The notes beneath the pieces were generated by a model. The model was not told the origin of the DNA. It worked only from the letters and a program-made list of their open reading frames with translations, and made no database searches. Below, one piece after another: positions 1-64,000 of a DNA stretch of 64,000 nt. The translations under genes were made by a program, and so were the position numbers. The stretch lies in IMG/VR virus record IMGVR_UViG_3300027541_000009, positions 186,001-250,000 of that record, one strand, 5' to 3'. Numbering within the stretch: the first letter of the stretch is position 1; each line of letters opens with the position of its first letter.

Positions 1-423
1 GGCGGTGGTGGTGGTGGCGGAGCTGGCGCTGATGGAGGAAGTCAAACCTATGGTGGAAGTGGTGGAAATGGACTCCAATATTCAATTACAGGAACACAAA
101 CTTATTATGGTGGTGGAGGAGGTGGTGGAGCATATCATCCATACCAATCACAAACTTCTGGTGGATTAGGTGGTGGTGGTAATGGTAATTGGTATACTGT
201 TGCTGGCGGTAATGGAACTGTTAACACCGGAGGTGGTGGTGGAGGAAATGATAGATATAGTAATGGAGAACCTGCTGGTAATGGTGGATCTGGCATTGTA
301 ATTATTGCATACAAAGACAGTTATCCAGCTGCCACTGTAGTAAGTGGAACTGTAACCAATCCAACTCGTTCCGGATATAGGGTTTATAGATTTACAACTT
401 CTGGTTCTATTCGTTTTAATTAA
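1..423 (+). CDS. C-terminal part of glycine-rich virion/tail-associated protein (5' truncated)
   Basis: Frame 1 open from base 1 to TAA at 421-423; GGGGG-rich, ends ...NGGSGIVIIAY...YRVYRFTTSGSIRFN, typical of phage Gly-rich domains. Confidence 0.75.
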   Translation, partial: GGGGGGGAGADGGSQTYGGSGGNGLQYSITGTQTYYGGGGGGGAYHPYQSQTSGGLGGGGNGNWYTVAGGNGTVNTGGGGGGNDRYSNGEPAGNGGSGIVIIAYKDSYPAATVVSGTVTNPTRSGYRVYRFTTSGSIRFN

Positions 424-437
424 TTAAGGAGAAAAAT

Positions 438-824
438 ATGGCACATTTTGCAGAAATTAATCACGAAAATCAAGTTCTTCGTGTAGTCGTTGTCGGAAAC
501 GATGATTGTAGAGACCAATATGGTCAAGAATCTGAAGAAGTAGGAATTGCATTTTGCAAGTCTCTCTTTGGAGATTATACAAACTGGAGACAAGCAAGCT
601 ATAATGGCAGTCTAAGGAAAAATTATCCATCAGTTGGATACACTTATGATGATATGAGAAATGCTTTTATTCCACCAAAACCTTATGAAAGTTGGAGATT
701 AAATGAGGCAACTTGTTTATGGGAATCTCCAGTGCCCATGCCAGAGCGAGATCCAGAAAATCCAGCAATCTATAACTGGGATGAGCAAAATCAAGAATGG
801 AAGAAGGTGGAGATTAGTCAATAA
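438..824 (+). CDS. Hypothetical protein (MAHFAE-type, usually found next to Gly-rich tail proteins)
   Basis: 128-aa ORF with AGGAG SD; motifs RKNYP..G.TYD..R.AFIPPKPYESW and WESPVP.P. Confidence 0.8.
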   Translation: MAHFAEINHENQVLRVVVVGNDDCRDQYGQESEEVGIAFCKSLFGDYTNWRQASYNGSLRKNYPSVGYTYDDMRNAFIPPKPYESWRLNEATCLWESPVPMPERDPENPAIYNWDEQNQEWKKVEISQ

Positions 825-1597
825 TGGCATATACTTTTGAAAAATATGGGACCTTTACTGGTCCCGGAACAAATGTTGAATTTAGAGATAATGACGATTT
901 TTCATTAGACCCATTTGATGGTTACTTTAACCTAAGCGATGTTTCAATGCTTTTGGTTAACACTACAGCATCTCCATCAGATTATGTTACTCTGCATTTG
1001 GATGGAAGTAGTACTTCCAATGTAACTCTAGAGAGAAACAGTGGTCCTATTCCAACTTTTAACATTGAGGCAGATCTAACTAACTTTAGTAAAGATGTTT
1101 ATATTGATCGCAATCTTGAAGTACAAAAAACTCTAACAGCAGAGAATTTAATATGGGGAGGAAGATCATTAAATTCTGCAGCTAGTAGCTGGGATGGAAA
1201 AAAAGGATTTGATATTCCCCATCCAACAAAACAAGACCACAGGCTAAGATATATTTGCGTAGAAGGTCCATCTGCAGAAGTTTATTTGAGGGGAAAACTT
1301 AAAGATTCAAATACAATTGAACTTCCAGAATACTGGAGAAATCTTGTAGATTTTGAAACACTTGGAGTAACATTAACTCCTGTTGGACATTATCAAGAAT
1401 TGTTTGTTGATAAAATTGAATGGGGTACAAAGATTATTGTAAAAAATAATTCTGGTGCCACAATCAATTGCGATTACACTGTCTTTGCTGAAAGAAAAGA
1501 TACAACTAAAAATATACCAGAATATGAAGGCTTGACACCTGAAGACTATCCAGGAGATAATAGAGAGTATGTTATTAATGGAAAAAGATATACTTGA
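824..1597 (+). CDS. Tail-associated structural protein with C-terminal FDIPHP..LRY.C.EGP domain
   Basis: 257-aa ORF; C-terminal domain of a type common at the ends of phage tail proteins. Confidence 0.65.
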   Translation: MAYTFEKYGTFTGPGTNVEFRDNDDFSLDPFDGYFNLSDVSMLLVNTTASPSDYVTLHLDGSSTSNVTLERNSGPIPTFNIEADLTNFSKDVYIDRNLEVQKTLTAENLIWGGRSLNSAASSWDGKKGFDIPHPTKQDHRLRYICVEGPSAEVYLRGKLKDSNTIELPEYWRNLVDFETLGVTLTPVGHYQELFVDKIEWGTKIIVKNNSGATINCDYTVFAERKDTTKNIPEYEGLTPEDYPGDNREYVINGKRYT

Positions 1598-2271
1598 GTA
1601 AAATACACGAATTATTTCCTTTGATAATTTATCAAGGTGATGTCCAATGTCATGAAGAATTTAAAAAAAATAATTTAGATCGTCTTCGTGATTATTGGTT
1701 TAATGGATATGAGAACGAAAGTCCTGAGTACTCTGGAAAAATATTTGTCCATTCAAAAGAAGAATATAAGTCTTTTTTTAAAGAACTTCGTACTCACATA
1801 GACAATTACTTCAAAATTCTCAATGTAGATTATAGTAAACTGAGTTATCACAACATCAAATCGTGGGTTGGATGCCATTTTAGTGATGAAGAACCACCAT
1901 TAAAACCACATACGCACAATGAATCTAATTTAAGTTATGTTTATTATCTAAAGACTGACGAAACTTCTGATAGATTGTGTATTGTTCAGGATAAAAATAA
2001 AAATGAATGTGTTGGTGGAATATTTGAAACATCCTCTCAAAACAATTTAATCAGTAATTACAATAAGTATAATTGCAATTACTATACGATTACTCCAAAA
2101 GAAGGGACAGTTGTTATCTTTCCGAGTAATGTTGGTCATTTTACGCAAAAGTTTACGGAGAGAAAAGAAGAGCGTATTGTAATTCCTGGTGATATTCGTG
2201 TTACTTTGAAAGAAGAACATTTTAACTATCACCAGAGTTCGACGCACCCCTCTCAATGGTTGGAACTCTAA
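1594..2271 (+). CDS. 2OG-Fe(II) oxygenase-family protein
   Basis: HxH (PHTH), LSYVYYL, PKEGTVVIFPS..H and RIVI motifs typical of cyanophage 2OG-Fe(II) oxygenases. Confidence 0.85.
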   Translation: MSKIHELFPLIIYQGDVQCHEEFKKNNLDRLRDYWFNGYENESPEYSGKIFVHSKEEYKSFFKELRTHIDNYFKILNVDYSKLSYHNIKSWVGCHFSDEEPPLKPHTHNESNLSYVYYLKTDETSDRLCIVQDKNKNECVGGIFETSSQNNLISNYNKYNCNYYTITPKEGTVVIFPSNVGHFTQKFTERKEERIVIPGDIRVTLKEEHFNYHQSSTHPSQWLEL

Positions 2272-2275
2272 ACCC

Positions 2276-2304
2276 TTGACACCGACCCCTGACCGTGCTA
2301 TGAT
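2276..2304 (+). promoter_or_regulatory. sigma70-type promoter
   Basis: TTGACA-17 nt-TATGAT with extended TG, upstream of two small ORFs and the tRNAs. Confidence 0.8.
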
Positions 2305-2329
2305 ACATGGGTAATCAACGGACGACCGA

Positions 2330-2512
2330 ATGCAAGACGAGTACCTCTCACGCTGTGTTGTGGACCCTATCAAGCGTACAGTGTACCTGTATTCCAGTGA
2401 AGGTTCAGAAAAGCAAGTGACCTGTGATACGGTAGATGAATTTATGAATGTGCTAGAGTTCGTTCGTGCTACAGTGGATGAAGAAACTCTCTCTTACGCA
2501 AGTCCCCTATGA
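2330..2512 (+). CDS. Hypothetical protein
   Basis: 60-aa ORF directly downstream of promoter. Confidence 0.7.
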   Translation: MQDEYLSRCVVDPIKRTVYLYSSEGSEKQVTCDTVDEFMNVLEFVRATVDEETLSYASPL

Positions 2513-2715
2513 GTCCATATAAAATTTCATATAAAGACCTCAAAGAGGAACCAATCAAGACCACTCCAGAGAATGTAAAAGAGGCAAATGAAGCACTCTT
2601 TTCAGCAAAGTGGAATCTCCCTCAAGCAGCAAAGCACTGCGGAATGTCACAAAAAGAAATGAAGTTGACATTCTGGGAGTACATCAAGTATAATCCTACT
2701 ACTTACAAAGCGTAA
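2509..2715 (+). CDS. Hypothetical protein (possible small HTH)
   Basis: ATGA-coupled 68-aa ORF; NLPQAAKHCGMSQKEM resembles a helix-turn-helix. Confidence 0.65.
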   Translation: MSPYKISYKDLKEEPIKTTPENVKEANEALFSAKWNLPQAAKHCGMSQKEMKLTFWEYIKYNPTTYKA

Positions 2716-2722
2716 GTTTTTT

Positions 2723-2806
2723 GGGGCGGTGGTGGAATCGGTAGACACACCAGACTTAAAATCTGTTGGGCTTATGCCCGTGGGAGTTCAAGTCTCCCTC
2801 GCCCTA
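2723..2806 (+). tRNA. tRNA-Leu(TAA)
   Basis: Acceptor GGGGCGG/TCGCCCT, D-arm TGGTGGAATCGGTAGACAC, anticodon loop CT-TAA-AA, long variable arm, T-loop GTTCAAGT; no encoded CCA. Confidence 0.93.
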
Positions 2807-2848
2807 TGAGGTTATACCTCTAAATAAACAAAAGTAAGGGACTATTCT

Positions 2849-3118
2849 ATGAAATACAGAATAGATGCCAGATATGTTTGGTACAATCGCGGAACACAAA
2901 TTGTTCTGATGTATTTCATAAATCAAATTCCTTTTACTTTTGACGACCTTCCAGACGAATCAATATTCGATTTGGAACTTATCAAATTAGCAGATAACGA
3001 AAGAAGATTTGAACCAGAGGACCTTTATCAAGCATCATATTACTTAATGCTTGAAGAATGTCATCCTCTTATGTTTGAACTTGAACTGGAAAATCCAGAA
3101 ATGTTACCTGTTGATTAA
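2849..3118 (+). CDS. Hypothetical protein (late promoter-like CTAAATA upstream)
   Basis: 89-aa ORF between the two tRNAs. Confidence 0.7.
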   Translation: MKYRIDARYVWYNRGTQIVLMYFINQIPFTFDDLPDESIFDLELIKLADNERRFEPEDLYQASYYLMLEECHPLMFELELENPEMLPVD

Positions 3119-3119
3119 T

Positions 3120-3191
3120 GCCCTTGTAGCTCAGTGGTAGAGCAACGGTTTTGTAAACCGTTGGTCGCTGGTTCAAATCCAGTCGGGGGCT
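3120..3191 (+). tRNA. tRNA-Thr(TGT)
   Basis: Acceptor GCCCTTG/CGGGGGC, D-arm AGCTCAGTGGTAGAGC, anticodon loop TT-TGT-AA, T-loop GTTCAAAT. Confidence 0.95.
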
Positions 3192-3209
3192 CTGAGTTCT
3201 ATAACTCCA

Positions 3210-3368
3210 ATGTCACTTATTTCACAACAAGACCGTCAAATGGTCATTGAAGCACTTGAATATTATGTTCAAAAACTTAAGGAAGATAACTGCACTCCTG
3301 CCTCTATCAGTGCATTCCAAACACTCCTTAACTGGGTCGAACTGGAGCACTTCAAACATGAAAATTAA
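3210..3368 (+). CDS. Hypothetical protein (52 aa, MSLISQQDRQ...)
   Basis: Read manually; below the ORF-track cutoff; overlaps the next start. Confidence 0.55.
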   Translation: MSLISQQDRQMVIEALEYYVQKLKEDNCTPASISAFQTLLNWVELEHFKHEN

Positions 3369-3531
3369 TCTATGGTATTGTGAGTCCATGAAGCAGTGGC
3401 GTTGGATTCTCACTGATGATTCAAGACCAATCATTAAACAAGAATCTGGTCAACAACCATTTCTCCGTGATGCTATGAATGATGTAGCAAACACTGTAGA
3501 ATATATGATGGAATGTAAGCAACCTGAATGA
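3358..3531 (+). CDS. Hypothetical protein (MKINLWYC...)
   Basis: ATG at 3358 inside track ORF 3247..3531; ATGA-coupled to next gene. Confidence 0.6.
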   Translation: MKINLWYCESMKQWRWILTDDSRPIIKQESGQQPFLRDAMNDVANTVEYMMECKQPE

Positions 3532-4151
3532 AGTCTGACTTCTATATTGATAAAGTAACAAAAAAACAATCAGAAGAACTTTTACTAAAATACCATTATC
3601 TTAAAGATATATCAAAAGGATTCAAGTCTGGATATAATTACGGACTCTTTAAAAATAATGAGTTCTCTCCTTTGAATATAGGTGGTCTTCAAGGAGTTTG
3701 TATATTCACTGGACTGCCAGTACCTGAAGTAGCGAAAGGAGCATTTGGACTTGAAAGACACGAACAACAAGGACTCTTCGAACTCTCCAGATTATGCATC
3801 AGACCTGATACACAATCTAGTGAATATAACATCACTTCTTGGTTTGTTTCAAAAGCGATTAGACAACTTCGGAGAGATACTGAAGTTAAAGCAATCCTCT
3901 CTTATGCTGATAACGATTACCATTCTGGTACAATCTATCGGGCTTGCAATTTTAAATATTACGGTCTCACGGATAGAAAAAAAGATTTCTACTATTCAGA
4001 CGGAACTAAACACTCTCGTGGAAAAGTAAAAGGTTATGAAGGTGAGTGGAAAGAACGAAGTAGAAAGCACAGATATTTAATGGTATTTGATAAACAACTT
4101 CAAAAACGCTTGACTTGGAAAGAAGAGTCATGGTATAATATTGAGGTGTGA
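3528..4151 (+). CDS. Mom-like (GNAT-fold) DNA modification acetyltransferase
   Basis: Motifs KYHYL, GVCIF.G, ELSRLC, SWFVSKAIR.L, ILSYAD..YH.GTIYRACNF.Y.G characteristic of the phage Mu Mom family. Confidence 0.8.
   Translation: MKSDFYIDKVTKKQSEELLLKYHYLKDISKGFKSGYNYGLFKNNEFSPLNIGGLQGVCIFTGLPVPEVAKGAFGLERHEQQGLFELSRLCIRPDTQSSEYNITSWFVSKAIRQLRRDTEVKAILSYADNDYHSGTIYRACNFKYYGLTDRKKDFYYSDGTKHSRGKVKGYEGEWKERSRKHRYLMVFDKQLQKRLTWKEESWYNIEV
4110..4139 (+). promoter_or_regulatory. sigma70-type promoter feeding a short ORF-less transcript
   Basis: TTGACT-18 nt-TATAAT with extended TG. Confidence 0.65.
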
Positions 4152-4161
4152 AGGAAGTGCG

Positions 4162-4195
4162 AAAAGAGACTGGGAGTAATCCTAGTCTCTTTTTT
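4162..4195 (+). terminator. Rho-independent terminator
   Basis: AAAAGAGACTGGGA-GTAA-TCCTAGTCTC followed by T run. Confidence 0.85.
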
Positions 4196-4239
4196 CGTTT
4201 AATAAATAACTTATAACGGAAACTATAAGTATTAATAAG

Positions 4240-7200
4240 ATGGGTCTCTCCAGATTAGATAATTTTCTGAAATCAGTTCGTGGTACAATTATATACGTAG
4301 ATCCCAATAGTTTAGATTCTACGGATAGTGTTGAAAATCAAGGAAACTCTCTAACTCGTCCATTTAAAACGATTCAGAGAGCATTAATTGAATCTGCAAG
4401 ATTTTCGTATCAAAGAGGATTAAACAACGATAGATTCGGAAAAACTACGATTCTATTGTATCCGGGAGATCACTTAGTAGATAACAGACCCGGATATATT
4501 CCAGATGGAGAGAATAATTATAGACTGAGAAATGGACTAACTTCAAATGATTTCCCACCATTTGATTCCACAACAAGCTTTGATTTAACCGACAGAAATA
4601 ACTCTCTATACAAACTTAATAGTGTTTATGGTGGTGTTATTATCCCTCGTGGAACATCTATCGTTGGAATGGATCTTCGTAAAACAAAGATTCGTCCCCT
4701 ATATGTTCCGAACCCAACTAATGATAACATTGAGAGAACTGCTATTTTTAGAGTAACTGGTGGATGCTATTTCTGGCAGTTCACTGTTTTTGATGCAGAT
4801 CCAAATGGAATATGCTACACAGATTATACAGATAATCTATTTGTCCCTAATTTTTCTCACCATAAGTTAACAGTTTTTGAATATGCGGATGGTGTAAATG
4901 GTGTCAGAATTCAAGACGCATTTTATCCCTCTGCTTTAGAATATGATCGTACTGATCTTGACATGTATTATGAAAAGATTGGTCTTGCTTATGGAGCATC
5001 ATCTGGTCGTGCAATTGAACCAGATTATCCTTCAGCAAGTTTAGATATTGAACCAAAAATTGATGAATACAGAATTGTTGGATCAACTGGTCTATCAGTA
5101 GGAATAAGCAGTATTAAAGCTGGTAATGGAATCACCCCAACAAATAAAATTACAGTAACCACTGTAGATAATGTTCCTGGTTTAGAACCAGATACTCCAA
5201 TCAAAATTAACGGAATAGAAGTTCCTGGATATAATGGACAATATGTAATATCGGAAAAATTAAATGATACCACATTTGTCTATAGAGTTCAAAATGCACC
5301 ACAAGTAGCTTTACCATCACCAACTGGATCTACACTCGCTTTAGCATCCGATACCGTTAACTCTGCTTCTCCATACATCTTCAACTGTTCATTGCGTTCT
5401 GTATACGGAATGTGTGGACTTCTTGCAGATGGGGATAAGGCAAGTGGATTTAAATCCATGGTTGTTGCCCAATTTACTGGAATTGGACTACAGAAAGATG
5501 ATAATGCATTTGTTGTTTATAACTCTGACACGGGACTTTATGAAGACAATACAATAACTGGTAATGAAAATATAAGTTCCAATTCAAAAGCACTCTTTAA
5601 ACCAGCATATAAAAACTACCACATCAAATGTGTTAACGATGCATTCATTCAGAATGTCTCTGTTTTTGCAATTGGTTATGCAGAGCATTTTTCTGTTGAT
5701 ACTGGTGGAGACCAATCAATCACAAACTCCAACTCTAACTTTGGTGCGAAGTCATTAGTTTCAAGTGGATTCAGAAGAAATGCTTTCCCCCAAGATGATT
5801 TTGGTTATATCAGTCATATTATTCCACCAAAGGATGTTTCCCCAACAGAATATGCAATTGAATTTGACTCTATAGATGTTCAAAAAGTTGTAGGGGTTAC
5901 TACAACAAACGAAAGGTTATACTTATACGGTCAGACTGACCCAGATGTTCTTCCAGAAACCATAAAAGAAGGATATAGAGTTGGTGCAAAAGAGAACGAC
6001 TATCTAAATCTTACACTATCGGTTAATGAGACAGTAAAAGAATATCGCTCTCGTATTGTGATGCAGAATTCTCAAACGAGTTCTGAAAAGAGTTTTTATG
6101 TTGGTAGAAGCATTGTTGGAATTAATAGCATCGATACATCAAGCATCATTTCTTTTCCAACAGCTCATAATTTCGAAAATGGAGAAACAGTTCGCATTTT
6201 AAGTAGAAATGGACATTTGCCCGATGGGTTAATTCCAAATAATATTTACTATGCAATAACGAATGCAAATCCATTAAGTGGATTGACTACAAATACAACT
6301 CTTAAACTTGCAAAAAATTTAAATGATGCAATTAATGGAAATCAGATCACAATTAACTCAAATGGTGGAATTTTAAGAATAGTCAGTAGAGTTTCTGATA
6401 AGAATCCTGGAGATATTGGACACCCTGTTCAATATGATAATATTCAGCAACAATGGTATATAAAGGTAGCAACTGCATCAAGTGAAAATACAATTAATTC
6501 TATTATAAAGACTCTTGGTGTTTCTGCATTAGGAAATGCAACTCCAAGAACTTATATAACTCGTAAAAAAGATAATAGAATTTTATCGGATAGAATTTAT
6601 AGATTAAGATATGTAATTCCTGCACAAACTGGTAGATTATATGCAAGACCACCAAGTGATGGTTTTGTTATTCAAGAATCAAATGCTTCTATTGGGTCAA
6701 CCACTGGAGAAATACAAACATATTTTGGTACAGGAACTTTATCAAATATTAATCAACAAAGAAACTTCAAATTTATTGCTGATGCAAATTGGAGTGGAAA
6801 TGTTGCGAATATTTTAACAGAATTGCCACATAATTTATCAGTTGGTTCTCAAGTTGAACTTGTCAACATTAAGAGCGAATATAATCCAATTGGCGTATCC
6901 CAAACAGGATTTAATAGAGTATTTACAGTTTCTGGCATTTCAAGCTCCAGACAATTTTCGGTTGGATTAAATACAAATCCCGGCGAATATTTAAATGATA
7001 CCACAGAAAGAGATATAGATCTTCCATACTTCAAGAGAAAGAAATATACTTCAGTTTATTATATTCAACAAAACAAAGAGGTTCAAAAATACATACCAGA
7101 AAAACAAGATGGTATATATTACTTAACTATATTAAATTCCTCAAACGCACCCACAGTTACTCCATTTACAGAAGAAAAATATTCACAATCAATAAAAGAT

Positions 7201-10200
7201 CTTTACCCACAACTAAACAGAGACAATCCAGAATCTGATCCAGATGCAGCAAATTCATTTGCAACTCCATCTTTAATTGGACAAGTTGTTGTTGATGATG
7301 TACAAAATAGTATTACTAAAGAAACTATTAATGATTTTCTTAAAGATAATGATGTTGGAGTTGGTATTACTGACATCAAATCATCATCTCAAACAAATCA
7401 TGACTTTTATACATCAATAGAACATGGTCTAAATCGAGTCACTAAAGTAAGTATTGCAAATACTGGAGCAAAATATGTTCCCGGCACATATTATAATGCA
7501 AAATTAGTCGGATTTGTTGGGTCTGCTGCAGGTCAAGATGCAACTGCAAAAGTTGTAATTGACTCTTACGGAAGTCTTTCCCAAGTTCAAATTATGCATG
7601 GTGGTAGTGCATATGGAATCGGAAATACACTTGCTGTAGTCGGTATAGCAACAACAACTGGACACACTCACGGAGTTGTTACTGTTTCGAAAATTTATAA
7701 TAATGTTGGAGATGTAGTGAGGGTTTCTGGAATTTCTTCAGTCTCCTATTTGGAATATAATGATTTATATAGAATTACCGATGTTAAGGTTGGCGCTGCA
7801 AAGAGCTTTGTGGCAGTTTCAGCAAATCCCGTGCCTAATCGAAGTTCAACTGGGGTTGGAAGAACATTCTCAGAAAATTCCTTTGTTTATTTAACTGGAA
7901 GATCTATTGGAATTTCAACGATTAGATATACCCATACAACTGGAATTGCTACGATTGTAACATTAGAAAATCATGGTTTTAGTATAGACAATACTGTTAG
8001 ACTGAGTGGAAATCAACTTCCAATTCATAATGGAAGATTCTCTATTATTAATAATGTTGGGTTAACGTCCTTTGTAGTAAATGTTGGAATTGCTACCACA
8101 GCTCAAAACAGTACAAGTTTTGGTCATGTTTATCCAGAAGGAGTAACTTCAAATTATGGAGATATAAGTCCCGATAATGAAAATATTTCTGGAAGAGTGA
8201 ATTATAATTATGCTGGAATCACTACTACTTTGCTTTTTGGTATTACCGATGCAACCACGGATAATGTGACCATCCGAGGAATTGATAATTTGGATATTAA
8301 AATTGGAGATTACTTGCAAATAGACGGAGAAGTTGTAAGAGTTAAAACAACTGTACCATCAACAATTGTTAGTGGAGATCCAATTTTTGTATTTAGAGGT
8401 GCTCTTGGTACTAAAGCAGTAAGTCACAAAATTAACTCTACAGTAAGAAGAATAAGTGTAAATCCAGTTGAGTTAAGAAGAAATTCAATTATTCGTGCAT
8501 CTGGTCATACCTTCGAATATGTTGGATTTGGACCAGGTAACTATTCAACTGCTTTCCCCGATAAGCAAGATAGACAAACTTCCACAGAAGAAGAATTATT
8601 AGCACAATCTACAAGAAGAGAAGGTGGTGTTAATTTCTACACCGGTATGAATGATAAAGGAATTTCATATGCGGGTAATAAGAAATTAAGCACAGTTACT
8701 GGACAGGAAGAAGTATTTGATACTCCAATCTTAACCGTAACTGGTGAAGATATTGGAAATGAACCGTCTCTTAATGTTTTGACTGCTATTGAAGGGACTT
8801 TTAATCGTTCTATCCGTGTTGAAGGTGGGGCAAACGGAAGAGCAATTTCTGAGTTCAATGGACCAGTAGTTTTCAATGAGAAGATAACTTCAAATTCATC
8901 TAAAGGTATTGAAGTAGTTTCTCTCTTCTTACAAGGAGATGCAGCAGTCTCAAGAAAGCATACTGTAGGAATTTCTACTCCAGCACTTGCTGGTAACCCG
9001 GGTGATGTTCATTATAACGCTATTCCATCTACGGGTGATTATATTGGTTGGGTTTATACTAATAATAATAGATGGGAAAAGTTTGGAAGAATCTTCCCAT
9101 ATTCGGAAAATGCTGTTGGACTATCTGCAAATGGAAACTTTGTTGGTGTTGCATCCAACATAGACATAAGAGGATCTGGTCCGATTAAGATTAATGGTTC
9201 TTTTGGATCTGCGATAGGTATCGCAACCATTACAGTTTCTTCCGACAATATTGCTATTGGTCTCGCTAATAGTACCTCATATGTTGGATTAACAACTCAA
9301 ATTAAGTTTGTAGGCACAAATCTTCGTGTAGATACTCAATACAATACAACAACTGGCATTTCTACAGTCAATATTATTGGACTTGGTGAAACTTCAATTT
9401 ATAGAGCAAATCAGTTTATTAAATTGAACGCAACGCCAACTAATTTCTTAAAGGCAAATGGTGCAGATGCCCCATTATCATATTCCGAAGTTACCACAGC
9501 TCTTGGATTTGTTCCCACCAACAGTTCCTCTCTTACTGGTGCATATCCATTAGGAAACTCAGCTGTTGTTGATAGTATTGATCAGGCAATTAATGGTGGA
9601 CCTTTCAATGGTTCAAGAACTGATTTCTCCATGAAGATTAATGGTACTAACTATATACCATCAGGTAATGCGGCAAACCTTATAGTTTCTATTGGGGGAG
9701 TTATTCAGAAACCAGGAACTGACTATACAGTTCTACAAACTGCTGGGGATAACACAAATACAATTCGCTTTTTAACCCCACCACAGGCAGGAAAATCTCA
9801 CTTCATAGTTGCATTAGGTGCTCAGGGTGCATTATTATCTGATAACTCTTGGAAGAACAAAGGTGAACTTGTTGTTGGATCTGCAAACAACAGTGCAATA
9901 ATTGTTGGACCTGGACCTGAAGGTACTATGTTAACAATTGATTCAACTGTAGGTGCTGGCATAACTTGGAAAAATCTATATTCAACAACATCGACTACAG
10001 CAAACAAAGTGTTAGTTAACAAGGAATTTTGTTCCGTAACTCAAAATAATACCACAATAACTTTGCCAACAAATCCAGTGGCTGGGTGGTTTGTTACAAT
10101 AAACAACACAGGCAATTTCCAAAATATTACCATCGCAAGAAATGGTAGTTTACTCATGGGACTTGCGGAAGACATGATAATGGATGTCGGTTATGTTTCG

Positions 10201-10248
10201 CTGAATCTCATGTTTGTAAATAGCACCATTGGTTGGCGATTATTCTAA
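4240..10248 (+). CDS. Large virion structural protein (tail fibre/baseplate-associated)
   Basis: 2002 aa, G/S/T/N-rich beta-type composition, late promoter ATAAATA at about 4203-4209, in tail gene cluster. Confidence 0.8.
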   Translation: MGLSRLDNFLKSVRGTIIYVDPNSLDSTDSVENQGNSLTRPFKTIQRALIESARFSYQRGLNNDRFGKTTILLYPGDHLVDNRPGYIPDGENNYRLRNGLTSNDFPPFDSTTSFDLTDRNNSLYKLNSVYGGVIIPRGTSIVGMDLRKTKIRPLYVPNPTNDNIERTAIFRVTGGCYFWQFTVFDADPNGICYTDYTDNLFVPNFSHHKLTVFEYADGVNGVRIQDAFYPSALEYDRTDLDMYYEKIGLAYGASSGRAIEPDYPSASLDIEPKIDEYRIVGSTGLSVGISSIKAGNGITPTNKITVTTVDNVPGLEPDTPIKINGIEVPGYNGQYVISEKLNDTTFVYRVQNAPQVALPSPTGSTLALASDTVNSASPYIFNCSLRSVYGMCGLLADGDKASGFKSMVVAQFTGIGLQKDDNAFVVYNSDTGLYEDNTITGNENISSNSKALFKPAYKNYHIKCVNDAFIQNVSVFAIGYAEHFSVDTGGDQSITNSNSNFGAKSLVSSGFRRNAFPQDDFGYISHIIPPKDVSPTEYAIEFDSIDVQKVVGVTTTNERLYLYGQTDPDVLPETIKEGYRVGAKENDYLNLTLSVNETVKEYRSRIVMQNSQTSSEKSFYVGRSIVGINSIDTSSIISFPTAHNFENGETVRILSRNGHLPDGLIPNNIYYAITNANPLSGLTTNTTLKLAKNLNDAINGNQITINSNGGILRIVSRVSDKNPGDIGHPVQYDNIQQQWYIKVATASSENTINSIIKTLGVSALGNATPRTYITRKKDNRILSDRIYRLRYVIPAQTGRLYARPPSDGFVIQESNASIGSTTGEIQTYFGTGTLSNINQQRNFKFIADANWSGNVANILTELPHNLSVGSQVELVNIKSEYNPIGVSQTGFNRVFTVSGISSSRQFSVGLNTNPGEYLNDTTERDIDLPYFKRKKYTSVYYIQQNKEVQKYIPEKQDGIYYLTILNSSNAPTVTPFTEEKYSQSIKDLYPQLNRDNPESDPDAANSFATPSLIGQVVVDDVQNSITKETINDFLKDNDVGVGITDIKSSSQTNHDFYTSIEHGLNRVTKVSIANTGAKYVPGTYYNAKLVGFVGSAAGQDATAKVVIDSYGSLSQVQIMHGGSAYGIGNTLAVVGIATTTGHTHGVVTVSKIYNNVGDVVRVSGISSVSYLEYNDLYRITDVKVGAAKSFVAVSANPVPNRSSTGVGRTFSENSFVYLTGRSIGISTIRYTHTTGIATIVTLENHGFSIDNTVRLSGNQLPIHNGRFSIINNVGLTSFVVNVGIATTAQNSTSFGHVYPEGVTSNYGDISPDNENISGRVNYNYAGITTTLLFGITDATTDNVTIRGIDNLDIKIGDYLQIDGEVVRVKTTVPSTIVSGDPIFVFRGALGTKAVSHKINSTVRRISVNPVELRRNSIIRASGHTFEYVGFGPGNYSTAFPDKQDRQTSTEEELLAQSTRREGGVNFYTGMNDKGISYAGNKKLSTVTGQEEVFDTPILTVTGEDIGNEPSLNVLTAIEGTFNRSIRVEGGANGRAISEFNGPVVFNEKITSNSSKGIEVVSLFLQGDAAVSRKHTVGISTPALAGNPGDVHYNAIPSTGDYIGWVYTNNNRWEKFGRIFPYSENAVGLSANGNFVGVASNIDIRGSGPIKINGSFGSAIGIATITVSSDNIAIGLANSTSYVGLTTQIKFVGTNLRVDTQYNTTTGISTVNIIGLGETSIYRANQFIKLNATPTNFLKANGADAPLSYSEVTTALGFVPTNSSSLTGAYPLGNSAVVDSIDQAINGGPFNGSRTDFSMKINGTNYIPSGNAANLIVSIGGVIQKPGTDYTVLQTAGDNTNTIRFLTPPQAGKSHFIVALGAQGALLSDNSWKNKGELVVGSANNSAIIVGPGPEGTMLTIDSTVGAGITWKNLYSTTSTTANKVLVNKEFCSVTQNNTTITLPTNPVAGWFVTINNTGNFQNITIARNGSLLMGLAEDMIMDVGYVSLNLMFVNSTIGWRLF

Positions 10249-10265
10249 ATTAGGAGGTTACTAAA

Positions 10266-10472
10266 ATGTCTCAAACACAAGTAGATTTAATTTTAGATGG
10301 AGCAGTGGGGACTGCAGATATTGCCAATTCTGCAGTCACAACTGCAAAAATTGCTGACGGGAATGTTACGGCAGCAAAAATTGCTGCCGCAACTATCACA
10401 AAAGATAAACTTGCTGCTGATGTTTCTTTTAAGACTCCATTTACAACAAATGGATTTTCTAATCCTATTTGA
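10266..10472 (+). CDS. Small protein with (V/I)TxAKIA repeats
   Basis: 68 aa, AGGAGG SD; repeats of the type seen in tail-fibre shafts. Confidence 0.65.
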   Translation: MSQTQVDLILDGAVGTADIANSAVTTAKIADGNVTAAKIAAATITKDKLAADVSFKTPFTTNGFSNPI

Positions 10473-10736
10473 TTAGGTTCCGTCTTCTTTGATTACAATA
10501 ATATTGTAAGCACCGCATGTTGCACTAAATGATTGATTTGCGGAGAGAACAATTTCATTAGGAAAAACAAGAGGCTCACGACCTTTTGCTATACTTGTTG
10601 AACCTCCAGTAAGGGATATTCCACCCCAATTCATCAAAGTACAATTTGCCATGAAGTTTATCACTAATCTTACATTTTGACCGGTGCTATTGGTATATGT
10701 TGCATTAGTACTTCCACTTAAAACTTGAGAAGCCAT
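10473..10736 (-). CDS. Hypothetical late protein
   Basis: 87 aa, fills the gap exactly; minus-strand TATAAATA upstream. Confidence 0.7.
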   Translation of the reverse strand: MASQVLSGSTNATYTNSTGQNVRLVINFMANCTLMNWGGISLTGGSTSIAKGREPLVFPNEIVLSANQSFSATCGAYNIIVIKEDGT

Positions 10737-10760
10737 ATTAATTCTGAAATACTTTTATAA

Positions 10761-10772
10761 TATTTATAAATA
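10761..10772. promoter_or_regulatory. Bidirectional T4-type late promoter
   Basis: Palindrome TATTTATAAATA gives TATAAATA on both strands between divergent genes. Confidence 0.75.
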
Positions 10773-10798
10773 AGTAAAAAGGTAGGCGCTCTCCTCCA

Positions 10799-13720
10799 AT
10801 GGGAATAAATAAGAATTTTGTTGTCAAAAACGGTTTAGAAGTAAACAATAATCTTATCTTTGCCGACGCTACAAACGATAAAGTTGGTATTGGTACTACC
10901 GTAACAAGAGCAACTTTAGATGTTCGTGGTGGTATTGCCGCAACTCATATAAATTTAACCGGAATTGCAACTTTCCAAACTCTTGTACTTGAAGGACCAG
11001 TAGCTGCAGGAAGTCTAACAAGTTTAGGATCAACTGGACAGTATCTAAGAACAACTTATAGTGGAGTTGAGTGGTCAAGTTTTCCTAATTTTAGAACGGT
11101 ACAAACTTATACTGCTTTTGATGGACAATTTGAGTTTCCATTTACTCATACACCAAATGAACTTGATGTTTTTGTCAATGGTGTAAAATTATCAAGTTCA
11201 GAATACTATGATAGCAGTGTCGATGTAACTTTAGTTTCTTCAACAAATCAGGGTGATATTGTAGAACTTGTTGGTTATGGTGTGCTCGGCGCATATACTG
11301 GCGGATCAACTATTAATGGTATTACAGTTCTTGATGAAGGAACACCTGTAGGTACAGTTGATTTAGTTACATCAATTAACTTTGTTGGCGGTGATGTAGT
11401 TGCTGCTGGCACGGGTGCAGGAGTTACAGTATTCATTACACCAACTGACATAAACTATATCGATGGTGATGCAAGAATCACTGGAATATTGACTGTAGGT
11501 TCTTCAAGTGTAACTATAAATGGTCCACAAAATAAAATTGATACTGGAACTATCACAACTGACGAATTAAATGTAACTGGACAACAATATTCAAGTTTAA
11601 ATTTTACAAAGACAGTAGATAATCCAGTTTCTATTGGATCAACAGAAATAATTTTAGACAGTAGTTCCGATATTATAGTTGGAGATAGAATTACTGTAGT
11701 TGGAGTGCTAACTTCAGCACCTGTTGTTGCAATAACTACAACTGCAGTTACTCCATATAATAGAACATTTTTAAATACTTCAACAGCAATTAACACTGGA
11801 ATAGGTTCAACAGCAATTGGTGTTGCAAGTACAATTGGAGTATCTGTTGGAAGTTCTATCAGTATCGTTGGTATTTTTACAGATGTTCCAGTTGTTGGAT
11901 TCTCAACAATTTTAGTTCAAAGTGGTTATGTTAATGCGGTTTTAATCAGTCCCGGATTTGCAAAAACCACTGTAATCCCGATTAATTCTCCAGTAGGATT
12001 CTCAAGTAGAGTTACTCAAAAAGATGTAGTTCAAATTGGAGCATCCAGCACAATATCAACCGGAATTAGTTCTGCAAGTTCTGTATTGGTACAAAGATTT
12101 GTAAATTCTTCCGGTCTTTCTGTAGGAAATGTATCAATATCTGCGGGTATTGTTACTGCATCATCTGGTATTATAACATACTATGGTGATGGACAATATT
12201 TACTTGGCGTAAGTGTTGGTAGCACCCAATATTGGAATAAAACATCAGTTGGAATTCATACATTATCTAATGTCGGCATAGGAACAACGGCAAAATCAGC
12301 ATATTCTTTAGATGTAAATTCTGATATTAACTTTGGTGGTTCATTATATCAAAATGGCAGTCTTTTTGTCGCTTCGCGTTGGACTACTGGAGCAGGAACA
12401 ACAATTTACCGACAAAGTAGAGTTGGTATAGGTACAACAAAAGCAGATACTGACTTGCATGTACAAGGAGATCTTAAAGTAACGGGAAATATCTTAGATA
12501 AAGATGGAAATTTTGGTTCTTTGGGTTATGTCTTAGGAAGTGATGGTTCTAATGTTTCTTGGATTAATAGTTCAACATTAGGAATCCAAGGTGCTCAAGG
12601 AATTCAGGGACTTGATGGTATTCAAGGTCTCATGGGAATTCAGGGAAATGAAGGTTATGTTGGTCAAGATGGTTCCCAAGGTTCTCAAGGTGTTCAAGGA
12701 ATTCAAGGTAGATCAAATCAAGGTGTTCAAGGTCTTCAAGGTTCTAATGGAACACAAGGCACTCAAGGCACCAGTGTTCAAGGAAGAGAGGGAGCCTTTG
12801 CTGGTCAGGGAGCGCAAGGAACTGAAGGTTCACAAGGAACTCTAGGTCCTCTCGGCAATACAGGTCCACAAGGTGTTCAAGGTACTCAGGGACTTGCTGG
12901 ACAAGATGGTGTATTATTGAATGTTGGGTCTTCTGGTTCATTTAATGTTGTTCTAACATCATCCTCCGCAGGAGTTACTACTCAAATTTCAAGTTCAGAT
13001 TCGTCAAAACCATTTGTTTTTGACACATCTATTCCCGGTGTTGGAATTGGAACAACAACAATCAGTAGCAATTTGCATATTGGTGCTGGTAGAACAACTC
13101 CTAATGGAGCTCCAATCAAAGTTAATGCAGGATCTTTATTAACAACGCCAGAATCAAATGCAATTGAATATGATGGAGTGAATCTATTCGTAACACAAAA
13201 TGATATTACAAATGGAACTAAGAGAGCATTTATTGACTCAACGCAATTTTATAGATTAAATGCAAACGGTAGTGATATTAGTGCAACAACGGCAGAAACC
13301 TCAGTTTCTTGGTTTGGAAACAATGTAGGAGTTTCACTTCTCTCTGGACATTATTATGAAATTGACTATAATCTCTTCTTCACGAAAACGACAGCAGGAA
13401 CTTGCACATTGCTCTTCAGTTCTTCTTCCGGGTCTGGATTTGCATCATTAACTGCAACTGGTAATGTTACTGGTAATATTGACATTGTTGGTGGAAGAGT
13501 ACTTGCAGGAACTGGTCAAACAGTCACAATGTCTCCATCAGCATCTATTATTAATGGTGCAGGAGGATTGATTCAGGTTAAAGGACTTGCTATACCATCT
13601 GCAGACTGCAGAGTGACTTTAAAAGCATTTGTCAGTGCTGGTACAATTACGCCGCTTAAGGATAGTTATCTAAAAATTAGGTGCTTAGGAAATTCAGACT
13701 CAATTGGAAATATTGCTTAA
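10799..13720 (+). CDS. Tail fibre protein with collagen-like G-X-Q domain
   Basis: 973 aa; KNFVVKNGL N-terminus, VGIGTT repeats, G-X-Q triplets at about 12580-12910. Confidence 0.85.
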   Translation: MGINKNFVVKNGLEVNNNLIFADATNDKVGIGTTVTRATLDVRGGIAATHINLTGIATFQTLVLEGPVAAGSLTSLGSTGQYLRTTYSGVEWSSFPNFRTVQTYTAFDGQFEFPFTHTPNELDVFVNGVKLSSSEYYDSSVDVTLVSSTNQGDIVELVGYGVLGAYTGGSTINGITVLDEGTPVGTVDLVTSINFVGGDVVAAGTGAGVTVFITPTDINYIDGDARITGILTVGSSSVTINGPQNKIDTGTITTDELNVTGQQYSSLNFTKTVDNPVSIGSTEIILDSSSDIIVGDRITVVGVLTSAPVVAITTTAVTPYNRTFLNTSTAINTGIGSTAIGVASTIGVSVGSSISIVGIFTDVPVVGFSTILVQSGYVNAVLISPGFAKTTVIPINSPVGFSSRVTQKDVVQIGASSTISTGISSASSVLVQRFVNSSGLSVGNVSISAGIVTASSGIITYYGDGQYLLGVSVGSTQYWNKTSVGIHTLSNVGIGTTAKSAYSLDVNSDINFGGSLYQNGSLFVASRWTTGAGTTIYRQSRVGIGTTKADTDLHVQGDLKVTGNILDKDGNFGSLGYVLGSDGSNVSWINSSTLGIQGAQGIQGLDGIQGLMGIQGNEGYVGQDGSQGSQGVQGIQGRSNQGVQGLQGSNGTQGTQGTSVQGREGAFAGQGAQGTEGSQGTLGPLGNTGPQGVQGTQGLAGQDGVLLNVGSSGSFNVVLTSSSAGVTTQISSSDSSKPFVFDTSIPGVGIGTTTISSNLHIGAGRTTPNGAPIKVNAGSLLTTPESNAIEYDGVNLFVTQNDITNGTKRAFIDSTQFYRLNANGSDISATTAETSVSWFGNNVGVSLLSGHYYEIDYNLFFTKTTAGTCTLLFSSSSGSGFASLTATGNVTGNIDIVGGRVLAGTGQTVTMSPSASIINGAGGLIQVKGLAIPSADCRVTLKAFVSAGTITPLKDSYLKIRCLGNSDSIGNIA

Positions 13721-13764
13721 TTATTTCGCTCCAATTCTAAATAAGACATAGGAGATCTACAAGA

Positions 13765-15018
13765 ATGGCATACAACAGAGAACTATCGCAGTTTGCATCT
13801 TATTTGGGTGTAAATGATGCGGCTAAAAGAATAGGAATATTAACAGATATAAATGTTTCTGGTGTTGTTACTGCCAATTATTATCATGGAGATGGTAGAT
13901 ATTTAACTAATATTGTCGCATCATTTGTTCCAACGGGTCCAGCAAAATCAATTCAATTGAATAATGGTGGATATCCTGCGGGTGCAAATAACTTTTTTTA
14001 TGATACAGGTACTGATAATGTTGGTATCGGAATTTCAACTCCAACATCAAAATTTCATGTAACTGACACTTCTCTTTTTACTGGAATTTCCACATTTACA
14101 AATACTACGCTTTTTAGAGGAAATCCAGTTATAATTGGATCTGCCACTTCAACTGGCACTCCATCACAATCACTTCAAGTAACTGGCAACGCATATATAT
14201 CATCAAGACTTGGAATTGCTCTTACAGTTACGCCAACAACTCAAGTTTCTATTGCCGGAACTTTAGGATTATCTGAAGTTGGTGGTACTGGGAATAGAAC
14301 TCTGATAACATCAACTACAGGTGGATTAATCATTAATCATAATGATTCTCAAGATATTATATTCCAGACTAACTCTACAAATAGATTTAGATGGAGACAC
14401 GCTTCAAGTGCTCTATTAATTGGCGCAGATACCCCAACTGGAACGGCAAACCAAAGACTTCAAGTTGCTGGCGGTGCATATTTTAACGGATCTTTGGGTA
14501 TTAATTTTGCTGCTCCAACATCAGCTCTTTATGTTGATGGCGATTCTTTCATATCCGGAGTCACAACATCAGCAAACTTTAATATAACAGGACAATACAG
14601 AGCAGGCAATGTACCAGTTATTGATTTCAACCGAAGATTATTAAATATCACAGCAGGTGCAATCGTTGGTATAAACTCTAATGGAATATATGTTGGTGCA
14701 GGTCTTACGACATTAGACTTTGTTGGAACTGGAGTAAGCGTTAGGGTCAATAACTCAACTTCACGAATTGAAGTTGCAATGAGAGATGAAGGTATTCTTG
14801 GATCATATGTTGAAGATGCAAAAGATATGTTTGGGCATCTACCTTTTGAAAAAAGAATATTAGCGAATGAAACAATCACAATTGGAAATCAAAATACAGG
14901 AGTCTCGTCAAGTTATGTTGTAGGAAATTTTGCAAAGTTAGTGATAGATTTTAACGGAACTTTAAACATTGATTCCAATAAGGTTGTAGTTATAAATCCA
15001 CTGGGATTAAATAAATAG
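13765..15018 (+). CDS. Tail fibre-like structural protein
   Basis: 417 aa; YHGDGRYLT and NVGIG.. motifs; CTAAATA late promoter upstream. Confidence 0.8.
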   Translation: MAYNRELSQFASYLGVNDAAKRIGILTDINVSGVVTANYYHGDGRYLTNIVASFVPTGPAKSIQLNNGGYPAGANNFFYDTGTDNVGIGISTPTSKFHVTDTSLFTGISTFTNTTLFRGNPVIIGSATSTGTPSQSLQVTGNAYISSRLGIALTVTPTTQVSIAGTLGLSEVGGTGNRTLITSTTGGLIINHNDSQDIIFQTNSTNRFRWRHASSALLIGADTPTGTANQRLQVAGGAYFNGSLGINFAAPTSALYVDGDSFISGVTTSANFNITGQYRAGNVPVIDFNRRLLNITAGAIVGINSNGIYVGAGLTTLDFVGTGVSVRVNNSTSRIEVAMRDEGILGSYVEDAKDMFGHLPFEKRILANETITIGNQNTGVSSSYVVGNFAKLVIDFNGTLNIDSNKVVVINPLGLNK

Positions 15019-15049
15019 ACTATAAATAACTAAAAAACAAATTAGGGAT

Positions 15050-16312
15050 ATGTCTCAACTAAATGTTGATAATATTGCAAATAGATTAGGGACAGGTGGA
15101 CCTACTGTTCCTGCTTTGACATCTACGGGTAGCATTACTGTTCAAGGAAATCTGAATGTAACTGGAATTACAACTCTTTCTTCAGCCAATTTCCCCTCGG
15201 GATTTACCGTTTCTAGTGGTACTATTACTGCACCTACTTTTACATCAAATACTGCTTCAGGCACCGCGCCATTTACAGTTTCATCTACAACTAAAGTAAA
15301 CAATCTGAATGCAGATTTACTTGATGGATATGATAGTTCGATATTTTTTAATGCAGGAAATCTTAGTTCTGGTACAATACCAACTGCAAGATTAGCATCA
15401 GGTACTGCTAACTCAGGAACTTTCTTAAGAGGTGATCAAACTTGGCAACCAGTCACATCTGCCGATTATAACTCTCTTGAGCAGATTTTTGGCGGAACAA
15501 GAAAAAGTATTTCGGCAATCTATAGTATTAATGCAAGACAAAATACTCTGAATGGTTGGGCAACTAATGGTCCTGCTGTAGCTGCTGGTCCATTGGTCAG
15601 CGATCTTCGTGCATATGGTGCCAATGGACAGTCTGATGCCGAACAGTGGTCTTGGTTTGGTTTAGGATTTATCCCAAGAGTAAATGATAGTACTTATAAT
15701 TATGGAGATACTGGACAAAATTATCCTCTCACTAGACAGCAGATGAATGTGACTGGGAATAATATAGGTTCTCAAGCTCTATCAGGAGCATATCCAAACA
15801 GTACTTCTTACAACCCCGTAAGCATCTTAATGATGCCAATTCGTAATCATTCCAACATTTCTAAGACAATTACAATTTATGGAATGCATTCATCATATTG
15901 GTCATCTGGACATGATGGAAGTTCTTTGTGGGTATATTCTCCGGGACAAAACGGAACTTATAGTGGAGTAACATCTGGTACTTGGACAAATCTTGGGCAA
16001 AGAACTGGTAATAGTAGTTACGGACTTACTTGGTCGGCAAACATTACAATTCCAGCACAAACAACTTATGTTGTCATGCAAGTTGCAACATCATACTATT
16101 GGACAAATACTGGTGGTATTTTTTGGATGTATGACCAAAATAAATTCTATAATTTATCATCTACTTTTTCTGATCCATATATTCAAGTTGATAGTAGAAT
16201 GATTAATACTATGAAATTTGCTGATTGGTATAGATACGGTCTAACTTCAACTAATCAGTATCAATTCTACAAAGTTTATAATGCATGTGCAGACATGTAT
16301 GGTAATAGATAA
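15050..16312 (+). CDS. Tail fibre protein (possible receptor-binding tip)
   Basis: 420 aa; NLNADLLDG and GTANSGTFLRGD motifs; aromatic-rich C-terminus; TATAAATA at 15021. Confidence 0.8.
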   Translation: MSQLNVDNIANRLGTGGPTVPALTSTGSITVQGNLNVTGITTLSSANFPSGFTVSSGTITAPTFTSNTASGTAPFTVSSTTKVNNLNADLLDGYDSSIFFNAGNLSSGTIPTARLASGTANSGTFLRGDQTWQPVTSADYNSLEQIFGGTRKSISAIYSINARQNTLNGWATNGPAVAAGPLVSDLRAYGANGQSDAEQWSWFGLGFIPRVNDSTYNYGDTGQNYPLTRQQMNVTGNNIGSQALSGAYPNSTSYNPVSILMMPIRNHSNISKTITIYGMHSSYWSSGHDGSSLWVYSPGQNGTYSGVTSGTWTNLGQRTGNSSYGLTWSANITIPAQTTYVVMQVATSYYWTNTGGIFWMYDQNKFYNLSSTFSDPYIQVDSRMINTMKFADWYRYGLTSTNQYQFYKVYNACADMYGNR

Positions 16313-16330
16313 TATAAAAGGAGTACTCTA

Positions 16331-16798
16331 ATGGCATACGTACAATTTAACGAACAAAATATTAGTACAGTTCAAGTATCATCTGAACAAGAAGGTGATG
16401 GTTGGTATTTAATTCCAACTGAACATGAAGGTCATAGTTTTTATAAACTTGTTGATGGGGAAGTAGTTCCATTCTCCGAAACTGAGGTTGAACAATTTAA
16501 TCGCAACACATTTAAGAAAAGTTATCAAACAGAATTAAAAACTAAAGTTTCTTTAGTTTTAACTGAAACTGATTGGTTAGTTCAAAGACATTCTGAACAA
16601 TCTAGTTCTAATGGAGAAACATCTTTATCCGATGCGGAATATTCAAGTTTAGTTGAATATAGATCAAATCTTCGTTTTCTTTCTAACGAAGATTTATATC
16701 CTGAAGAATATGTCTTTCCAGAATTTCCTCTGAAAAACAGATATTCGTTCAGTTCAATAAGTGATTTAGAATCTTTACTAAATTTAATTCCAAATTGA
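16331..16798 (+). CDS. Tail fibre assembly chaperone-like protein
   Basis: L.ETDWLVQR...YRSNLR.L motif directly after a fibre gene. Confidence 0.7.
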   Translation: MAYVQFNEQNISTVQVSSEQEGDGWYLIPTEHEGHSFYKLVDGEVVPFSETEVEQFNRNTFKKSYQTELKTKVSLVLTETDWLVQRHSEQSSSNGETSLSDAEYSSLVEYRSNLRFLSNEDLYPEEYVFPEFPLKNRYSFSSISDLESLLNLIPN

Positions 16799-16991
16799 AC
16801 TTGAGGTAGACACTCATAAAACTGTCCACTGACCTCCCAAAACCGACTTGGGAGGTTTTATAATGTCTAAAGACACCTGAGAAACGAATGAGGTACTCAA
16901 ATCTGAACCGACTGATTTTTGTCGGCAGTTTTGTATGGGTTGCTCATTGGGCAACCAAAGTAACCGAAGCAGTGTTTAATGCACTATTCTG

Positions 16992-17417
16992 ATGCTTACA
17001 TTATACACCAGTGGATACAACTATAGCAAGCGTCGTTGCAATCAAGTTGTAGATTGGTTCATTTCCAAACACCTTCCAAGATATAAACTTGAAATCATTG
17101 TCAATCATCGTGGAATGTTACGCGATGGAGTTTATGGTTGGGTAGGAGTAATTGGTTGTAATTGGAGACCAAGATGCTTTGAGATTGAACTACACAATCA
17201 TATGGACCCTGACCATTACACCAGAACCCTTCTACACGAACTCTGGCATGTTTATCAGCATGTTATGGGTGCTCTGAAGGATAAGCACGGAAAGAGGTAC
17301 TGGAGGGGCATAGACCACTCTGAGACGGACTATGAAGACCAACCATGGGAACAACAAGCATTTCAAATGGAAGAAGTGCTTTTCAATGAATACTTAGACT
17401 ACTTGACACAACACTGA
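16992..17417 (+). CDS. HExxH metallopeptidase-like protein
   Basis: TLLHELWHVYQH and downstream Y..QPWE..A motif. Confidence 0.7.
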   Translation: MLTLYTSGYNYSKRRCNQVVDWFISKHLPRYKLEIIVNHRGMLRDGVYGWVGVIGCNWRPRCFEIELHNHMDPDHYTRTLLHELWHVYQHVMGALKDKHGKRYWRGIDHSETDYEDQPWEQQAFQMEEVLFNEYLDYLTQH

Positions 17418-17431
17418 AAACTCTGTACAAT
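17403..17431 (+). promoter_or_regulatory. sigma70-type promoter
   Basis: TTGACA-17 nt-TACAAT. Confidence 0.75.
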
Positions 17432-17455
17432 GACCTTTGTGGAGGTTGAAAAACT

Positions 17456-17674
17456 ATGATCACTATGAAAGCTCCTAAGACCAAGAAGAAATTTGTAAGT
17501 GTAACACCGCTAAGTTCCAAGGCAAAGAATCGCTTTGTGAATATCATGCAATCACTTCATACAATGGAAGTGGAACAAGAAACTGATAACATGTTATTTT
17601 TGGTTTCTATCAATCGACAATACTGCACTTGGATTCCCAAGTCTGGTAATGAACATTGGAAAATTGAGAAATGA
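17456..17674 (+). CDS. Hypothetical protein
   Basis: 72 aa after promoter, GGAGG SD. Confidence 0.7.
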   Translation: MITMKAPKTKKKFVSVTPLSSKAKNRFVNIMQSLHTMEVEQETDNMLFLVSINRQYCTWIPKSGNEHWKIEK

Positions 17675-17982
17675 TTGGATTGATTGCTGCGTTGACTTGT
17701 GGAATTTCTACATACTATGGAGTCGGAGACGGATTTCATGGAAAAGTTACTGCGAATGGTGAGCGGTTTGACGCTTATCGTTGGACTGCAGCTCACCCTT
17801 ATCTACCTATGGGTTCACGCATACGGGTGACAAATCAAGACAATGGTAAACAAGTTATTGTTCGTGTAAATGATCGTGGTCCATACTCACATGCTGATTT
17901 GGATCTTTCTTATGCTGCTTTTGCTCACATTTCTTCTGTAAAAAAAGGTAACGCTGTCGTTTGTTGGAGGGTTGTTGGATGA
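17671..17982 (+). CDS. rlpA: RlpA-like (DPBB) lytic transglycosylase-family protein
   Basis: YYG...FHGK.TANGERFD....TAAH..LP.GS..RVTN..NGK.VIVRVNDRGPY...DLSYAAF signature. Confidence 0.9.
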   Translation: MIGLIAALTCGISTYYGVGDGFHGKVTANGERFDAYRWTAAHPYLPMGSRIRVTNQDNGKQVIVRVNDRGPYSHADLDLSYAAFAHISSVKKGNAVVCWRVVG

Positions 17983-18356
17983 AAAAACTGATTGTTCTTG
18001 CTGCACTATTGTTTGGTTCTCCTGTTTTTGCACAGTCTGCACCAGTAGTTCCTAAGGTAAAAGTTTATCGTCCTTTTGTATATGAAACAAACTGTATTTT
18101 AGAGTATGGTGTTCAAACCTATGATGATGTTTGTAAAGTCATTGAAACTCGTGAAACTGGTGGAGCATTGAGAACTCGTAACATTTTCTCCAATAAGTTT
18201 GGTTTGACTATCAAAGGACGGTTTGATAAAGAGAAAGGATATGTGACTTGGGATAGTCACAACAAATTTGAATATAAGTTTGATTATAAAGTTGGTGGTA
18301 GTGGTTGGACTTATGTAATGCCAGGTGTTCTTCTTGAAAATATTAGTTGGGACTGA
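17979..18356 (+). CDS. Hypothetical exported protein
   Basis: Signal-peptide-like MKKLIVLAALLFGSPVFA; ATGA overlap. Confidence 0.7.
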   Translation: MKKLIVLAALLFGSPVFAQSAPVVPKVKVYRPFVYETNCILEYGVQTYDDVCKVIETRETGGALRTRNIFSNKFGLTIKGRFDKEKGYVTWDSHNKFEYKFDYKVGGSGWTYVMPGVLLENISWD

Positions 18357-18529
18357 TGAAAGTTACTGAACATAACATTCAAGATACAGACTTGAATTTG
18401 GACGATATTATCGAACTAATTCGATTGGTTAAGAAAGAATCAAAAGAGCATGAAGATCGTGCTGTTTTGCTACGCTATGGTGTTTTGATTGGTAAGTTGG
18501 TCTGCCTTCGACATGACTTAATTTCTTAA
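18356..18529 (+). CDS. Hypothetical protein
   Basis: TGATG-coupled ORF. Confidence 0.55.
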   Translation: MKVTEHNIQDTDLNLDDIIELIRLVKKESKEHEDRAVLLRYGVLIGKLVCLRHDLIS

Positions 18530-18573
18530 AAAATTATAAACTACCTTAAATAGTAGTAGAATAGGAGAAAACC

Positions 18574-18738
18574 ATGGTTGTATTTCTTACTGCAACCATT
18601 ATTACTTGCTCTGACGCATTGAGTGTGATTCAACGCATTTCTAAAGTTGTGGGATTAACTGAAGTTCAAAGAACAGAAATTATTCAAGAAATCCGCAAAG
18701 TTATTCCTTCCTGTCCCGTTAAAGTAGTAAAACAATGA
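18574..18738 (+). CDS. Hypothetical protein (54 aa)
   Basis: AGGAG SD, read manually (MVVFLTATIITCSDA...). Confidence 0.6.
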   Translation: MVVFLTATIITCSDALSVIQRISKVVGLTEVQRTEIIQEIRKVIPSCPVKVVKQ

Positions 18739-18908
18739 ATGAAGAATCTCAAATTGACAAGTGGAATCGTGGACTGACTCTCTTTGAGGAAAGTGTATTG
18801 AAACCAGATCCTGAACTTCGCAACTGTGCTCATAACCAAAAGTGTTTTAATGAACTTATGGCAGTTCGTGAACAAGTCCTACAATATCTTAAGACATTGA
18901 GACAATGA
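18735..18908 (+). CDS. Hypothetical protein (57 aa)
   Basis: ATGA-coupled on both sides, read manually. Confidence 0.6.
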   Translation: MNEESQIDKWNRGLTLFEESVLKPDPELRNCAHNQKCFNELMAVREQVLQYLKTLRQ

Positions 18909-19144
18909 GTTCTTATACCTTTTGGTTGATTATATTTGCTTTTGTTTTGTATTTTATTGCTACAGACCAATCAGTAGCGAGGGCATTTTATATGCTAACT
19001 CAACTAGCAAGAGTACAGTATGAAAAGACAAAGTGGTGGATTTTACATAATCCAGCAAATCCAATTGTAAAGTATTTTATGTGGAGAAGAGCATATAAAC
19101 TTGCGAAGGAATTGCAACAGGAGTTAAAATCAAGAAATAAATAA
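18905..19144 (+). CDS. Hypothetical membrane protein
   Basis: N-terminal hydrophobic segment. Confidence 0.65.
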   Translation: MSSYTFWLIIFAFVLYFIATDQSVARAFYMLTQLARVQYEKTKWWILHNPANPIVKYFMWRRAYKLAKELQQELKSRNK

Positions 19145-19164
19145 ACATTATCTGAGTAATACAT

Positions 19165-19482
19165 ATGCTCTCCACTCAATACCGTCTTCGCCTTGAAGCA
19201 ATCTGTGAGCGAATTGTAAAAGGCGAATCTGTAGAGTTAAGCGACATGATTTGGGCAGAGAAGTTGGCAAAAGCAAATCGTTCCGCTGCAACACTTCTAA
19301 GGCAAGCAAGACGCCGTGCTGCAAATCCAGATATGCAAGAAGGAAGTTTAGATGACTTTATGAACGCATTGGATTTGGGTGATCCCGACCCTTCAAATCA
19401 CCGCACTGGATTCAATGGAGCTGATGATATTATTGATTTCTTCACAGGAGACAAACCAGACGATTGGCGACAAAGAGACTGA
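19165..19482 (+). CDS. Hypothetical protein
   Basis: 105-aa ORF with phage-like codon use. Confidence 0.75.
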   Translation: MLSTQYRLRLEAICERIVKGESVELSDMIWAEKLAKANRSAATLLRQARRRAANPDMQEGSLDDFMNALDLGDPDPSNHRTGFNGADDIIDFFTGDKPDDWRQRD

Positions 19483-19703
19483 TGAAATATTTACTTTTAC
19501 TTTTGCCATTTGCAACTCTACCCGCAAGTGCTATCACTTGGAGAGAGTTTTGGGAACCTTTTGAACCAAGAGTTTATTATAGAGAACCAATTTGCACAGA
19601 AGTTGTGTATCGTGAAGAATATGTGCCAGGCAATAGATGGAATCCTGGATATGTAAGGACTTGGAGAGAACGAGTCAGAGTTCCTTGTTCAATTTATAAT
19701 TAA
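19482..19703 (+). CDS. Hypothetical exported protein
   Basis: MKYLLLLLPFATLPASA signal peptide. Confidence 0.65.
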   Translation: MKYLLLLLPFATLPASAITWREFWEPFEPRVYYREPICTEVVYREEYVPGNRWNPGYVRTWRERVRVPCSIYN

Positions 19704-19812
19704 GTTGTATTAAGCAATCCACATAAACCTCCTAGATAGTGGTAGAATAGTAAGGTCATAAAAATGAACTGAAAACTCTTTATTATGATATTCTTTGTGC
19801 GTGGAGGTCATT

Positions 19813-19986
19813 ATGCACAATTTAATTTCTTACAATCAACTTGCTGGGTGGAAAAAAATCGGTAATACGCTAGATGAGTTTATAGACCAGCACGAAATTA
19901 TGAATTCATATTTTGAATGTCTAACTGAATGTGATGAGGATACGCAGAGTTGTAGAAGAATATGTAGAAAACTCTTGACCACATAG
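19813..19986 (+). CDS. Small Cys-rich hypothetical protein
   Basis: GGAGG SD; C-x3-C-x6-C-x3-C C-terminus. Confidence 0.65.
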   Translation: MHNLISYNQLAGWKKIGNTLDEFIDQHEIMNSYFECLTECDEDTQSCRRICRKLLTT

Positions 19987-20064
19987 ACCAGTTTAAAGTC
20001 TGTCCATTCACCCTTGACTTTCGCGGTCAAGGGTTTTATAGTAGGTGCATAGACATCCAAAGCA

Positions 20065-20619
20065 ATGACCTACACAGCAAAACTCAAAGTTTCTTTTGAT
20101 ACTGAATGGACTCCAAGTTATTCGTCTGGAATGTATGACGACGAAACTCTTCCTGAGGAGCATTATACTTTTGAGATTCCCTGTGAAGACATCAACACCA
20201 TTCAACTCTTCCGTTTCTTTGGAACTGTTGCCCGCACGATGGGACATAATGAAATTGGTATTATGAAAGGTGCTTGTTCGCTTGCATTTAATGATATGCG
20301 TAGTGAAGAAGATATGCGTAAAATTTCGGAAGAGTTTGAGCTGATGATGTCAGAGGATTATTCTAAAGAACTCCGTAGGTTGGAAGATGAGATTTATGAT
20401 CTGAAAGCAAAACTTTCACGCTGCCAGCAACCCGAAAATCCTCAATATACCGATGAGGAAATGTCAGCAATGACTCATCAAGAATGGAATGGTGTTGTTC
20501 CTGGGTCTCCTGAAGCAGTTGAGAAAGGTTGTAAGTGTCCTGTAATGGATAATGAAGAGATGCCTGAAGAACGCAAGTGGGTTAATGCTGATTGTCCTAT
20601 TCACGGTAAAGTAAAATGA
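20065..20619 (+). CDS. Hypothetical protein (C-terminal GCKCPVMDN..CPIH)
   Basis: First gene after a class-2 promoter. Confidence 0.75.
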   Translation: MTYTAKLKVSFDTEWTPSYSSGMYDDETLPEEHYTFEIPCEDINTIQLFRFFGTVARTMGHNEIGIMKGACSLAFNDMRSEEDMRKISEEFELMMSEDYSKELRRLEDEIYDLKAKLSRCQQPENPQYTDEEMSAMTHQEWNGVVPGSPEAVEKGCKCPVMDNEEMPEERKWVNADCPIHGKVK

Positions 20620-20813
20620 CTGAACGAGCACAAGAATTTATGAATGAAGTATGGGAACACCGAAATAATTTCGGTGCTGATACTGAAGAAAAGTTAGTTT
20701 CTGCTATTCTTTGTCTTGCTGCAGAAAAAGTGCAGTTCTTTACGGCTCAAGATGGTAGAATTGTTTTGGATAAAGGTGATATGATTCGACTTGCAGAGGA
20801 ACTAAACCAATGA
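20616..20813 (+). CDS. Hypothetical protein
   Basis: ATGA-coupled. Confidence 0.65.
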   Translation: MTERAQEFMNEVWEHRNNFGADTEEKLVSAILCLAAEKVQFFTAQDGRIVLDKGDMIRLAEELNQ

Positions 20814-21103
20814 AAATCTTTCAAGTCGCAAAATGGGGTGTAAGAGAGGATTATGGTAAAGAGTTCTACCTATCACTCTTTCTTACTGAACGATATTCAC
20901 TGCTTCAAGTTGCAGTTGATTTTGGTGAATATGGTAAGTGGATTGAGTGGCCTTATCTTCAAATCTCTATGGGATATGGTAGACTGTTTTCCTTTCTATT
21001 CTCTCTTGGTCGTTTAGGATTTACTTTTGATATCTGGGGGAGAAACTGGCGTGATGAGTTGTTCTATCAAGCAAAAGATTATATGAAGTTGAAAGATGAC
21101 TAA
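20810..21103 (+). CDS. Hypothetical protein
   Basis: ATGA-coupled. Confidence 0.65.
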   Translation: MKIFQVAKWGVREDYGKEFYLSLFLTERYSLLQVAVDFGEYGKWIEWPYLQISMGYGRLFSFLFSLGRLGFTFDIWGRNWRDELFYQAKDYMKLKDD

Positions 21104-21254
21104 ACCTCTACCTGACAAAAGAGAACTTGATATAATGTGGACTGTTGCAACCAGTACCAGTTTGGAAACTGGCACAAGACCTAACATCCATTTTGCCAGG
21201 ATGCTGTATGATGAGTTCAACGACATCAAACCCCCAGTAGGACTTGGAAAATGA
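21096..21254 (+). CDS. Hypothetical protein, paralog of 30993..31166
   Basis: LPDKRELDIMWTVATS motif; read manually. Confidence 0.6.
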   Translation: MTKPLPDKRELDIMWTVATSTSLETGTRPNIHFARMLYDEFNDIKPPVGLGK

Positions 21255-21550
21255 GTGGTGGACATTTTGGTAACTGTGGTTACGATTACTACAAAGTTTA
21301 TCAGTTTGCTGATGAATTGGAAGATGAGATTCTCAAAAATGGTCAGAAACGTGAAGATGGTGGATACTATGGTGAAGAGTATTATCCTGCTTTTGAACCA
21401 GAAACTATCGAATATCTAAAAGAACAACTGCCAAAAATGAAAAAGATGGCAGAGATTATGAGGCATATTGATTATCTGTATTCAGGTGATCATGGTGAAG
21501 ATAGTTTTATGGAACGGGTGAAAGAAGTGGAGGCTAAGTATGAAATTTGA
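21251..21550 (+). CDS. Hypothetical protein (MSGGHF..; IDYLYSGD.GE.SF)
   Basis: ATGA-coupled 99-aa ORF. Confidence 0.7.
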   Translation: MSGGHFGNCGYDYYKVYQFADELEDEILKNGQKREDGGYYGEEYYPAFEPETIEYLKEQLPKMKKMAEIMRHIDYLYSGDHGEDSFMERVKEVEAKYEI

Positions 21551-21758
21551 TGGAATTGATTGGGCAGTTTTGTTTGTATTTTTTATTGCAATCGTTGCTG
21601 GTGCTATCATCACCTATGATGCCCAACAACAACGAGTATTATTCCAACAAACATACAATAAAAACTTGGAGTGTCGTCAAGCACTCAAAGACCAAACAGT
21701 AGTAAGAGTGAATGAGATTTGTGGAGAAGTTCCTGTGATTGGAGATTTTGTGAAATGA
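21540..21758 (+). CDS. Small membrane protein (ICGEVP family)
   Basis: N-terminal TM; paralog of 22850..23077. Confidence 0.65.
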   Translation: MKFDGIDWAVLFVFFIAIVAGAIITYDAQQQRVLFQQTYNKNLECRQALKDQTVVRVNEICGEVPVIGDFVK

Positions 21759-21912
21759 ACCAATATTATAACGACTATCCAAAAGAACCTATTGGTGGTG
21801 GTAATCCTTATTACTGCTGTTCTTATTGTAAGATAAGTGACCCACAAATCAACGGAGAACTTAAAAATCATACAGAATGGTGTGAGTATCGTATTCAAAA
21901 GGAACTTGGAAA

Positions 21913-22095
21913 ATGATTGAACTTCGTATCGTTGAGAATGAACTGGGAGTGAAACCAGACATTCAGTATCGGTATCATATTTTTACTACTGATGCTTCTG
22001 GTAATTTATGTCCTCCCATCCTTTATGATTGTGAGGAATGGAGTGAATGGAAAACTGCTCCTTATGTAAATGTAGAGGAGATTGAAAATGATTGA
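21913..22095 (+). CDS. Hypothetical protein
   Basis: ATGA-coupled. Confidence 0.55.
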   Translation: MIELRIVENELGVKPDIQYRYHIFTTDASGNLCPPILYDCEEWSEWKTAPYVNVEEIEND

Positions 22096-22239
22096 AATCA
22101 AAAAATCTTATGTCTTGGAACTAACAGAACAACAAGCAAAAGAACTCTATTGGATTTTGAGAGATGTAAATTTAGAAACTGATAATACACTAAAACTTGT
22201 TTATCATGAACTAAAAAAATTATTTGATGCGGGGATACG

Positions 22240-22530
22240 ATGAACGAAACACTTAATAAGAACCTCACACTCATTCAGGAGGTTGCTACAAAGGCACTTG
22301 AAGAACTCAAGAATTCCACAGAACGATTTGGTGGTGTAAATTATGCTGACCTACGAGTGGTTGATGTGTGGGTGAAATATAGTATTCACGAAGAGGATTT
22401 GGAGTATGGTGTGTTGATTGAAGAATGTTCTCCAACTGCTTATGATTTTCAGGATTATATGTTAGAATACCTGAAAGATAATCTGCCTAATAATTTGGGG
22501 TGGAGCATTTATGTGGAGTTGGATTGGTGA
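22240..22530 (+). CDS. Hypothetical protein
   Basis: ATGA-coupled 96-aa ORF. Confidence 0.65.
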   Translation: MNETLNKNLTLIQEVATKALEELKNSTERFGGVNYADLRVVDVWVKYSIHEEDLEYGVLIEECSPTAYDFQDYMLEYLKDNLPNNLGWSIYVELDW

Positions 22531-22849
22531 TGACTAAAACTCAATCAGCATTAGAACGAGTTATTATTGAACTTGATAGTTGGTGTGATAATTGGACTCC
22601 GACATCTTATAATGACCCTCGCATTAGTTTGAGACAGATTGCTGACCGTGCCCGTGATGTTTTAGAACAGGAGAAAAATGACTATGATTTTAGATGAAGA
22701 AGTCATCAAACTTGTAAAAGAACACTTTGAAGAAGATTGGGATGAAAATGATGGTTGGGAGTATTCTGGAAACTTTGATGCCTTTGTGAAGTTTGCCCAA
22801 GAAATCTTTCAAATGGGTTATAATGAAGGTAGTTATGATATGTCCTACT

Positions 22850-23077
22850 ATGAGTGAAATGAAACCCTTTATCTTTATCTTCATCATTCCACTTCTCATC
22901 ATTACTGGTTATTTCCTTTCTATGGAACTACTGAATACTTACAATACTCAAAAGGACAGAGAGATGTTCTTGAAATCTTATGAGATTGTGATAGAATGTA
23001 GGAAGTCTTATAATGTGATTAATTCCGCAACTAACATTTGTGGTGAAGTTCCTGTATTTGTGAGTTCTGTAAAATGA
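22850..23077 (+). CDS. Small membrane protein (ICGEVP family)
   Basis: TM segment; ECR...ICGEVP shared with 21540. Confidence 0.6.
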   Translation: MSEMKPFIFIFIIPLLIITGYFLSMELLNTYNTQKDREMFLKSYEIVIECRKSYNVINSATNICGEVPVFVSSVK

Positions 23078-23274
23078 CTAAATGCACCTGTTCTTACATT
23101 CAAATAGGAACCAAGACCTCCAATAGCAAAAACCTCAATCCAGATTGCCCATTACACGGAACTGATAGTGTGTGGTATAATAGTCCAGAACAAGTCAATA
23201 AACGAAAGGATAGGTCTCAACGACTTCGGGAACTTTATGATGCTGCTCGCAAAGCAAGGGAGAATGTGAAATGA
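23074..23274 (+). CDS. Hypothetical protein (CTC...CPLH)
   Basis: ATGA-coupled. Confidence 0.6.
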   Translation: MTKCTCSYIQIGTKTSNSKNLNPDCPLHGTDSVWYNSPEQVNKRKDRSQRLRELYDAARKARENVK

Positions 23275-23525
23275 AAGTTTATTCACTCTATCACAACGAA
23301 ACTTATGTTGCTTCCTTTCCAAATAAGGAAGATGCTGTTTTCTATGGTAAGCAATTCTATGAGGATGGATGGTCTTGTAATATTATTGAAGAGTATTTGA
23401 GTAAATCTCCACCACTTTATAGCACTCCTTATATTCCACCTGCTTCAAGCACTACTCCTACTATTCATAATGTAGTAAAAGCAGAACCTTATAAAGATGT
23501 GAGAGCAAATTGGGAGGAGAAATGA
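23271..23525 (+). CDS. Hypothetical protein
   Basis: ATGA-coupled. Confidence 0.6.
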   Translation: MKVYSLYHNETYVASFPNKEDAVFYGKQFYEDGWSCNIIEEYLSKSPPLYSTPYIPPASSTTPTIHNVVKAEPYKDVRANWEEK

Positions 23526-23664
23526 CTTACGAAGTTCAAACTTGGGATGATGCAGATAAAACTGTGTATTATGAAACCGTAAAGGATGCTATTGATTATG
23601 AGAGTGCTCGTGATATAATTGTAGAGAAGTATCCAAATCGTAAAGTAATTGCTGTAATTAGAAA

Positions 23665-24024
23665 ATGAATTTACTTGAAACACTTGAATACTTTCTCACA
23701 GAAACCGCAGCAGATATGGATGGTTTGTCTTGGGAAATCCGTGAGGAAACTAACTTTGAGGACAACAACATAGACCATTTGACTGAATGTTATGATTTCA
23801 ATAAAGAACTTTATGATAATCTCAAACAAATCAAACTGATGATTGAAGAGAAAGACCCAGTAAAACAAATCCTCAACGACCCTAATGATGAACTGATTGA
23901 AAAGTTTGTGGAAAAGAAAAAAGAAGTTAATGATAAACTGATTGAGAATGTGCTAAAATGGTCTGATAAAGTTTTAGATGGTATTGATTTGAATGAAAAA
24001 CTACCCGATGAAGAAAATGACTGA
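23665..24024 (+). CDS. Hypothetical acidic protein
   Basis: 119 aa, coupled. Confidence 0.65.
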   Translation: MNLLETLEYFLTETAADMDGLSWEIREETNFEDNNIDHLTECYDFNKELYDNLKQIKLMIEEKDPVKQILNDPNDELIEKFVEKKKEVNDKLIENVLKWSDKVLDGIDLNEKLPDEEND

Positions 24025-24189
24025 ACCAACAGACACAGAAATCCTTGAATTTCTACTCAATCAATTCAAGATGTGTTCTCCTAAAATGAATGGAGAACAC
24101 GATTGGGTTTTTATGAATAGTGGATTTCCTATGAGTAGAGCAAAAGGTAAAAGTGCCCGTGATGCTGTGATTGCTGCGATGAGGGCAAG

Positions 24190-24438
24190 ATGACTGAAAT
24201 TGTTAATCTTGAAGAATGTGTTGATTATGTCGTCAAAGTTGTTCGCAGAGACGATACAACTCTTTATGGTAAAATTAGAAATTCTCCCACCTATCCAGAT
24301 GATGACCGTCCTTTTGTATTTGATTTGGGAAATGGTGGGGGACTTCGTTATAGTAAATATGGTAGAGTAGTAAAAAAGGCAAACAAACTTGATATTATTT
24401 GGATTAAAAAAATAGCAAAGGAAACCTGTGATGACTGA
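24190..24438 (+). CDS. Hypothetical protein
   Basis: ATGA-coupled. Confidence 0.6.
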   Translation: MTEIVNLEECVDYVVKVVRRDDTTLYGKIRNSPTYPDDDRPFVFDLGNGGGLRYSKYGRVVKKANKLDIIWIKKIAKETCDD

Positions 24439-24637
24439 AAGAAAACCTATACAAATCTCTGGTGATATGGTATTATGTTCCGACAATACCTTATGGAAAC
24501 TTGATGGTAGTTGGTGGGCAAAACTTGCTCCCATTCCTACTGACGAAGAATACGAAGAACAACGAGATGCCAGATTGGAATGGCATAACAAACTTACAGA
24601 AGCATTATATGAACGAGGTAGTTGGAGTAAAAAATGA
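24431..24637 (+). CDS. Hypothetical protein
   Basis: Coupled ORF. Confidence 0.6.
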   Translation: MTERKPIQISGDMVLCSDNTLWKLDGSWWAKLAPIPTDEEYEEQRDARLEWHNKLTEALYERGSWSKK

Positions 24638-24685
24638 CTTATAAATAAAATGTCTATAGAAACCGCAATTCTCTACGGACAGATT

Positions 24686-24706
24686 AGGTGCTTTCGGGCA
24701 CCTTTT
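24686..24706 (+). terminator. Rho-independent terminator (TTCG loop)
   Basis: AGGTGCT-TTCG-GGCACCT-TTT. Confidence 0.75.
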
Positions 24707-24743
24707 CTATTATAAATACTAATGCGGTTTCTGTAGAATAACG

Positions 24744-25529
24744 ATGACTTACCAAAGTCCAAGAATTTACATATACAAAATTACCTTTGAAGAAGTTCCA
24801 TATTACTATTATGGAGTTCATAAGGAAAAATACTTCAACGAAGAATACTGGGGTTCTCCTACAACAAACAAGTGGTGTTGGGAACTTTATACACCAAAGA
24901 AACAAATACTTCAATTTTTTGATTATACGGATGAAGGTTGGTTGAAAGCACAAGAAATTGAAGAAAGATTGATAAAACCATTTTTTAATACAGATAAATG
25001 GTGTCTAAATGAAAGTTGTGGTGGTAAAGTATCTCTAAAAGTTTTGCGTGAAAGTGGAAATAAATGTTATGAACTTGGTTTAGGAGTTCATTCACTAACC
25101 AAAGAGCAAAGAAGTGAAAATGCTAAAAGAACTGGTAAAATTTATGGAAAAAAAGGAGGTGAAAGAGTATATCAACTTGGTGTTGGAGTTCACGGAAGAA
25201 CAAAAGAACAGATGAGTGAAGATGGGAAACAAGGAGGAAAAAAATCATACGAACTTAAAATAGGAATACACGGAAGAACCAAAGACCAGATGGTTGAAAA
25301 TGGTAGAAAGTGTGGAAATAGAACATATGAACTTGGAATTGGAATACACGGACAAAGCAAAGAAAAAATGACGGAAAATGGAAGAAGAGGTGGAAAAATA
25401 GGAGGTAAAAAAACAAGTTCTCAAAGATGGATGTGTCTTGAAACTGGATTTATCACAAACGCAGGTGCTCTTTCAAATTATCAAAAGAAAAATGGAATAG
25501 ACATCACTAAACGAGTGAGAGTGGTATAA
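24744..25529 (+). CDS. Seg-like GIY-YIG homing endonuclease with four C-terminal repeats
   Basis: IYIYKIT....YYYYGVH..Y.GS N-terminal nuclease motif; four Y(E/Q)L..G(V/I)H..(T/S)K(E/D)...E.(G/A)..G repeats; TATAAATA at 24711. Confidence 0.8.
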   Translation: MTYQSPRIYIYKITFEEVPYYYYGVHKEKYFNEEYWGSPTTNKWCWELYTPKKQILQFFDYTDEGWLKAQEIEERLIKPFFNTDKWCLNESCGGKVSLKVLRESGNKCYELGLGVHSLTKEQRSENAKRTGKIYGKKGGERVYQLGVGVHGRTKEQMSEDGKQGGKKSYELKIGIHGRTKDQMVENGRKCGNRTYELGIGIHGQSKEKMTENGRRGGKIGGKKTSSQRWMCLETGFITNAGALSNYQKKNGIDITKRVRVV

Positions 25530-25609
25530 GGACACTTTACAAACTGGAACAAGGTGCCTTTACAGGGCACCTTTTTTGTTGTATACTGACCTTATGAGTA
25601 ATCACTTAA

Positions 25610-26185
25610 ATGAATAACGATTGGAAACCAACTGAAATCAACGAAGGACAATCAACAAACTGGGAACCAAGGAAGCAACACCCCGAAGAAGTCGCAAATG
25701 GACTTCGTGATGCTTTTAGACAAGCAATCAAAGATGGTGTGATGGATGCTACTCCTTATTTTAAATCTATGACTTTCAAATCTGATATTGAAAAAACAGA
25801 AGCAGAAATCAAAGTGCTTCAAAAGAAACTTGAACTCCTCAAAGAGATTGAGACACATAAATCTCAACCAAGAATGTATCTTGAAAACTCTGGGAAGTAT
25901 GAGGTTGTCTCTTATAATGGTGAGAATTATTATCGTCTGGAATATCCAACTGATGTTATTTGGTATAAGAAAAAGAAACCTGCTGATGGTATGATGCTGG
26001 TTCGTATTACTGATGGTGAAACTCGTCGTCTGCTTGAAGGACTTTGGTTTAATGAGGTGCGAAAGGGAAATTATACTTATGTGGGTGAAGAATGGTTGCC
26101 TGATGAGTTAGAATATGAAGAAGATGAGATGGGATATAATCAAGGATGGAATGATTGTTTGAACGAAATCAAGAGGAAAAACTGA
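25610..26185 (+). CDS. Hypothetical protein (C-terminal WLP..GWNDC module)
   Basis: 191 aa, first gene after class-2 promoter. Confidence 0.7.
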   Translation: MNNDWKPTEINEGQSTNWEPRKQHPEEVANGLRDAFRQAIKDGVMDATPYFKSMTFKSDIEKTEAEIKVLQKKLELLKEIETHKSQPRMYLENSGKYEVVSYNGENYYRLEYPTDVIWYKKKKPADGMMLVRITDGETRRLLEGLWFNEVRKGNYTYVGEEWLPDELEYEEDEMGYNQGWNDCLNEIKRKN

Positions 26186-26186
26186 A

Positions 26187-26495
26187 ATGACTGAACCAGA
26201 AATCATCGTAGAAAGAAAAAAATACGGAAGATGTGCTGTGGATTATACTATGAGAGTTTATCAAAAACTTGATGAAGAAACCATAATGATTGATGGTGTG
26301 AAGTATCAAAAAGTAGAAGAACCAAAACCACAAACACTTTATGAGATGTTCTGTAAAGAACAATTGGAGTTTGTAAATAGAGAAGTTATTTGTGATATTG
26401 TTGAAAGATGGTTGCCTGATGAAGATGGTGGTGATGATAGATATGCTTGTGGTTGGAATGATTGTGTTGAGAAGTTGAAGTTGAGGTTGAAATGA
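26187..26495 (+). CDS. Hypothetical protein (WLP..GWNDC module)
   Basis: 102 aa. Confidence 0.7.
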   Translation: MTEPEIIVERKKYGRCAVDYTMRVYQKLDEETIMIDGVKYQKVEEPKPQTLYEMFCKEQLEFVNREVICDIVERWLPDEDGGDDRYACGWNDCVEKLKLRLK

Positions 26496-27055
26496 TTGAA
26501 CCATTAAACCATAAATTAGATGTAAGTAAAATCAAAACACTCACAGATGTAAAGAATGTCTTTGAGTGTATGAATTTGTATTCTTATGCTGAAGAAGACC
26601 ACGAAAAGTATGAACTCCTCAAAGAATACTTCACAATTCCAAACGAAGCACAAGAAATCAAATTTGAACTACCACGCAAGTCATTAGAAGAAATCTCACA
26701 AGAGTTTGATGAGAAGATTGATAAACATATTGAGAGTATCAAGCATAAGTTTGCTGAACTCAAATGTCATCAAGAGTATTACTACAATCAAAAGTTCAAT
26801 AGAATTATTGAGAACTTTAAGTATGCGAAGGAACACGGACAATTCCCAGTCAGACTTACAGTAGGTAATTTAGATTGTTCTACTCTTGGTGTGAGCAGTG
26901 CTGTAGATTGGACTACAGAATTTAGAATTGGTAAAGATGTGGTAGGATACTGGGACATCAAACCAAACATCAAAGTGTATCTGGAAAAGAAACCAAATGT
27001 GATTGTGAGATACTTTACTAAGCTACTTCTTGACTTTACTTGGAACGACAAGTGA
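26492..27055 (+). CDS. Hypothetical protein
   Basis: 187 aa, ATGA-coupled. Confidence 0.7.
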   Translation: MIEPLNHKLDVSKIKTLTDVKNVFECMNLYSYAEEDHEKYELLKEYFTIPNEAQEIKFELPRKSLEEISQEFDEKIDKHIESIKHKFAELKCHQEYYYNQKFNRIIENFKYAKEHGQFPVRLTVGNLDCSTLGVSSAVDWTTEFRIGKDVVGYWDIKPNIKVYLEKKPNVIVRYFTKLLLDFTWNDK

Positions 27056-27131
27056 CACTTTCTAAACTGGCACAAGAGCATCCCACAGGTGCTCCTTTTG
27101 GTTGTATAATGACTTCATAACAAACAAACCG

Positions 27132-27305
27132 ATGCACTACGAAACTGACATCATCATTCATCAGTATTCATCTGATGGTGATTTTTATTACAAACTCAAA
27201 GTCACAGATGTAATGAATATGGATTACTACTATGAGGGTAGTGCTTCCACACTTGATGATGTTATGGAATGTATCCAACTCCATCTCAAACAACACCAGA
27301 ACTGA
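27132..27305 (+). CDS. Hypothetical protein
   Basis: First ATG after class-2 promoter. Confidence 0.6.
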   Translation: MHYETDIIIHQYSSDGDFYYKLKVTDVMNMDYYYEGSASTLDDVMECIQLHLKQHQN

Positions 27306-27306
27306 A

Positions 27307-27528
27307 ATGACTGATACACAAAAACTTCAATTCCTTCTCACCAAACTTCAAGAAACTGCAGACAGTAAGCATTGTTATGATGAATGTGGTGATGATTATT
27401 CTCCTTCAGACGCTGGAAATTATGATGATGCTTTTGATGCGGGATTTGAGTATGGTGAAATAACATTTGCTCGTGATTTGCTTCAACAACTTAAACTTCA
27501 AACACAAATTGAACCTCATTTGAAATGA
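27307..27528 (+). CDS. Hypothetical acidic protein
   Basis: MTDTQK start inside track ORF 27232. Confidence 0.6.
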   Translation: MTDTQKLQFLLTKLQETADSKHCYDECGDDYSPSDAGNYDDAFDAGFEYGEITFARDLLQQLKLQTQIEPHLK

Positions 27529-27854
27529 CTGCCTTCACTTACAAAGGATACGGACGCATCTACACTAATCCAGAACACATTCAAGTTGTAGAAGATATTA
27601 TCAAATTACTTGATGAGTTTGAGTGGAGTTATTATCCAGAAGGACTTGTAGCATCTTGGGATATGTATCCAAATGTTGAGTATGTTGGTAAGTTTGAATT
27701 GGATGGAGAAAAGTTCAAAGAATTCTGTAAAAAAGCAGACATTCCTGTGTTTATCTTTGATGCTGGTATGAATGATTATCCTTCTGGATATTATCCTACA
27801 GAACCTTTGAGTAAAGAAGAAATCAAAACACTTTCTTATGGAGAACTGAAATGA
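27525..27854 (+). CDS. Hypothetical protein
   Basis: ATGA-coupled. Confidence 0.7.
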   Translation: MTAFTYKGYGRIYTNPEHIQVVEDIIKLLDEFEWSYYPEGLVASWDMYPNVEYVGKFELDGEKFKEFCKKADIPVFIFDAGMNDYPSGYYPTEPLSKEEIKTLSYGELK

Positions 27855-28177
27855 CTATCAAAGCAACTGAACTTCTCAAACTCTTTTCCAAAGCAAAGCA
27901 ACTTGATTTAAGTGTTGAAATTCGTGAGGACAAAGATGGTGATTATATAGTTCGTATCTACGAAATGTACCACCCAGAAGGATTTGATGAAACAGTATTC
28001 ATCAATCAACAAGGTGAAACTAATTGGGATAAGAGATGTTATAGTTTTGATTATATGATGGATGTTCTTGATGAAAAGTTAGAAGAAAAACGACAAGAAG
28101 AAATCAAAGAACAAAAACGACAAGAACTTCTTGCTCGTTTGACTGATTTTGAAAAGGACTTGCTTGGAGTAAAATGA
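27851..28177 (+). CDS. Hypothetical protein
   Basis: ATGA-coupled. Confidence 0.7.
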   Translation: MTIKATELLKLFSKAKQLDLSVEIREDKDGDYIVRIYEMYHPEGFDETVFINQQGETNWDKRCYSFDYMMDVLDEKLEEKRQEEIKEQKRQELLARLTDFEKDLLGVK

Positions 28178-28359
28178 CTGAACGAGTAAAATTCAAAACT
28201 ATCACACGAGTGATTGACCCAAAGACACGCATTCATTATCTGGATGCTGTTGATGAGAATGGATACCATTGGTCTGCTCAAATGACCCACCAAGAAGAAC
28301 CTTGGATTATCTACAAAGAAGTTTGGAAAAAAGACCCACAGCAACCTTATGACACTTGA
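28174..28359 (+). CDS. Hypothetical protein
   Basis: ATGA-coupled. Confidence 0.6.
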   Translation: MTERVKFKTITRVIDPKTRIHYLDAVDENGYHWSAQMTHQEEPWIIYKEVWKKDPQQPYDT

Positions 28360-28615
28360 AGAAATCCTAGAAGAATATGGACAGGAAGTATTAGACACAT
28401 ACTACGAACTGTTCCCAGACAAAAGTATTTCAAAGTTTCCTGACCGTTTCTGTGGTTTTGTTGGTGAATATTCTGATTTTGTGTTAGACTGTTACTATTC
28501 AACGGGTAGTGATGAACTTGAACCTATTGAACACTTTGAAAACGGAGTGTTTCAAGAGTATTATTACTACGACGAAAAAACCTCAACTGGATTTGTATTT
28601 TATAATGAACGATGA
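28349..28615 (+). CDS. Hypothetical acidic protein
   Basis: 88 aa, coupled. Confidence 0.65.
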   Translation: MTLEEILEEYGQEVLDTYYELFPDKSISKFPDRFCGFVGEYSDFVLDCYYSTGSDELEPIEHFENGVFQEYYYYDEKTSTGFVFYNER

Positions 28616-28848
28616 AACCAAAAAACGCAGGATTTGACGGAGCAAAAGGTATCAATCTCAATCATCCTGCTATGGAGGATGGTGGTATCTTTCAGTTGAG
28701 AAGAGGTAAAAAACCATTACAACCAGATAAGTATAATCTCAAAAACCAACTACTCTGGTATTATCCTGACGATGAGGATGCTAAACTTTATTATTGTAAT
28801 GAGAACAACCAACTATTTGAGTTGGATTTTATACCTGTATCACAATGA
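28612..28848 (+). CDS. Hypothetical protein
   Basis: ATGA-coupled. Confidence 0.6.
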   Translation: MKPKNAGFDGAKGINLNHPAMEDGGIFQLRRGKKPLQPDKYNLKNQLLWYYPDDEDAKLYYCNENNQLFELDFIPVSQ

Positions 28849-29147
28849 CTAATGAAGATATGCCTTGGGTGATTGGACTAACTGATGAAGAAATCCAACA
28901 ACTCCGCACCAATAAACAAGAACTCACAGAATACGGCAAACAGAAAATCCGAGAACTTATGAATAAAAAACCAACTCTTTATAATAAACTAGAAGAGTGG
29001 GTTGATTATGGAAACTTCGCACAATCCAGAGATGTTCTGGTAAATGAGATTGTGAATATCGTAAAGGATTGGTTGCCGAAAGAACACGAAACTAACAGTT
29101 ATAAGTGGAATGAGTGTATTAGAATGATTAGGGAAAATCTACGATGA
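28845..29147 (+). CDS. Hypothetical protein (WLP..WNEC module)
   Basis: ATGA-coupled. Confidence 0.65.
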   Translation: MTNEDMPWVIGLTDEEIQQLRTNKQELTEYGKQKIRELMNKKPTLYNKLEEWVDYGNFAQSRDVLVNEIVNIVKDWLPKEHETNSYKWNECIRMIRENLR

Positions 29148-29821
29148 CTGATGGTAAGTTGAGGTTTTATGATAAAGGAAAAGAAACTCTCACAATTGAT
29201 GATAGTTCTTGGGGAAAAGTCCAAACTCCAGAAACACAGTTGCACATCAAAGAAATGACCCACGAAGAAATGCTTGAAGAAGCGGCAAAACGAGAAAAAG
29301 AGAATGAAGTATTAAAGATTGCTATTGATTTCATTGAAGAACATTCAGAAGCAATGAAACAACTTCGTAAGATTGAGCATGAAGAACTAATTGAAGAACT
29401 GCAAGCAAAGAAAAAAGAAAACTTCCAACTGGTTGCCGATGCTTGTATGAAAGAATATGAGCAGAAGTATCATCGTGATGTATTCCCAGTGGATGAGCAT
29501 TGGGTGTATATGGTTTCCGAATATTTCGGCACAGGGGAGGGTCAAACTGTGTGTGTTATGATGACACAGGCAAATCCTGGTCATAAAGAAGATTTTGAAA
29601 ACTCTACCAATAAGTATGTTGCTTGTACTACACAGCAATATCGTGCTGTAAGGGCATTTCATGAGCAGTTTGGCACTTGGTATCTTCATGGTCTCAGATT
29701 TCTCAGTAAAGAAGATTTCTTCAGTGAATATTCATACTACATTCCTCCAGCAATGATGAAGCTCCTTAATAGAAGTTGCTTCAAAGACTTCTACACCCGT
29801 GTTCATTATAACTTCTCATAA
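29144..29821 (+). CDS. Hypothetical protein
   Basis: 225 aa, ATGA-coupled. Confidence 0.75.
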   Translation: MTDGKLRFYDKGKETLTIDDSSWGKVQTPETQLHIKEMTHEEMLEEAAKREKENEVLKIAIDFIEEHSEAMKQLRKIEHEELIEELQAKKKENFQLVADACMKEYEQKYHRDVFPVDEHWVYMVSEYFGTGEGQTVCVMMTQANPGHKEDFENSTNKYVACTTQQYRAVRAFHEQFGTWYLHGLRFLSKEDFFSEYSYYIPPAMMKLLNRSCFKDFYTRVHYNFS

Positions 29822-29966
29822 TGGACTTCACAAAACGCCAACTGGTTCTATTGACAACTGCCCTTACTTTGTTCTATGATGAGATTGCAAAGACAGCACC
29901 TTCTGAAATGAAGTTGGAAGTTATGGAACTTGCACAGATGATTCAAGATGCTTATGAGGAAGTAGA

Positions 29967-30152
29967 GTGAGTAGATTTACTGAAAACCCAGACGAAATTG
30001 TACTTCAAGACATTCAAATGTTTCATCTTGAAAGTATGAATGAACGCACCTTATGGGTTGGTGTGTATACTGAAGACGATAAAATCTATCACTTGAATAT
30101 TTCTGCGGATGGTGATAAACTGAGGTACTATTGGAGTGATGAAACCCCGTGA
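29967..30152 (+). CDS. Hypothetical protein
   Basis: GTGA-coupled. Confidence 0.6.
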   Translation: MSRFTENPDEIVLQDIQMFHLESMNERTLWVGVYTEDDKIYHLNISADGDKLRYYWSDETP

Positions 30153-30499
30153 GATTTGAAAATCCAACGAAATGGGAACTCTTTCTTGATGGATTCCATA
30201 ACTTCTGGAACTGTCTGGATTGTTATAATGACGGGGATGATTGGGGATATAGTGAGTTCTGGGAAGGTTTATCTTTGGGATGGTATATGGAGTACATCTA
30301 TCCTTATGATGACCCATACAATATCACTATTTCACCTGAACGCAAGTTGAGGTTAGACCAAAAACCACCAGTCATTTATGTATCAGAAGAAGCATATGAT
30401 GCTCTTGTAGAAGCAATCAATCAACCACCAGAATATAATGAAAAGATTGCTAGATTATTAAGTCGTAAAGCACCTTGGGAAGATGAACGAGAAATCTAA
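30149..30499 (+). CDS. Hypothetical protein
   Basis: 116 aa; C-terminus (VSEEAYDALVEAINQPP..N..IARLL) recalls DUF1778-type tails. Confidence 0.65.
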   Translation: MRFENPTKWELFLDGFHNFWNCLDCYNDGDDWGYSEFWEGLSLGWYMEYIYPYDDPYNITISPERKLRLDQKPPVIYVSEEAYDALVEAINQPPEYNEKIARLLSRKAPWEDEREI

Positions 30500-30655
30500 A
30501 ATCTACTACAATATCTGGTGTTGTGCCTATCAACGCAGAGGGATGTACAAAGGAACAGATAGGGAGCACAGAGAGCATGAAACTATCCGTATGTGTCTTG
30601 ATATGAAAGACGTAAAGTTTTACCAATTTGATACTGAAAAACCGCATTATCTCTA

Positions 30656-31009
30656 ATGACTTGGATCGATTACTACATTAACCACTGCTGGTTTACTGGT
30701 TGGCAAAACATTCGCGGATCATTTCGTATCTGGCGTGATTTGATTTCTGGAAACTATAAGGACTATGCGCTGATGTGGTATGACGACCCTTATGAAGAGT
30801 GTTTGTCTTGGTTTTGGCAATGTTTAGGTGATGACGATACTTTACCCAAGGAGTTTCTTGAGCATCTGCAGCAAATGGCAGAAGATGTAAAGACTGGTAA
30901 AGTTAAAACAATTCCATTTACCCTAGAAATGATTGATAAACTTGATGACCTTGTTGGTGATATTGAAGTTGATTTAAATGAAAAGTTACCCAATGAAGAC
31001 ATTACCTGA
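30656..31009 (+). CDS. Hypothetical protein
   Basis: 117 aa, TAATG-coupled. Confidence 0.7.
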   Translation: MTWIDYYINHCWFTGWQNIRGSFRIWRDLISGNYKDYALMWYDDPYEECLSWFWQCLGDDDTLPKEFLEHLQQMAEDVKTGKVKTIPFTLEMIDKLDDLVGDIEVDLNEKLPNEDIT

Positions 31010-31166
31010 TAAAAACGAATTGCGTATTATGTGGAGTGTTGCTACTTCATCCGCAATTGAATCTAGACAACCTGCATATGAAATCTTTGCCAATCTGTTG
31101 TATAATGATTTAAACGATAAAGAATTTCCTATTAAACTTGGGGAGAAGAGTGATGGGGATGTTTGA
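30993..31166 (+). CDS. Hypothetical protein, paralog of 21096..21254
   Basis: LPDKNELRIMWSVATS. Confidence 0.6.
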   Translation: MKTLPDKNELRIMWSVATSSAIESRQPAYEIFANLLYNDLNDKEFPIKLGEKSDGDV

Positions 31167-31545
31167 CTATTTGAGGTCTTCCTATGATCTTGGAGAACAA
31201 TTCACAAATGTAGAACTACACACCAAAGATATTGAAGACGGAATAGGTGGCACAATGTCTCACTATTGGTTAGACCCTCACGGATATTTGTATCATATTG
31301 ATTTCTCCCACACTGCAGACTTTGTAGAACTCAAAGAAGGTGATGAAGGATATGATTCTATACATCTGTGGTGTAACTTTAAGTGGGTTCCCAATGGCAA
31401 TCACGGAAAAATTAGTCCTTGTATGATTACCAAATATGTTGAGGTTTATCCTCCAACTTGGGACGGTGAATGGACTGACTGGCCTCGCTGTAAAATCCAC
31501 TTCAAGTATGGTAGACTTATGGACTATGAGTTTGGAACACGATGA
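31153..31545 (+). CDS. Hypothetical protein (MGMFDY...TKD family)
   Basis: MGMFDYL N-terminus, F..GRL C-terminus, a common phage family. Confidence 0.75.
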   Translation: MGMFDYLRSSYDLGEQFTNVELHTKDIEDGIGGTMSHYWLDPHGYLYHIDFSHTADFVELKEGDEGYDSIHLWCNFKWVPNGNHGKISPCMITKYVEVYPPTWDGEWTDWPRCKIHFKYGRLMDYEFGTR

Positions 31546-31859
31546 TTTCTACTGAACTGTTTCCTCATGAGAATCACCCATACCGATTAGAGTTTGGTGA
31601 AAAGAAAAATCCTACGGTTTGTTATTTTTCTTGCGAAGAACACTTGCAAAAATATCTAGAAAGGTATAGACTGGATAGTAAGACAACAAAGATTGATTAT
31701 CGTGATGGAAAACCCATTGAGTCCAGTAAAAAACACAAGAGAAGTGTGGAACAAAAGTCTAAACCAAAAAGTGACGGAAGTTCAAGTACAGTTCGCAAAC
31801 GAAAACCCAGCGTGGATTCCAATCGAAACACTACTCGCTCTACAAAGTCTAAAAAATGA
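31542..31859 (+). CDS. Hypothetical protein with basic tail
   Basis: ATGA-coupled. Confidence 0.65.
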   Translation: MISTELFPHENHPYRLEFGEKKNPTVCYFSCEEHLQKYLERYRLDSKTTKIDYRDGKPIESSKKHKRSVEQKSKPKSDGSSSTVRKRKPSVDSNRNTTRSTKSKK

Positions 31860-32139
31860 TACAGGTAATTGAAAATGAAGATGGATCTTTCGATATCTCC
31901 TGGGATGAAAATTCTCCTACGGAAAGTATTCTCAACACCTGGACTGAAAAAGACTTCATCAAAGTCATTATGGAACATCTTCAAAAACTGAAAGACGATG
32001 GATGATAAAACCAAACTCATTCTTGCTATGATGCAGATTGATAATCTTACTGAACTACTAAAAGGAAATCAGTATCAAGACTTTCTATACAGTAAACTAA
32101 TCTCCACACGAATTGAACTACAGAGGCAACTGAATCATT

Positions 32140-32358
32140 ATGAGTAAACAGTTTTATGACGACGATGCTTTTTATGTGGAGCAAAAAAGTTGGGGTACTT
32201 GGCAATCACATTATCCAGATGGTGGTGGGATTATCACATCACTAACTGAAGACCAATGTGTAACTGCTACTCGTTGGTATTTAAAAGCAAAACAAGACGG
32301 TGAGTTTGACAAATCACCTGATAAAACTTATGATTCAACTGTTGGAGGAAAACTATGA
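32140..32358 (+). CDS. Hypothetical protein (ends TVGGKL)
   Basis: 72 aa. Confidence 0.65.
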   Translation: MSKQFYDDDAFYVEQKSWGTWQSHYPDGGGIITSLTEDQCVTATRWYLKAKQDGEFDKSPDKTYDSTVGGKL

Positions 32359-32499
32359 CTATTCGCAATTTTGTAGATAAAAACGGCAATTCGTGGGAAT
32401 GGGTTGAGACAGAAGAGACTGTAAAAGCAGTTCAAGAACTTGCAAAGTTTGCTGGTAATTACAACGGACCTCTTTATGCACCACATCCTGATTTGAAAA

Positions 32500-32718
32500 A
32501 TGAACAATAAACCCCTAACGCCTGAAGAAGTACAGCAAGCAGCAGAACAATTCTTTCCTTTGTTTCGCATTGTTAATAGTCGTATGCCTACAAATGCCAC
32601 AACAGAAGACACGCTCAAGGTAATGGAAACGGTCTGTAATCTTGCACACAAACTTCGTTTAGAAGAAGAAAAGATTAAATTTGGATTCAATAAGAATGAA
32701 AATGCGACTGAATCCTAA
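32500..32718 (+). CDS. Hypothetical protein
   Basis: ATGA-coupled. Confidence 0.65.
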   Translation: MNNKPLTPEEVQQAAEQFFPLFRIVNSRMPTNATTEDTLKVMETVCNLAHKLRLEEEKIKFGFNKNENATES

Positions 32719-33022
32719 TCAACAATTTTGGGCAAATATCTTTCGTTGTGCTGTAGAAAGGTCTAACATTTACTTTAATGAAAAAGACCTCGATAGACAC
32801 GCAAGAGAGCATACAACTGTCGTATTAGCGTTACAAAAAGGAGAACAATTTTGGAAAGAACTGCTGTAGAATATCCCTATCATGTTCTTGATAAGACTAC
32901 TCCTTGGTATGAGTGGTTGTGTTACTGCGAAATCTGCCACCAATTAAATGCTCCAGGACAACCATCTTTGGGGCGTTTTATGTCATATAGGCGTTACTTA
33001 AAATCTGTTGGACTTCTTGATA

Positions 33023-33244
33023 ATGATTAGAAAATTTATTGAATGGTTTTTTACTTCAACAGAAATTTTTGTTGAAGATGATGTTTATTCAAAGTTACTT
33101 GAACTTGAATTGAGAATTGAAGCACTTGAAGCGGAAAGTGTAGAGAATAGCAATTGCTTTTATGAACTCTCTAATTCTATTGATGCAGTTGATGCACGCA
33201 TAGATATTCTGACTCTTGAAAATTGGAATAAAAACGATGTATGA
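33023..33244 (+). CDS. Hypothetical coiled-coil protein
   Basis: TAATG-coupled. Confidence 0.55.
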   Translation: MIRKFIEWFFTSTEIFVEDDVYSKLLELELRIEALEAESVENSNCFYELSNSIDAVDARIDILTLENWNKNDV

Positions 33245-33416
33245 ACTCGATGATTTTGAAAAGGCTCTTGCACACTTTGGCACAAGAGTCGATGTAATTA
33301 TTGCAATGGAAATGGGAGGCAAATTAGATGCTGACGCTGCTTACAAAAATATTAAAATGGAACTCAAGGAACTCAAACGAGTTCGAAAGTCTATCAAGAA
33401 AGACAAGGATTTGTGA
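33237..33416 (+). CDS. Hypothetical protein
   Basis: MYE.L..FE.AL.HFGTRV..I.AMEMGGK pattern. Confidence 0.6.
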   Translation: MYELDDFEKALAHFGTRVDVIIAMEMGGKLDADAAYKNIKMELKELKRVRKSIKKDKDL

Positions 33417-33526
33417 TAAGTGTGGAGTGGTGAAACCACTTGACAAAGACCACTATCAGGTGGTAAAATACTTCCGCGATGGTTTCTCTTACTATTGCCA
33501 CGATTGCTCTAAACACAAACCAAGAA

Positions 33527-34093
33527 ATGACTGACTTTGATTACAAAAAGTATTCTCTTGAGAATCTTGAAAATTGGATGCATGATGCAATGTCTTCTGG
33601 TGAAGCAACACCAAAAGAGATTTATGATGTAATTGTTGGTGTAGTAAAAGATAATTACTACACATATAAACAAAAAACATCTGAAGCATATGAACTTCTT
33701 GGACTTTTGAATAGTGGTGTTGATAATAACAAATATAAGGATTATCTAAATGAAATCTTGAGTTGTGATAAAGATAACTCTTCACCAGAGTGTAAAAGTG
33801 CTTGGGATGATTTTTGGGAAGATATTGATAATCGCTCAGAAAAATCCAAAGTCCATATAACTGAAGATGGAGACCTTTATCCAGTAAAAGATAGAGTAGT
33901 AAAGTGGCAACTTCCTGTTGAAGAATGTAAAGATACTGATACTGATGAGACAGAATATTTTATCAGTTTCCCTGATGATTTATTAGAAGCAGCAAATCTG
34001 AAGGAAGGTGATACTGTGGAGTGGATTGACCGTGGGGACGGTAGTTTTGAGTTGCGTAAAGTAACTAAACCACTTGGAATGGATGAGTGTTGA
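33527..34093 (+). CDS. Protein with C-terminal AbrB/MazE/SpoVT-like DNA-binding domain
   Basis: YFISFPDDLLEAANLKEGDTVEW.D.GDGSFELRK matches the AbrB-fold pattern; start ATG 33527. Confidence 0.7.
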   Translation: MTDFDYKKYSLENLENWMHDAMSSGEATPKEIYDVIVGVVKDNYYTYKQKTSEAYELLGLLNSGVDNNKYKDYLNEILSCDKDNSSPECKSAWDDFWEDIDNRSEKSKVHITEDGDLYPVKDRVVKWQLPVEECKDTDTDETEYFISFPDDLLEAANLKEGDTVEWIDRGDGSFELRKVTKPLGMDEC

Positions 34094-34270
34094 TGTATAC
34101 AATCAAACTTCTTGCACCCGCTGCTTTAATGTTATGTGCCGAAAGTGCATTATCTAATCAAGGATATTGTGCTCTTGACCAACCCAAACCATCTGTGGTA
34201 AGATACTACGAAGCTGGTAAGTCCTGTTATGTTGAAGGGACTTTTTACACTAAATGCGAGGACCGATTAA

Positions 34271-34495
34271 ATGGCACTAAGTAAACAAACTTTAGATCAT
34301 ATCTTGGAAGCAGAATCACATCTTCGTGCTGCTATTCGTGTTGCATCTACATCAGAAAAACCATTAGTTGTAAAACAACTGTCACAAGTTCTTCTTGATA
34401 TGGAAAACTGCAAAAAAATCGAAGAACTGATGGATATGTTGGAAGATAGAAAACCAGGAAGTCGTGGTAGTTTTGGTTCTTTCTTCAACGATTAA
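34271..34495 (+). CDS. Hypothetical protein
   Basis: 74 aa. Confidence 0.65.
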   Translation: MALSKQTLDHILEAESHLRAAIRVASTSEKPLVVKQLSQVLLDMENCKKIEELMDMLEDRKPGSRGSFGSFFND

Positions 34496-34588
34496 GAACT
34501 GTTAAACAATCCCAAAGAGAATATTAAGAAACCACACAACCCCCTTAAATAGTGTTAGGATATGGACATAATCACGGGAGCAAAACTT

Positions 34589-34753
34589 ATGACTCTTCCT
34601 TCAAAGGGAAATAAAAAACTTACAGACGAAGAGTTTAATGAAATGACTGCACTTAAAAATGTAATCAATCAACGCCCTGCTGCTGTAGTTCCTGAGAAGA
34701 TGGAGCAATTTACTGAGTATCTTGTGCGAAGTTTGAGAGAAAAGGGTGGTTGA
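34589..34753 (+). CDS. Hypothetical protein
   Basis: GGGAG SD; follows composite promoter at 34543. Confidence 0.6.
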   Translation: MTLPSKGNKKLTDEEFNEMTALKNVINQRPAAVVPEKMEQFTEYLVRSLREKGG

Positions 34754-34765
34754 GTTTCTGGGGGG

Positions 34766-34793
34766 TTGACAACCCTCTTTTTTATGCTATACT
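34766..34793 (+). promoter_or_regulatory. sigma70-type promoter of dam overlapping an upstream terminator; probably leaderless mRNA
   Basis: TTGACA-16 nt-TATACT (extended TG), ATG 7 nt downstream; GGGGGTT-GAC-AACCCTC-T6 hairpin. Confidence 0.7.
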
Positions 34794-34799
34794 TATCCA

Positions 34800-35651
34800 A
34801 TGAACAAAACTTTTCTTAAATGGGCTGGCAATAAAACAAGAGTTCTGCCCCATCTTATTCCCCATATTGGTTATCCAAAGCGTTATTGTGAACCCTTTGG
34901 TGGTAGTCTTGCTGTTGCTTTGAATACACCAGCACAGCAATATATCCTCAACGATGTGAATAAGGATTTGGTAGCAATCTATCAGAATTTGGTAAATCCA
35001 AATGATGATAGTTTCATTCAATACTGCGAAGAACTATTCACGCCAGAGAATAATACAAGAGAAGTATATTTGGAGTTGCGAGAGCACTTCAATCAAGCAA
35101 CAGATACTACAGAGAGAGCAAGGTTATTCATTTATTTGAATAAGCACTGTTTTAATGGACTATCAAGATATAATAGCAAAGGAATGTTTAATGTTCCTTA
35201 TGGTAGAGAAGTTGTAAATAAGGATACTGGGGAGAAAGAAATACAAAGTGCTTACTTTCCCAGAGAGGAAATGATGAACTTCAGGATGTATTTCTTATCC
35301 AAACAATTGGTGAGGTTCACATCACTTTCTTTTGAAGATTCATCTCTGTATGAGGATTTGGAAGCAGGTGATGTTGTCTACTTTGACCCACCGTATGTTC
35401 CTGCATCAAATACTGCAAATTTCACAAGTTATGCGACTGATGGATTTACTTCTGACCAACAAGTTCAGTTAGCACAACTTGCAGAATCTCTTTCATCTAA
35501 AGGTATCAAAGTGATTGTATCAAATCACGATGTTCCTATTACAAGAGAACTCTACAAAAATGCTACAATCTATCAAATTCAAGTAACTAGAACGATTGCT
35601 GCAAAAGGCGGCAGTAGGAAAAAAGCAAGTGAACTCATAGCAGTTTACTAA
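34800..35651 (+). CDS. dam: DNA adenine methyltransferase (Dam/D12 class)
   Basis: LKWAGNK, YCEPFGGS, LNDVN, YLNKHCFNGL.RYN..G.FNVPYG, VVYFDPPY, SNHD motifs. Confidence 0.93.
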   Translation: MNKTFLKWAGNKTRVLPHLIPHIGYPKRYCEPFGGSLAVALNTPAQQYILNDVNKDLVAIYQNLVNPNDDSFIQYCEELFTPENNTREVYLELREHFNQATDTTERARLFIYLNKHCFNGLSRYNSKGMFNVPYGREVVNKDTGEKEIQSAYFPREEMMNFRMYFLSKQLVRFTSLSFEDSSLYEDLEAGDVVYFDPPYVPASNTANFTSYATDGFTSDQQVQLAQLAESLSSKGIKVIVSNHDVPITRELYKNATIYQIQVTRTIAAKGGSRKKASELIAVY

Positions 35652-35697
35652 CTTGGATCCTCTAAAGTGTACCTATAATGTAAGCAACAAACTTGAA

Positions 35698-36111
35698 ATG
35701 TCCACCCGAGCACGAATCGGTCTTGAACTTAAGAATGGTTCTATTCTCTCTGTGTATCACCACTGGGATGGTTATCCTGAATGGTTGGGTCGTATCCTGA
35801 ACACTCATTACAACACTCGTCAGAAAGTTGCTGACTTGATTGATGGTGGTGATATGTCTTGCTGCTGGACTGATGACCGCTGGAATGATAGTGCAGTGAA
35901 GGGTGTTTATGGACCCAACTATTATTCTTATCGTAACGATGATTGTCCTCCTCGTCTTGATGCTGATTTGTGTGAGTATCTTCTGCCTGCTAATGGTGAA
36001 GAGTATGCCTATGTCTTCCGCAACGGTGAATGGGTGTGCTACAATATGAATTGTTATGAACAAAAACTTCCTGAAGTGATTGAAATCCCCTCTGCTGCGC
36101 TTGCTGTTTAA
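35698..36111 (+). CDS. Hypothetical protein (MSTRARIG..SVYHHWDGYP family)
   Basis: Widespread phage family motif YxHWDGYP...EEYAY; follows repeat copy 1. Confidence 0.8.
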   Translation: MSTRARIGLELKNGSILSVYHHWDGYPEWLGRILNTHYNTRQKVADLIDGGDMSCCWTDDRWNDSAVKGVYGPNYYSYRNDDCPPRLDADLCEYLLPANGEEYAYVFRNGEWVCYNMNCYEQKLPEVIEIPSAALAV

Positions 36112-36128
36112 TTCTTAGGTAAATTATT

Positions 36129-36536
36129 ATGAAACAACAAAACGGATTTATTGACCCTGCTGTTGCTGCTATTGCTGTCGGTGTGGTTGTGATTGGTGGT
36201 CTCATCTTTATTGGTGGTCCACAATATAATGTGTGGCAGCAATCTCTTGCTGGTAAAGCAGAGTTGCAAAAAGCAGAATACACTCGTCAGGTAGCAGTTC
36301 TTGAAGCACAAGCAAAGAAAGATAGTGCTCAACAACTTGCTGATGCTGAAATCATCCGTGCTACTGGTGTTGCTAAGGCAAACCAAATCATTGGTGATAG
36401 TCTGAAGGACAACCGTGAGTATCTTCAGTATCTTTACATTACTGGTCTTGAAGAAGGATCTAACAAAGGTAATGTGACCATCTATGTTCCCACCGAAGGT
36501 GGTATGCCTGTTCCTACTCTTCAAATGAGCAAATGA
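36129..36536 (+). CDS. Membrane-anchored SPFH/HflK-like coiled-coil protein
   Basis: TM helix, then AEIIRA.GVAKANQIIGDSL...YLQYL..YVPTE.GMP. Confidence 0.7.
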   Translation: MKQQNGFIDPAVAAIAVGVVVIGGLIFIGGPQYNVWQQSLAGKAELQKAEYTRQVAVLEAQAKKDSAQQLADAEIIRATGVAKANQIIGDSLKDNREYLQYLYITGLEEGSNKGNVTIYVPTEGGMPVPTLQMSK

Positions 36537-37019
36537 ACAAAAAGTACATTGTTGTTGGATTGATTGGTTTTGCAGTTATTCTTGGTTGGAATGTCTTTCT
36601 AATCCAGCGTGATGACAAAATGTATGATGCTTACTATCGCTCTAAGGCAATAGAGAATCTCAAGAAACCACCCTCTATAGAAATCAGATGAGTATTGTAC
36701 TCGGTGTAGCAATCTACGCAGCACTGGTTGCATTTGTATCCTCCATTATGCTATATTACTTAAAGGTAATGTATTCACGCGAAGAAGCAAAACTTAAGGA
36801 GAAATCCAAATGATCCCCAAACGACTCCGTGACCTTATTAAACAAGCAGAAATGGACAAAGTAGCAGAAGAGTTCTGGAAAGAAGTTGAGCGTGAAGCAG
36901 CGAAACTTGAGGTAACTGTTGACTACTATCTCGCTGAGTTTTACTAATGACTTTTATTCTTGGTATGGGAATCGGTATTCTTTTGACTGTAGGAGTTTCT
37001 TTTATAGTTGCTTCCGACA

Positions 37020-37048
37020 TTGACAATAACGACAACTAATCTTAAACT
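37020..37048 (+). promoter_or_regulatory. sigma70-type promoter
   Basis: TTGACA-17 nt-TAAACT. Confidence 0.65.
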
Positions 37049-37071
37049 TAAGAGGTAATTTACAAAGACAA

Positions 37072-37314
37072 ATGGCACAAAAGTTTCTTTACATCGTTGA
37101 CCACTACATTCCTTTTCCGTCCAGTGAATACGGTGGACTTTGGAATGTGATTGCGGAAAACGACAATGAATGTTTTGATTTGATTTCTGCAGAAGATTCT
37201 GACAATTTTTATGAGCAACACTATACTACTCTTCGTGAAAATGTGTTAAGCGCGAGGACTTATGCGCTTGCTGAGGATGTAGAATCTGCAGTAGTTGAAT
37301 CTTTTACAACCTGA
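37072..37314 (+). CDS. Hypothetical protein (VDH.IPFPSSEYGG)
   Basis: 80 aa after promoter. Confidence 0.7.
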   Translation: MAQKFLYIVDHYIPFPSSEYGGLWNVIAENDNECFDLISAEDSDNFYEQHYTTLRENVLSARTYALAEDVESAVVESFTT

Positions 37315-37470
37315 TGACTCACCACGTTACTCACACCAATAAAATGGTGTTTGATTTGAAGAAACAGTACCAAGAACGTATTGAACAACTGCAAAGTAAA
37401 ATTGCAGAACAAGAACACGAAATCTCACAACTGCAGAAACAAATTGAGTATATGTCGCGTGACAAGTTCT

Positions 37471-37752
37471 ATGATTGCTGAGTTTCCGCATAAAGCACCC
37501 GAAAATTATTATTATGAGTTCGAAGAGTTCAAGCGTGGAGTTATTGCTATATGGTTGTATTGCAATCGTAAGTTTGATTACAATAATGGTGCTCCCACAA
37601 GGACAATCTGGGGATTCTACAAATCCAAGACCAGAGAATACTTTGCCCCAATCAATAGTAAGACAGTTGGTGCTCGTGTAAATATCAACGACACGCGAAA
37701 CTATTCAGCAATGCCTATCAAGCAGTCTCCATTGGATGCGTTCTTTGTATGA
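37471..37752 (+). CDS. Hypothetical protein
   Basis: ATGA-coupled start 37471. Confidence 0.7.
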   Translation: MIAEFPHKAPENYYYEFEEFKRGVIAIWLYCNRKFDYNNGAPTRTIWGFYKSKTREYFAPINSKTVGARVNINDTRNYSAMPIKQSPLDAFFV

Positions 37753-38012
37753 CATACAAACCACAAGTCAATGATTATGTTGAATGGACAAAAGGTGTTG
37801 AAGGTTGGGTTTATTTTAGGGATGACGAATATGTTACGATTGAGTATGTTGTTCGTCCTAAAGACCAAGTAAACTATCACGCCTGCCCCATTCACGCAAA
37901 TGAAAGATTGCTTGTTGTTTGTTATAAAGAAGATTGGAAACATTTAAAGTATGTTAAATCAAGAAAATCAAGATATGAAGAAGAACAGAACTGTCTGGCG
38001 ATTGCTTGCTAA
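37749..38012 (+). CDS. Hypothetical protein
   Basis: ATGA-coupled. Confidence 0.65.
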   Translation: MTYKPQVNDYVEWTKGVEGWVYFRDDEYVTIEYVVRPKDQVNYHACPIHANERLLVVCYKEDWKHLKYVKSRKSRYEEEQNCLAIAC

Positions 38013-38241
38013 GGCACTTGGAGAAAAAGCAAGTAAATGTGATAAAGAAGCGGATAAGGTAGCACTTATCCGCCTTTTGATGTTTTTGAGCATTTTTATT
38101 ACCAACTGCTTCATTATCGCTAATGCAATTCGACATTGGAATGATGAGACTAAGATAGAAGTATTTGTTGAAACTTCTAGTATGCCAGAATATCAAACTC
38201 CACCTATGAGAGTTGCAAATAAACCCCTTGAGTTTGAGTAA
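37975..38241 (+). CDS. Hypothetical membrane protein (WR..AKALGEK..IRHW)
   Basis: TM segment. Confidence 0.65.
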   Translation: MKKNRTVWRLLAKALGEKASKCDKEADKVALIRLLMFLSIFITNCFIIANAIRHWNDETKIEVFVETSSMPEYQTPPMRVANKPLEFE

Positions 38242-38270
38242 CAATAAATAACTAAAAAGTTATTCATAAG

Positions 38271-38915
38271 ATGGACGCTCAAGACATTCGCAATCTTCAA
38301 GAAGCATATATGGAAGTTGTTGAAAACCAGCAACTTGATGAGATGCCATATCAAGTAATGGGTTCTCCTGATGGAAAGAAAGAGAAGAAGATTGGTAAAC
38401 CAGTAAAGAGTAGAAAGTATGCTGACGCAAGAGCAGCAGAACTTGAAGATACTCATAAAAAAACAGGTGGCAAATATCGTTCACAATATGTTGAGGATTA
38501 TGACCTATACGACATCATTCTTTCGCACCTTCTTGATGAAGGATATGCTGATACTGAACAAGCAGCAACGGCAATTATGGGGAATATGAGTGAAGAGTGG
38601 AGAGAGAGTATTATGATTGCTGAAGGAATGACTATGAAGGACTTCAAGGCAAATCGTCAGAAGAATAAGAGGAGATCTGCTTCTGCTGATGCTGAGAAGA
38701 GAGGTCATGTAGGTAAGGAATGGTATAACAGTGGTAGAAGATATTCTCCAGATGAAGCAAAGAGAAGTCGTGCAAATATGGATGATGAAGAAAGACGCAC
38801 GAGACATCGTAGTGCTGTAGATCCTGATAATGAGGATGATAATAACTACTCTGCAGATAAGACGAAGAATCCTAAGAAACTTCGTAAGCAAAAAGCAATG
38901 GGAGAATTAGGATAA
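38271..38915 (+). CDS. Late, highly charged protein; candidate internal head protein
   Basis: ATAAATA promoter at about 38244; LQEAY and LDE prohead-protease-like sites. Confidence 0.65.
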   Translation: MDAQDIRNLQEAYMEVVENQQLDEMPYQVMGSPDGKKEKKIGKPVKSRKYADARAAELEDTHKKTGGKYRSQYVEDYDLYDIILSHLLDEGYADTEQAATAIMGNMSEEWRESIMIAEGMTMKDFKANRQKNKRRSASADAEKRGHVGKEWYNSGRRYSPDEAKRSRANMDDEERRTRHRSAVDPDNEDDNNYSADKTKNPKKLRKQKAMGELG

Positions 38916-38916
38916 A

Positions 38917-39165
38917 ATGCTAACATTTAGAGAGTTCTACGAAATCTGCGAAGCAAAAAGACCAGACACTCCACCTCAAGCAGTTCCTGGAACTTACAAG
39001 AGGAGTGATACTGGTGTGCAAACTTATACTCTTCAAAGATATGAAGGTCCAGAAGGGAAACCAACAAAGAAAGAAGTTAATAAGTTAATTGTAAAGCGTA
39101 GTGGCGGAAAAGAAGTAACAAAGAGACTGAAAAAGTTAGCAAAATCTGTTAAAAAAATTGATTGA
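38917..39165 (+). CDS. Candidate internal head protein
   Basis: MLTFREFYEICEA N-terminus resembling T4 capsid-targeting sequence; basic body. Confidence 0.6.
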   Translation: MLTFREFYEICEAKRPDTPPQAVPGTYKRSDTGVQTYTLQRYEGPEGKPTKKEVNKLIVKRSGGKEVTKRLKKLAKSVKKID

Positions 39166-39205
39166 TTTTTACTTGGATCCTCTAAAGTGTACCTATAATG
39201 TAAGC

Positions 39206-39352
39206 ATGAAACAAATTATGGACTGCTTCGATGACATTCAAATTGAAGAATCTAATGGATTTGATTTTATTGAAAAAGATCTAACTGAACTCATTGAAGA
39301 ATCTAACGACTTCAATCTTAATGAGTATCTTAACTCCAACTATGATTACTGA
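39206..39352 (+). CDS. Small acidic hypothetical protein
   Basis: Follows repeat copy 2. Confidence 0.55.
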   Translation: MKQIMDCFDDIQIEESNGFDFIEKDLTELIEESNDFNLNEYLNSNYDY

Positions 39353-39412
39353 CAGTTTCTAAACTGTCCACCAAATCACCCACACAGAACACTTTTCCTT
39401 TATTATTCTCAA

Positions 39413-39613
39413 ATGACTGAACACATCCCCAACGTGCTCCCTCACATTCAAGAACTGAAAGATGCTTGGCGTCGTCAAGATTTTATCTTTACTAAGCAGC
39501 AACAAGAAGAATATGATTTGCTTCTTGCTACTCGCCGCGAACGTGTAAAGCAATTCTATACTGAAGGACGAGTATTCAAGGGTTCATATAAAGCAAAGGA
39601 AGTAGAGTTCTAA
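39413..39613 (+). CDS. Hypothetical protein
   Basis: ATG just after class-2 -10. Confidence 0.7.
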   Translation: MTEHIPNVLPHIQELKDAWRRQDFIFTKQQQEEYDLLLATRRERVKQFYTEGRVFKGSYKAKEVEF

Positions 39614-39640
39614 ATACTAAAAAGTAGTGTTTAGATAACA

Positions 39641-40249
39641 ATGAAAACCTTTCAGGAGTTTATGTCTATTTGCGAAGAAGTTGATGACAAGTCAAAAGCA
39701 CTTGGATTCCAAGCAACAATCAGAAAAGCAAGACCTGGCGGTCGTATTGGTGCTGAACGCAAAAAGACAACTCCTGAAAAACGCCGTATGAAAGCAGTTG
39801 GCGGTGGTAAAATGGAACCAGCAAAAGAATACAAACCACGCAAGGATATTGGAAAACCAAAGGGTTCACAAATTCAACAACCAGAACAAGAGCGTGGATC
39901 TGCTAGAGAAAGACAACTGGCAGCAGCAAAAGAGGAAAGAAGAAAAGCAGCACAGGCAAGAATTGCTGCTAAGAAAGGTGGAGAATCACCAGCACCAGCA
40001 GCAGAAAAACCAAAAGCAAAAGAAGTAGTAAAAGCAGCAACTAAACTTCTTTCTAAGAAGAAAGCAACAGCAGAACCCGCTCCTGGATACAAACCACAAA
40101 AAGCATCTGGTCTAAGCAGACAAGAAAGATTGCATGTTACAAGAAAGGGAGAACAGAAACTCCGCGATCTTGTAATTGCAGGAGAAAGAGAAAGAGGTAA
40201 AAACATTAAGAGTGAGAAAGACCTCCAACACCGATACACTTCTCGCTGA
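39641..40249 (+). CDS. Candidate internal head protein (K/R/A-rich)
   Basis: CTAAATA late promoter at 39610; MKTFQEFMSICEE similar to T4 capsid-targeting MKTYQEFIAE. Confidence 0.7.
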   Translation: MKTFQEFMSICEEVDDKSKALGFQATIRKARPGGRIGAERKKTTPEKRRMKAVGGGKMEPAKEYKPRKDIGKPKGSQIQQPEQERGSARERQLAAAKEERRKAAQARIAAKKGGESPAPAAEKPKAKEVVKAATKLLSKKKATAEPAPGYKPQKASGLSRQERLHVTRKGEQKLRDLVIAGERERGKNIKSEKDLQHRYTSR

Positions 40250-40308
40250 TACTTACTTGGATCCTCTAAAGTGTCCCTATAGTATAAGCACTCAAACGAA
40301 ACAACATT

Positions 40309-40464
40309 ATGCTCTGGCAAGACCGCAACGGTAACTGGTTCAGCACTGTTTCTCCTATCGACATGAAAATTGAGCGAGCAATGATTGAAGCAAACGCTAA
40401 CAAAGTCTGGGAAGAAAAAGAGCGTTCTGGTGATTGGTTGTTTGATGAAATGTTTGGCGGTTGA
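40309..40464 (+). CDS. Hypothetical protein (51 aa)
   Basis: Read manually, between repeat copy 3 and a class-2 promoter. Confidence 0.6.
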   Translation: MLWQDRNGNWFSTVSPIDMKIERAMIEANANKVWEEKERSGDWLFDEMFGG

Positions 40465-40554
40465 TTAACTGTCCGCCAGCACCCTTTCCAAGCGTCAGGA
40501 AGGGTGCTATAATGTCTTTTAGATACCAAACCACCTGAAACTCTGTAATTCGTA

Positions 40555-41742
40555 ATGATTCCTCATCTGATCAATCTTCGTCCTCACCAAGAACGCGGAG
40601 TTGCTGCTATGCAACAGCATGATAAAGGTCAAGTCATTGTTCCTACTGGTGGTGGCAAGACTCTGAAGATGATCTATGATTGTCTGCGTGAGTTGCAGTC
40701 ACAAACTCCCCAGACCATTGTTGTTGTTGCTCCGCGTATTCTTCTGGCAGAGCAACTGTCTTCGGAGTTCCTGGAGTTTATCACTAACGCTGCTGTTTTC
40801 CATGTTCACAGTGGCGAAACTCATCACGAGTCTTCTACTCGCCCTCAAGAGATTCGCAACTGGGTTGATGCTAATGCCGACAATCATCGCCTGATTGTAA
40901 CCACCTACAACTCTCTGTCGCGTCTTCAAGTGGCAGAAGTTGATGTGGATACCATTTACTTTGACGAGGCACATAATTCTGTTCAGCGTCACTTTTTCCC
41001 TGCAACTGAGCACTTTGCTGCTAATGCACGCCGCTGCTACTTCTTCACTGCTACCAGGAAGACTTCGCTCACTCCTTCTAAACCTGGAATGAACGATCGT
41101 GATGTCTATGGAGATATTATTTGCCGCGTTTCTGCTCCTGAACTTGTTGATGGAGGATACATTATTGCTCCTAAGATTGTAGCGAAGAAGTTTGATGTAC
41201 TTGCACCAAAGCAGGTAACTGCTGAATGTGACAGTAGCAATCTGATGGACACTCTGGAGGATATTGATTGCAAGAAAATCCTGGTATGTGTTAAGTCTGC
41301 GAAGCAACTTATCAACCTGATGTCTCATACTGACTGTGCTTCCCAACTAAATCAGCGTGGTTATTCTTACCTCTACATCACCTCAAAAACTGGAGCGATT
41401 ATTGATGGTAAGAAAGTCAATCGTGAAGTATTCTTTGACACGCTCAATTCTTGGGGTCGTGACCCTAACAAGAAGTTTGTTTGCTTCCATCGCTCTATTT
41501 TGAGCGAAGGAATTAATGTCAGCGAACTAGAGGCGGTCGTCTTTCTTCGCAATATGGATGTGATTGAAATGACCCAAACTATTGGTCGGGTTCTTCGCCT
41601 TGGCGGCAAAGAAAAGGTCTTCGGTCTCTGTGTGGTGCCTGTATATTCCAAAGTTGGAGTATCTACAGAGCGAGCACTCCAGCGAGTTGTTGATGCTGTG
41701 TTTGAGAAGGGTGAGATGGTTGATAGTGTAGTGCGGCGGTGA
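40555..41742 (+). CDS. Superfamily 2 (DEAH; ResIII-like) helicase
   Basis: LRPHQ, PTGGGKT, VVAPRILL.EQ, FDEAH, FTAT, LSEGIN, QTIGRVLR. Confidence 0.9.
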   Translation: MIPHLINLRPHQERGVAAMQQHDKGQVIVPTGGGKTLKMIYDCLRELQSQTPQTIVVVAPRILLAEQLSSEFLEFITNAAVFHVHSGETHHESSTRPQEIRNWVDANADNHRLIVTTYNSLSRLQVAEVDVDTIYFDEAHNSVQRHFFPATEHFAANARRCYFFTATRKTSLTPSKPGMNDRDVYGDIICRVSAPELVDGGYIIAPKIVAKKFDVLAPKQVTAECDSSNLMDTLEDIDCKKILVCVKSAKQLINLMSHTDCASQLNQRGYSYLYITSKTGAIIDGKKVNREVFFDTLNSWGRDPNKKFVCFHRSILSEGINVSELEAVVFLRNMDVIEMTQTIGRVLRLGGKEKVFGLCVVPVYSKVGVSTERALQRVVDAVFEKGEMVDSVVRR

Positions 41743-41855
41743 GTCTCGCCTAAGAACCCAGTCACAGTCAGGGGTCAAAACCTGATTTTTCTTCAATTCT
41801 ACTGCAGCGGTGTCATAGGTCATCCACTGCAACCAAATTCCTGATTTTTACTAAA
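41743..41855. repeat. Copy 1 of duplicated ~110-bp intergenic element
   Basis: 38-bp identical core (41786-41823) with 47971-48008, similar flanks. Confidence 0.85.
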
Positions 41856-41869
41856 GTATAGATTTTACC

Positions 41870-42565
41870 ATGGATTTCGTTGAGTTCGTTCCTGCTTACA
41901 ACCGAATTAAAGCAAAAGGTTTCATAAAGTCTCATCGCAAAGGTGATACTGGAGTTGGTCATACTTTTGAACAAGAACTTGGTTTGACTGAGAATTGTAT
42001 CTCTGGTCCAGATATTGATGGAAAAGAGTTGAAAGCAGCAAGGAAAGGTGCTGGTGGAAAACAAACTCTCTTTACAAAGGAAGGTGAATGGCAGATACCT
42101 CAATTAAAGTTCCTAGAAACTTTTGGATTTCCTCACACAAAACACATTGGGGAATTGTCTGGACAATCTACTGTGACAAGAACCAAAAACAACAGAGGAT
42201 TTTGGATTCATACTGATGATGAATATGTTTCCATAAAGCACGAAGAACTGGAGATTGTTAGGTGGGATTGGGATTCACTTATTAAACAGTTTGCTCACAA
42301 ATTTCCATCTTGTGTTAAAGTATTTGCCGATGTTGAAGTTCGTAATGGTATAGAGTATTTTCACTACAATGAAGCGTATGTCTACATTTCTATTGATAAA
42401 AATCTGTTTCGTAAGGCAATCGAAGATGATGTAATTTCTATTGACTTACGACTGAGAACCCAGTATAATGTTGGCACTGGTAAGGGTGTTCGCAATCGTG
42501 GCACTTGCTTTCGTATAAATCACTCAAATATGGATAAATTGTTTGTAAAAGAGGTTCTTGAATGA
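41870..42565 (+). CDS. MvaI/BcnI-family restriction endonuclease
   Basis: GDTGVGHTFEQELGL.EN....PD..G.ELKA..TLFTK and C-terminal IDLR....RNRGT.FRI. Confidence 0.8.
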   Translation: MDFVEFVPAYNRIKAKGFIKSHRKGDTGVGHTFEQELGLTENCISGPDIDGKELKAARKGAGGKQTLFTKEGEWQIPQLKFLETFGFPHTKHIGELSGQSTVTRTKNNRGFWIHTDDEYVSIKHEELEIVRWDWDSLIKQFAHKFPSCVKVFADVEVRNGIEYFHYNEAYVYISIDKNLFRKAIEDDVISIDLRLRTQYNVGTGKGVRNRGTCFRINHSNMDKLFVKEVLE

Positions 42566-43425
42566 AGGATGTTATTCTTTATGGTGACTGCCGCTCAACT
42601 CTTAAACATTTTGTAGACGCTGGTGTAAAAGCACAAATGTGTGTGACCTCTCCACCATACTACGGTCTGCGTGATTACGGTAACGAAGATAATCAAATTG
42701 GTTTAGAAGAGTCGCCTGAAGAGTTTATCTCCCAACTGGTAGAGGTGTTTCGCGGTGTGCGTGATGTTCTTACAGATGATGGCACATTGTGGGTTAACAT
42801 TGGTGATTCTTATTACAACTATCGTTCTGGTAAAGGTCAGACACTACCTAAGCAATCTGTGGCATCTAACAACCAAGATTTGCCACAAATACGAAATCCT
42901 AGAAGAGGAAATAAACTTGAGGGTCTAAAGGATAAAGATTTGATTGGTATTCCTTGGATGCTAGCATTTGCTTTGCGTGCAGATGGTTGGTATCTACGAC
43001 AGGATATTATTTGGAGCAAACCAAATCCAATGCCCGAAAGTATGAAAGATCGATGTACCAAATCTCACGAATATATCTTCCTCTTATCTAAGAGCAAGAA
43101 CTATTATTTTGATGTTGATTCGATTAAAGAACCCACTGTAGATGGCAAGGAATTAAAACGGAAACGTAGTGTATGGGAAGTAACAACTAAACCATACAAA
43201 GGTTCTCACTTTGCAGTTTATCCTCCAGAACTTATTGAACCTTGTATTATTGCTGGTTCTCGTGAAGGTGACACTATTCTTGACCCATTTATGGGTAGTG
43301 GGACTACTGCTGCTGTTGCCAAATCTTTGGGAAGGAATTATGTTGGATGCGAACTTCACGAGGAGTATGGTAAATTGATTGAAAAGAGAGTTAGTGAAAC
43401 TGTTGGTCTTACCAAGTTTATGTAA
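42562..43425 (+). CDS. N4-cytosine/N6-adenine DNA methyltransferase (beta class)
   Basis: VTSPPY catalytic motif before DPFMGSGTT SAM motif; ATGA overlap with the endonuclease. Confidence 0.92.
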   Translation: MKDVILYGDCRSTLKHFVDAGVKAQMCVTSPPYYGLRDYGNEDNQIGLEESPEEFISQLVEVFRGVRDVLTDDGTLWVNIGDSYYNYRSGKGQTLPKQSVASNNQDLPQIRNPRRGNKLEGLKDKDLIGIPWMLAFALRADGWYLRQDIIWSKPNPMPESMKDRCTKSHEYIFLLSKSKNYYFDVDSIKEPTVDGKELKRKRSVWEVTTKPYKGSHFAVYPPELIEPCIIAGSREGDTILDPFMGSGTTAAVAKSLGRNYVGCELHEEYGKLIEKRVSETVGLTKFM

Positions 43426-43427
43426 CG

Positions 43428-43607
43428 ATGAAAGAAGGATTTACAATGTTCAAGGATACATATGCTGCAATTCCGTTTGGGAATCAGTATCTTATCATTC
43501 ACAATGGTCAGCAACTTGAGAAAGTTTGTAGGACCGAAAGTTCTGCGCGAAAGTATATCACAGACCACAAAAAAGGTAAGTCAATGGCAAAACTTCCAGT
43601 GAATTAA
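43428..43607 (+). CDS. Hypothetical protein (59 aa)
   Basis: Read manually; stop abuts repeat copy 4. Confidence 0.6.
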   Translation: MKEGFTMFKDTYAAIPFGNQYLIIHNGQQLEKVCRTESSARKYITDHKKGKSMAKLPVN

Positions 43608-43654
43608 ACTTGGATCCTCTAAAGTGTACCTATAGTGTAAGACGCATTTACCCT

Positions 43655-43897
43655 ATGCCTCGCGCTCGCAAGCAAACTGCTAATGTCTCTGTTGCTCCCG
43701 AAGTGTCCGTCCCACAGGTACTGATTACTCGTGAACAATACTTCCAAGACATTCAGGTTCGCTGGCAAATCCATCAGTATGAAGTCAACAAACTTCGTGA
43801 AGATGTGGTGAAGTTCACTCAAACTGTTTCGCCTTATGTGAAGCAAGTATTGAACTTTATTGAACAACAAATATCTGCCCGTCGTGTGGCAGTATAA
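43655..43897 (+). CDS. Hypothetical protein
   Basis: After repeat copy 4. Confidence 0.65.
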   Translation: MPRARKQTANVSVAPEVSVPQVLITREQYFQDIQVRWQIHQYEVNKLREDVVKFTQTVSPYVKQVLNFIEQQISARRVAV

Positions 43898-43965
43898 AAA
43901 CTGACACAGGAGCACTTGCAATTTAGCAAGTGCTCCTTTATTGTACCTTTGTTCGTAAAACTTCA

Positions 43966-44169
43966 ATGATTTTCCTCACTGTTCCTGGTCACGGTTGCGT
44001 CTATACTCTGTCGCAAGAAGATGGAGATGAGTTATATTATTCTCCCATTATGCAAAATGGCACTGTAGATCTTGAAGCGTTTGCTCCCGTAGGTCTTGAT
44101 GATGTAGATATGGATGAAATGGAACTCTTTGATATTCGCAATCGTCTTGCTAAACTGATGCAAGTTTGA
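43966..44169 (+). CDS. Hypothetical protein
   Basis: After class-2 promoter. Confidence 0.6.
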   Translation: MIFLTVPGHGCVYTLSQEDGDELYYSPIMQNGTVDLEAFAPVGLDDVDMDEMELFDIRNRLAKLMQV

Positions 44170-44207
44170 TTGATTGAAACTTGGATCCTCGAAAGTGTAC
44201 CTATAGT

Positions 44208-45125
44208 ATGAGTAAGCAACCAATGCAAAATAAGCACCTTGAGCACCCTGAAGATGAAATCCTGACGGGTAATCTATCTGTTCTTGATTGGTTCTCTGAG
44301 GTTGATAGTTTTATCAGCGTCAAGATGGATGGTGCTCCTGCTATTGTTTGGGGCACTAATCCTGAGAATGGTAAGTTTTTTGTCTGCACCAAAGCAGCAT
44401 TTAACAAGCAAAAGATTCGCCTTTGCTATAACGAAGATGACATCTTTACTCATTTTGGTGGACAACCAAGGGTAGCACAAATCCTCATCTTCTGTCTGGA
44501 TTATCTTCCTCGCACTAACAATGTGTATCAGGGAGATTGGATTGGTTTCGGTAAAGGGTTGGATACATTCACGCCCAACACGATTACCTATCGTTTTCCT
44601 GAAGTTGTGCGTCAAGAGATTATCGTTGCTCCACATACTTACTACACTGGTGAGCGTCTGCCTGAAATGGTAGCACATCCTATCACTAGCAAGTTTGCAA
44701 GCACAAAGAAATGTTTGTTTGTGCAACCTGCTGTGTCGCTGAATCCTTATCGTGAAGATTTGGAGGATGTGTGTAACTTTGCTAAACAAATGAGCACTCT
44801 GTGTGAGTTTGTGAGCGACAAGAAAGCATCACAAATCAAAAAAGAGATTAACGCTTGCATCCGAGAGCAACGCACCATCCGTGAGGATGAAATTGCAGAA
44901 AAATGCGATTGTGACATCAACCTCATCAGATTGTGGAAGTTGGTGAAGTCTATCAAGGATGATTTGTTCCTGTTCATTCATGAAGAGGATGACATTGAAT
45001 GTTTCCTCTGGGATGTTGCAGGTTTCCACGAGGGTTATGTCATTCATAACAAGTTTGGGTCTTACAAAGTAGTTGATCGTGAGGTATTCTCTCATGCCAA
45101 CTTCACAATCGCAAAGAGTTGGTAA
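44208..45125 (+). CDS. KxDG-motif (ligase/nucleotidyltransferase-like) phage protein
   Basis: N.HLEHPED, SVKMDGAPAIVWG, YQGD, EGYV, YKVVDR..FS..NF; resembles covalent nucleotidyltransferase motifs I, IV and V. Confidence 0.6.
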   Translation: MSKQPMQNKHLEHPEDEILTGNLSVLDWFSEVDSFISVKMDGAPAIVWGTNPENGKFFVCTKAAFNKQKIRLCYNEDDIFTHFGGQPRVAQILIFCLDYLPRTNNVYQGDWIGFGKGLDTFTPNTITYRFPEVVRQEIIVAPHTYYTGERLPEMVAHPITSKFASTKKCLFVQPAVSLNPYREDLEDVCNFAKQMSTLCEFVSDKKASQIKKEINACIREQRTIREDEIAEKCDCDINLIRLWKLVKSIKDDLFLFIHEEDDIECFLWDVAGFHEGYVIHNKFGSYKVVDREVFSHANFTIAKSW

Positions 45126-45153
45126 CTTGGATCCTCGAAAGTGTACCTATAGT

Positions 45154-45585
45154 ATGAGCACTCCTACGATGCAAGCACAAGCACAACAAACTATTGCAGA
45201 GAATGTGTATAAGAACACTCTGCTGCTGATTGAAGCACTGAAAGACAACTATCGTCAGTATTCTATTCGCGGTCACCAAAAGTTCGTGAATGATGCTGAT
45301 AATCAAGAGTATCATCAGCGCAAGATTGATGAACTCAAGTCTGGCAAGTGTGACATTGATTATACTGTTGAGACTGGCAAAAAGTATCACAAAGTCATTC
45401 TGGTGAATGGTGGTGGATCGAGATCGGTTCACTGTTTTATCGACAAGCAAAATGGAGGCGTTTTCAAGTCAGCGTCGTGGCGTAGTCCTGCAAAGGGTGA
45501 GCGATACAATCTCTTGTTAATTAAGGACCGTGAATGGTTGTTTGAGAACGCAGATTGGTCGTCCGGATATCTTTACAAAAGGTGA
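45154..45585 (+). CDS. Hypothetical protein (GKKY.K..SVHCFID..G.V.K.ASW..PAK family)
   Basis: ATG supplied by repeat copy 6. Confidence 0.75.
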   Translation: MSTPTMQAQAQQTIAENVYKNTLLLIEALKDNYRQYSIRGHQKFVNDADNQEYHQRKIDELKSGKCDIDYTVETGKKYHKVILVNGGGSRSVHCFIDKQNGGVFKSASWRSPAKGERYNLLLIKDREWLFENADWSSGYLYKR

Positions 45586-46074
45586 TTATTGCAAATAGTA
45601 ACCTTTGGACTTTTTCCCTTTATAAAGGTCTCCCCTATCAATTTTATGTTCTCTACAAAACTTTCCAAGATTAAAAACTTCTACTATTTCTCCAGTTGGT
45701 GTTACTAACCGATGAACTTTTGCTAATGCCAACTCCGTGTTTTTTTGATTACTGCACCACTCAAGATTACTGACATTGTTGTTTGTTTTTACGCCATCAA
45801 TGTGATTAACTTGAGGGAGATTATTTGGATTTGGAATGTAAGTTTCTGCGACCAAACGATGAACTTTTTTTAACTTCTGTCCTTCTTCCGTTTTAATCCA
45901 AACAGTCAAGTATCCCTTGCAATGATTATTAAATCTTCTTTTTTTTGGTTCTTTATCCAATACTACTCCCCACCCATCTCTTCCACGATTGCGCCAGTAT
46001 GACCAAACTTCACCGTTTTCTGTGATAAAATAACCTTTATGTTCTGGGTGTTCTTTCATCTTTAATACCTGCAT
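45586..46074 (-). CDS. HNH homing endonuclease
   Basis: VHRLVAETYIPNPNNLPQVNHIDGVKTNNNVSNLEW; minus-strand TATAAATA at about 46085-46092. Confidence 0.9.
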   Translation of the reverse strand: MQVLKMKEHPEHKGYFITENGEVWSYWRNRGRDGWGVVLDKEPKKRRFNNHCKGYLTVWIKTEEGQKLKKVHRLVAETYIPNPNNLPQVNHIDGVKTNNNVSNLEWCSNQKNTELALAKVHRLVTPTGEIVEVFNLGKFCREHKIDRGDLYKGKKSKGYYLQ

Positions 46075-46109
46075 ACTGTGTTATTATTTATAACCTATCT
46101 GTACGCAAA

Positions 46110-46334
46110 ATGAACTACCTTTGTTTTGTTGATGGTTTGCTAGAATACGCTAGTTCAGACCCTTCTTCTTTCGCTCACTATCAGTTAGTGTATGCTGAAG
46201 AGCACAAAAATGCTAATGTTCAGTATCTTACTCTGACTGACGAAGAGTATGACGAAATGTTCCCTTATGAGGAGGATGAACAACCTTACCTTGATGGTTG
46301 GGAAGATTCGATTTTTGATGGAAATGAAGAATGA
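46110..46334 (+). CDS. Hypothetical acidic protein
   Basis: 74 aa. Confidence 0.65.
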   Translation: MNYLCFVDGLLEYASSDPSSFAHYQLVYAEEHKNANVQYLTLTDEEYDEMFPYEEDEQPYLDGWEDSIFDGNEE

Positions 46335-46588
46335 GCACAATCCCTGACACTGAAATGACTTATGATGAACAAATCAAAGAAATGACTGTCACAAAGTCTC
46401 TCAAACTTTTGCGTGATGGGTTCAAGAACGAACTTGCCACTGCTCTATTCGCAGATGAGCGCACAACTGAACTCTTTGCCCAACTGATTAGTGAGTTTGT
46501 AGAGACAAACATTCCTGTGGTTGATGATGAGAACCAGATGGAACTTTCTATGATGCTGTTGGAAACTCTTGACATTGTAGCACGATGA
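46331..46588 (+). CDS. Hypothetical protein
   Basis: ATGA-coupled. Confidence 0.65.
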   Translation: MSTIPDTEMTYDEQIKEMTVTKSLKLLRDGFKNELATALFADERTTELFAQLISEFVETNIPVVDDENQMELSMMLLETLDIVAR

Positions 46589-46839
46589 CTTACTCTAACC
46601 TTTCAAAGATTCGCCCCAAACTTCGCACACAAGGAAACATTACAGGCAACTTCGGAAAACCCAAATCTAAGGGAGGTTCTACACTCAATGACATCGGTGG
46701 TAATGGTAACATAGGTGCGACACAGAATGAATACTTGAATCGTCTCTATTATGCTTTTGATAACACTACCGACTCTAAACTTCGTCACTTCATTTATACT
46801 GAAATCAAAAAGATTCTCATTCAACAAGGAAAGTGGTGA
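46585..46839 (+). CDS. Hypothetical protein
   Basis: ATGA-coupled. Confidence 0.7.
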   Translation: MTYSNLSKIRPKLRTQGNITGNFGKPKSKGGSTLNDIGGNGNIGATQNEYLNRLYYAFDNTTDSKLRHFIYTEIKKILIQQGKW

Positions 46840-46877
46840 GTGATTCTTACTTGGATCCTCTAAAGTGTACCTATAGT

Positions 46878-47120
46878 ATGAGCACAACCACTGAAATGGA
46901 TCAAGTCTTTCACTATGTCACCAACTGGAAAGAAGGTAAGGTGATGCAAATGTTCATTCAACAAATCACCCCTGAGTATCAAGAATGTGACCACAAATAT
47001 GTTGCTATTGCTCTCAATCCTGTAACTAACAAGAGCATGGTAATGTCTAATCCTCGCAGTCATTATGATACTCTCCAGTGGGTTCGTAAGTTCTGTGGTT
47101 CTTTCTCTCTTCTGTACTGA
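46878..47120 (+). CDS. Hypothetical protein
   Basis: ATG supplied by repeat copy 7. Confidence 0.65.
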   Translation: MSTTTEMDQVFHYVTNWKEGKVMQMFIQQITPEYQECDHKYVAIALNPVTNKSMVMSNPRSHYDTLQWVRKFCGSFSLLY

Positions 47121-47292
47121 TTATGAACAACTATCGACTCTTGATTGAGTATAAAGTCCCCAACAGTGCAGAGACTTACTATGAAGAAAGGTTCATCAAG
47201 TCTCGTTCATCTTGTGGTAAAATCGCTGATGATTACCTAGCACAAGACCGCACAAATCTTATCCGCTCTGTTGAAGTTACCCCTGTTTAATT

Positions 47293-47562
47293 ATGTACCG
47301 CACTCTTTCTGAACTTCGTGACTCTATCAACCAAATGATTGAGAGTCAAGGTGAGAACGCTCCCTGTGCTGCGTTTGTATTCACTCAACACGATGTCGTT
47401 GAGTTTGATGGTGAGGACAATCAAGAGAAGTATTTTTCTTCTCTTTTCACTCAAGATGTGCTCGCTGATGTAGGCGGTTCCGACTACATTTACGAACAGA
47501 TTGGTGAGGTGATTGATGATTCAATCCGTGACCGTAAGCAAATGTCCATCTACGCTAACTGA
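47293..47562 (+). CDS. Hypothetical protein
   Basis: 89 aa. Confidence 0.7.
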   Translation: MYRTLSELRDSINQMIESQGENAPCAAFVFTQHDVVEFDGEDNQEKYFSSLFTQDVLADVGGSDYIYEQIGEVIDDSIRDRKQMSIYAN

Positions 47563-47722
47563 TTATGACTAACAAAACACAACTTTTTGAGTTTCTGTAT
47601 GAAACTTGCAAAAAGAATAATGGTGTCTTAGAAGATACTTTGCGTAACTACATTGACTCCTTAGATGAGGTGGAACTTTGCGAACTTGAGGATTTTCTTG
47701 TCAACAACTTTGGAGATGATTG

Positions 47723-47917
47723 ATGACTGACGGTTACACTTTCAATCGCGTTAATTTTACTCCTAATGAGGAAAGTTGTATTCTTAAGTTTCTCAATCAA
47801 GCACGAGAATGTGGGTATCCTAGTGCAAACGAAGAATGGTATCCTGTGATCGATTCTATCTTCCAAAAATTCTTTAACTCTAACTTGAAAGAGGCACAAG
47901 AGTGGCAAACCCTGTGA
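47723..47917 (+). CDS. Hypothetical protein
   Basis: TGATG-coupled. Confidence 0.6.
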   Translation: MTDGYTFNRVNFTPNEESCILKFLNQARECGYPSANEEWYPVIDSIFQKFFNSNLKEAQEWQTL

Positions 47918-47928
47918 TTCTCACTTGT

Positions 47929-48041
47929 GTCTCACTGAGAACCCAGTCCACCACTGAAGCAAAAACCTGTTTTTTCTTCAATTCTACTGCAGCGGTGTCA
48001 TAGGTCATTCACTGCAGGGAAATCCTCAATTTTTTCTAAAA
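47929..48041. repeat. Copy 2 of duplicated ~110-bp intergenic element
   Basis: See copy 1 at 41743. Confidence 0.85.
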
Positions 48042-48054
48042 TACAAACAAACAC

Positions 48055-48198
48055 ATGAAGTACATCGTTGAACTCTACGTTGGTGGCAAAGTCTTCAAAG
48101 AAGAAGTGCAAGCAACCAACCCAAAAGATGCCCGTGAGACTGCACTGGCACGAAATCCTCACGCAAAAGTTGTTGCGGTCAATGTAAGTTTTCGTTGA
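48055..48198 (+). CDS. Hypothetical protein (MKYIVELYVGGKVF..A.NP.A family)
   Basis: 47 aa, read manually; its TGA lies in the left extension of repeat copy 8. Confidence 0.65.
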   Translation: MKYIVELYVGGKVFKEEVQATNPKDARETALARNPHAKVVAVNVSFR

Positions 48199-48232
48199 TT
48201 CTAACTTGGATCCTCTAAAGTGTACCTATAGT

Positions 48233-48403
48233 ATGAGCAACACTTTCACCGTCCGTTTCGTATCCGATGCTCTGGATTCTCCCGAGTATATTGGACCTTT
48301 CTACACTGAAGATGACGCCCAAGACTATTGCGATGCCCGCAACGGTTCGCTATCACTTTCTGGGATTCCTTCCTGGGTTGCCTGTTACTCTGTCGTTGAC
48401 TGA
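48233..48403 (+). CDS. Hypothetical protein (YIGPF motif)
   Basis: Only in-frame ATG is at the repeat's right edge. Confidence 0.6.
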   Translation: MSNTFTVRFVSDALDSPEYIGPFYTEDDAQDYCDARNGSLSLSGIPSWVACYSVVD

Positions 48404-48540
48404 TTAGTAATGCGAATTGCTTTCCTGATTGCTACTATTGCACTTGGTTTTAAAGTTGCAATTCCTGCTTATGCGACGGTGAATGAGTATCAAGAACGCC
48501 AAGCAGATCAGTTCTGCCAAATTGACCCTAACTACTGCAA

Positions 48541-48783
48541 ATGATGCAATTCCAAGTTACTGAAATCGCTTTTGATTTTGATGATGAATGTCCGTATTGT
48601 GGCGAGAATCAATCTCCAGAACACGATGCAGAATGTGATGGATTCTTGGAGTTTGATTATGCCACTCAAGCAACAATCGGTCAAATCTGGGAGGCAGATG
48701 ATGAAGAAGATTTAGTAGAAGAGATTACAACTGCCTACGGTTGGTGTATCAAATCCATTGATTATCGCCACATCTTGAAATGA
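48541..48783 (+). CDS. Hypothetical protein (WEADDEEDLVEEIT..GWCI)
   Basis: 80 aa. Confidence 0.65.
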   Translation: MMQFQVTEIAFDFDDECPYCGENQSPEHDAECDGFLEFDYATQATIGQIWEADDEEDLVEEITTAYGWCIKSIDYRHILK

Positions 48784-48809
48784 TTTCCCTCCCTAACTTC
48801 ACAAACAAA

Positions 48810-49034
48810 ATGACACTTACTCAAGACCAATACGATAAACTGCTTGCACTCTACATTGAGTCGATTGTTGATGGTATGGACCTCGACAGTTTGGTACAAT
48901 TTGCAAGCGATACGATTGAAGAGAATCTCCGCGAAACTTGCTCACTTCCAGAAGAGTTAATCGAAGAGATTTCACGACTCTATGATGAGGATTATGTGAA
49001 CGATTTGGTGGAAAGTGTAACACAAGAAAGTTGA
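48810..49034 (+). CDS. Hypothetical protein (IVDGMD..L)
   Basis: Acidic; stop lies in repeat extension. Confidence 0.65.
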   Translation: MTLTQDQYDKLLALYIESIVDGMDLDSLVQFASDTIEENLRETCSLPEELIEEISRLYDEDYVNDLVESVTQES

Positions 49035-49085
49035 TAGCAACTTGGATCCTCTAAAGTGTACCTATAGTATCACCGCAATTCCACA

Positions 49086-49676
49086 ATGTCCAAACTTACC
49101 ACTTTGCAGGTATCTGCCAAACTGAATGTAACTGATTTCAGTGCATTTGATAAACCTGGCAAGAACAAAGGTGCTCGCGGGCAACTGTTAGAAATTGTCC
49201 TTGGAGTTCCTAACTCTTCTGACCTCAAAGATTTGGAGGATGGAGAGATTAAGACTTTTACAGTTGGTGAATCTATTGCTGCCACACAGTTGAAGCATTG
49301 TCTATCTGAAATCATTGAAGATTCTGTGTCTTTTGATGATAGTAAGGTTGGACAGAAACTGAAGCAAACTGTATATGTTGGATTCACCCGTGAGAACGAT
49401 TATGTAGGTTCTGTTGTACTGAATGAGGAAACTCATCCCGAACACTATCAGGAACTGCGTGAGGATTATGAGTTCATTTGTGAGCAGATTCGCCGTGCAT
49501 TTGATATTGAAAGCGAACTGAATACAATCACTGGACCTAACGGATTGCTGCAGATTCGCACCAAAGCATCTAAAACTAACGGTCGCTATGTTCCTCTCCG
49601 TTTCGCAGGTGTGACGCTTAAGGATAAAGGAATGGCATTTTATTTGTGTGGTTCATTCGGTCGCAATCTTTTCTGA
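49086..49676 (+). CDS. MutH/Sau3AI-like PD-(D/E)xK endonuclease
   Basis: NKG..GQLLE..LG...S....D...GEIKT N-terminus and LQIRTKAS...AFYL C-terminus typical of the MutH/Sau3AI fold. Confidence 0.75.
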   Translation: MSKLTTLQVSAKLNVTDFSAFDKPGKNKGARGQLLEIVLGVPNSSDLKDLEDGEIKTFTVGESIAATQLKHCLSEIIEDSVSFDDSKVGQKLKQTVYVGFTRENDYVGSVVLNEETHPEHYQELREDYEFICEQIRRAFDIESELNTITGPNGLLQIRTKASKTNGRYVPLRFAGVTLKDKGMAFYLCGSFGRNLF

Positions 49677-49710
49677 TAGCAACTTGGATCCTCTAAAGTG
49701 TACCTATAGT

Positions 49711-49893
49711 ATGACTAACACCTCTTTCGACTTCCAAACCGACATCACTCCTGCACTTCTGGAGTTCATGTGCAACAATCACACAGATTTGAATGATTGT
49801 GTAGATTTCGTTTGCAATGTCTTTGACCTTGATGCAACTGACGAACTGATTGATTATGTTGCTGATGAGTTCGACGCTTTCTTCGGCAACTGA
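49711..49893 (+). CDS. Hypothetical acidic protein
   Basis: ATG at repeat copy 10. Confidence 0.6.
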   Translation: MTNTSFDFQTDITPALLEFMCNNHTDLNDCVDFVCNVFDLDATDELIDYVADEFDAFFGN

Positions 49894-49924
49894 TTCACAC
49901 TCACTGTTTTACCACTAAATCACA

Positions 49925-50107
49925 ATGACACACTACAATCCTTACGTTCAAAATCTCATTGAAATGGGATATGATGCCCAAGATTGTTACGCTGTTGCTG
50001 CAGTAGGTGAATTGAACCCTACTTATCCGCGTAACATTCACGGTCGCATCTTTGAGACTGAAGAAGAATATAAGCAAGCAGTTGCTGATTATATCAACGG
50101 TTTGTGA
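49925..50107 (+). CDS. Hypothetical protein
   Basis: 60 aa. Confidence 0.65.
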   Translation: MTHYNPYVQNLIEMGYDAQDCYAVAAVGELNPTYPRNIHGRIFETEEEYKQAVADYINGL

Positions 50108-50152
50108 TTCGTAAGAGTCACTAACTTGGATCCTCTAAAGTGTACCTATAGT

Positions 50153-50383
50153 ATGAGCACTTACACTTCACCTCTCACCTCTAAAGTCTACGAAATCGTC
50201 AAGACTTCACACACACGAAACGCATGGGATTCTGAAGGCAATTTGACTCCTTATGTGCAATCTGTCTTTGACATCTATCACGAAGGCAAAAAAGTTCAGT
50301 TTGCATTAACTGCTGAAGGTGTTGCTGAGAGTGTAGCACATCTTGAGAATCCTGGTCGTGATGTATCTTCCCGCTTTGACTGA
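50153..50383 (+). CDS. Hypothetical protein
   Basis: Only in-frame ATG is at repeat copy 11. Confidence 0.65.
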   Translation: MSTYTSPLTSKVYEIVKTSHTRNAWDSEGNLTPYVQSVFDIYHEGKKVQFALTAEGVAESVAHLENPGRDVSSRFD

Positions 50384-50676
50384 ATGAGACGACAGAAAGT
50401 GAAAACAATTCTGTTAATCTTTATCGTTGCGAGTATCCTATCACCAGGAGTTCGTAACATCACTGCCACCACATTACACACTGTTGCTGACATTATTGCA
50501 CCCCATGATTGAGACTGATTTCTACATTCTTTCCGAAGAACAATTTGCACAATTCTCACAACTTGCAGAGGAAATCAATGTGAGTATTGATTATTATTTG
50601 TGTGAGTTTTGTGATGTATCTGGACCTTTGATTGAAGTGTGATACTAACTTGGATCCTCTAAAGTGTACCTATAGT

Positions 50677-50880
50677 ATGAGCACTTCCCAAATGTCCCAA
50701 ATGTCTAAAGTCTACGCTGTGATTGGCGGTTTGGATTATGAAGGTGAAGACTTCAAATCTCTCCGCTTGTTTGATTGCTTCTCCGCTGCAGATGCTTACC
50801 TGAAGCATCTGGAAGCAAACTACGATTATGCTCTACTGGAAACCCGTGAGGTGAATGTAGAGTCTGCAATCGTTGCTTGA
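50677..50880 (+). CDS. Hypothetical protein (G.DYEGE)
   Basis: Single gene between repeat copies 12 and 13. Confidence 0.65.
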   Translation: MSTSQMSQMSKVYAVIGGLDYEGEDFKSLRLFDCFSAADAYLKHLEANYDYALLETREVNVESAIVA

Positions 50881-50933
50881 TTGCAACTTGGATCCTCTAA
50901 AGTGTACCTATAGTATAACCACAACTTCCAACC

Positions 50934-51251
50934 ATGCGAAAGATTGAACTCCAAATGAATAAAGCAATCATTGATTGCAAAGACTGGAAAAATGACAACA
51001 CTGAAGTTCTCTATTCGCCCGAAAGAGATGCCTCTTATGTGTATCTTCACGGCAATCATATTGCAACGATTGGTGATACCTTCCTTGAACTTTACACCTG
51101 TGGTTATAGAACTGTAACCACCAAATCACGTCTCAATGCTATTCTGAAAGTTCATGGAAATGATGCTCGTATCTTTCAACGTGACTTTGAATGGTTTGTG
51201 ATTGATAACGGCAACAAAGTTCCTTTCACTGAAGGTATGGTGCTTAACTGA
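50934..51251 (+). CDS. Hypothetical protein (MRKIE..LHGN.IA..TTKSRLNA family)
   Basis: Widespread phage family motif. Confidence 0.8.
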   Translation: MRKIELQMNKAIIDCKDWKNDNTEVLYSPERDASYVYLHGNHIATIGDTFLELYTCGYRTVTTKSRLNAILKVHGNDARIFQRDFEWFVIDNGNKVPFTEGMVLN

Positions 51252-51410
51252 TGACTAACGAACAAAAGATTGAGGCATTACCCACAATCCGTACCTTCCC
51301 ATATACGATTGGTCTCCGTACATACTTCTCGGAAGAAGAATATCAAAAAGCACTCCACGATTTCCTGACTTGGAGAAACCACCAACAGAGTAAAAGGAAC
51401 CGCACTAATG

Positions 51411-51713
51411 ATGACTAACGAACAAAAGATTGAGGCACTGACTAATCTTCTGGACAACGTGATTCACTCTCTGAGTATGAAACAATACGAGATTGAAGAT
51501 GCAACTGAATCTCATAAGTGTGAAGTAGAAGCAGACAACTATTACCAAAAGATGCTCACTCTAACTGAATCAAACAAAATGTTCACGATTCGCTACTTTA
51601 CACCGTATCAACAACAGTGGAGAACGCAAACATTCTCTACACTAGATGAAGCAAATCGTATGATTGAGTTCTACAAATCATGCGGAAGTCCTGCTGAACT
51701 CATTAACAACTAA
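51411..51713 (+). CDS. Hypothetical protein (possible two-module fusion)
   Basis: MTNEQKIEAL start duplicated at 51251. Confidence 0.6.
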   Translation: MTNEQKIEALTNLLDNVIHSLSMKQYEIEDATESHKCEVEADNYYQKMLTLTESNKMFTIRYFTPYQQQWRTQTFSTLDEANRMIEFYKSCGSPAELINN

Positions 51714-51720
51714 TCTTCCA

Positions 51721-51957
51721 ATGTTACTCTCCAAACAGTCATTCAACAATCAACAAGTTCTCCCTTTCATAGTAAAGAAAGAGGATGAATATACTGAAGA
51801 AGGTAGTTACTCACTTCACCTATTCTCCCGAATCGTTATCACCAAGGAAGGAAAGAAATACCGATACTTACCTTTACGATTTGAAGGAGAAGAAGCACGA
51901 TTCCGCAAACGTAGTGATGCAGAGGATTATGCAAGGTACAGATTAGCACTTGATTGA
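51721..51957 (+). CDS. Hypothetical protein
   Basis: ATG 51721; followed by terminator. Confidence 0.6.
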   Translation: MLLSKQSFNNQQVLPFIVKKEDEYTEEGSYSLHLFSRIVITKEGKKYRYLPLRFEGEEARFRKRSDAEDYARYRLALD

Positions 51958-51968
51958 TGATACACAGT

Positions 51969-51993
51969 GACCCCACATCAGGGGTCTTTTTTT
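51969..51993 (+). terminator. Rho-independent terminator
   Basis: GACCCC-ACATCA-GGGGTC-T7 between convergent genes. Confidence 0.75.
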
Positions 51994-53005
51994 ATGCTTT
52001 TTCGTACCATCTATAACCATAAGCATTGCACCAAGTTTGCCCATTGTTTATACGTTGAATGTTGTTTTTGATATTAGCAACGCCACTATAATTACCATCA
52101 CCTTTGATAAAGAATGACGCCTCACTCATACTACCAAATTCTACGATTTCGTTGGTTTTAATACTTACACCATAGACAGGTTTCTTTCTTTTTTCGTTGC
52201 TAATTGCAGCAATTTTTTTATAGTGTTCTATTGAATTTGTTTTTGTTGCTGGTGTCCAATCTGTTGGTTTTGATCTAAAGAAATACCAACCTTTTACCTG
52301 TAATTTGCTATTGTCGGGACTGTTAAGTGAGTGATGAATAGCGTGATTATTTGTACGATTTCCTTGTATTTCTTCTGCCGCATCTGCCATTGATTTCCAC
52401 ATCTTTTTACGCCCTAATGTTGGATTGATTCCATATACAGCACCACGAACATTTACTCTCTTTTCTATTACTTTAGGTGTTTCACCTTTCCAAGCCCATC
52501 TATATCCAAGTGCTTGAAATGTCACACCTTTAATGCAAGCAATTATCCCAGTTTTTCCCTTTTTATTTCCACAACTATCAGCAGCAATTCCTACACTCTC
52601 ATAGTCTCTAACCCATTCACCTTCTAATGTATAACAACTCACTGCTTTGGAATGTGGATGATTTGCCCAATACTTTTTTGGTTTCTTTACACCATCACCA
52701 CCTAATGTAATGTTATATCCATTCTTACCACAAGTATCAAGTTTGTTTATCCAAAAGGTTTCACGTTCATTAACATTATCATCGCTACATTCTTCCAATA
52801 CTCTAAACTTAAAGTTATCTGCTCCGTACTTACATATGGCACGAACAATAGGCATAGAGTGAGATGAATTGTTCTCTGCTAAATTATCCTTACTTCTTGC
52901 GTTCTGTAGGTGTTGCTTCCATCTATCATATGGGTTGGGTTGTGTAGTCTTTCCCACATAGAGTTTGCTATTCTCAAGGTTGGTGATTGAGTAGATGTAT
53001 GCCAC
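51992..53005 (-). CDS. GIY-YIG homing endonuclease with NUMOD1-like repeats
   Basis: YIYSITN..N.KLYVGKT..RW.QH..KYG.DNF..LE..RE..WI..GYN; repeated F/Y.S...AA...I...GY.W modules; minus-strand TATAAATA at 53032-53039. Confidence 0.9.
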   Translation of the reverse strand: MAYIYSITNLENSKLYVGKTTQPNPYDRWKQHLQNARSKDNLAENNSSHSMPIVRAICKYGADNFKFRVLEECSDDNVNERETFWINKLDTCGKNGYNITLGGDGVKKPKKYWANHPHSKAVSCYTLEGEWVRDYESVGIAADSCGNKKGKTGIIACIKGVTFQALGYRWAWKGETPKVIEKRVNVRGAVYGINPTLGRKKMWKSMADAAEEIQGNRTNNHAIHHSLNSPDNSKLQVKGWYFFRSKPTDWTPATKTNSIEHYKKIAAISNEKRKKPVYGVSIKTNEIVEFGSMSEASFFIKGDGNYSGVANIKNNIQRINNGQTWCNAYGYRWYEKA

Positions 53006-53065
53006 TGAATTGATGAAAAATGTACTTGCGTTATTTATATTTAAGTGCTGAAATAATGATATTAG

Positions 53066-53129
53066 TTTTCCACAATGTTGTGGAAAAAGTATAATAAATG
53101 TGTGGAAAAACTGTTAGAATTGTGGAAAA
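53066..53129. promoter_or_regulatory. Cluster of four DnaA-box-like 9-mers (TTTTCCACA)
   Basis: TTTTCCACA at 53066 (+) and TGTGGAAAA at 53079, 53101, 53121. Confidence 0.7.
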
Positions 53130-53174
53130 CTTATAGTCATTTAAATGTCTCTGGGGGTCGTTATCTTACAGGTC

Positions 53175-53204
53175 ATTCTATCACACTCGCCCCCAAAATG
53201 TCAA
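53175..53204 (-). promoter_or_regulatory. sigma70-type promoter pointing toward the DnaA boxes
   Basis: Minus strand TTGACA-18 nt-TAGAAT with extended TG. Confidence 0.6.
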
Positions 53205-53277
53205 TACCCCCGCGTTCTCAAATCCCCACAATCCCCCCGCATAAATCCACCGACCCCTGATAAATACCCCCAGACCA

Positions 53278-53306
53278 TTGACAAAAACCGCCCAGCATCT
53301 TATAGT
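53278..53306 (+). promoter_or_regulatory. sigma70-type promoter
   Basis: TTGACA-17 nt-TATAGT. Confidence 0.75.
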
Positions 53307-53333
53307 AGTTTCATAACACACAGGAGCGAACTT

Positions 53334-53507
53334 ATGTCAGTTGCATATCAGCAGGCACAGAAGCAGCGTTATAGGATTACTCTGGATCTATCAGTGTTCG
53401 GTGACTTCGACCCACACCAGATTGATTGGGAGAAGTTATTCAAGTTGGAACCTGCAGAGAAGTGTGATGCTTATGTTGAGGACCTAAGTACACCTGACCG
53501 ATGGTAA
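53334..53507 (+). CDS. Hypothetical protein
   Basis: AGGAG SD; start 53334 within track ORF 53145. Confidence 0.7.
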   Translation: MSVAYQQAQKQRYRITLDLSVFGDFDPHQIDWEKLFKLEPAEKCDAYVEDLSTPDRW

Positions 53508-53588
53508 TTTGGTATCAATTTATACCATATAAGGCGTTTTTATTTTGTTAACATAAAGCATAAATAATCGGGTCTTTATGTTAACAAA

Positions 53589-53768
53589 ATGAGAACACTA
53601 AAATATAAACATTTGGGCGACATGAGGATTATACGAGTCGCCCAAATAACCACTGATATTCTACCTCAACTGCAAGAGGTTATGCAACAGTTAGAGGAGA
53701 ACGGTGAGGATAGTCGTGAGGTGATATTGCGCGTCTTAAGTGATATCGAAGACCGTCTGGGTAACTGA
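53589..53768 (+). CDS. Hypothetical protein (59 aa)
   Basis: Read manually; start lies in a 17-bp hairpin arm; stop abuts repeat copy 14. Confidence 0.55.
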   Translation: MRTLKYKHLGDMRIIRVAQITTDILPQLQEVMQQLEENGEDSREVILRVLSDIEDRLGN

Positions 53769-53822
53769 AACTTGGATCCTCTAAAGTGTACCTATAGTGT
53801 AAGGACAACCACAAACCACTAA

Positions 53823-54026
53823 GTGACTCAAATCGAACTGAACACCGCTATCGAGAATGCCTTCCAACTTTGTGCCGCTCAGAGTTGGGAACTGTTCGAC
53901 GCCTGGTATGAGCGTCTGCACAATGTTCAGGTGATTGATAACATTGAGCACATCACAGAAATCGAAGCAGAGCATAACGAAACGAACCTCAATCTGATGC
54001 TCGCTGGTGTTATGCCTTCTGCCTGA
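53823..54026 (+). CDS. Hypothetical protein
   Basis: GTG start after repeat copy 14. Confidence 0.6.
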   Translation: MTQIELNTAIENAFQLCAAQSWELFDAWYERLHNVQVIDNIEHITEIEAEHNETNLNLMLAGVMPSA

Positions 54027-54060
54027 TTTCGTCTCTTAATTAACACTCACAACACACACA

Positions 54061-54318
54061 ATGACTGTTACTTTCCAAGCAAATCTGACCGATACTGAGT
54101 ATAACGGTTGGACGAATTATGAGACCTGGAATGTTGCTCTCTGGATTCAAAATGATGAGGGTTTCTATAGTCTTGCCCGTGAGGTAGGTAACTATGAAGA
54201 CTTCGTAGATGCTCTGGAAGCGTGTTCTTTCAATTCCCTAAAAACGCCTGACGGAGTATCATTCAAAGACCCCAAGATTAACATCCTTGAGATTAACTCT
54301 GACGTGTTCGATTTCTGA
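54061..54318 (+). CDS. Hypothetical protein (YNGWTNYETWNVALWI.ND family)
   Basis: Widespread phage family motif. Confidence 0.8.
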   Translation: MTVTFQANLTDTEYNGWTNYETWNVALWIQNDEGFYSLAREVGNYEDFVDALEACSFNSLKTPDGVSFKDPKINILEINSDVFDF

Positions 54319-54404
54319 CCTTAAGTAACAACAAGGGGGGAATAAGATGCGCCCTATAAAGACACTTACTCAACACACACTGATTTACACTTTTCTTCTT
54401 CATT

Positions 54405-54575
54405 ATGTCCAAGCAAGTTCTTCTTTCTCTGCTGGCACAAGGTAACAACGGCAGCGAAATTCTGTCCATTCTGGATGCAATCGTTGCTGATAATGTTGCT
54501 GGTTTCGATTATATCGAGTCGCCGCAACTTGAGTCGGCACTGGGTATTCCTACTCTGGAAGAGATTGCCTTCTGA
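54405..54575 (+). CDS. Hypothetical protein (56 aa)
   Basis: Read manually; host-like codon use. Confidence 0.6.
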   Translation: MSKQVLLSLLAQGNNGSEILSILDAIVADNVAGFDYIESPQLESALGIPTLEEIAF

Positions 54576-54624
54576 TTGTTAGTAACTGTATGCCCCTTGG
54601 TTGTTAGACAGAGCGTGAGCGATG

Positions 54625-54653
54625 TTGACACTGAGGGGCGTTTATGTTATGAT
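54625..54653 (+). promoter_or_regulatory. Strong sigma70-type promoter with no immediate ORF
   Basis: TTGACA-17 nt-TATGAT with extended TG. Confidence 0.7.
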
Positions 54654-55130
54654 TGGCAGTGATGCTTATCGGCAGTTAATTGCCGCCGATTTGTTATAGC
54701 GCCGCGCGGCGTTGTTATAAGCCCGCCGATGCCCCCCCCCCTTATTAAAAAAAGCAAACTACCCTAACCTACAGAGGTGACAAATCGACCGATAAATATC
54801 AATCTCATAAAAATTTTCCGGAGGTATTTCTAAGTGTTTGGATGGATTCACAAGAACGGTAAGAGTCGCCCCAATAAAAATAAATCAAAAGGTGCAGCAA
54901 GAACTTGTGCTCAAAAGAATGCTGCGAGAAAGCGAAAGAAGAAAAAATGAGAAGGAGAACACCATATTGGAATTTTTGGAGAGTGATACTCGCAGGTTGG
55001 ATAATCAGATATCCAAAAACAATGGGTAGAATTGTATTAATCCCCCTGGGGGTTTTTGTTGTATTGATATATAATGCGTTAGTAAAATAAGTTTTTACTA
55101 AAAAATTTTCCGGAAAAAGTTTAATAAAAA

Positions 55131-55322
55131 ATGGAAAAAATATACCACATATACGCAGGGGATAAGTGTTTATTCCACTCTATTAAAGAAGATGAGTTCT
55201 CGACCACTTGGAATACTCTGAAGAATATGGTGGAAATTATGAAAACTGATTACAATGCAGAGGATTTATCCTATGAGGAACTTATTGTAAATAAGGAAAT
55301 TATTTTGAACTCCTCTCATTGA
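55131..55322 (+). CDS. Hypothetical protein
   Basis: 63 aa. Confidence 0.65.
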   Translation: MEKIYHIYAGDKCLFHSIKEDEFSTTWNTLKNMVEIMKTDYNAEDLSYEELIVNKEIILNSSH

Positions 55323-55372
55323 CAAAAGCATATATAGACTGTTAAAATTGATGTTGAAGGTTATTTTAACTT

Positions 55373-56140
55373 ATGGCAAAAGGATTCACTGTTAAAACTG
55401 TAGCACCAAAGAAGTCCACTGAAGAATGGGACTACGATGCGATTAAAGAAAGGATGAAGGGTAAGAGTATTGTATTCTGTCTTCCTGGACGAGGATGCTC
55501 TTATATCTTTTTGAAAGCATTTGTACAACTTTGTTTTGATATTGTACAAAATGGAATGAGTATTCAAATTTCTCAAGATTATTCATCAATGGTTAACTTT
55601 GCACGATGCAAGTGTCTTGGAGCAAATGTTCTCCGTGGACCAAACCAAAAACCTTGGGATGGAAAACTTCAATATGATTATCAGCTCTGGATTGATAATG
55701 ATATTGTTTTTGATTCTAACAAGTTCTGGCAGCTTTGTGATTTAGCTCTTTCTGCTGAAGGAGAAGAGAAAGAAGTTGTTGCAGGTTGGTACGCAACAGA
55801 AGATGGTCACACAACTTCTGTCGCACACTGGTTAGAAGAAGATGATTTCCGTAAGAATGGTGGTGTAATGAACCACGAAACTGTGGAATCAATCAGCAAG
55901 CGTCGTAAGCCATTCACTGTAGATTACACAGGTTTTGGATGGGTTATGATTAAGAATGGAGTCTTTGAGAATCTTGAGTATCCTTGGTTTGCTCCGAAGA
56001 TGCAAGTCTTTGAGTCTGGTAATGTTCAAGATATGTGTGGCGAAGATGTTTCATTCTGTCTTGATGCCAAGGATGCGGGGTTTGATATCTGGTGCGATCC
56101 TCGCATTAGAGTTGGACATGAAAAAACTCGCATTATCTAA
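55373..56140 (+). CDS. Glycosyltransferase-like (GT-A fold) protein
   Basis: WIDNDIVF (DxD), TGFG..MIK..VFE, GEDVSFC, D....VGH; TTGACA-18-TAAAAT promoter at 55319. Confidence 0.75.
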   Translation: MAKGFTVKTVAPKKSTEEWDYDAIKERMKGKSIVFCLPGRGCSYIFLKAFVQLCFDIVQNGMSIQISQDYSSMVNFARCKCLGANVLRGPNQKPWDGKLQYDYQLWIDNDIVFDSNKFWQLCDLALSAEGEEKEVVAGWYATEDGHTTSVAHWLEEDDFRKNGGVMNHETVESISKRRKPFTVDYTGFGWVMIKNGVFENLEYPWFAPKMQVFESGNVQDMCGEDVSFCLDAKDAGFDIWCDPRIRVGHEKTRII

Positions 56141-56287
56141 TGAACTATCACGTACTTTATAAAGGACGTAAAATTTATATGAACCTCACTACAGATGAAT
56201 GTCTTGAGGTTCTTCAAGACTTATCTGAGCGTTTTTACTCGGGTGATGATATTGATCCTAATTTAATTGAACTGGAGGAAATTAACA

Positions 56288-56428
56288 ATGGCTAAAGGTG
56301 GAAGTAATAAAACCGTATTTGAACCAGGAGCACCTAAAAAGACTCGTCAAGGACGTTCTGCTCGAACACTTCTCAGTGCAACCTCTCGCAATGGACGTAA
56401 GAAAAGGTATCGTGGTCAAGGGAAGTAA
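56288..56428 (+). CDS. Small basic peptide (KKTRQG...YRGQG)
   Basis: GGAGG SD; read manually. Confidence 0.6.
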   Translation: MAKGGSNKTVFEPGAPKKTRQGRSARTLLSATSRNGRKKRYRGQGK

Positions 56429-56656
56429 ATGCTTCAATTAAATCCACAAATCCCAACCATTACCTTTTGGGGTAATGGTTGGGCTTTTTTTGTAATTGAC
56501 CGTTCTCAAGAACACGATCTTGAATGGGTAGTTTTTCTAGATAGTAATGGGGAATGTTGGACTTTTAAAAACTCTGATATTCGTATTCAGAAGAACTATA
56601 CTCTTCATAGAAATAATCCAATCGGATTTTCTTCATGTACTACTCAGATCCAATAG
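56429..56656 (+). CDS. Hypothetical protein (MLQLNP.IP family)
   Basis: 75 aa. Confidence 0.65.
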   Translation: MLQLNPQIPTITFWGNGWAFFVIDRSQEHDLEWVVFLDSNGECWTFKNSDIRIQKNYTLHRNNPIGFSSCTTQIQ

Positions 56657-57273
56657 ATGAATGGAACTCAATTCACAAGGAAGATCTGTGGGTATATAAT
56701 AAACTGTTTCTAGCACGCTCTCTGGGGCACCTATGTGGTCCTGTAGGCGCATCTGTACCATCTCCAGACTACTATATCGTCCGACCAAGTATTAATTTAC
56801 TCGGTATGGGACGATTTTCTCGTATAGAGTGGATTGATAATTCTACAGATCATCTTCACCCAGCAGAATTTTGGTGTGAGATATTTCAAGGAGAACATAT
56901 TAGTGTAGATTTCAGAGATAGAAAAGCATAATTGGTTGTCTTAGGTGATAGATATGATAATAAGTCATTGTATAAATGGAAGAAATGGACTAAAATTGAC
57001 AAAGATATTGAATTTCCTTTGATTCTAAACAACTTAAAAGGTAATTATGAGTGGATTAACTGTGAATTTATTGGCAATAAACTGATTGAAGTTCATTTTA
57101 GACGCAATCCAGACTTTCGTTATGGCAATTCAGTTGCAATTCCCGTTTGGAAAGGAGAAAAAATACAAAAAATAGAAGATTTTACCTTTGTTAAAGACGA
57201 AGACTATCTAAGAGAAGGGTTTTACATCGACACCCGGGATAGCAACCCCGTAAAAAGTTCTGATTTTAACTAA
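56635..57273 (+). pseudogene. ATP-grasp-like gene interrupted by in-frame TAA at 56929-56931 (or sequencing error)
   Basis: Two track ORFs in the same frame separated by one stop; YIVRP..NL.GMG, EIFQGEHISVD and IN.EFIG..LIEVH.R read as one domain. Confidence 0.55.
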
Positions 57274-57285
57274 TCAGGAGCAAAA

Positions 57286-57447
57286 ATGGACCAAAAAATG
57301 CTGAGGGAAATCGCAAACGACGATATGAATCCCAAAAAACACGATTTTTTCCACCAAAATGAAATTCATTCAAAAATTCGCAATGATGAAGACTATGATG
57401 ATTGGGAATATGGAACAGAACCTCTTTATGAATCAAAAAATCGGTAA
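57286..57447 (+). CDS. Hypothetical protein (53 aa)
   Basis: AGGAG SD; read manually. Confidence 0.6.
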   Translation: MDQKMLREIANDDMNPKKHDFFHQNEIHSKIRNDEDYDDWEYGTEPLYESKNR

Positions 57448-57472
57448 TAAATAAGATAGAATTATAACTAAA

Positions 57473-57874
57473 ATGCCTTTAGAAAGGGTAAGTAAAGGAT
57501 TTAAAGACATTAGTATGTCATTTCAGAGCAATCCTCTGACTAATGACTTGATTGCTATTAACAATGCAAATGCGATTGCTCGTTCCATTCGAAATATTGT
57601 CTTTACTTACCCTGGTGAAAAATTTTTTAATGAAGGTTTTGGTTCCAAAATTAATCGCTCTCTCTTTGAAAACCTAGATCAACTGACAGCTGAAAACATT
57701 AAGGATGAAATAGAGTATTCTATTTCAAACTATGAACCAAGAGTTTCTTTAAATCAAGTGGTCGTAATTCCAGATTATGATAACAATTCATTTGACGTAT
57801 TAATTTCTTATAGAATTGTCGGTATTGATGTTACACCTCAACAGTTACAGTTTGTTTTGCAACCTATTAGGTAA
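57473..57874 (+). CDS. gp25: Baseplate wedge subunit gp25
   Basis: FKDIS.SF..NP..NDL, AI.RSIRNIV.T.PGEK.F...FGS, YEPRV; late promoter ATAAATA at 57447. Confidence 0.92.
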   Translation: MPLERVSKGFKDISMSFQSNPLTNDLIAINNANAIARSIRNIVFTYPGEKFFNEGFGSKINRSLFENLDQLTAENIKDEIEYSISNYEPRVSLNQVVVIPDYDNNSFDVLISYRIVGIDVTPQQLQFVLQPIR

Positions 57875-59806
57875 ATGCCATTAACAAATTTTTCAAATCT
57901 GGATTTTAACCAGATAAAAGCTTCTTTAAGAGACTATTTAAAAGCAAACTCAAATTTCACCGACTATGATTTTGAGGGATCTAATTTATCGTCTATACTT
58001 GATGTTTTAGCATATAACACATATATTACCTCATATAACGCAAACATGGTTGCGAATGAGGTTTTTATTGATAGTGCTACTCTTAGAGAGAATGTTGTTG
58101 CCCTCGCTAGGAATATTGGATATGTTCCTAGGTCAAGAAAAGCAGCAAGAGCTACGGTAAGCTTTTTTATTGATACCTCAAATATCACTCCTGTTCCAGC
58201 ATCAATAACTCTAAAAAAAGGAATTGTAGCAACATCATCAAGTTCTTTTGGAAATCAATCATTTGTTTTTTCAATATTAGATGATGTGACTGTACCAGTA
58301 ATTAATAAAGTAGCAACATTTAATGATTTAAAAATATATGAGGGTGTACTGCTAACAACATCTTTTACTTATTCTTCGAGAAATCCAAATCAAAGATTTA
58401 TATTACCCAATCCTGGCGTAGATACTTCTTTAATCTCAGTATCAGTAAAAGATGACCAGAATTCAACCTCTTTGGTCAATTATTCTTTACAAAATAGTGT
58501 CTTTGATGTAGATAAGGATTCTACTGTCTATTATATCCAAGAAATTGAAGACGAAAGATATGAATTGCTTTTTGGTGATGGTATTTTATATGGCAAAAAA
58601 CTTGAGAATGATAATTTTATAGAAGTTAATTATATTGTATCAAATGGTGATAGTGGAAATGGAGTAAATCAATTTGCTTTTTCCGGAAGATTAACATATA
58701 CCAGAAATTCTGTAGAGTATACAGTAAACTCAGGAATTTCTTTGTTGGCAACTGGGTTAATTTCTTCTGGTGGAGAAAACATAGAAACTGTAGAATCTAT
58801 TAAAAAATATTCAACAAGAATATATGCTTCCCAGAATAGAGCGTTGACTGCTAGTGATTATGAATCATTAATACCTTCAAAGATTTATCCAGAAACGGAA
58901 TCAATATCAGTTTTTGGTGGAGAAGAGTTGATTCCTCCCCAATATGGAAAAGTTTTCATAAGTATTAAACCAAGGACTGGAGATTTTATTCCCAATTTAA
59001 TAAAAGAAAATATTAAAAGAGATTTAAAGAAATACGCAGTGGCAGGAATTGTTCCTGAAATTTTAGATCTTAAGTATCTCTATATTGAGGTAGATTCTAA
59101 AATTTATTATAATACAAATTCCGCACAAGGATCTGATTATGTTTCGAGTATTGTTCAGTCAAATACCAATAAATATGCAGAATCAACCGAATTGAATAAG
59201 TATGGAGCAAGATTTAAATACAGTAAATTTCTTAAGATAATAGATGATAGTCATCCAGCAATAACATCAAACATCACTAAGATTCAAATGAGAAGGGATT
59301 TAAGAGTAGTCTTAAATTCTATAGCAGAATATCAGATTGGATTCGGCAATGCATTCCATATTAAGAGTATGAATGGATACAATGTGAAATCTACAGCATT
59401 TACTATTTCCGGAATACAAGGTTCTGTTTACTTATCGGACATCCCAGATACTAATGGAAATACTGGAAGCATGTTCCTTTTTACTGTACCAAGTGTTAAT
59501 TCCAATGATGCAACTATAGTAAGAAGAAATGTTGGTAGAATTGATTATGTCAAAGGAATAATTACACTCAATCCAATAAATGTTTTATCTACCGATAAAG
59601 TAAAAGATGGACAATCAATCATTGAAATTTCAACTATTCCAAAATCAAATGATGTTATCGGATTACAGGATTTATATTTGCAGCTAGATATTAATAACAG
59701 TATATTTGAAATGATTACTGATCAAATATCATCAGGACTTGATCCATCTGCATCAAATTACATAGTAACTTCAAGCTACAGTAACGGGAATTTAGTAAGA
59801 CAATAA
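57875..59806 (+). CDS. gp6: Baseplate wedge subunit gp6
   Basis: LDF.QIK..L, FTDYDFEGS.LS...DVLAYNTY, FGDG..GKK, QNRA.TA.DY, P.YGKVFISIKP. Confidence 0.95.
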   Translation: MPLTNFSNLDFNQIKASLRDYLKANSNFTDYDFEGSNLSSILDVLAYNTYITSYNANMVANEVFIDSATLRENVVALARNIGYVPRSRKAARATVSFFIDTSNITPVPASITLKKGIVATSSSSFGNQSFVFSILDDVTVPVINKVATFNDLKIYEGVLLTTSFTYSSRNPNQRFILPNPGVDTSLISVSVKDDQNSTSLVNYSLQNSVFDVDKDSTVYYIQEIEDERYELLFGDGILYGKKLENDNFIEVNYIVSNGDSGNGVNQFAFSGRLTYTRNSVEYTVNSGISLLATGLISSGGENIETVESIKKYSTRIYASQNRALTASDYESLIPSKIYPETESISVFGGEELIPPQYGKVFISIKPRTGDFIPNLIKENIKRDLKKYAVAGIVPEILDLKYLYIEVDSKIYYNTNSAQGSDYVSSIVQSNTNKYAESTELNKYGARFKYSKFLKIIDDSHPAITSNITKIQMRRDLRVVLNSIAEYQIGFGNAFHIKSMNGYNVKSTAFTISGIQGSVYLSDIPDTNGNTGSMFLFTVPSVNSNDATIVRRNVGRIDYVKGIITLNPINVLSTDKVKDGQSIIEISTIPKSNDVIGLQDLYLQLDINNSIFEMITDQISSGLDPSASNYIVTSSYSNGNLVRQ

Positions 59807-59807
59807 A

Positions 59808-62800
59808 ATGACAAAGAAAAGAGTAAAATTTAATACCATTTTAGAAAGACAGCTACCTTCTTATGTAAGGGAAGAATTTCCTTTAGTTGCTGAATTTTTA
59901 AAACAATATTATCTTTCTCAGGAATTTACTGGAGCTCCTTATGATTTGATACAAAATATTGATCAATATATTAAATTAGATGAAATTAAGAGCAATACAG
60001 ACTTTGCGATTCTTTCAAATGATATTTCATTTGATGATGATGTTATTACGGTCTCCTCAGAATCTGGAACTATTGGTTTTCCAGATTCCTATGGTTTGAT
60101 TAAAATTGATGATGAAATTATAACCTACGAATATAAAACTTCAAATTCTTTTGTTAATTGTATCAGAGGTTTTAGTGGAATTTCTTCTTACTCAAATGTT
60201 GGAATAAGCACAAGTAGAACTAATTCTCTATCGGATTTATCTGATCAACTCGTATTCGAATCAACAGAATCTAAAGAGCATTTATCTGGTTCAAAAATAA
60301 CTAATTTAAGTTCGTTATTTTTAAAAGAGTTTTTAAAAAAGATAAAGTATCAATTAATTCCCGGATTTGAAGGGAGGGAATTATATAGTAATTTAGACCA
60401 ATATCTATTTCTAAAACAATCAAAGGATTTTTATTCCTCAAAGGGAACAGATATTTCATATAAGATTCTATTTAAAGTTTTATATGGAGAAGATGTTGAT
60501 ATTGTAAAACCACAAAATAGTCTAATTAGACCATCAAATGCTGGATTTAATGTCATCAATGCTTTAGTTGTAGAATCTATAGAAGGAGACCCATATAATT
60601 TAAGAAACTCTACTTTATTTCAAGATGAGTATGGCGATATAACCAAATGTTATGCTTCAATATCTGATGTAGAAAAAATTTATTCTACGGAAGGAAAAGA
60701 GTATTATAGATTGGGATTTGATGGTGGGTATAATAGAGATATTGGTGTAAGTGGAGCACTATATGGAAACTTTTCCATACATCCCAAGACAAGAATAATA
60801 GGTGACGTAAATCCAGATGTATCAACAATTGATGTAGATTCTACAGTTGGATTCCCCTCTAGTGGTGATTTATTTGTAACTTATGAAGATGGTACAACAG
60901 GCGTAGTTTCATATGCATCAAAAAGTCTGACTCAGTTTTTTGGATGTGTAAATATAACTAAAAAAATATTCGATGCTTCTGATATTTCTTTAAATGTATT
61001 TGCATACGGATCCTCAAGTCAATCGGATAGTAATGAGACTATAAAAGTTAGAATTAATTCGGTACTAAATGAGGTGTCTCTTGTTGATGATGAAGCAGTT
61101 TATTATCAAATTTCGGGTGATAATGCAATAATTAGAACTTTAGGTGCTGATTCTATAGATCCAATTTCAAATAGTTGGATTTTTAACATCCAAACTACAT
61201 ACGAAGTTAAAGAAATATCCGTATTCAATTCTTCATCAAAAATTTATAGTGTAAAAACAAGCGATAAACACAATTTTGCAACTGGAGACTCGGTTAATTT
61301 AATTTCAAATAATGGTTCTAAAACTGTATTGTCCATTATTGGAGTTGTTTCAGATACTGAGGTTTATATTGGAAGTAATATTGCTGTTCCGACAAATTTC
61401 AAATATACTATAGAGAAAGTACTGACTAAAGTTAGACATACTCTATACAACGAACTATCAAATCAAAATGCAAATGTTCAAAATATTTACAAAATAAAAG
61501 AAAAAACTTTAGTTGCGTCTCCATCATTACCATTTTATAATGGACAGTCTCTCAATGCTTCTGATAGATCTTTATATATTAGTGGTACTTTTCCTGCCGG
61601 AGATACTTTTAGGATAACAAATCAAAAAGATCATGGATTCTATACGGGAGATTGTATTTACTACGAATCTTCGGGAGAAACTAGTGATATTCCAAGATCA
61701 TTATTTGATAGTGGAGTTTATTATATAAAAAGAGTAGATGCAAATAATGTACAATTTGCCAAAAGTAGTTCAGATATTCAGAATTCCAAATTCTTAAAAA
61801 CAGAAGAAAACATAAATGTAGCATCTGATAAAATTATTCTCCAACAATTCAAATCAAAATCATTAATATCACAAAAATTACTTAGAGAAATTTCTTTACC
61901 ATATAATGATGGGAAGAATTATGAAACTTTTCCCGGACCTACCGGAATTCTTATTAACGGAACAGAAATATTAAATTATAAATCTAAAGATATAATTTAT
62001 TATGGACCCGTAGAAAGTATTGATGTTTCTTCAGGAGGTTCTGAATATGATGTTATTAGTCCTCCTGTTTTAGATATAACTGATTCTATTGGAATTGGTG
62101 CTACTGGATATTGCGCCGTTTCTGGTGGTTTATTTGAAATTAGATTATTAGATCCCGGTTTTGATTATGTTTCAAAACCAACAATAAGAATTACTGGGGG
62201 AAATGGAGTTGGAGCTGTAGCAGATGTATCAACTAAATTTATAGATCATGAAGTATTTTTCAATTCTGAGCAAAAGTTTAATGAAGTTAATATAATTAAC
62301 AACTCCATTGGTTTTTCTACTTATCATAAATTTAGAAATGCAGAAAAAATAACATATTATACAAATAATCAAAAAGGAGTTGGTGGAATTTCGACAAATG
62401 CGGAGTATTATGCCCGCGTTGTTGACTTAAAGACTTTAACAATCCATAATAGTGCCGAAGATGCTCTTGTTGGGATTAATACCGTTTCTTTAACCACATA
62501 TGGTATAGGTAATCATTCATTCAAATGCATCAATAAAAAACAAGTTATTTCTACCATTAATGTTCTAAACCCAGGATTTGGATATCAAAATAAAATAAGA
62601 ACTACCTCACCTTCGGGGATTAATACATCAACTAATAGTATTAATATAAATGAACACGATTTTAATTCTGGAGAAATAGTCAGATATACTAGCAGTGGAA
62701 CAGCAATAGGTGGATTAACTAAAAACTCTGATTATTATTTGACTAAGATCGACGACAATAATTTTAAGCTATCAATTGTTGGGGTAAGTTCATCCAATCA

Positions 62801-64000
62801 AGATTTTTATTATACAACAAATCAATATGTAGATTTAACCTCTAGAGGAACTGGAGTACACTACTTTAACTATCAACCAATTTCTGTTGAAGTTGTGGGA
62901 GAAATTGGGGTTTCAACATCTGCCGGTGTGGATTTTGCGGCAAAAATTCAACCAGTTTTTAGGGGAGAAATAACATCTTTCCATTTACAAAATGGAGGAA
63001 GATCATATGGAACACCTGAAGTATTGAATTACCTCAGAGAACCACTTTTGATTTTAAGACAAGGAAAAAGTTCAGAAATAGTACCAATTATCAATAATGG
63101 AAGAATAGTAGAAGTTTTAGTTAATAATTCTGGTTATGATTATAATAATGCACCAACTATCAACATATCTGGAGATGGATTAGGCGCTGTTTTGGTGCCA
63201 ATTGTTGAAAATGGTCAAATTAAACAAGTAAAAATAATAAATGGAGGAATTGGATATTCTCAAAAAAATACTTTTATTACAGTCCAAGATTCTGGTTCTG
63301 GGGCAACATTTAAATCAAAATTAAAATCATGGAATATAAATTTAGTGAGTAGGAATTTTAGCAATACAACTCCAGATGATGGATTCGTATTTTATAATTC
63401 ATACACTAAAGGTGGTCTTCAGTACTCTCATTTATATGCACCAAGAAAACTTAGAGAATCAATATATTCTGTAGATCCTACAGGAAGACCATCTTATGGA
63501 AATTTTGATTTAAGTAGAGTAGGAGGAAGTGAAGTATCTTCGACTAAACATTCTCCGATAATTGGTTGGGCATATGATGGGAATCCAATCTATGGTCCAT
63601 ATGGATACGCTAAAAAGGACGCTTCCGGTGGCGGTTCAATAACACAGATGAAATCTGGGTATAAACTTGCACCAGTATCAAGTGATAGACCATCTGAAAA
63701 AATATACCCATTAGGGTTTTTTGTAGAAGATTACAAATATTATACTCGACTAAATCAAGATGATAGTGTTTTGGATGAGCATAATGGTAGATTTTGTGTT
63801 ACTCCAGAATTTCCCAATGGAGTATACGCTTATTTTTGCACAATAGCAGCGACAACTACCAGAACATCTTCAAGTCCATTTCGAAATTACAGGATACCCG
63901 TATTTCCATATCTTATTGGAAATACTTTCAAGTCACGTCCAAATGAATTCAATTTTAAAGCCTCTTCAAATCAAGATGATATTGACTTAAACAAAACTGA
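59808..64000 (+). CDS. gp7: Baseplate wedge initiator gp7-like protein (3' truncated)
   Basis: ATG at 59808 right after gp6 (MTKKRVKF..QLPSYVREEFPL..EFLKQYY; KDFYSSKGT..S..ILFK.LYG; later HSPIIGWAYDGNPIYGPYG); runs off the window so absent from the ORF track. Confidence 0.8.
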   Translation, partial: MTKKRVKFNTILERQLPSYVREEFPLVAEFLKQYYLSQEFTGAPYDLIQNIDQYIKLDEIKSNTDFAILSNDISFDDDVITVSSESGTIGFPDSYGLIKIDDEIITYEYKTSNSFVNCIRGFSGISSYSNVGISTSRTNSLSDLSDQLVFESTESKEHLSGSKITNLSSLFLKEFLKKIKYQLIPGFEGRELYSNLDQYLFLKQSKDFYSSKGTDISYKILFKVLYGEDVDIVKPQNSLIRPSNAGFNVINALVVESIEGDPYNLRNSTLFQDEYGDITKCYASISDVEKIYSTEGKEYYRLGFDGGYNRDIGVSGALYGNFSIHPKTRIIGDVNPDVSTIDVDSTVGFPSSGDLFVTYEDGTTGVVSYASKSLTQFFGCVNITKKIFDASDISLNVFAYGSSSQSDSNETIKVRINSVLNEVSLVDDEAVYYQISGDNAIIRTLGADSIDPISNSWIFNIQTTYEVKEISVFNSSSKIYSVKTSDKHNFATGDSVNLISNNGSKTVLSIIGVVSDTEVYIGSNIAVPTNFKYTIEKVLTKVRHTLYNELSNQNANVQNIYKIKEKTLVASPSLPFYNGQSLNASDRSLYISGTFPAGDTFRITNQKDHGFYTGDCIYYESSGETSDIPRSLFDSGVYYIKRVDANNVQFAKSSSDIQNSKFLKTEENINVASDKIILQQFKSKSLISQKLLREISLPYNDGKNYETFPGPTGILINGTEILNYKSKDIIYYGPVESIDVSSGGSEYDVISPPVLDITDSIGIGATGYCAVSGGLFEIRLLDPGFDYVSKPTIRITGGNGVGAVADVSTKFIDHEVFFNSEQKFNEVNIINNSIGFSTYHKFRNAEKITYYTNNQKGVGGISTNAEYYARVVDLKTLTIHNSAEDALVGINTVSLTTYGIGNHSFKCINKKQVISTINVLNPGFGYQNKIRTTSPSGINTSTNSININEHDFNSGEIVRYTSSGTAIGGLTKNSDYYLTKIDDNNFKLSIVGVSSSNQDFYYTTNQYVDLTSRGTGVHYFNYQPISVEVVGEIGVSTSAGVDFAAKIQPVFRGEITSFHLQNGGRSYGTPEVLNYLREPLLILRQGKSSEIVPIINNGRIVEVLVNNSGYDYNNAPTINISGDGLGAVLVPIVENGQIKQVKIINGGIGYSQKNTFITVQDSGSGATFKSKLKSWNINLVSRNFSNTTPDDGFVFYNSYTKGGLQYSHLYAPRKLRESIYSVDPTGRPSYGNFDLSRVGGSEVSSTKHSPIIGWAYDGNPIYGPYGYAKKDASGGGSITQMKSGYKLAPVSSDRPSEKIYPLGFFVEDYKYYTRLNQDDSVLDEHNGRFCVTPEFPNGVYAYFCTIAATTTRTSSSPFRNYRIPVFPYLIGNTFKSRPNEFNFKASSNQDDIDLNKT

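What the first reader, a model, noticed from the sequence alone, without database searches (positions are those of the whole stretch)
53149..53306. G-tract cluster between divergent promoters next to the DnaA boxes (G4/R-loop-prone candidate origin element)
Seen in sequence: six C-runs of 4-6 nt on the + strand (53190, 53207, 53224, 53233, 53254, 53267), hence G-tracts on the minus strand, within about 82 bp of an AT-rich genome. They are enclosed by an inverted repeat TCTGGGGGT...ACCCCCAGA (about 53150 and 53266). A leftward promoter (53175-53204) fires into the DnaA boxes and a rightward one lies at 53278. Inference: G-quadruplex or R-loop formation may assist origin opening or priming, or mark a packaging or recombination site.
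Basis: partly seen in the sequence, partly recalled or inferred. Interest (0 to 1): 0.6.

Follow-up and report, generated by a model that had tools for sequence, protein, structure and literature searches.

The report
C-run spacer between back-to-back phage promoters
The cluster of C-runs is real. It is the conserved 73-bp spacer between two back-to-back promoters in a cyanophage control region that also carries host-type DnaA boxes, but the evidence favours ordinary double-stranded promoter architecture over a G-quadruplex or R-loop device.

Summary
Six C-runs of 4-6 nt lie at 53190-53271. The whole 204.8-kb phage genome has only 137 such runs, and this is the only cluster of them.

The window is a T4-like cyanomyovirus (Kyanoviridae). 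The runs fill the 73 bp between the -35 hexamers of two near-consensus sigma70-type promoters. P_L (53204->53175) is the only strong leftward promoter in the genome. P_R (53278->53306) drives a conserved 57-aa gene. Four perfect cyanobacterial DnaA boxes (TTTTCCACA) lie just downstream of P_L.

The spacer is conserved in at least 119 metagenomic relatives, always upstream of the same gene. It is 76-80 nt long by a slightly wider measure, with about 41% C and 10% G. Its invariant parts are A/T islands, not the runs: AAATCCNCACA, and ATAAATA, the cyanophage late-promoter core.

Evidence against a selected G-quadruplex or R-loop role:
- No relative has a canonical G4 motif.
- The flanking inverted repeat is not conserved.
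- No base-paired structure is conserved on either strand.
- Neither promoter transcribes the tract into G-rich RNA.
- The equivalent spacers of S-SM2 and Bellamy have the same length but no C-runs.

Best reading: a duplex promoter spacer inside a family-wide noncoding hub that is a plausible, untested replication origin. G4 formation is physically possible (G4Hunter 1.5-1.9) but there is no sign that selection acts on it.

The parts
51969..51986 (+). Intrinsic terminator hairpin of the upstream rightward gene (followed by TTTTTTTATG). It marks the left border of the noncoding hub in relatives.
   Evidence: The same terminator plus 'TTTTTTTATG' is seen in relatives.
51992..53005 (-). GIY-YIG homing endonuclease ORF (337 aa, GTG start), inserted between the terminator and the hub. 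It is absent from most relatives and is not part of the C-run element.
   Evidence: Pfam PF01541 2e-14. PHROG homing endonuclease families. Found in 35 of 205 fetched loci at 29-100% identity.
53032..53039 (-). TATAAATA on the minus strand, a late-promoter-like core 26 nt upstream of the endonuclease start. It belongs to the endonuclease cassette.
   Evidence: It is one of only 6 minus-strand ATAAATA sites against 54 on the plus strand.
53066..53129 (.). Four perfect cyanobacterial DnaA boxes: TTTTCCACA at 53066-74, and TGTGGAAAA at 53079-87, 53101-09 and 53121-29. They lie at about +39 to +102 of the P_L transcript.
   Evidence: The consensus is from PMC4674748. Homologous clusters occur in S-SM2, S-PM2, Syn9 and S-SCSM1.
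53130..53165 (+). Single copy of the 'unit' (CTTATAGTCATTTAAATGTCTCTGGGGGTCGTTATC), with a late-promoter-like TTTAAATG at 53140-47. Relatives carry 1-5 tandem copies. It is part of the block TAAATGTG..GT.GTGATCTTAGCG.GCA, recognisable in all seven lineages aligned.
53150..53158 (.). Left arm of the inverted repeat (TCTGGGGGT).
   Evidence: Not conserved.
53175..53204 (-). P_L: leftward sigma70-type promoter TTGACA-N18-(TG)TAGAAT, with an inferred start near 53168. C-run 1 (53190-94) is its spacer.
   Evidence: It is the only minus-strand site among 42 sites scoring 11/12 or better in the genome. It is conserved in the window clade and in four cultured relatives; the hexamer was not found in Syn9.
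53205..53277 (.). The 73-bp spacer between the two -35 hexamers (C 48%, G 8% on the + strand). It holds C-runs 2-6 and three A/T islands.
53220..53230 (+). Near-invariant AAATCCNCACA (0.95-1.00 identity except at N), about 52-62 bp upstream of the P_L start. It includes C-run 3.
   Evidence: Not enriched elsewhere in the genome.
53241..53247 (+). Middle A/T island ATAAATC (moderately conserved, 0.59-0.96).
53260..53266 (+). Near-invariant ATAAATA (identity 0.98-1.00 at every position across 56 sequences), which is the cyanophage late-promoter core NATAAATA. It lies 11 bp upstream of the P_R -35 hexamer. C-run 6 follows it.
   Evidence: NATAAATA is from PMC2984593. Strand bias 54 vs 6.
53266..53274 (.). 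Right arm of the inverted repeat (ACCCCCAGA).
53278..53306 (+). P_R: rightward sigma70-type promoter TTGACA-N17-TATAGT, with an inferred start near 53313.
   Evidence: TTGACA is invariant in relatives.
53334..53507 (+). Conserved 57-aa acidic protein of unknown function (phrog_12516), with an AGGAG ribosome-binding site at 53322-26. It is the gene always found downstream of the spacer.

Best explanation
The C-runs are the shared upstream spacer of a back-to-back promoter pair. This spacer sits in a unique, conserved noncoding control hub of T4-like cyanophages and most likely acts as ordinary double-stranded DNA.

Shown:
- The tract lies exactly between the -35 hexamers of P_L and P_R.
- P_L is the only strong leftward sigma70-type promoter in the genome. 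It fires through four host-type DnaA boxes.
- P_R drives a conserved 57-aa gene.
- The spacer's length, its C-rich/G-poor composition and three A/T islands are conserved in one large clade.
- The best-conserved positions are AAATCCNCACA (52-62 bp upstream of the P_L start) and ATAAATA (the cyanophage late-promoter core, 11 bp upstream of the P_R -35).

Inferred:
- ATAAATA is a gp55-type late promoter stacked on the early promoter P_R. This is the early-plus-late arrangement proposed for 'middle-like' expression in phages that lack MotA/AsiA.
- The A/T islands serve as UP-like or factor-binding sites for the two promoters.
- The G·C blocks act as stiff, melting-resistant separators. They would fix the geometry of the two promoters and confine opening to the promoters and the AT-rich DNA on the left.

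The hub as a whole consists of AT-rich ATTAAAAAT repeats, DnaA boxes or alternative palindromic boxes, tandem TATAAATG units, and P_L pointing into them. It is a credible candidate for a replication origin or a master control region, but that is not shown. G4 or i-motif formation in the spacer is physically possible, but the comparative data do not indicate that it is the selected property.
For: Position between two 11/12 promoters. P_L is the only minus-strand site among 42 strong promoter-like sites, and no other promoter has a C-rich upstream region (C 0.09-0.28 against 0.45).

Conservation: 56 distinct upstream sequences have a 76-80 nt spacer (measured from the GTCAA of the leftward -35 to TTGACA) with C 41%, G 10% and A 34%. 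The pattern AAATCCNCACA-N26-34-ATAAATA-N9-14-TTGACA occurs once each in at least 119 IMG/VR contigs. In all 115 with enough downstream sequence to test, the same 57-aa gene follows.

Invariance sits in the A/T islands and promoter hexamers, not in the runs. ATAAATA has a 54:6 strand bias in the genome, as expected of late promoters. NATAAATA and overlapping early/late promoters are described for S-PM2 and Syn9 (PMC2984593).

No conserved base-paired structure on either strand. No Rfam or tRNA hit.

The spacer length (73-76 bp) is kept in S-SM2, SynMITS9220M01 and Bellamy, even though their composition differs.

The hub architecture recurs in Syn9, S-PM2, S-SM2 and S-SCSM1.
Against: The roles of the A/T islands and the G·C blocks are therefore inferred from position and conservation only.

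Other late promoters in this genome are followed by A/T-rich sequence, not C-runs, and no other early promoter has such an upstream region. 'Generic promoter architecture' therefore does not explain why this spacer is C-rich.

The Cs are clustered into runs beyond what composition predicts: 3.2 against 1.3 C4+ runs. G4Hunter is at or below -1.5 in 40 of 56 relatives. This leaves room for a structure-based or run-specific function.

AAATCCNCACA is unique in the genome, so no regulon supports a transcription-factor reading.
Confidence: 0.5

Rival explanations
1. Supercoil-driven G-quadruplex/i-motif switch. Divergent transcription from P_L and P_R over-winds the DNA ahead of the polymerases and under-winds the spacer behind them. 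The G-rich minus strand then folds into a long-loop G4 (with the C-rich strand as an i-motif). This would tune the two promoters or hold the adjacent origin-like DNA open.
For: Top G4Hunter region of the genome. ViennaRNA with G-quadruplex energies predicts a four-layer G4 from runs 4, 3, 2 and 1 (-21.7 vs -15.7 kcal/mol for the single strand, RNA parameters). 44 of 56 relatives keep four or more C3+ runs, and runs exceed the composition expectation. The tract sits exactly where divergent transcription would concentrate negative supercoiling (twin-domain model, established knowledge).
Against: No canonical motif in 0 of 56 relatives; loops of 12 nt or less in only 4 of 56. The putative loops are more conserved than the runs. 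Run 3 is broken (TCCTCAC or TCCACAC) in 22 of 56 relatives, and run 1 is kept in 15 of 56. 12 of 56 relatives have fewer than four C3+ runs. The homologous spacers in S-SM2 and Bellamy have none, and those in Syn9 and S-PM2 have 2-3. Energies are for free single strands, not duplex DNA.
Confidence: 0.15
2. Array of sequence-specific protein-binding sites. The ~20-24-nt direct repeats (A/T island followed by C-run: CACAAAATCCCCAC, GCATAAATCCACC, TGATAAATACCCCC) bind a host or phage DNA-binding protein. One candidate is low-affinity DnaA binding at the CCACA cores, which would cooperate with the four strong boxes downstream of P_L.
For: AAATCCNCACA is nearly invariant and its one free position coincides with the N of the DnaA consensus TTWTNCACA. 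On the minus strand it reads TGTGGGGAT, matching TGTGGAAAA at 6 of 9 positions. Many relatives have AAATCCACA in the middle island, matching TTWTNCACA at 7 of 9. Two relatives carry an extra ~21-nt unit of the same kind (L016, L054), as iteron arrays do. The element is unique in the genome, like an origin or operator site.
Against: The matches to the DnaA box are weak. The module is equally conserved in relatives whose strong boxes are not DnaA boxes but TGATAAT- or TGAGAAT-type palindromes. No binding protein is identified. There is no binding data.
Confidence: 0.22
3. R-loop or primer element of a replication origin. A G-rich transcript through the tract would form a stable RNA-DNA hybrid, possibly with G4 help, that primes or opens the origin, as in ColE1, mitochondrial CSBII or T4 oriF/oriG.
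For: The context is origin-like: DnaA boxes, AT-rich repeats in relatives, and a unique promoter directed into them. T4 origins use promoter-derived R-loops (established knowledge).
Against: G-rich RNA requires leftward transcription across 53272->53190. The only promoter-like sites to the right are weak (9/12, at 53551 and 53584). P_L starts at about 53168, beyond the runs, and its RNA is A/U-rich with C exceeding G. Rightward read-through gives C-rich RNA, which disfavours R-loops. There is no GC-skew inflection.
Confidence: 0.05
4. No function of its own: a lineage-specific compositional quirk of a spacer whose only constrained features are its length and the promoter elements.
For: Sister genera keep the spacer length (75-76 bp) with ordinary composition and no C-runs. 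Run columns are no more conserved than other columns.
Against: C 41% / G 10% and C4+ runs persist across 56 distinct sequences whose flanks and upstream cassettes vary widely. A C-over-G bias also appears in the non-alignable equivalents of Syn9 and S-PM2. It is a GC-rich island (56% G+C in the 73-bp spacer) in a 37% GC genome.
Confidence: 0.08

Closest known systems
Overlapping early (sigma70-type) and late (gp55, NATAAATA) promoters of MotA-less T4-like phages (RB49, S-PM2, Syn9)
   Same: A near-consensus TTGACA-17-TATAGT promoter with a near-invariant ATAAATA core immediately upstream, in front of a small conserved gene. This arrangement is described for cyanomyoviruses in PMC2984593.
   Different: Here the pair is fused back-to-back with a unique leftward promoter, and the DNA between them is a C-run-rich island not seen at any other promoter in the genome.
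Promoter-upstream G-quadruplexes (c-MYC NHE III1 type; Neisseria pilE G4 with its adjacent small-RNA promoter)
   Same: A G-rich strand upstream of a promoter, in DNA expected to be negatively supercoiled. High G4Hunter score.
   Different: Loops of 12-15 nt instead of 7 or fewer. Runs are not preferentially conserved. No promoter transcribes through the G-rich non-template strand, as the pilE small-RNA promoter does.
R-loop-primed origins (T4 oriF/oriG; ColE1 RNA II; mitochondrial CSBII)
   Same: A promoter (P_L) pointing into AT-rich, initiator-box-bearing DNA. A G/C-asymmetric tract lies nearby.
   Different: The G-rich strand is not the RNA-like strand of any mapped promoter, and the tract lies behind P_L, not downstream of it.
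DnaA-box origins (bacterial oriC; P1 oriR and plasmid origins that recruit host DnaA)
   Same: A cluster of perfect host-consensus boxes next to AT-rich direct repeats (ATTAAAAAT x2 in relatives).
   Different: It lies in a T4-like phage, a group known for origin R-loops and recombination-dependent replication rather than for using DnaA. The boxes are swapped for unrelated palindromes in sister lineages. There is no skew inflection. In the window, a homing endonuclease has replaced part of the AT-rich DNA.
Rho-utilisation (rut) sites
   Same: About 80 nt, C-rich and G-poor, and essentially unstructured as + strand RNA (-1.5 kcal/mol for 96 nt).
   Different: Cyanobacteria lack Rho (my own knowledge, not tested here), and the phage record encodes no Rho RNA-binding domain.

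Membership tests
Canonical G-quadruplex motif | Four runs of three or more G separated by loops of 1-7 nt | tested here: not met
   No match in the window tract. Loops of 12-15 nt are needed. 0 of 56 relatives match with loops of 7 or fewer, and 4 of 56 with loops of 12 or fewer.
G4-prone sequence by G4Hunter | Absolute score of about 1.5 or more in a 25-nt window | tested here: met
   -1.88 (W25), -1.66 (W50) and -1.45 (W80), the top of the genome for windows of 50 nt or more. 40 of 56 relatives score at or below -1.5.
Functional (selected) G4 | G-runs conserved more than loops, and run number maintained in homologues | tested here: not met
   Run columns 0.785 vs non-run columns 0.777. The invariant positions are A/T islands. 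Runs 1 and 3 are often broken. S-SM2 and Bellamy have 0 runs; Syn9 and S-PM2 have 2-3.
G4 folding in vitro or in vivo | K+-dependent folding (CD, DMS, BG4) | not testable with these tools
   Only an energy-model prediction for a free single strand is available.
R-loop-forming element | G-rich RNA-like (non-template) strand downstream of an active promoter | tested here: not met
   P_L and P_R both transcribe away from the tract. Leftward promoter-like sites to the right are weak at 9/12. P_L RNA is not G-rich.
Sigma70-type divergent promoter pair | Two -35/-10 pairs with 16-18 nt spacers on opposite strands, conserved in relatives | tested here: met
   11/12 each. Conserved in 56 clade sequences and in S-SM2, Bellamy, SynMITS9220M01 and S-SCSM1. 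Activity was not measured.
T4-type late promoter | NATAAATA core on the coding strand upstream of a gene | tested here: met
   GATAAATA at 53259-66. The ATAAATA core is 0.98-1.00 conserved at every position. 54:6 strand bias in the genome. The consensus is from PMC2984593. Use by gp55 was not tested.
DnaA-dependent origin (oriC-like) | Cluster of consensus DnaA boxes | tested here: met
   Four perfect TTTTCCACA boxes in 64 bp, the only cluster in the genome. This is the cyanobacterial consensus.
DnaA-dependent origin (oriC-like) | Adjacent AT-rich unwinding element with repeats | tested here: inconclusive
   Relatives have AT-rich DNA with ATTAAAAAT x2 next to the boxes. In the window, much of it is replaced by the endonuclease insertion. 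Unwinding was not tested.
DnaA-dependent origin (oriC-like) | Strand-composition (GC skew) switch at the site | tested here: not met
   Cumulative skew rises monotonically across the genome, with only a local dip at the minus-strand endonuclease gene. The test is weak in a phage whose genes nearly all lie on one strand.
DnaA-dependent origin (oriC-like) | Replication initiates here; DnaA binds | not testable with these tools
There is no binding assay.
Structured noncoding RNA | Conserved base-paired structure with covariation, or an Rfam match | tested here: not met
   Rfam gave 0 hits at E <= 1. RNAalifold gave 0 pairs on the + strand and 3 trivial pairs on the - strand. Fold z-scores were -0.58 and -1.1.

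The most novel reading that the evidence does not exclude
The hub around 53010-53310 is the primary replication origin of many cyanomyoviruses. It would recruit the host initiator DnaA, or another box-binding factor in sister lineages, downstream of the genome's only leftward early promoter. The G-tract spacer between the divergent promoters would fold into a supercoil-driven G4/i-motif that helps keep the origin open or gates its firing.
Probability: 0.1. Interest if true: 0.85.

Novelty: new variant of a known kind. Interest (0 to 1): 0.5.

Why it matters
The replication origins and early regulatory circuitry of T4-like cyanophages are essentially unmapped; a review reports only a single predicted theta origin for Syn9 (PMC2984593). 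These phages are among the most abundant viruses in the ocean.

This locus gives a concrete, testable candidate: a unique noncoding hub present in at least five cultured lineages and more than 100 metagenomic relatives. It has perfect host DnaA boxes, the only antisense-oriented strong promoter in the genome, and an unusual C-run spacer.

If the hub is an origin or a master switch, it would show that a T4-like phage plugs into the host initiator. The swap of DnaA boxes for other palindromes in sister lineages would then point to modular exchange of host-factor dependence. The C-run tract alone is probably promoter architecture and of modest interest.

Tried and rejected
1. Part of the homing-endonuclease cassette: rejected. 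Relatives without the endonuclease (L008, L021, L028-L030, L049) carry five C4+ runs.
2. Structured RNA or tRNA: rejected. No Rfam hit, no ARAGORN hit, no consensus structure on either strand.
3. Hairpin or cruciform from the TCTGGGGGT/ACCCCCAGA repeat: rejected. It is complete in only 2 of 56 relatives, repeat lengths equal shuffled controls, and the fold z-score is -0.58.
4. Coding sequence (ORFs 53075-53260, 53145-53507, 53181-53321): rejected. Spacer lengths differ among relatives by non-multiples of three, 75-81 nt.
5. General promoter-class motif: rejected. C-rich upstream DNA occurs at none of the other 40 strong promoters. C-runs follow none of the other 53 ATAAATA sites. AAATCCNCACA is not enriched.
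6. rut site: rejected. There is no Rho in the phage record, and the hosts lack Rho (my own knowledge).
7. GC-skew origin signal: none found.
8. Mutational strand bias alone: it would explain low G and high A on the + strand, but not 41-48% C in a 37% GC genome (inference).
10. Literature: no held paper links cyanophages with DnaA boxes or G-quadruplexes. The Syn9 (Weigele 2007), S-PM2 (Mann 2005) and Syn9-transcriptome (Doron 2016) papers were not held. I therefore could not check whether Syn9's predicted origin is this hub.
11. Calling the TGATAAT/TGAGAAT palindromes of sister lineages Fur/Zur boxes: the papers read give only logos and a '7-1-7 palindrome' statement. The resemblance remains a lead from memory of the E. 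coli Fur consensus.
Full report
WHAT THE WINDOW IS

The region's nearest relatives in the phage collection are T4-like cyanomyoviruses (Kyanoviridae): S-SM2, Bellamy, S-CREM1 and ACG-2014d, matching at 69-80% identity over short stretches. The genome held for the window is a 204,829-bp IMG/VR virus record. It is linear, CheckV rates it 78% complete, and its GC content is 36.7%.

The finding lies in the 328-bp gap between two genes. On the left is a minus-strand GIY-YIG homing endonuclease ORF (51992-53005; Pfam PF01541, 2e-14). On the right is a plus-strand 57-aa gene (53334-53507; phrog_12516, function unknown).

THE OBSERVATION

- The six C-runs are at 53190, 53207, 53224, 53233, 53254 and 53267.
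- The genome has only 137 C-runs of 4 or more. No other place has 4 or more of them in 100 bp.
- This is the top G4Hunter region of the genome for windows of 50-100 nt.
- The Cs are clustered into runs beyond what composition gives.
- The inverted repeat exists, and ACCCCCAGA occurs only at its two arms in the genome.
- The 'DnaA boxes' are four perfect copies of TTTTCCACA in 64 bp. They are the only cluster of TTWTNCACA sites in the genome.
- TTTTCCACA is the 'species-specific' DnaA box of cyanobacteria (PMC4674748).

WHERE THE TRACT SITS

Run 1 is the spacer of the leftward promoter P_L (TTGACA 53204->53199, TAGAAT 53180->53175). Runs 2-6 fill the 73 bp between the -35 hexamer of P_L and that of the rightward promoter P_R (TTGACA 53278-83, TATAGT 53301-06).

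Of 42 sites in the genome that match the sigma70 consensus at 11/12 or better, 41 point rightward like the genes. P_L is the only one that points leftward. None of the others has a C-rich upstream region.

P_L transcribes away from the tract, through the DnaA boxes (about +39 to +102), towards the endonuclease gene. P_R transcribes away from it into the 57-aa gene.

RELATIVES

The 57-aa protein retrieved 80 IMG/VR loci at 88-100% amino-acid identity. They give 56 distinct 200-nt upstream sequences.
- The spacer between the two -35 elements, measured there from the GTCAA of the leftward hexamer to TTGACA, is 76-80 nt in nearly all. Two relatives have an extra ~21-nt unit.
- Its composition is C 41%, A 34%, T 14%, G 10%.
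- In all 115 contigs with enough downstream DNA to test, the same small gene follows.

The element is therefore a conserved, single-copy cis module tied to this promoter pair. It is not part of the endonuclease cassette. Only 35 of 205 loci carry such an endonuclease, and endonuclease-free relatives have the runs.

WHAT IS CONSERVED

Column by column, the invariant positions are A53220-A53230 (AAATCCNCACA), A53260-A53266 (ATAAATA, 0.98-1.00 at every position) and the TTGACA hexamer. Run columns average 0.785 identity and non-run columns 0.777.

Retention of each run as three or more Cs, out of 56 relatives:

| Run | Kept as C3+ |
|---|---|
| 1 | 15 |
| 2 | 47 |
| 3 | 34 |
| 4 | 49 |
| 5 | 35 |
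| 6 | 49 |

The common variants TCCTCAC and TCCACAC break run 3.

ATAAATA is the core of the cyanophage late promoter NATAAATA (PMC2984593). In this genome it occurs 54 times on the gene strand and 6 times on the other. A late promoter stacked on an early one is the arrangement proposed for 'middle-like' expression in S-PM2, Syn9 and RB49.

The A/T islands lie about 47-62 bp upstream of the inferred starts of the two promoters. That is where UP elements or class I activators act (inference from position).

TESTS OF THE G4 / R-LOOP READING

For:
- G4Hunter is -1.88, -1.66 and -1.45 at 25, 50 and 80 nt.
- ViennaRNA with G-quadruplex energies predicts a four-layer G4 from runs 4, 3, 2 and 1 on the free minus strand.
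- 44 of 56 relatives keep four or more C3+ runs.

Against:
- No canonical motif (loops of 7 or fewer) exists in the window or in any relative. Loops of 12 or fewer occur in 4 of 56.
- The would-be loops are at least as conserved as the runs.
- The enclosing inverted repeat is complete only in the window and one other sequence, and repeat lengths equal shuffled controls.
- Single-strand folds are no better than shuffles.
- RNAalifold finds no consensus structure on either strand.
- Rfam and ARAGORN find nothing.
- For a G-rich-RNA R-loop, the tract would have to be transcribed leftward. No credible promoter does that. The P_L RNA is A/U-rich with more C than G.
- The homologous spacers of cultured phages keep the length but not the runs:

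| Phage | Spacer (bp) | C | G | C3+ runs |
|---|---|---|---|---|
| S-SM2 | 75 | 17% | 24% | 0 |
| Bellamy | 76 | 14% | 25% | 0 |
| SynMITS9220M01 | 75 | 29% | 16% | 3 |
| Syn9 (equivalent stretch) | 57 | 39% | 9% | 3 |
| S-PM2 (equivalent stretch) | 53 | 38% | 17% | 2 |

Four G-tracts are therefore not a requirement of this control region. A bias of C over G on the plus strand is more widespread than the tracts themselves.

THE SURROUNDINGS: A FAMILY-WIDE NONCODING HUB

In relatives without the endonuclease, the DNA runs in this order, left to right:
1. the terminator of the upstream gene;
2. AT-rich DNA with two ATTAAAAAT repeats;
3. a box module;
4. 1-5 tandem ~33-nt units, each with TATAAATG;
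5. P_L;
6. the C-rich spacer;
7. P_R.

The box module comes in mutually exclusive kinds among 93 distinct sequences: DnaA boxes (24), TGAGAAT/ATTCTCA palindromes (21), TGATAAT/ATTATCA palindromes (16), and unclassified (32). They are never mixed.

DnaA-box clusters with the same palindrome-plus-direct-repeat layout occur in S-PM2 (19231-19264), Syn9 (52565-52597) and S-SM2, and a looser pair of one exact and one near box in S-SCSM1. In all of them the neighbouring block TAAATGTG..GT.GTGATCTTAGCG.GCA is present, and in S-SM2, S-PM2 and S-SCSM1 so is the ATTAAAAAT-type AT-rich DNA.

In the deposited records these stretches are annotated as tiny ORFs (Syn9 gp86/87) or as tRNAs (S-PM2). ARAGORN does not support the tRNAs.

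I found no paper in the held library that links cyanophages with DnaA boxes. A review notes only that a single theta origin was predicted for Syn9. The primary paper was not available, so I could not check whether that prediction is this hub.

Cumulative GC skew gives no origin signal. That test is weak in a genome transcribed almost wholly in one direction.

CONCLUSION

The C-run cluster is real, non-random and conserved in a large clade. Its position, its conservation pattern and the comparison with sister genera fit a double-stranded promoter spacer best. It appears to be a shared upstream region carrying a late promoter and A/T-island sites for two back-to-back early promoters, with G·C blocks between them (confidence about 0.5).

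The rivals are:
- an array of specific protein sites, possibly degenerate DnaA sites (0.22);
- a supercoil-driven long-loop G4/i-motif (0.15);
- a neutral compositional quirk (0.08);
- an R-loop element (0.05).

The more interesting object is the hub as a whole. It is a credible but untested candidate for a cyanomyovirus origin or master control region that engages host DnaA.

LIMITS

No transcript, binding, folding or replication data could be obtained. Relatives are phylogenetically related, so counts across them describe the clade and are not independent tests.

Noticed in passing
window 51992-53045 (-): A free-standing GIY-YIG homing endonuclease (337 aa, GTG start, no obvious ribosome-binding site) has its own minus-strand TATAAATA at 53039->53032. 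It is inserted between the upstream terminator and the hub and replaces about 50 nt of the AT-rich DNA seen in relatives. Different GIY-YIG lineages (29-100% identity) occupy the same site in 35 of 205 related loci, so this is an insertion hot spot.
   Followed up: partly
window 53066-53129; relatives L003-L205; S-PM2 19231-19264; Syn9 52565-52597; S-SM2 58064-58093: Perfect cyanobacterial DnaA boxes (TTTTCCACA) are clustered in a T4-like phage. They are replaced at the same position in sister lineages by TGATAAT/ATTATCA or TGAGAAT/ATTCTCA palindromes. These resemble Fur-family 7-1-7 boxes (resemblance from memory only). The kinds are never mixed (24, 16 and 21 of 93 sequences).
   Followed up: partly
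relatives, about 150-330 nt upstream of the 57-aa gene (e.g. L052:2180-2300, L064, L017): There are 1-5 tandem ~33-nt units, each carrying TATAAATG (late-promoter-like). The window has one copy (53130-53165). Copy number varies between close relatives.
   Followed up: partly
IMG/VR loci: Contigs end within 2.5 kb upstream of the 57-aa gene far more often (38 of 80, 22 of them within 700 nt) than within 2.5 kb downstream (6 of 80). This suggests that assemblies break in the hypervariable hub.
   Followed up: no
S-PM2 record AJ630128, 18856-19333 (L210:57-534): The annotated tRNA-Met, tRNA-Asn and tRNA-Leu overlap the DnaA-box region but are not found by ARAGORN. Syn9 gp86/gp87 are tiny ORFs annotated over the homologous noncoding hub. 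Both are probably annotation artefacts.
   Followed up: partly
window 54700-54741: The next intergenic region holds a GC-rich palindrome (CGCCGCGCGGCG, 54700-11) and a C10 homopolymer (54732-41). This is the genome's highest 25-nt G4Hunter window (2.0). It lies just after a TTGACA-17-TATGAT promoter at 54625 and before a GATAAATA at 54791.
   Followed up: no
window 53541-53583: A near-perfect palindrome, TTGTTAACATAAAG ... CTTTATGTTAACAA, lies in the gap after the 57-aa gene, with an ATAAATA at 53560 in its loop. It could be a terminator, an operator or a hairpin.
   Followed up: no
window 53334-53507 (+): The 57-aa acidic protein (phrog_12516) is very strongly conserved (88-100% in 80 loci). 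It is present in only some Kyanoviridae: Bellamy, S-SM2, SynMITS9220M01, S-B05, S-SCSM1, P-TIM68 and S-SRM01. In S-B05 and P-TIM68 it lacks the hub upstream.
   Followed up: partly
G000 / L004: The window's genome record is rated 78% complete. Over the 5.2 kb fetched around the 57-aa gene, a 284,050-bp IMG/VR contig (3300027541_000009) carries the same 200-nt upstream sequence and identical 57-aa and endonuclease proteins. The true genome may therefore be larger than 205 kb.
   Followed up: no

What the first reader, a model, noticed from the sequence alone, without database searches (positions are those of the whole stretch)
54625..54830. GC-rich, ORF-less structured transcript with a C10 run at the end of the early island
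Seen in sequence: a near-consensus promoter (TTGACA-17-TATGAT) is followed by the most GC-rich stretch I noticed, with hairpins ATCGGC..GGCAG-TTAA-TTGCC..GCCGAT and AGCGCCG-CG-CGGCGTT, then C10 (54732-54741) and A7. There is no plausible ORF for about 290 bp. Inference: an undescribed ncRNA or an origin primer RNA, 1.5 kb from the DnaA-box cluster.
Basis: partly seen in the sequence, partly recalled or inferred. Interest (0 to 1): 0.6.

Follow-up and report, generated by a model that had tools for sequence, protein, structure and literature searches.

The report
Conserved non-coding control region of cyanophages
The GC-rich, gene-free stretch is real. It belongs to a single-copy non-coding module found in apparently all marine T4-like cyanophages and is not a folded RNA; it is most likely a DNA-level control site, possibly the phage's transcription-primed replication origin, and no accessible source describes it.

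Summary
The promoter is at 54625-54653, C10 at 54732-54741 and A7 at 54747-54753, and the gap between ORFs is 258 bp. The stretch 54651-54744 is the most GC-rich 90 nt of the window.

The window comes from a T4-like cyanomyovirus. The region is a single-copy module: 286 cyanophage genomes hold it once each, as do hundreds of IMG/VR contigs. No Rfam family matches it, and no searchable paper contains the core sequence.

The module has a fixed order:
- an early sigma-70 promoter;
- about 65-85 nt of G/T-rich, poorly conserved leader;
- a G·C homopolymer tract, which is a C-run or a G-run at the same site;
- a TATA/A-tract;
- a nearly invariant G-free 16-mer (54758-54773);
- a 10-12-nt block that occurs in about eight discrete alleles;
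- a -10-like/late-promoter-like site;
- an AT-rich leader and the first small ORF.

Spacing is almost free of indels over about 80 bp. The 16-mer shows no excess pairing with its flanks.

Cyanobacterial-type DnaA boxes are about 25-fold enriched in the 2 kb upstream. The module also lies just upstream of gp25/gp6, where, from memory, T4 oriF and oriE lie.

My best reading is a DNA-level cis element, most likely a transcription-primed origin (confidence 0.35). The main rival is a compound early/late promoter-operator region (0.28).

The parts
53066..53129 (.). Cluster of four cyanobacterial-type DnaA boxes (one forward, three reverse).
   Evidence: Four of the nine matches in the 205-kb genome lie here. 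Across 279 non-redundant loci, boxes occur at 0.59 per kb in the 2 kb upstream of the core and 0.024 per kb downstream; a control pattern gives 0.02-0.03 per kb. However, 57 of 90 loci with a full 2 kb upstream have none. In Syn9, 3 of 4 genomic boxes flank the element.
54592..54639 (+). Inverted repeat GCCCCT / AGGGGC enclosing the -35 box. This is a PeSL-like stem-loop-plus-early-promoter arrangement.
   Evidence: Read from the sequence. Many homologues have G-rich/C-rich arms flanking TTGACA. PeSL motifs of T4-type phages are described in PMC4122927.
54625..54653 (+). Early sigma-70-type promoter P1 (TTGACA, 17 nt, TATGAT, with TG extension). The inferred start is near 54658-54661, within GGCAGT.
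   Evidence: A strict promoter of this type lies within 256 nt upstream of the 16-mer in 140 of 259 non-redundant loci, against 6 of 259 downstream. The distance from the -10 end to the 16-mer peaks at 70-89 nt. The start site is inferred, not mapped.
54655..54731 (+).
   Evidence: The hairpins are not conserved. In the family this segment is G/T-rich and A-poor, with GC peaking at 0.72 just before the TATA/A-tract.
54732..54741 (.). C10 homopolymer, a G·C tract at a fixed position in the module.
   Evidence: A C-run of 5 or more is present in 72 of 170 non-redundant loci. Most C-runs of 4 or more end 15-18 nt before the 16-mer. A G-run of 5 or more is present in 50 of 170 and can occupy the same site.
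54742..54753 (.). TTATT plus A7, the TATA/A-tract.
   Evidence: The A-run of 4-7 A starts 10-11 nt before the 16-mer in 163 of 170 loci. The motif shows no strand bias genome-wide, so it is not a standard late promoter.
54758..54773 (+). Conserved G-free 16-mer ACTACCCTAACCTACA, the core of the module.
   Evidence: It is single-copy in the window and in the genome. The 21-mer that overlaps it, extending into the adjacent block, occurs exactly in at least 120 IMG/VR contigs, and the 16-mer itself in another 120-row sample. A 41-nt query finds 286 cyanophage genomes, one place each. No cyanobacterial genome holds it. It shows no excess pairing with its flanks.
54774..54785 (+). Allele-variable 10-12-nt block. 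Here it is the GAGGTGACAA type.
   Evidence: About eight discrete alleles exist, each shared by loci with different flanks.
54791..54799 (+). GATAAATA late-promoter-like motif overlapping the family's -10-like ATAT (putative P2).
   Evidence: ATAAATA occurs 54 times on the gene strand and 6 times on the other strand of this genome. Counting from the base after the 16-mer, ATAT starts at position 23 in 101 of 172 loci. TATAAT with at most one mismatch starts at position 24 in 58 of 172. A late-like motif starts at position 19 in 26 of 172.
54809..54833 (+). A-run, TTTCC and a GGAGG ribosome-binding site. This is the AT-rich leader of the first small-ORF cassette.
   Evidence: An A-run is common at positions 36-38 after the 16-mer and TTTCC at position 42. 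GC falls to 0.09 in this 10-nt bin across the family.
54834..54950 (+). First downstream gene here: a 38-aa, very basic peptide of the WIHKNGKSRP family.
   Evidence: Relatives with ATG starts are visible. The identity of the first downstream gene differs between phages.

Best explanation
The interval is the upstream two-thirds of a single-copy, family-wide cis-acting module of T4-like cyanophages. The module acts mainly as double-stranded DNA with fixed geometry, not as a folded RNA. My preferred mechanism is a transcription-primed or transcription-activated replication origin of the T4 oriF/oriG kind. Shown: host sigma-70 RNA polymerase has a near-consensus promoter P1 at 54625-54653. It faces a 65-105-nt GC-rich segment that ends in a G·C homopolymer tract. 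A TATA/A-tract, the invariant 16-mer and a very AT-rich 20-40 bp follow at fixed spacing. DnaA boxes are concentrated in the 2 kb upstream in about a third of lineages. Inferred: the P1 transcript either stays hybridised or opens the duplex at the GC-to-AT step. The 16-mer is the docking or processing site for a conserved factor such as an initiator, a helicase loader or a nuclease that trims the primer. The AT-rich segment unwinds, and leading-strand synthesis starts there. The same DNA also carries a second, -10-only/late-like promoter that serves the small-ORF cassettes downstream.
For: The element is universal and single-copy. It occurs once in each of 286 cyanophage genomes and once in this genome. 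It does not depend on a particular neighbouring gene. P1 is conserved at a constrained distance from the core. No indels occur between the A-tract, the 16-mer, the -10-like ATAT and the next A-run across about 170 divergent loci. The C-run and G-run are interchangeable at one site. Composition shifts sharply from a G/T-rich segment with 72% GC to an A-rich segment with 9% GC. DnaA boxes are about 25-fold enriched just upstream, including in Syn9 and S-CREM1. No RNA structure is conserved. A review cites Weigele 2007 as predicting a single origin in Syn9 (PMC2984593). From my own memory, and not tested here, T4 oriF lies beside gene 25 and oriE beside gene 6. The module sits 0.8-2.7 kb upstream of gp25/gp6.
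Against: There is no direct evidence of replication initiation. GC skew is monotonic in this genome and in Syn9, so it is uninformative. As far as I recall, T4 origins have no conserved sequence block like the 16-mer. In the window the leader RNA is not G-rich (GC skew -0.07), and C-runs outnumber G-runs, which does not favour a stable R-loop. The DnaA boxes lie at variable distance (0.1-2 kb). They are absent, under the strict pattern, from 57 of 90 loci that have a full 2 kb upstream. The fixed distance from the 16-mer to a -10-like element fits a promoter-operator equally well. Metatranscriptome contigs cover the region at depths similar to its neighbours, which shows neither a primer nor an abundant small RNA.
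Confidence: 0.35

Rival explanations
1. The module is a compound early/late promoter-operator region. P1 (early) and P2 (-10-only/late-like, at 54791-54799) drive the small-ORF cassettes and possibly read on towards the baseplate genes. The 16-mer is the binding site of a conserved host or phage transcription factor placed at about -41 to -43 relative to the P2 start, as for a class II activator. The G·C tract and A-tract tune DNA shape or spacing.
For: The -10-like ATAT lies at a fixed position after the 16-mer (position 23 in 101 of 172 loci). It is followed by an A-run where a start site would fall, then TTTCC and a ribosome-binding site. In the window the site is a perfect late-promoter motif of a class with a 54:6 strand bias. 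The centre of the conserved 12-mer falls about 29.5 bp before the -10-like hexamer, which is the class II geometry (my arithmetic). A review describes paired early and late promoters for cyanophage genes (PMC2984593).
Against: It does not explain why one promoter region should be the most conserved non-coding sequence of the family while the gene it serves changes. It does not explain the single-copy status of the site or the DnaA-box association. The 16-mer is not palindromic and fails the NtcA and Pho-box patterns. Only 15% of loci have a true late motif.
Confidence: 0.28
2. The module works at the RNA level without a fold. The G-free, C/A-rich 16-mer is a single-stranded motif in the P1 leader. 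It could be a ribosome standby site or translation enhancer, a stability or processing determinant, or the seed of a leader-derived small RNA that pairs with a G-rich partner.
For: A conserved promoter lies upstream. The region is present in four metatranscriptomes with non-uniform depth along the locus. The 16-mer shows no excess pairing with its flanks. Natural variants of the 16-mer are mostly C-to-T and A-to-G, which would keep wobble pairing with a fixed partner. Some lineages have terminator-like hairpins 45-70 nt after the core.
Against: A C-run and a G-run at the same site behave very differently in RNA. The strict indel-free spacing is unusual for an unstructured RNA motif. No conserved terminator is present. 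Contig depth is no higher than that of neighbouring genes. No complementary sequence was found in any cyanobacterial genome at the 19-mer level. Transitions are also the commonest mutations in any case.
Confidence: 0.17
3. The module is a recombination anchor. It would be a conserved promoter/stem-loop and core sequence that serves mainly as a homology patch for shuffling small-ORF cassettes at the edge of a hyperplastic region, as proposed for PeSL motifs.
For: The content on both sides is highly variable: about 3.5 kb of inserts lie upstream in the window relative to Syn9, and the first downstream gene differs between phages. Discrete block alleles are recombined with different flanks. De Bruijn contigs of four runs all break at the core, so co-occurring strains share it. 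P1 has a PeSL-like look.
Against: PeSLs are multi-copy within a genome, and this core is single-copy. Homology patches need no fixed internal geometry, no G-free 16-mer and no A-tract register. Shuffling may be a consequence of conservation rather than its cause.
Confidence: 0.1
4. One reading: a structured, ORF-less non-coding RNA whose hairpins and C10 run are the functional parts.
For: The promoter and hairpins are present in the window, and the fold z-score is -2.05. An inner GGCA/TGCC hairpin recurs in about half of the homologues, and compact forms such as Syn9 have a G5C/GC5 version.
Against: No covariation was found, and only an invariant 4-bp hairpin appears in the consensus fold. The hairpins pair in 52-66% of sequences, close to shuffles. 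The mean stem at the CAG motif is 4.18 bp against 4.01 bp in chimeric controls. No Rfam match was found, even at E-values up to 10.
Confidence: 0.04

Closest known systems
T4 replication origins oriF (uvsY) and oriG (gene 34): a promoter plus a downstream DNA-unwinding element with an R-loop primer. Also oriE, with the early RNAE/repE transcripts. From my own knowledge of the T4 literature.
   Same: A host-polymerase promoter faces an unwinding-prone segment some tens of bp downstream. The region is non-coding or lightly coding. It lies beside baseplate wedge genes (25 and 6). The transcript doubles as mRNA for small early proteins.
   Different: T4 uses MotA-dependent middle promoters, which cyanophages lack. 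As far as I recall, T4 origins have no conserved 16-mer, no homopolymer tract and no DnaA boxes, and there are several of them. Origin activity has not been shown here.
ColE1 RNA II origin and the mitochondrial LSP/CSB primer system
   Same: A promoter-driven transcript crosses a GC-rich or homopolymer G·C tract. The presumed RNA-to-DNA switch occurs next to an A-run.
   Different: Those systems need a G-rich RNA and, in ColE1, a folded RNA. Here the tract is more often C than G in the RNA, and no fold is conserved.
PeSL (promoter-early stem-loop) cassettes of T4-type phages (PMC2839356, PMC4122927)
   Same: A near-consensus sigma-70 promoter is associated with a G-run/loop/C-run stem-loop, at the edge of a hyperplastic region full of ORFans.
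   Different: PeSLs are repeated many times per genome and consist only of promoter and stem-loop. The 16-mer module is single-copy and extends 130 bp beyond the promoter.
NtcA-type class II activated promoters of cyanobacteria (GTA-N8-TAC, about 22 nt, TAN3T)
   Same: The 16-mer reads ACTA-N8-TACA, and a -10-like hexamer follows at 22-24 nt, so the site centre falls near -41.5.
   Different: The left half-site lacks the G of GTA in nearly all copies. The N8 is invariant here but free in NtcA sites. The site is not a palindrome.
Known cyanophage RNA elements (CfrI, PhotoRC-II, wcaG, manA, glnA riboswitch, abiF; listed in PMC9964418)
   Same: They are non-coding elements conserved among T4-like cyanophages.
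   Different: All of them are structured RNAs with Rfam models. None matches this region, and none lies at this locus.
Phase-variable promoters with homopolymer tracts, for example the Neisseria and Bordetella fim/opc type
   Same: A C/G homopolymer of variable length (5-10) sits just upstream of a TATA-like element.
   Different: No -35 element lies at a workable distance. No length heterogeneity was seen in the four runs laid on the window.

Membership tests
Any Rfam RNA family | A covariance-model match at or near the gathering score | tested here: not met
   Only two tRNAs match in the whole window. Within 54300-55400 at E-values up to 10, nothing overlaps the module except an 11.6-bit chance hit on the minus strand.
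Structured ncRNA (generic) | A conserved secondary structure supported by compensatory changes | tested here: not met
   RNAalifold gives 4 invariant pairs and a covariation term of 0. The named hairpins behave like shuffles. The 5' hairpin test gives 4.18 bp against 4.01 bp.
Sigma-70 early promoter | TTGACA, 16-18 nt, TATAAT-like, conserved in homologues | tested here: met
   11 of 12 with TG extension. Present in 140 of 259 loci upstream and 6 of 259 downstream.
T4-type late promoter (cyanophage form ATAAATA/CTAAATA) | The motif on the gene strand at a fixed place upstream of a gene | tested here: inconclusive
   The window has GATAAATA at 54791-54798. The motif class is strongly strand-biased (54:6 and 20:3). 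Only 26 of 172 homologues have it at that position. The upstream TATA/A-tract is not of this class, as it shows no strand bias.
R-loop/transcription-primed phage origin (T4 oriF/oriG type) | A promoter followed by a DNA-unwinding element | tested here: met
   P1 is followed by a composition step from 72% GC to 9% GC at fixed positions. This is anatomy only.
R-loop/transcription-primed phage origin (T4 oriF/oriG type) | A persistent RNA-DNA hybrid and initiation of DNA synthesis at the site | not testable with these tools
   Only assembled contigs of RNA libraries were available. GC skew is uninformative.
R-loop/transcription-primed phage origin (T4 oriF/oriG type) | A G-rich non-template strand favouring hybrid stability (ColE1/CSB-like variant) | tested here: inconclusive
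   Family mean is G 0.28-0.31 against C 0.16-0.18 upstream of the tract. The window itself has GC skew -0.07, and C-runs are more frequent than G-runs.
DnaA-dependent origin | A cluster of DnaA boxes adjacent to the unwinding element | tested here: inconclusive
   Enrichment upstream is about 25-fold. The distance is 0.1-2 kb, and 57 of 90 loci have no strict box.
NtcA-activated promoter | GTA-N8-TAC palindrome centred near -41.5 | tested here: not met
   The spacing fits, but the left half is CTA (or AGT/TTC variants) and the N8 is invariant.
Cyanobacterial Pho box | Two or more direct repeats of the CTTAACCT type with an 11-bp period | tested here: not met
   There is one near-match unit, and a second weaker unit at a 9-bp period (read).
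PeSL cassette | Many copies per genome of stem-loop plus early promoter | tested here: inconclusive
   P1 with its flanking inverted repeat resembles a PeSL, and 15 similar promoters exist in the window. The conserved core beyond the promoter is single-copy.
Leader peptide / small ORF | A reading frame conserved across homologues | tested here: not met
   The window has a 12-codon frame from ATG at 54730 to the TAA inside the 16-mer. The A-run length varies from 4 to 7, and frames differ between homologues.

The most novel reading that the evidence does not exclude
All marine T4-like cyanophages share one dedicated origin of replication. It would be built from a host-type early promoter, a G·C homopolymer/A-tract boundary and an invariant 16-nt docking sequence, often assisted by host DnaA boxes. 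The roughly eight alleles of the adjacent 10-12-nt block would be specificity determinants matched to lineage-specific initiator or loader proteins. This would be a sequence-defined origin in a phage group whose model member, T4, has only loosely defined origins.
Probability: 0.2. Interest if true: 0.8.

Novelty: new variant of a known kind. Interest (0 to 1): 0.62.

Why it matters
Marine cyanomyoviruses are among the most abundant viruses in the ocean, yet how they start DNA replication and switch transcription classes without MotA/AsiA is unknown. This module is a single, sequence-defined non-coding landmark present in apparently every member of the family. It gives a concrete target for origin mapping, for factor pull-downs and for the cyanophage genetics that now exist. 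It is also a universal 16-nt signature, which is useful for recognising and orienting cyanomyovirus contigs in metagenomes. If the DnaA-box link holds, it would show a T4-like phage recruiting the host initiator.

Tried and rejected
- **Rfam.** I searched at gathering threshold and at E-values up to 10 and found nothing.
- **Near-identity search.** Megablast of the region against phage genomes found nothing. Only word-11 blastn revealed the short conserved core.
- **Pairing of the core.** Pairing with the upstream or downstream flanks gives z-scores near 0.
- **Leader-peptide reading.** Frames are not conserved.
- **TATA/A-tract as a late promoter.** The motif has no strand bias, unlike ATAAATA and CTAAATA.
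- **NtcA site and Pho box.** Defining bases or the repeat period are not met.
- **ECF-type promoter reading** (AAC, 17 nt, CGAC). The spacing is 17-19 nt and varies with the block allele, so I dropped it.
- **Host origin of the core.** A 19-mer scan of 185,579 species genomes gave five hits. All are aquatic MAG contigs that look like mis-binned phage, and none is in cyanobacteria.
- **GC skew.** It is monotonic in this genome and in Syn9. The detrended extremes in Syn9 are at 44 and 102 kb, not at the element at 53.5 kb.
- **Metatranscriptomes.** Four RNA runs hold the locus, but only as contigs. The shared contig break at 54761 is a de Bruijn branch at the conserved core, not a transcript end. 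A 247-nt 'joint' and the loose ends come from co-occurring related strains.
- **Literature.** No paper in the library holds the core sequence. Doron 2016 (Syn9 transcriptome) and Mann 2005 are not held. No paper links DnaA boxes and cyanophages in a relevant way.

Full report
**What is there.** The window is part of a 205-kb IMG/VR virus record. Its gene content and nearest relatives place it among the T4-like cyanomyoviruses (Kyanoviridae). gp25 is at 57473 and a gp6-like gene follows it. The best nucleotide matches are Synechococcus and Prochlorococcus phages.

- a TTGACA / 17 nt / TATGAT promoter with a TG extension (54625-54653);
- two sets of inverted repeats;
- C10 (54732-54741) and A7 (54747-54753).

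The stretch 54651-54744 is the most GC-rich 90 nt of the 64-kb window, at 58.9% against 36.9%. C10 is the longest G/C homopolymer of the genome. The ORF-free gap is 258 bp (54576-54833). It ends at a small basic ORF that is conserved in relatives.

**It is a family-wide module.**
- Megablast found nothing. Word-11 blastn picked up a short intergenic match in five cyanophages of different genera.
- Their alignment showed an invariant 22-mer.
- That core is single-copy in the window and in the genome.
- A 41-nt query finds it in 286 phage records. All are cyanophages, each has one place, and almost all matches are unannotated.
- In cultured phages it always occupies an unusually long intergenic gap of about 180-260 bp. 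Examples are the gap between gp90 and gp91 of Syn9 and the gap between 'gp88' and 'gp91' of S-RIM8.
- It lies 0.8-2.7 kb upstream of the baseplate wedge genes.
- The neighbours are not fixed. The Syn9 gp90 homologue lies 3.5 kb upstream in the window, gp91-93 are absent, and the first downstream gene belongs to at least four unrelated small-protein families.

**Anatomy of the module**, reading 5' to 3':
1. An early promoter, often with G-rich and C-rich arms flanking the -35 box.
2. A GGCAGT motif at or near the predicted start.
3. A G/T-rich, A-poor leader whose sequence is free but whose length is constrained. The distance from the -10 end to the 16-mer is 70-89 nt in 85 of 140 loci.
4. A GC peak of 72% that often ends in a homopolymer. 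A C-run of 5 or more occurs in 72 of 170 non-redundant loci. A G-run of 5 or more occurs in 50 of 170 and can sit at the same site.
5. A TATA/A-tract whose A-run starts 10-11 nt before the core in 163 of 170 loci.
6. The G-free 16-mer (window 54758-54773).
7. A 10-12-nt block that occurs in about eight discrete alleles, each shared by loci whose flanks differ.
8. A -10-like ATAT starting at position 23 after the 16-mer. In the window it overlaps GATAAATA, the late-promoter form.
9. An A-run at positions 36-38, then TTTCC at position 42 and a ribosome-binding site.

Between the A-tract and the second A-run there are essentially no indels, although the phages are highly divergent.

When loci are anchored on the downstream block instead of the core, the 16-mer does vary. 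The 5' third is free and the 3' CTAYA is nearly fixed. Most changes are C-to-T or A-to-G. S-CREM1 has a strongly diverged copy.

**Not a structured RNA.**
- No Rfam family matches.
- The consensus fold of 112 homologues has only an invariant 4-bp hairpin inside the core, and covariation is zero.
- A hairpin at the CAG motif is at most marginal. A GGCA/TGCC or G5C/GC5 version does recur in part of the family, including Syn9.
- The core shows no excess pairing with either flank.
- The window's own leader folds only 2 SD better than shuffles.
- A C-run and a G-run at the same position, together with the rigid spacing, point to a property of the duplex rather than of an RNA.

**Transcription.** Four riverine metatranscriptome runs hold the whole locus at 99% identity or better. 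Depth differs several-fold between adjacent contigs, and the minus-strand endonuclease region is lowest. This fits transcription through the module at a level similar to its neighbours. However, these are assembled contigs. They show no ends and no strand, and DNA carry-over cannot be excluded. All runs break contigs at 54761 because co-occurring strains share the core.

**DnaA boxes.**
- The window has four cyanobacterial-type boxes within 64 bp at 53066-53129, out of nine in the genome.
- Over 279 non-redundant loci the boxes are about 25-fold enriched in the 2 kb upstream of the core. The rates are 0.59 per kb upstream and 0.024 per kb downstream, and a control pattern gives 0.02-0.03 per kb.
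- Only about a third of the loci with a full 2 kb upstream have two or more boxes, and 57 of 90 have none.
- Syn9 has 3 of its 4 genomic boxes within 1.1 kb of the element. S-CREM1 has five within 1.1 kb upstream.

**Interpretation.** The features that need explaining are these:
- universality;
- single copy;
- independence from the downstream gene;
- a conserved promoter at a constrained distance;
- a sharp GC-to-AT step with a homopolymer and an A-tract in fixed register;
- an invariant non-palindromic 16-mer;
- allele-like variation next to the 16-mer;
- the DnaA-box neighbourhood;
- the position beside gp25/gp6.

A transcription-primed or transcription-activated origin of the T4 oriF/oriG/oriE kind accounts for most of them, so it is my first choice at 0.35. 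A review reports that a single origin was predicted for Syn9 (PMC2984593), but I could not read the primary paper to compare positions. The T4 map positions of oriF and oriE are from my memory.

The main rival is a compound early/late promoter-operator in which the 16-mer is a factor site near -41.5 of a second promoter (0.28). It explains the downstream geometry well. It does not explain why the site is unique and outlives its target genes.

An unstructured RNA motif or seed is possible (0.17). So is a pure recombination anchor (0.10). GC skew cannot discriminate between these readings.

**Novelty.** No searchable paper contains the core sequence. The cyanophage RNA elements listed in recent genome papers do not include it. 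Two key papers, the Syn9 genome and the Syn9 transcriptome, were not readable, so prior mention cannot be excluded. As a kind of thing (origin or control region) it is known. As a sequence-defined, family-wide module with this architecture it appears to be undescribed.

Noticed in passing
window 53066-53129: Four cyanobacterial-type DnaA boxes (TTTTCCACA; one forward, three reverse, spaced 13-22 bp) lie in a divergent intergenic region. They overlap promoter-like sites for ORF 53145-53507. Similar clusters sit upstream of the module in many cyanophages, including S-SM2, P-TIM68, S-RIM2, ACG-2014d, Syn9 and S-CREM1.
   Followed up: partly
window 51992-53005 (minus strand): A GIY-YIG homing endonuclease (Seg-like; Pfam GIY-YIG 2e-14, phrog_314). 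It is the only long minus-strand gene in this stretch. It is part of about 3.5 kb inserted here relative to Syn9.
   Followed up: partly
window 54809-54824 and 55100-55116: A local repeated motif (A-run, TTTCCGG, then A or AGG) precedes each small-ORF cassette after the module. In some relatives the same slot holds a full DnaA-box-like TTTTCCACAGGTA. Genome-wide the motif occurs only here.
   Followed up: partly
window 54834-54950, 54947-55090, 55131-55322: Three small conserved ORFs follow the module. The first is a 38-aa, very basic peptide of the WIHKNGKSRP family, with a GTG start here and ATG in relatives. The second is a roughly 47-aa membrane peptide with a PYWNFW motif that overlaps the first by 4 nt. 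The third is a 63-aa phrog_2626 protein. Their order and presence differ between phages.
   Followed up: partly
window 55373-56140: A 255-aa protein of unknown function (phrog_1574, with a faint glycosyltransferase-like hit). It is 87-100% identical across the best 80 of at least 600 IMG/VR loci, which is unusually conserved for this variable region.
   Followed up: no
window 56635-56931 and 56932-57273: Two adjacent ORFs match the first and second halves of one PHROG family (phrog_3577). They are separated only by an in-frame TAA (56929-56931) followed directly by TTG. This could be a split gene, a read-through candidate or a sequencing error.
   Followed up: no
window 54732-54741, and homologous loci (e.g. 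L113, L121, L175): The homopolymer at this site varies from 5 to 10 or more C among relatives and is replaced by a G-run in others. This length and strand polymorphism is of the kind seen in slipped-strand switches. No length heterogeneity was seen in the four runs laid on the window.
   Followed up: partly
L134-L138 (genome-contig hits): The 19-mer core occurs in five MAG contigs. They are labelled Flavobacteriaceae, Polynucleobacter, Pseudobdellovibrionaceae, Woesearchaeota and Euryarchaeota. These are most likely cyanophage contigs mis-binned into aquatic MAGs.
   Followed up: no
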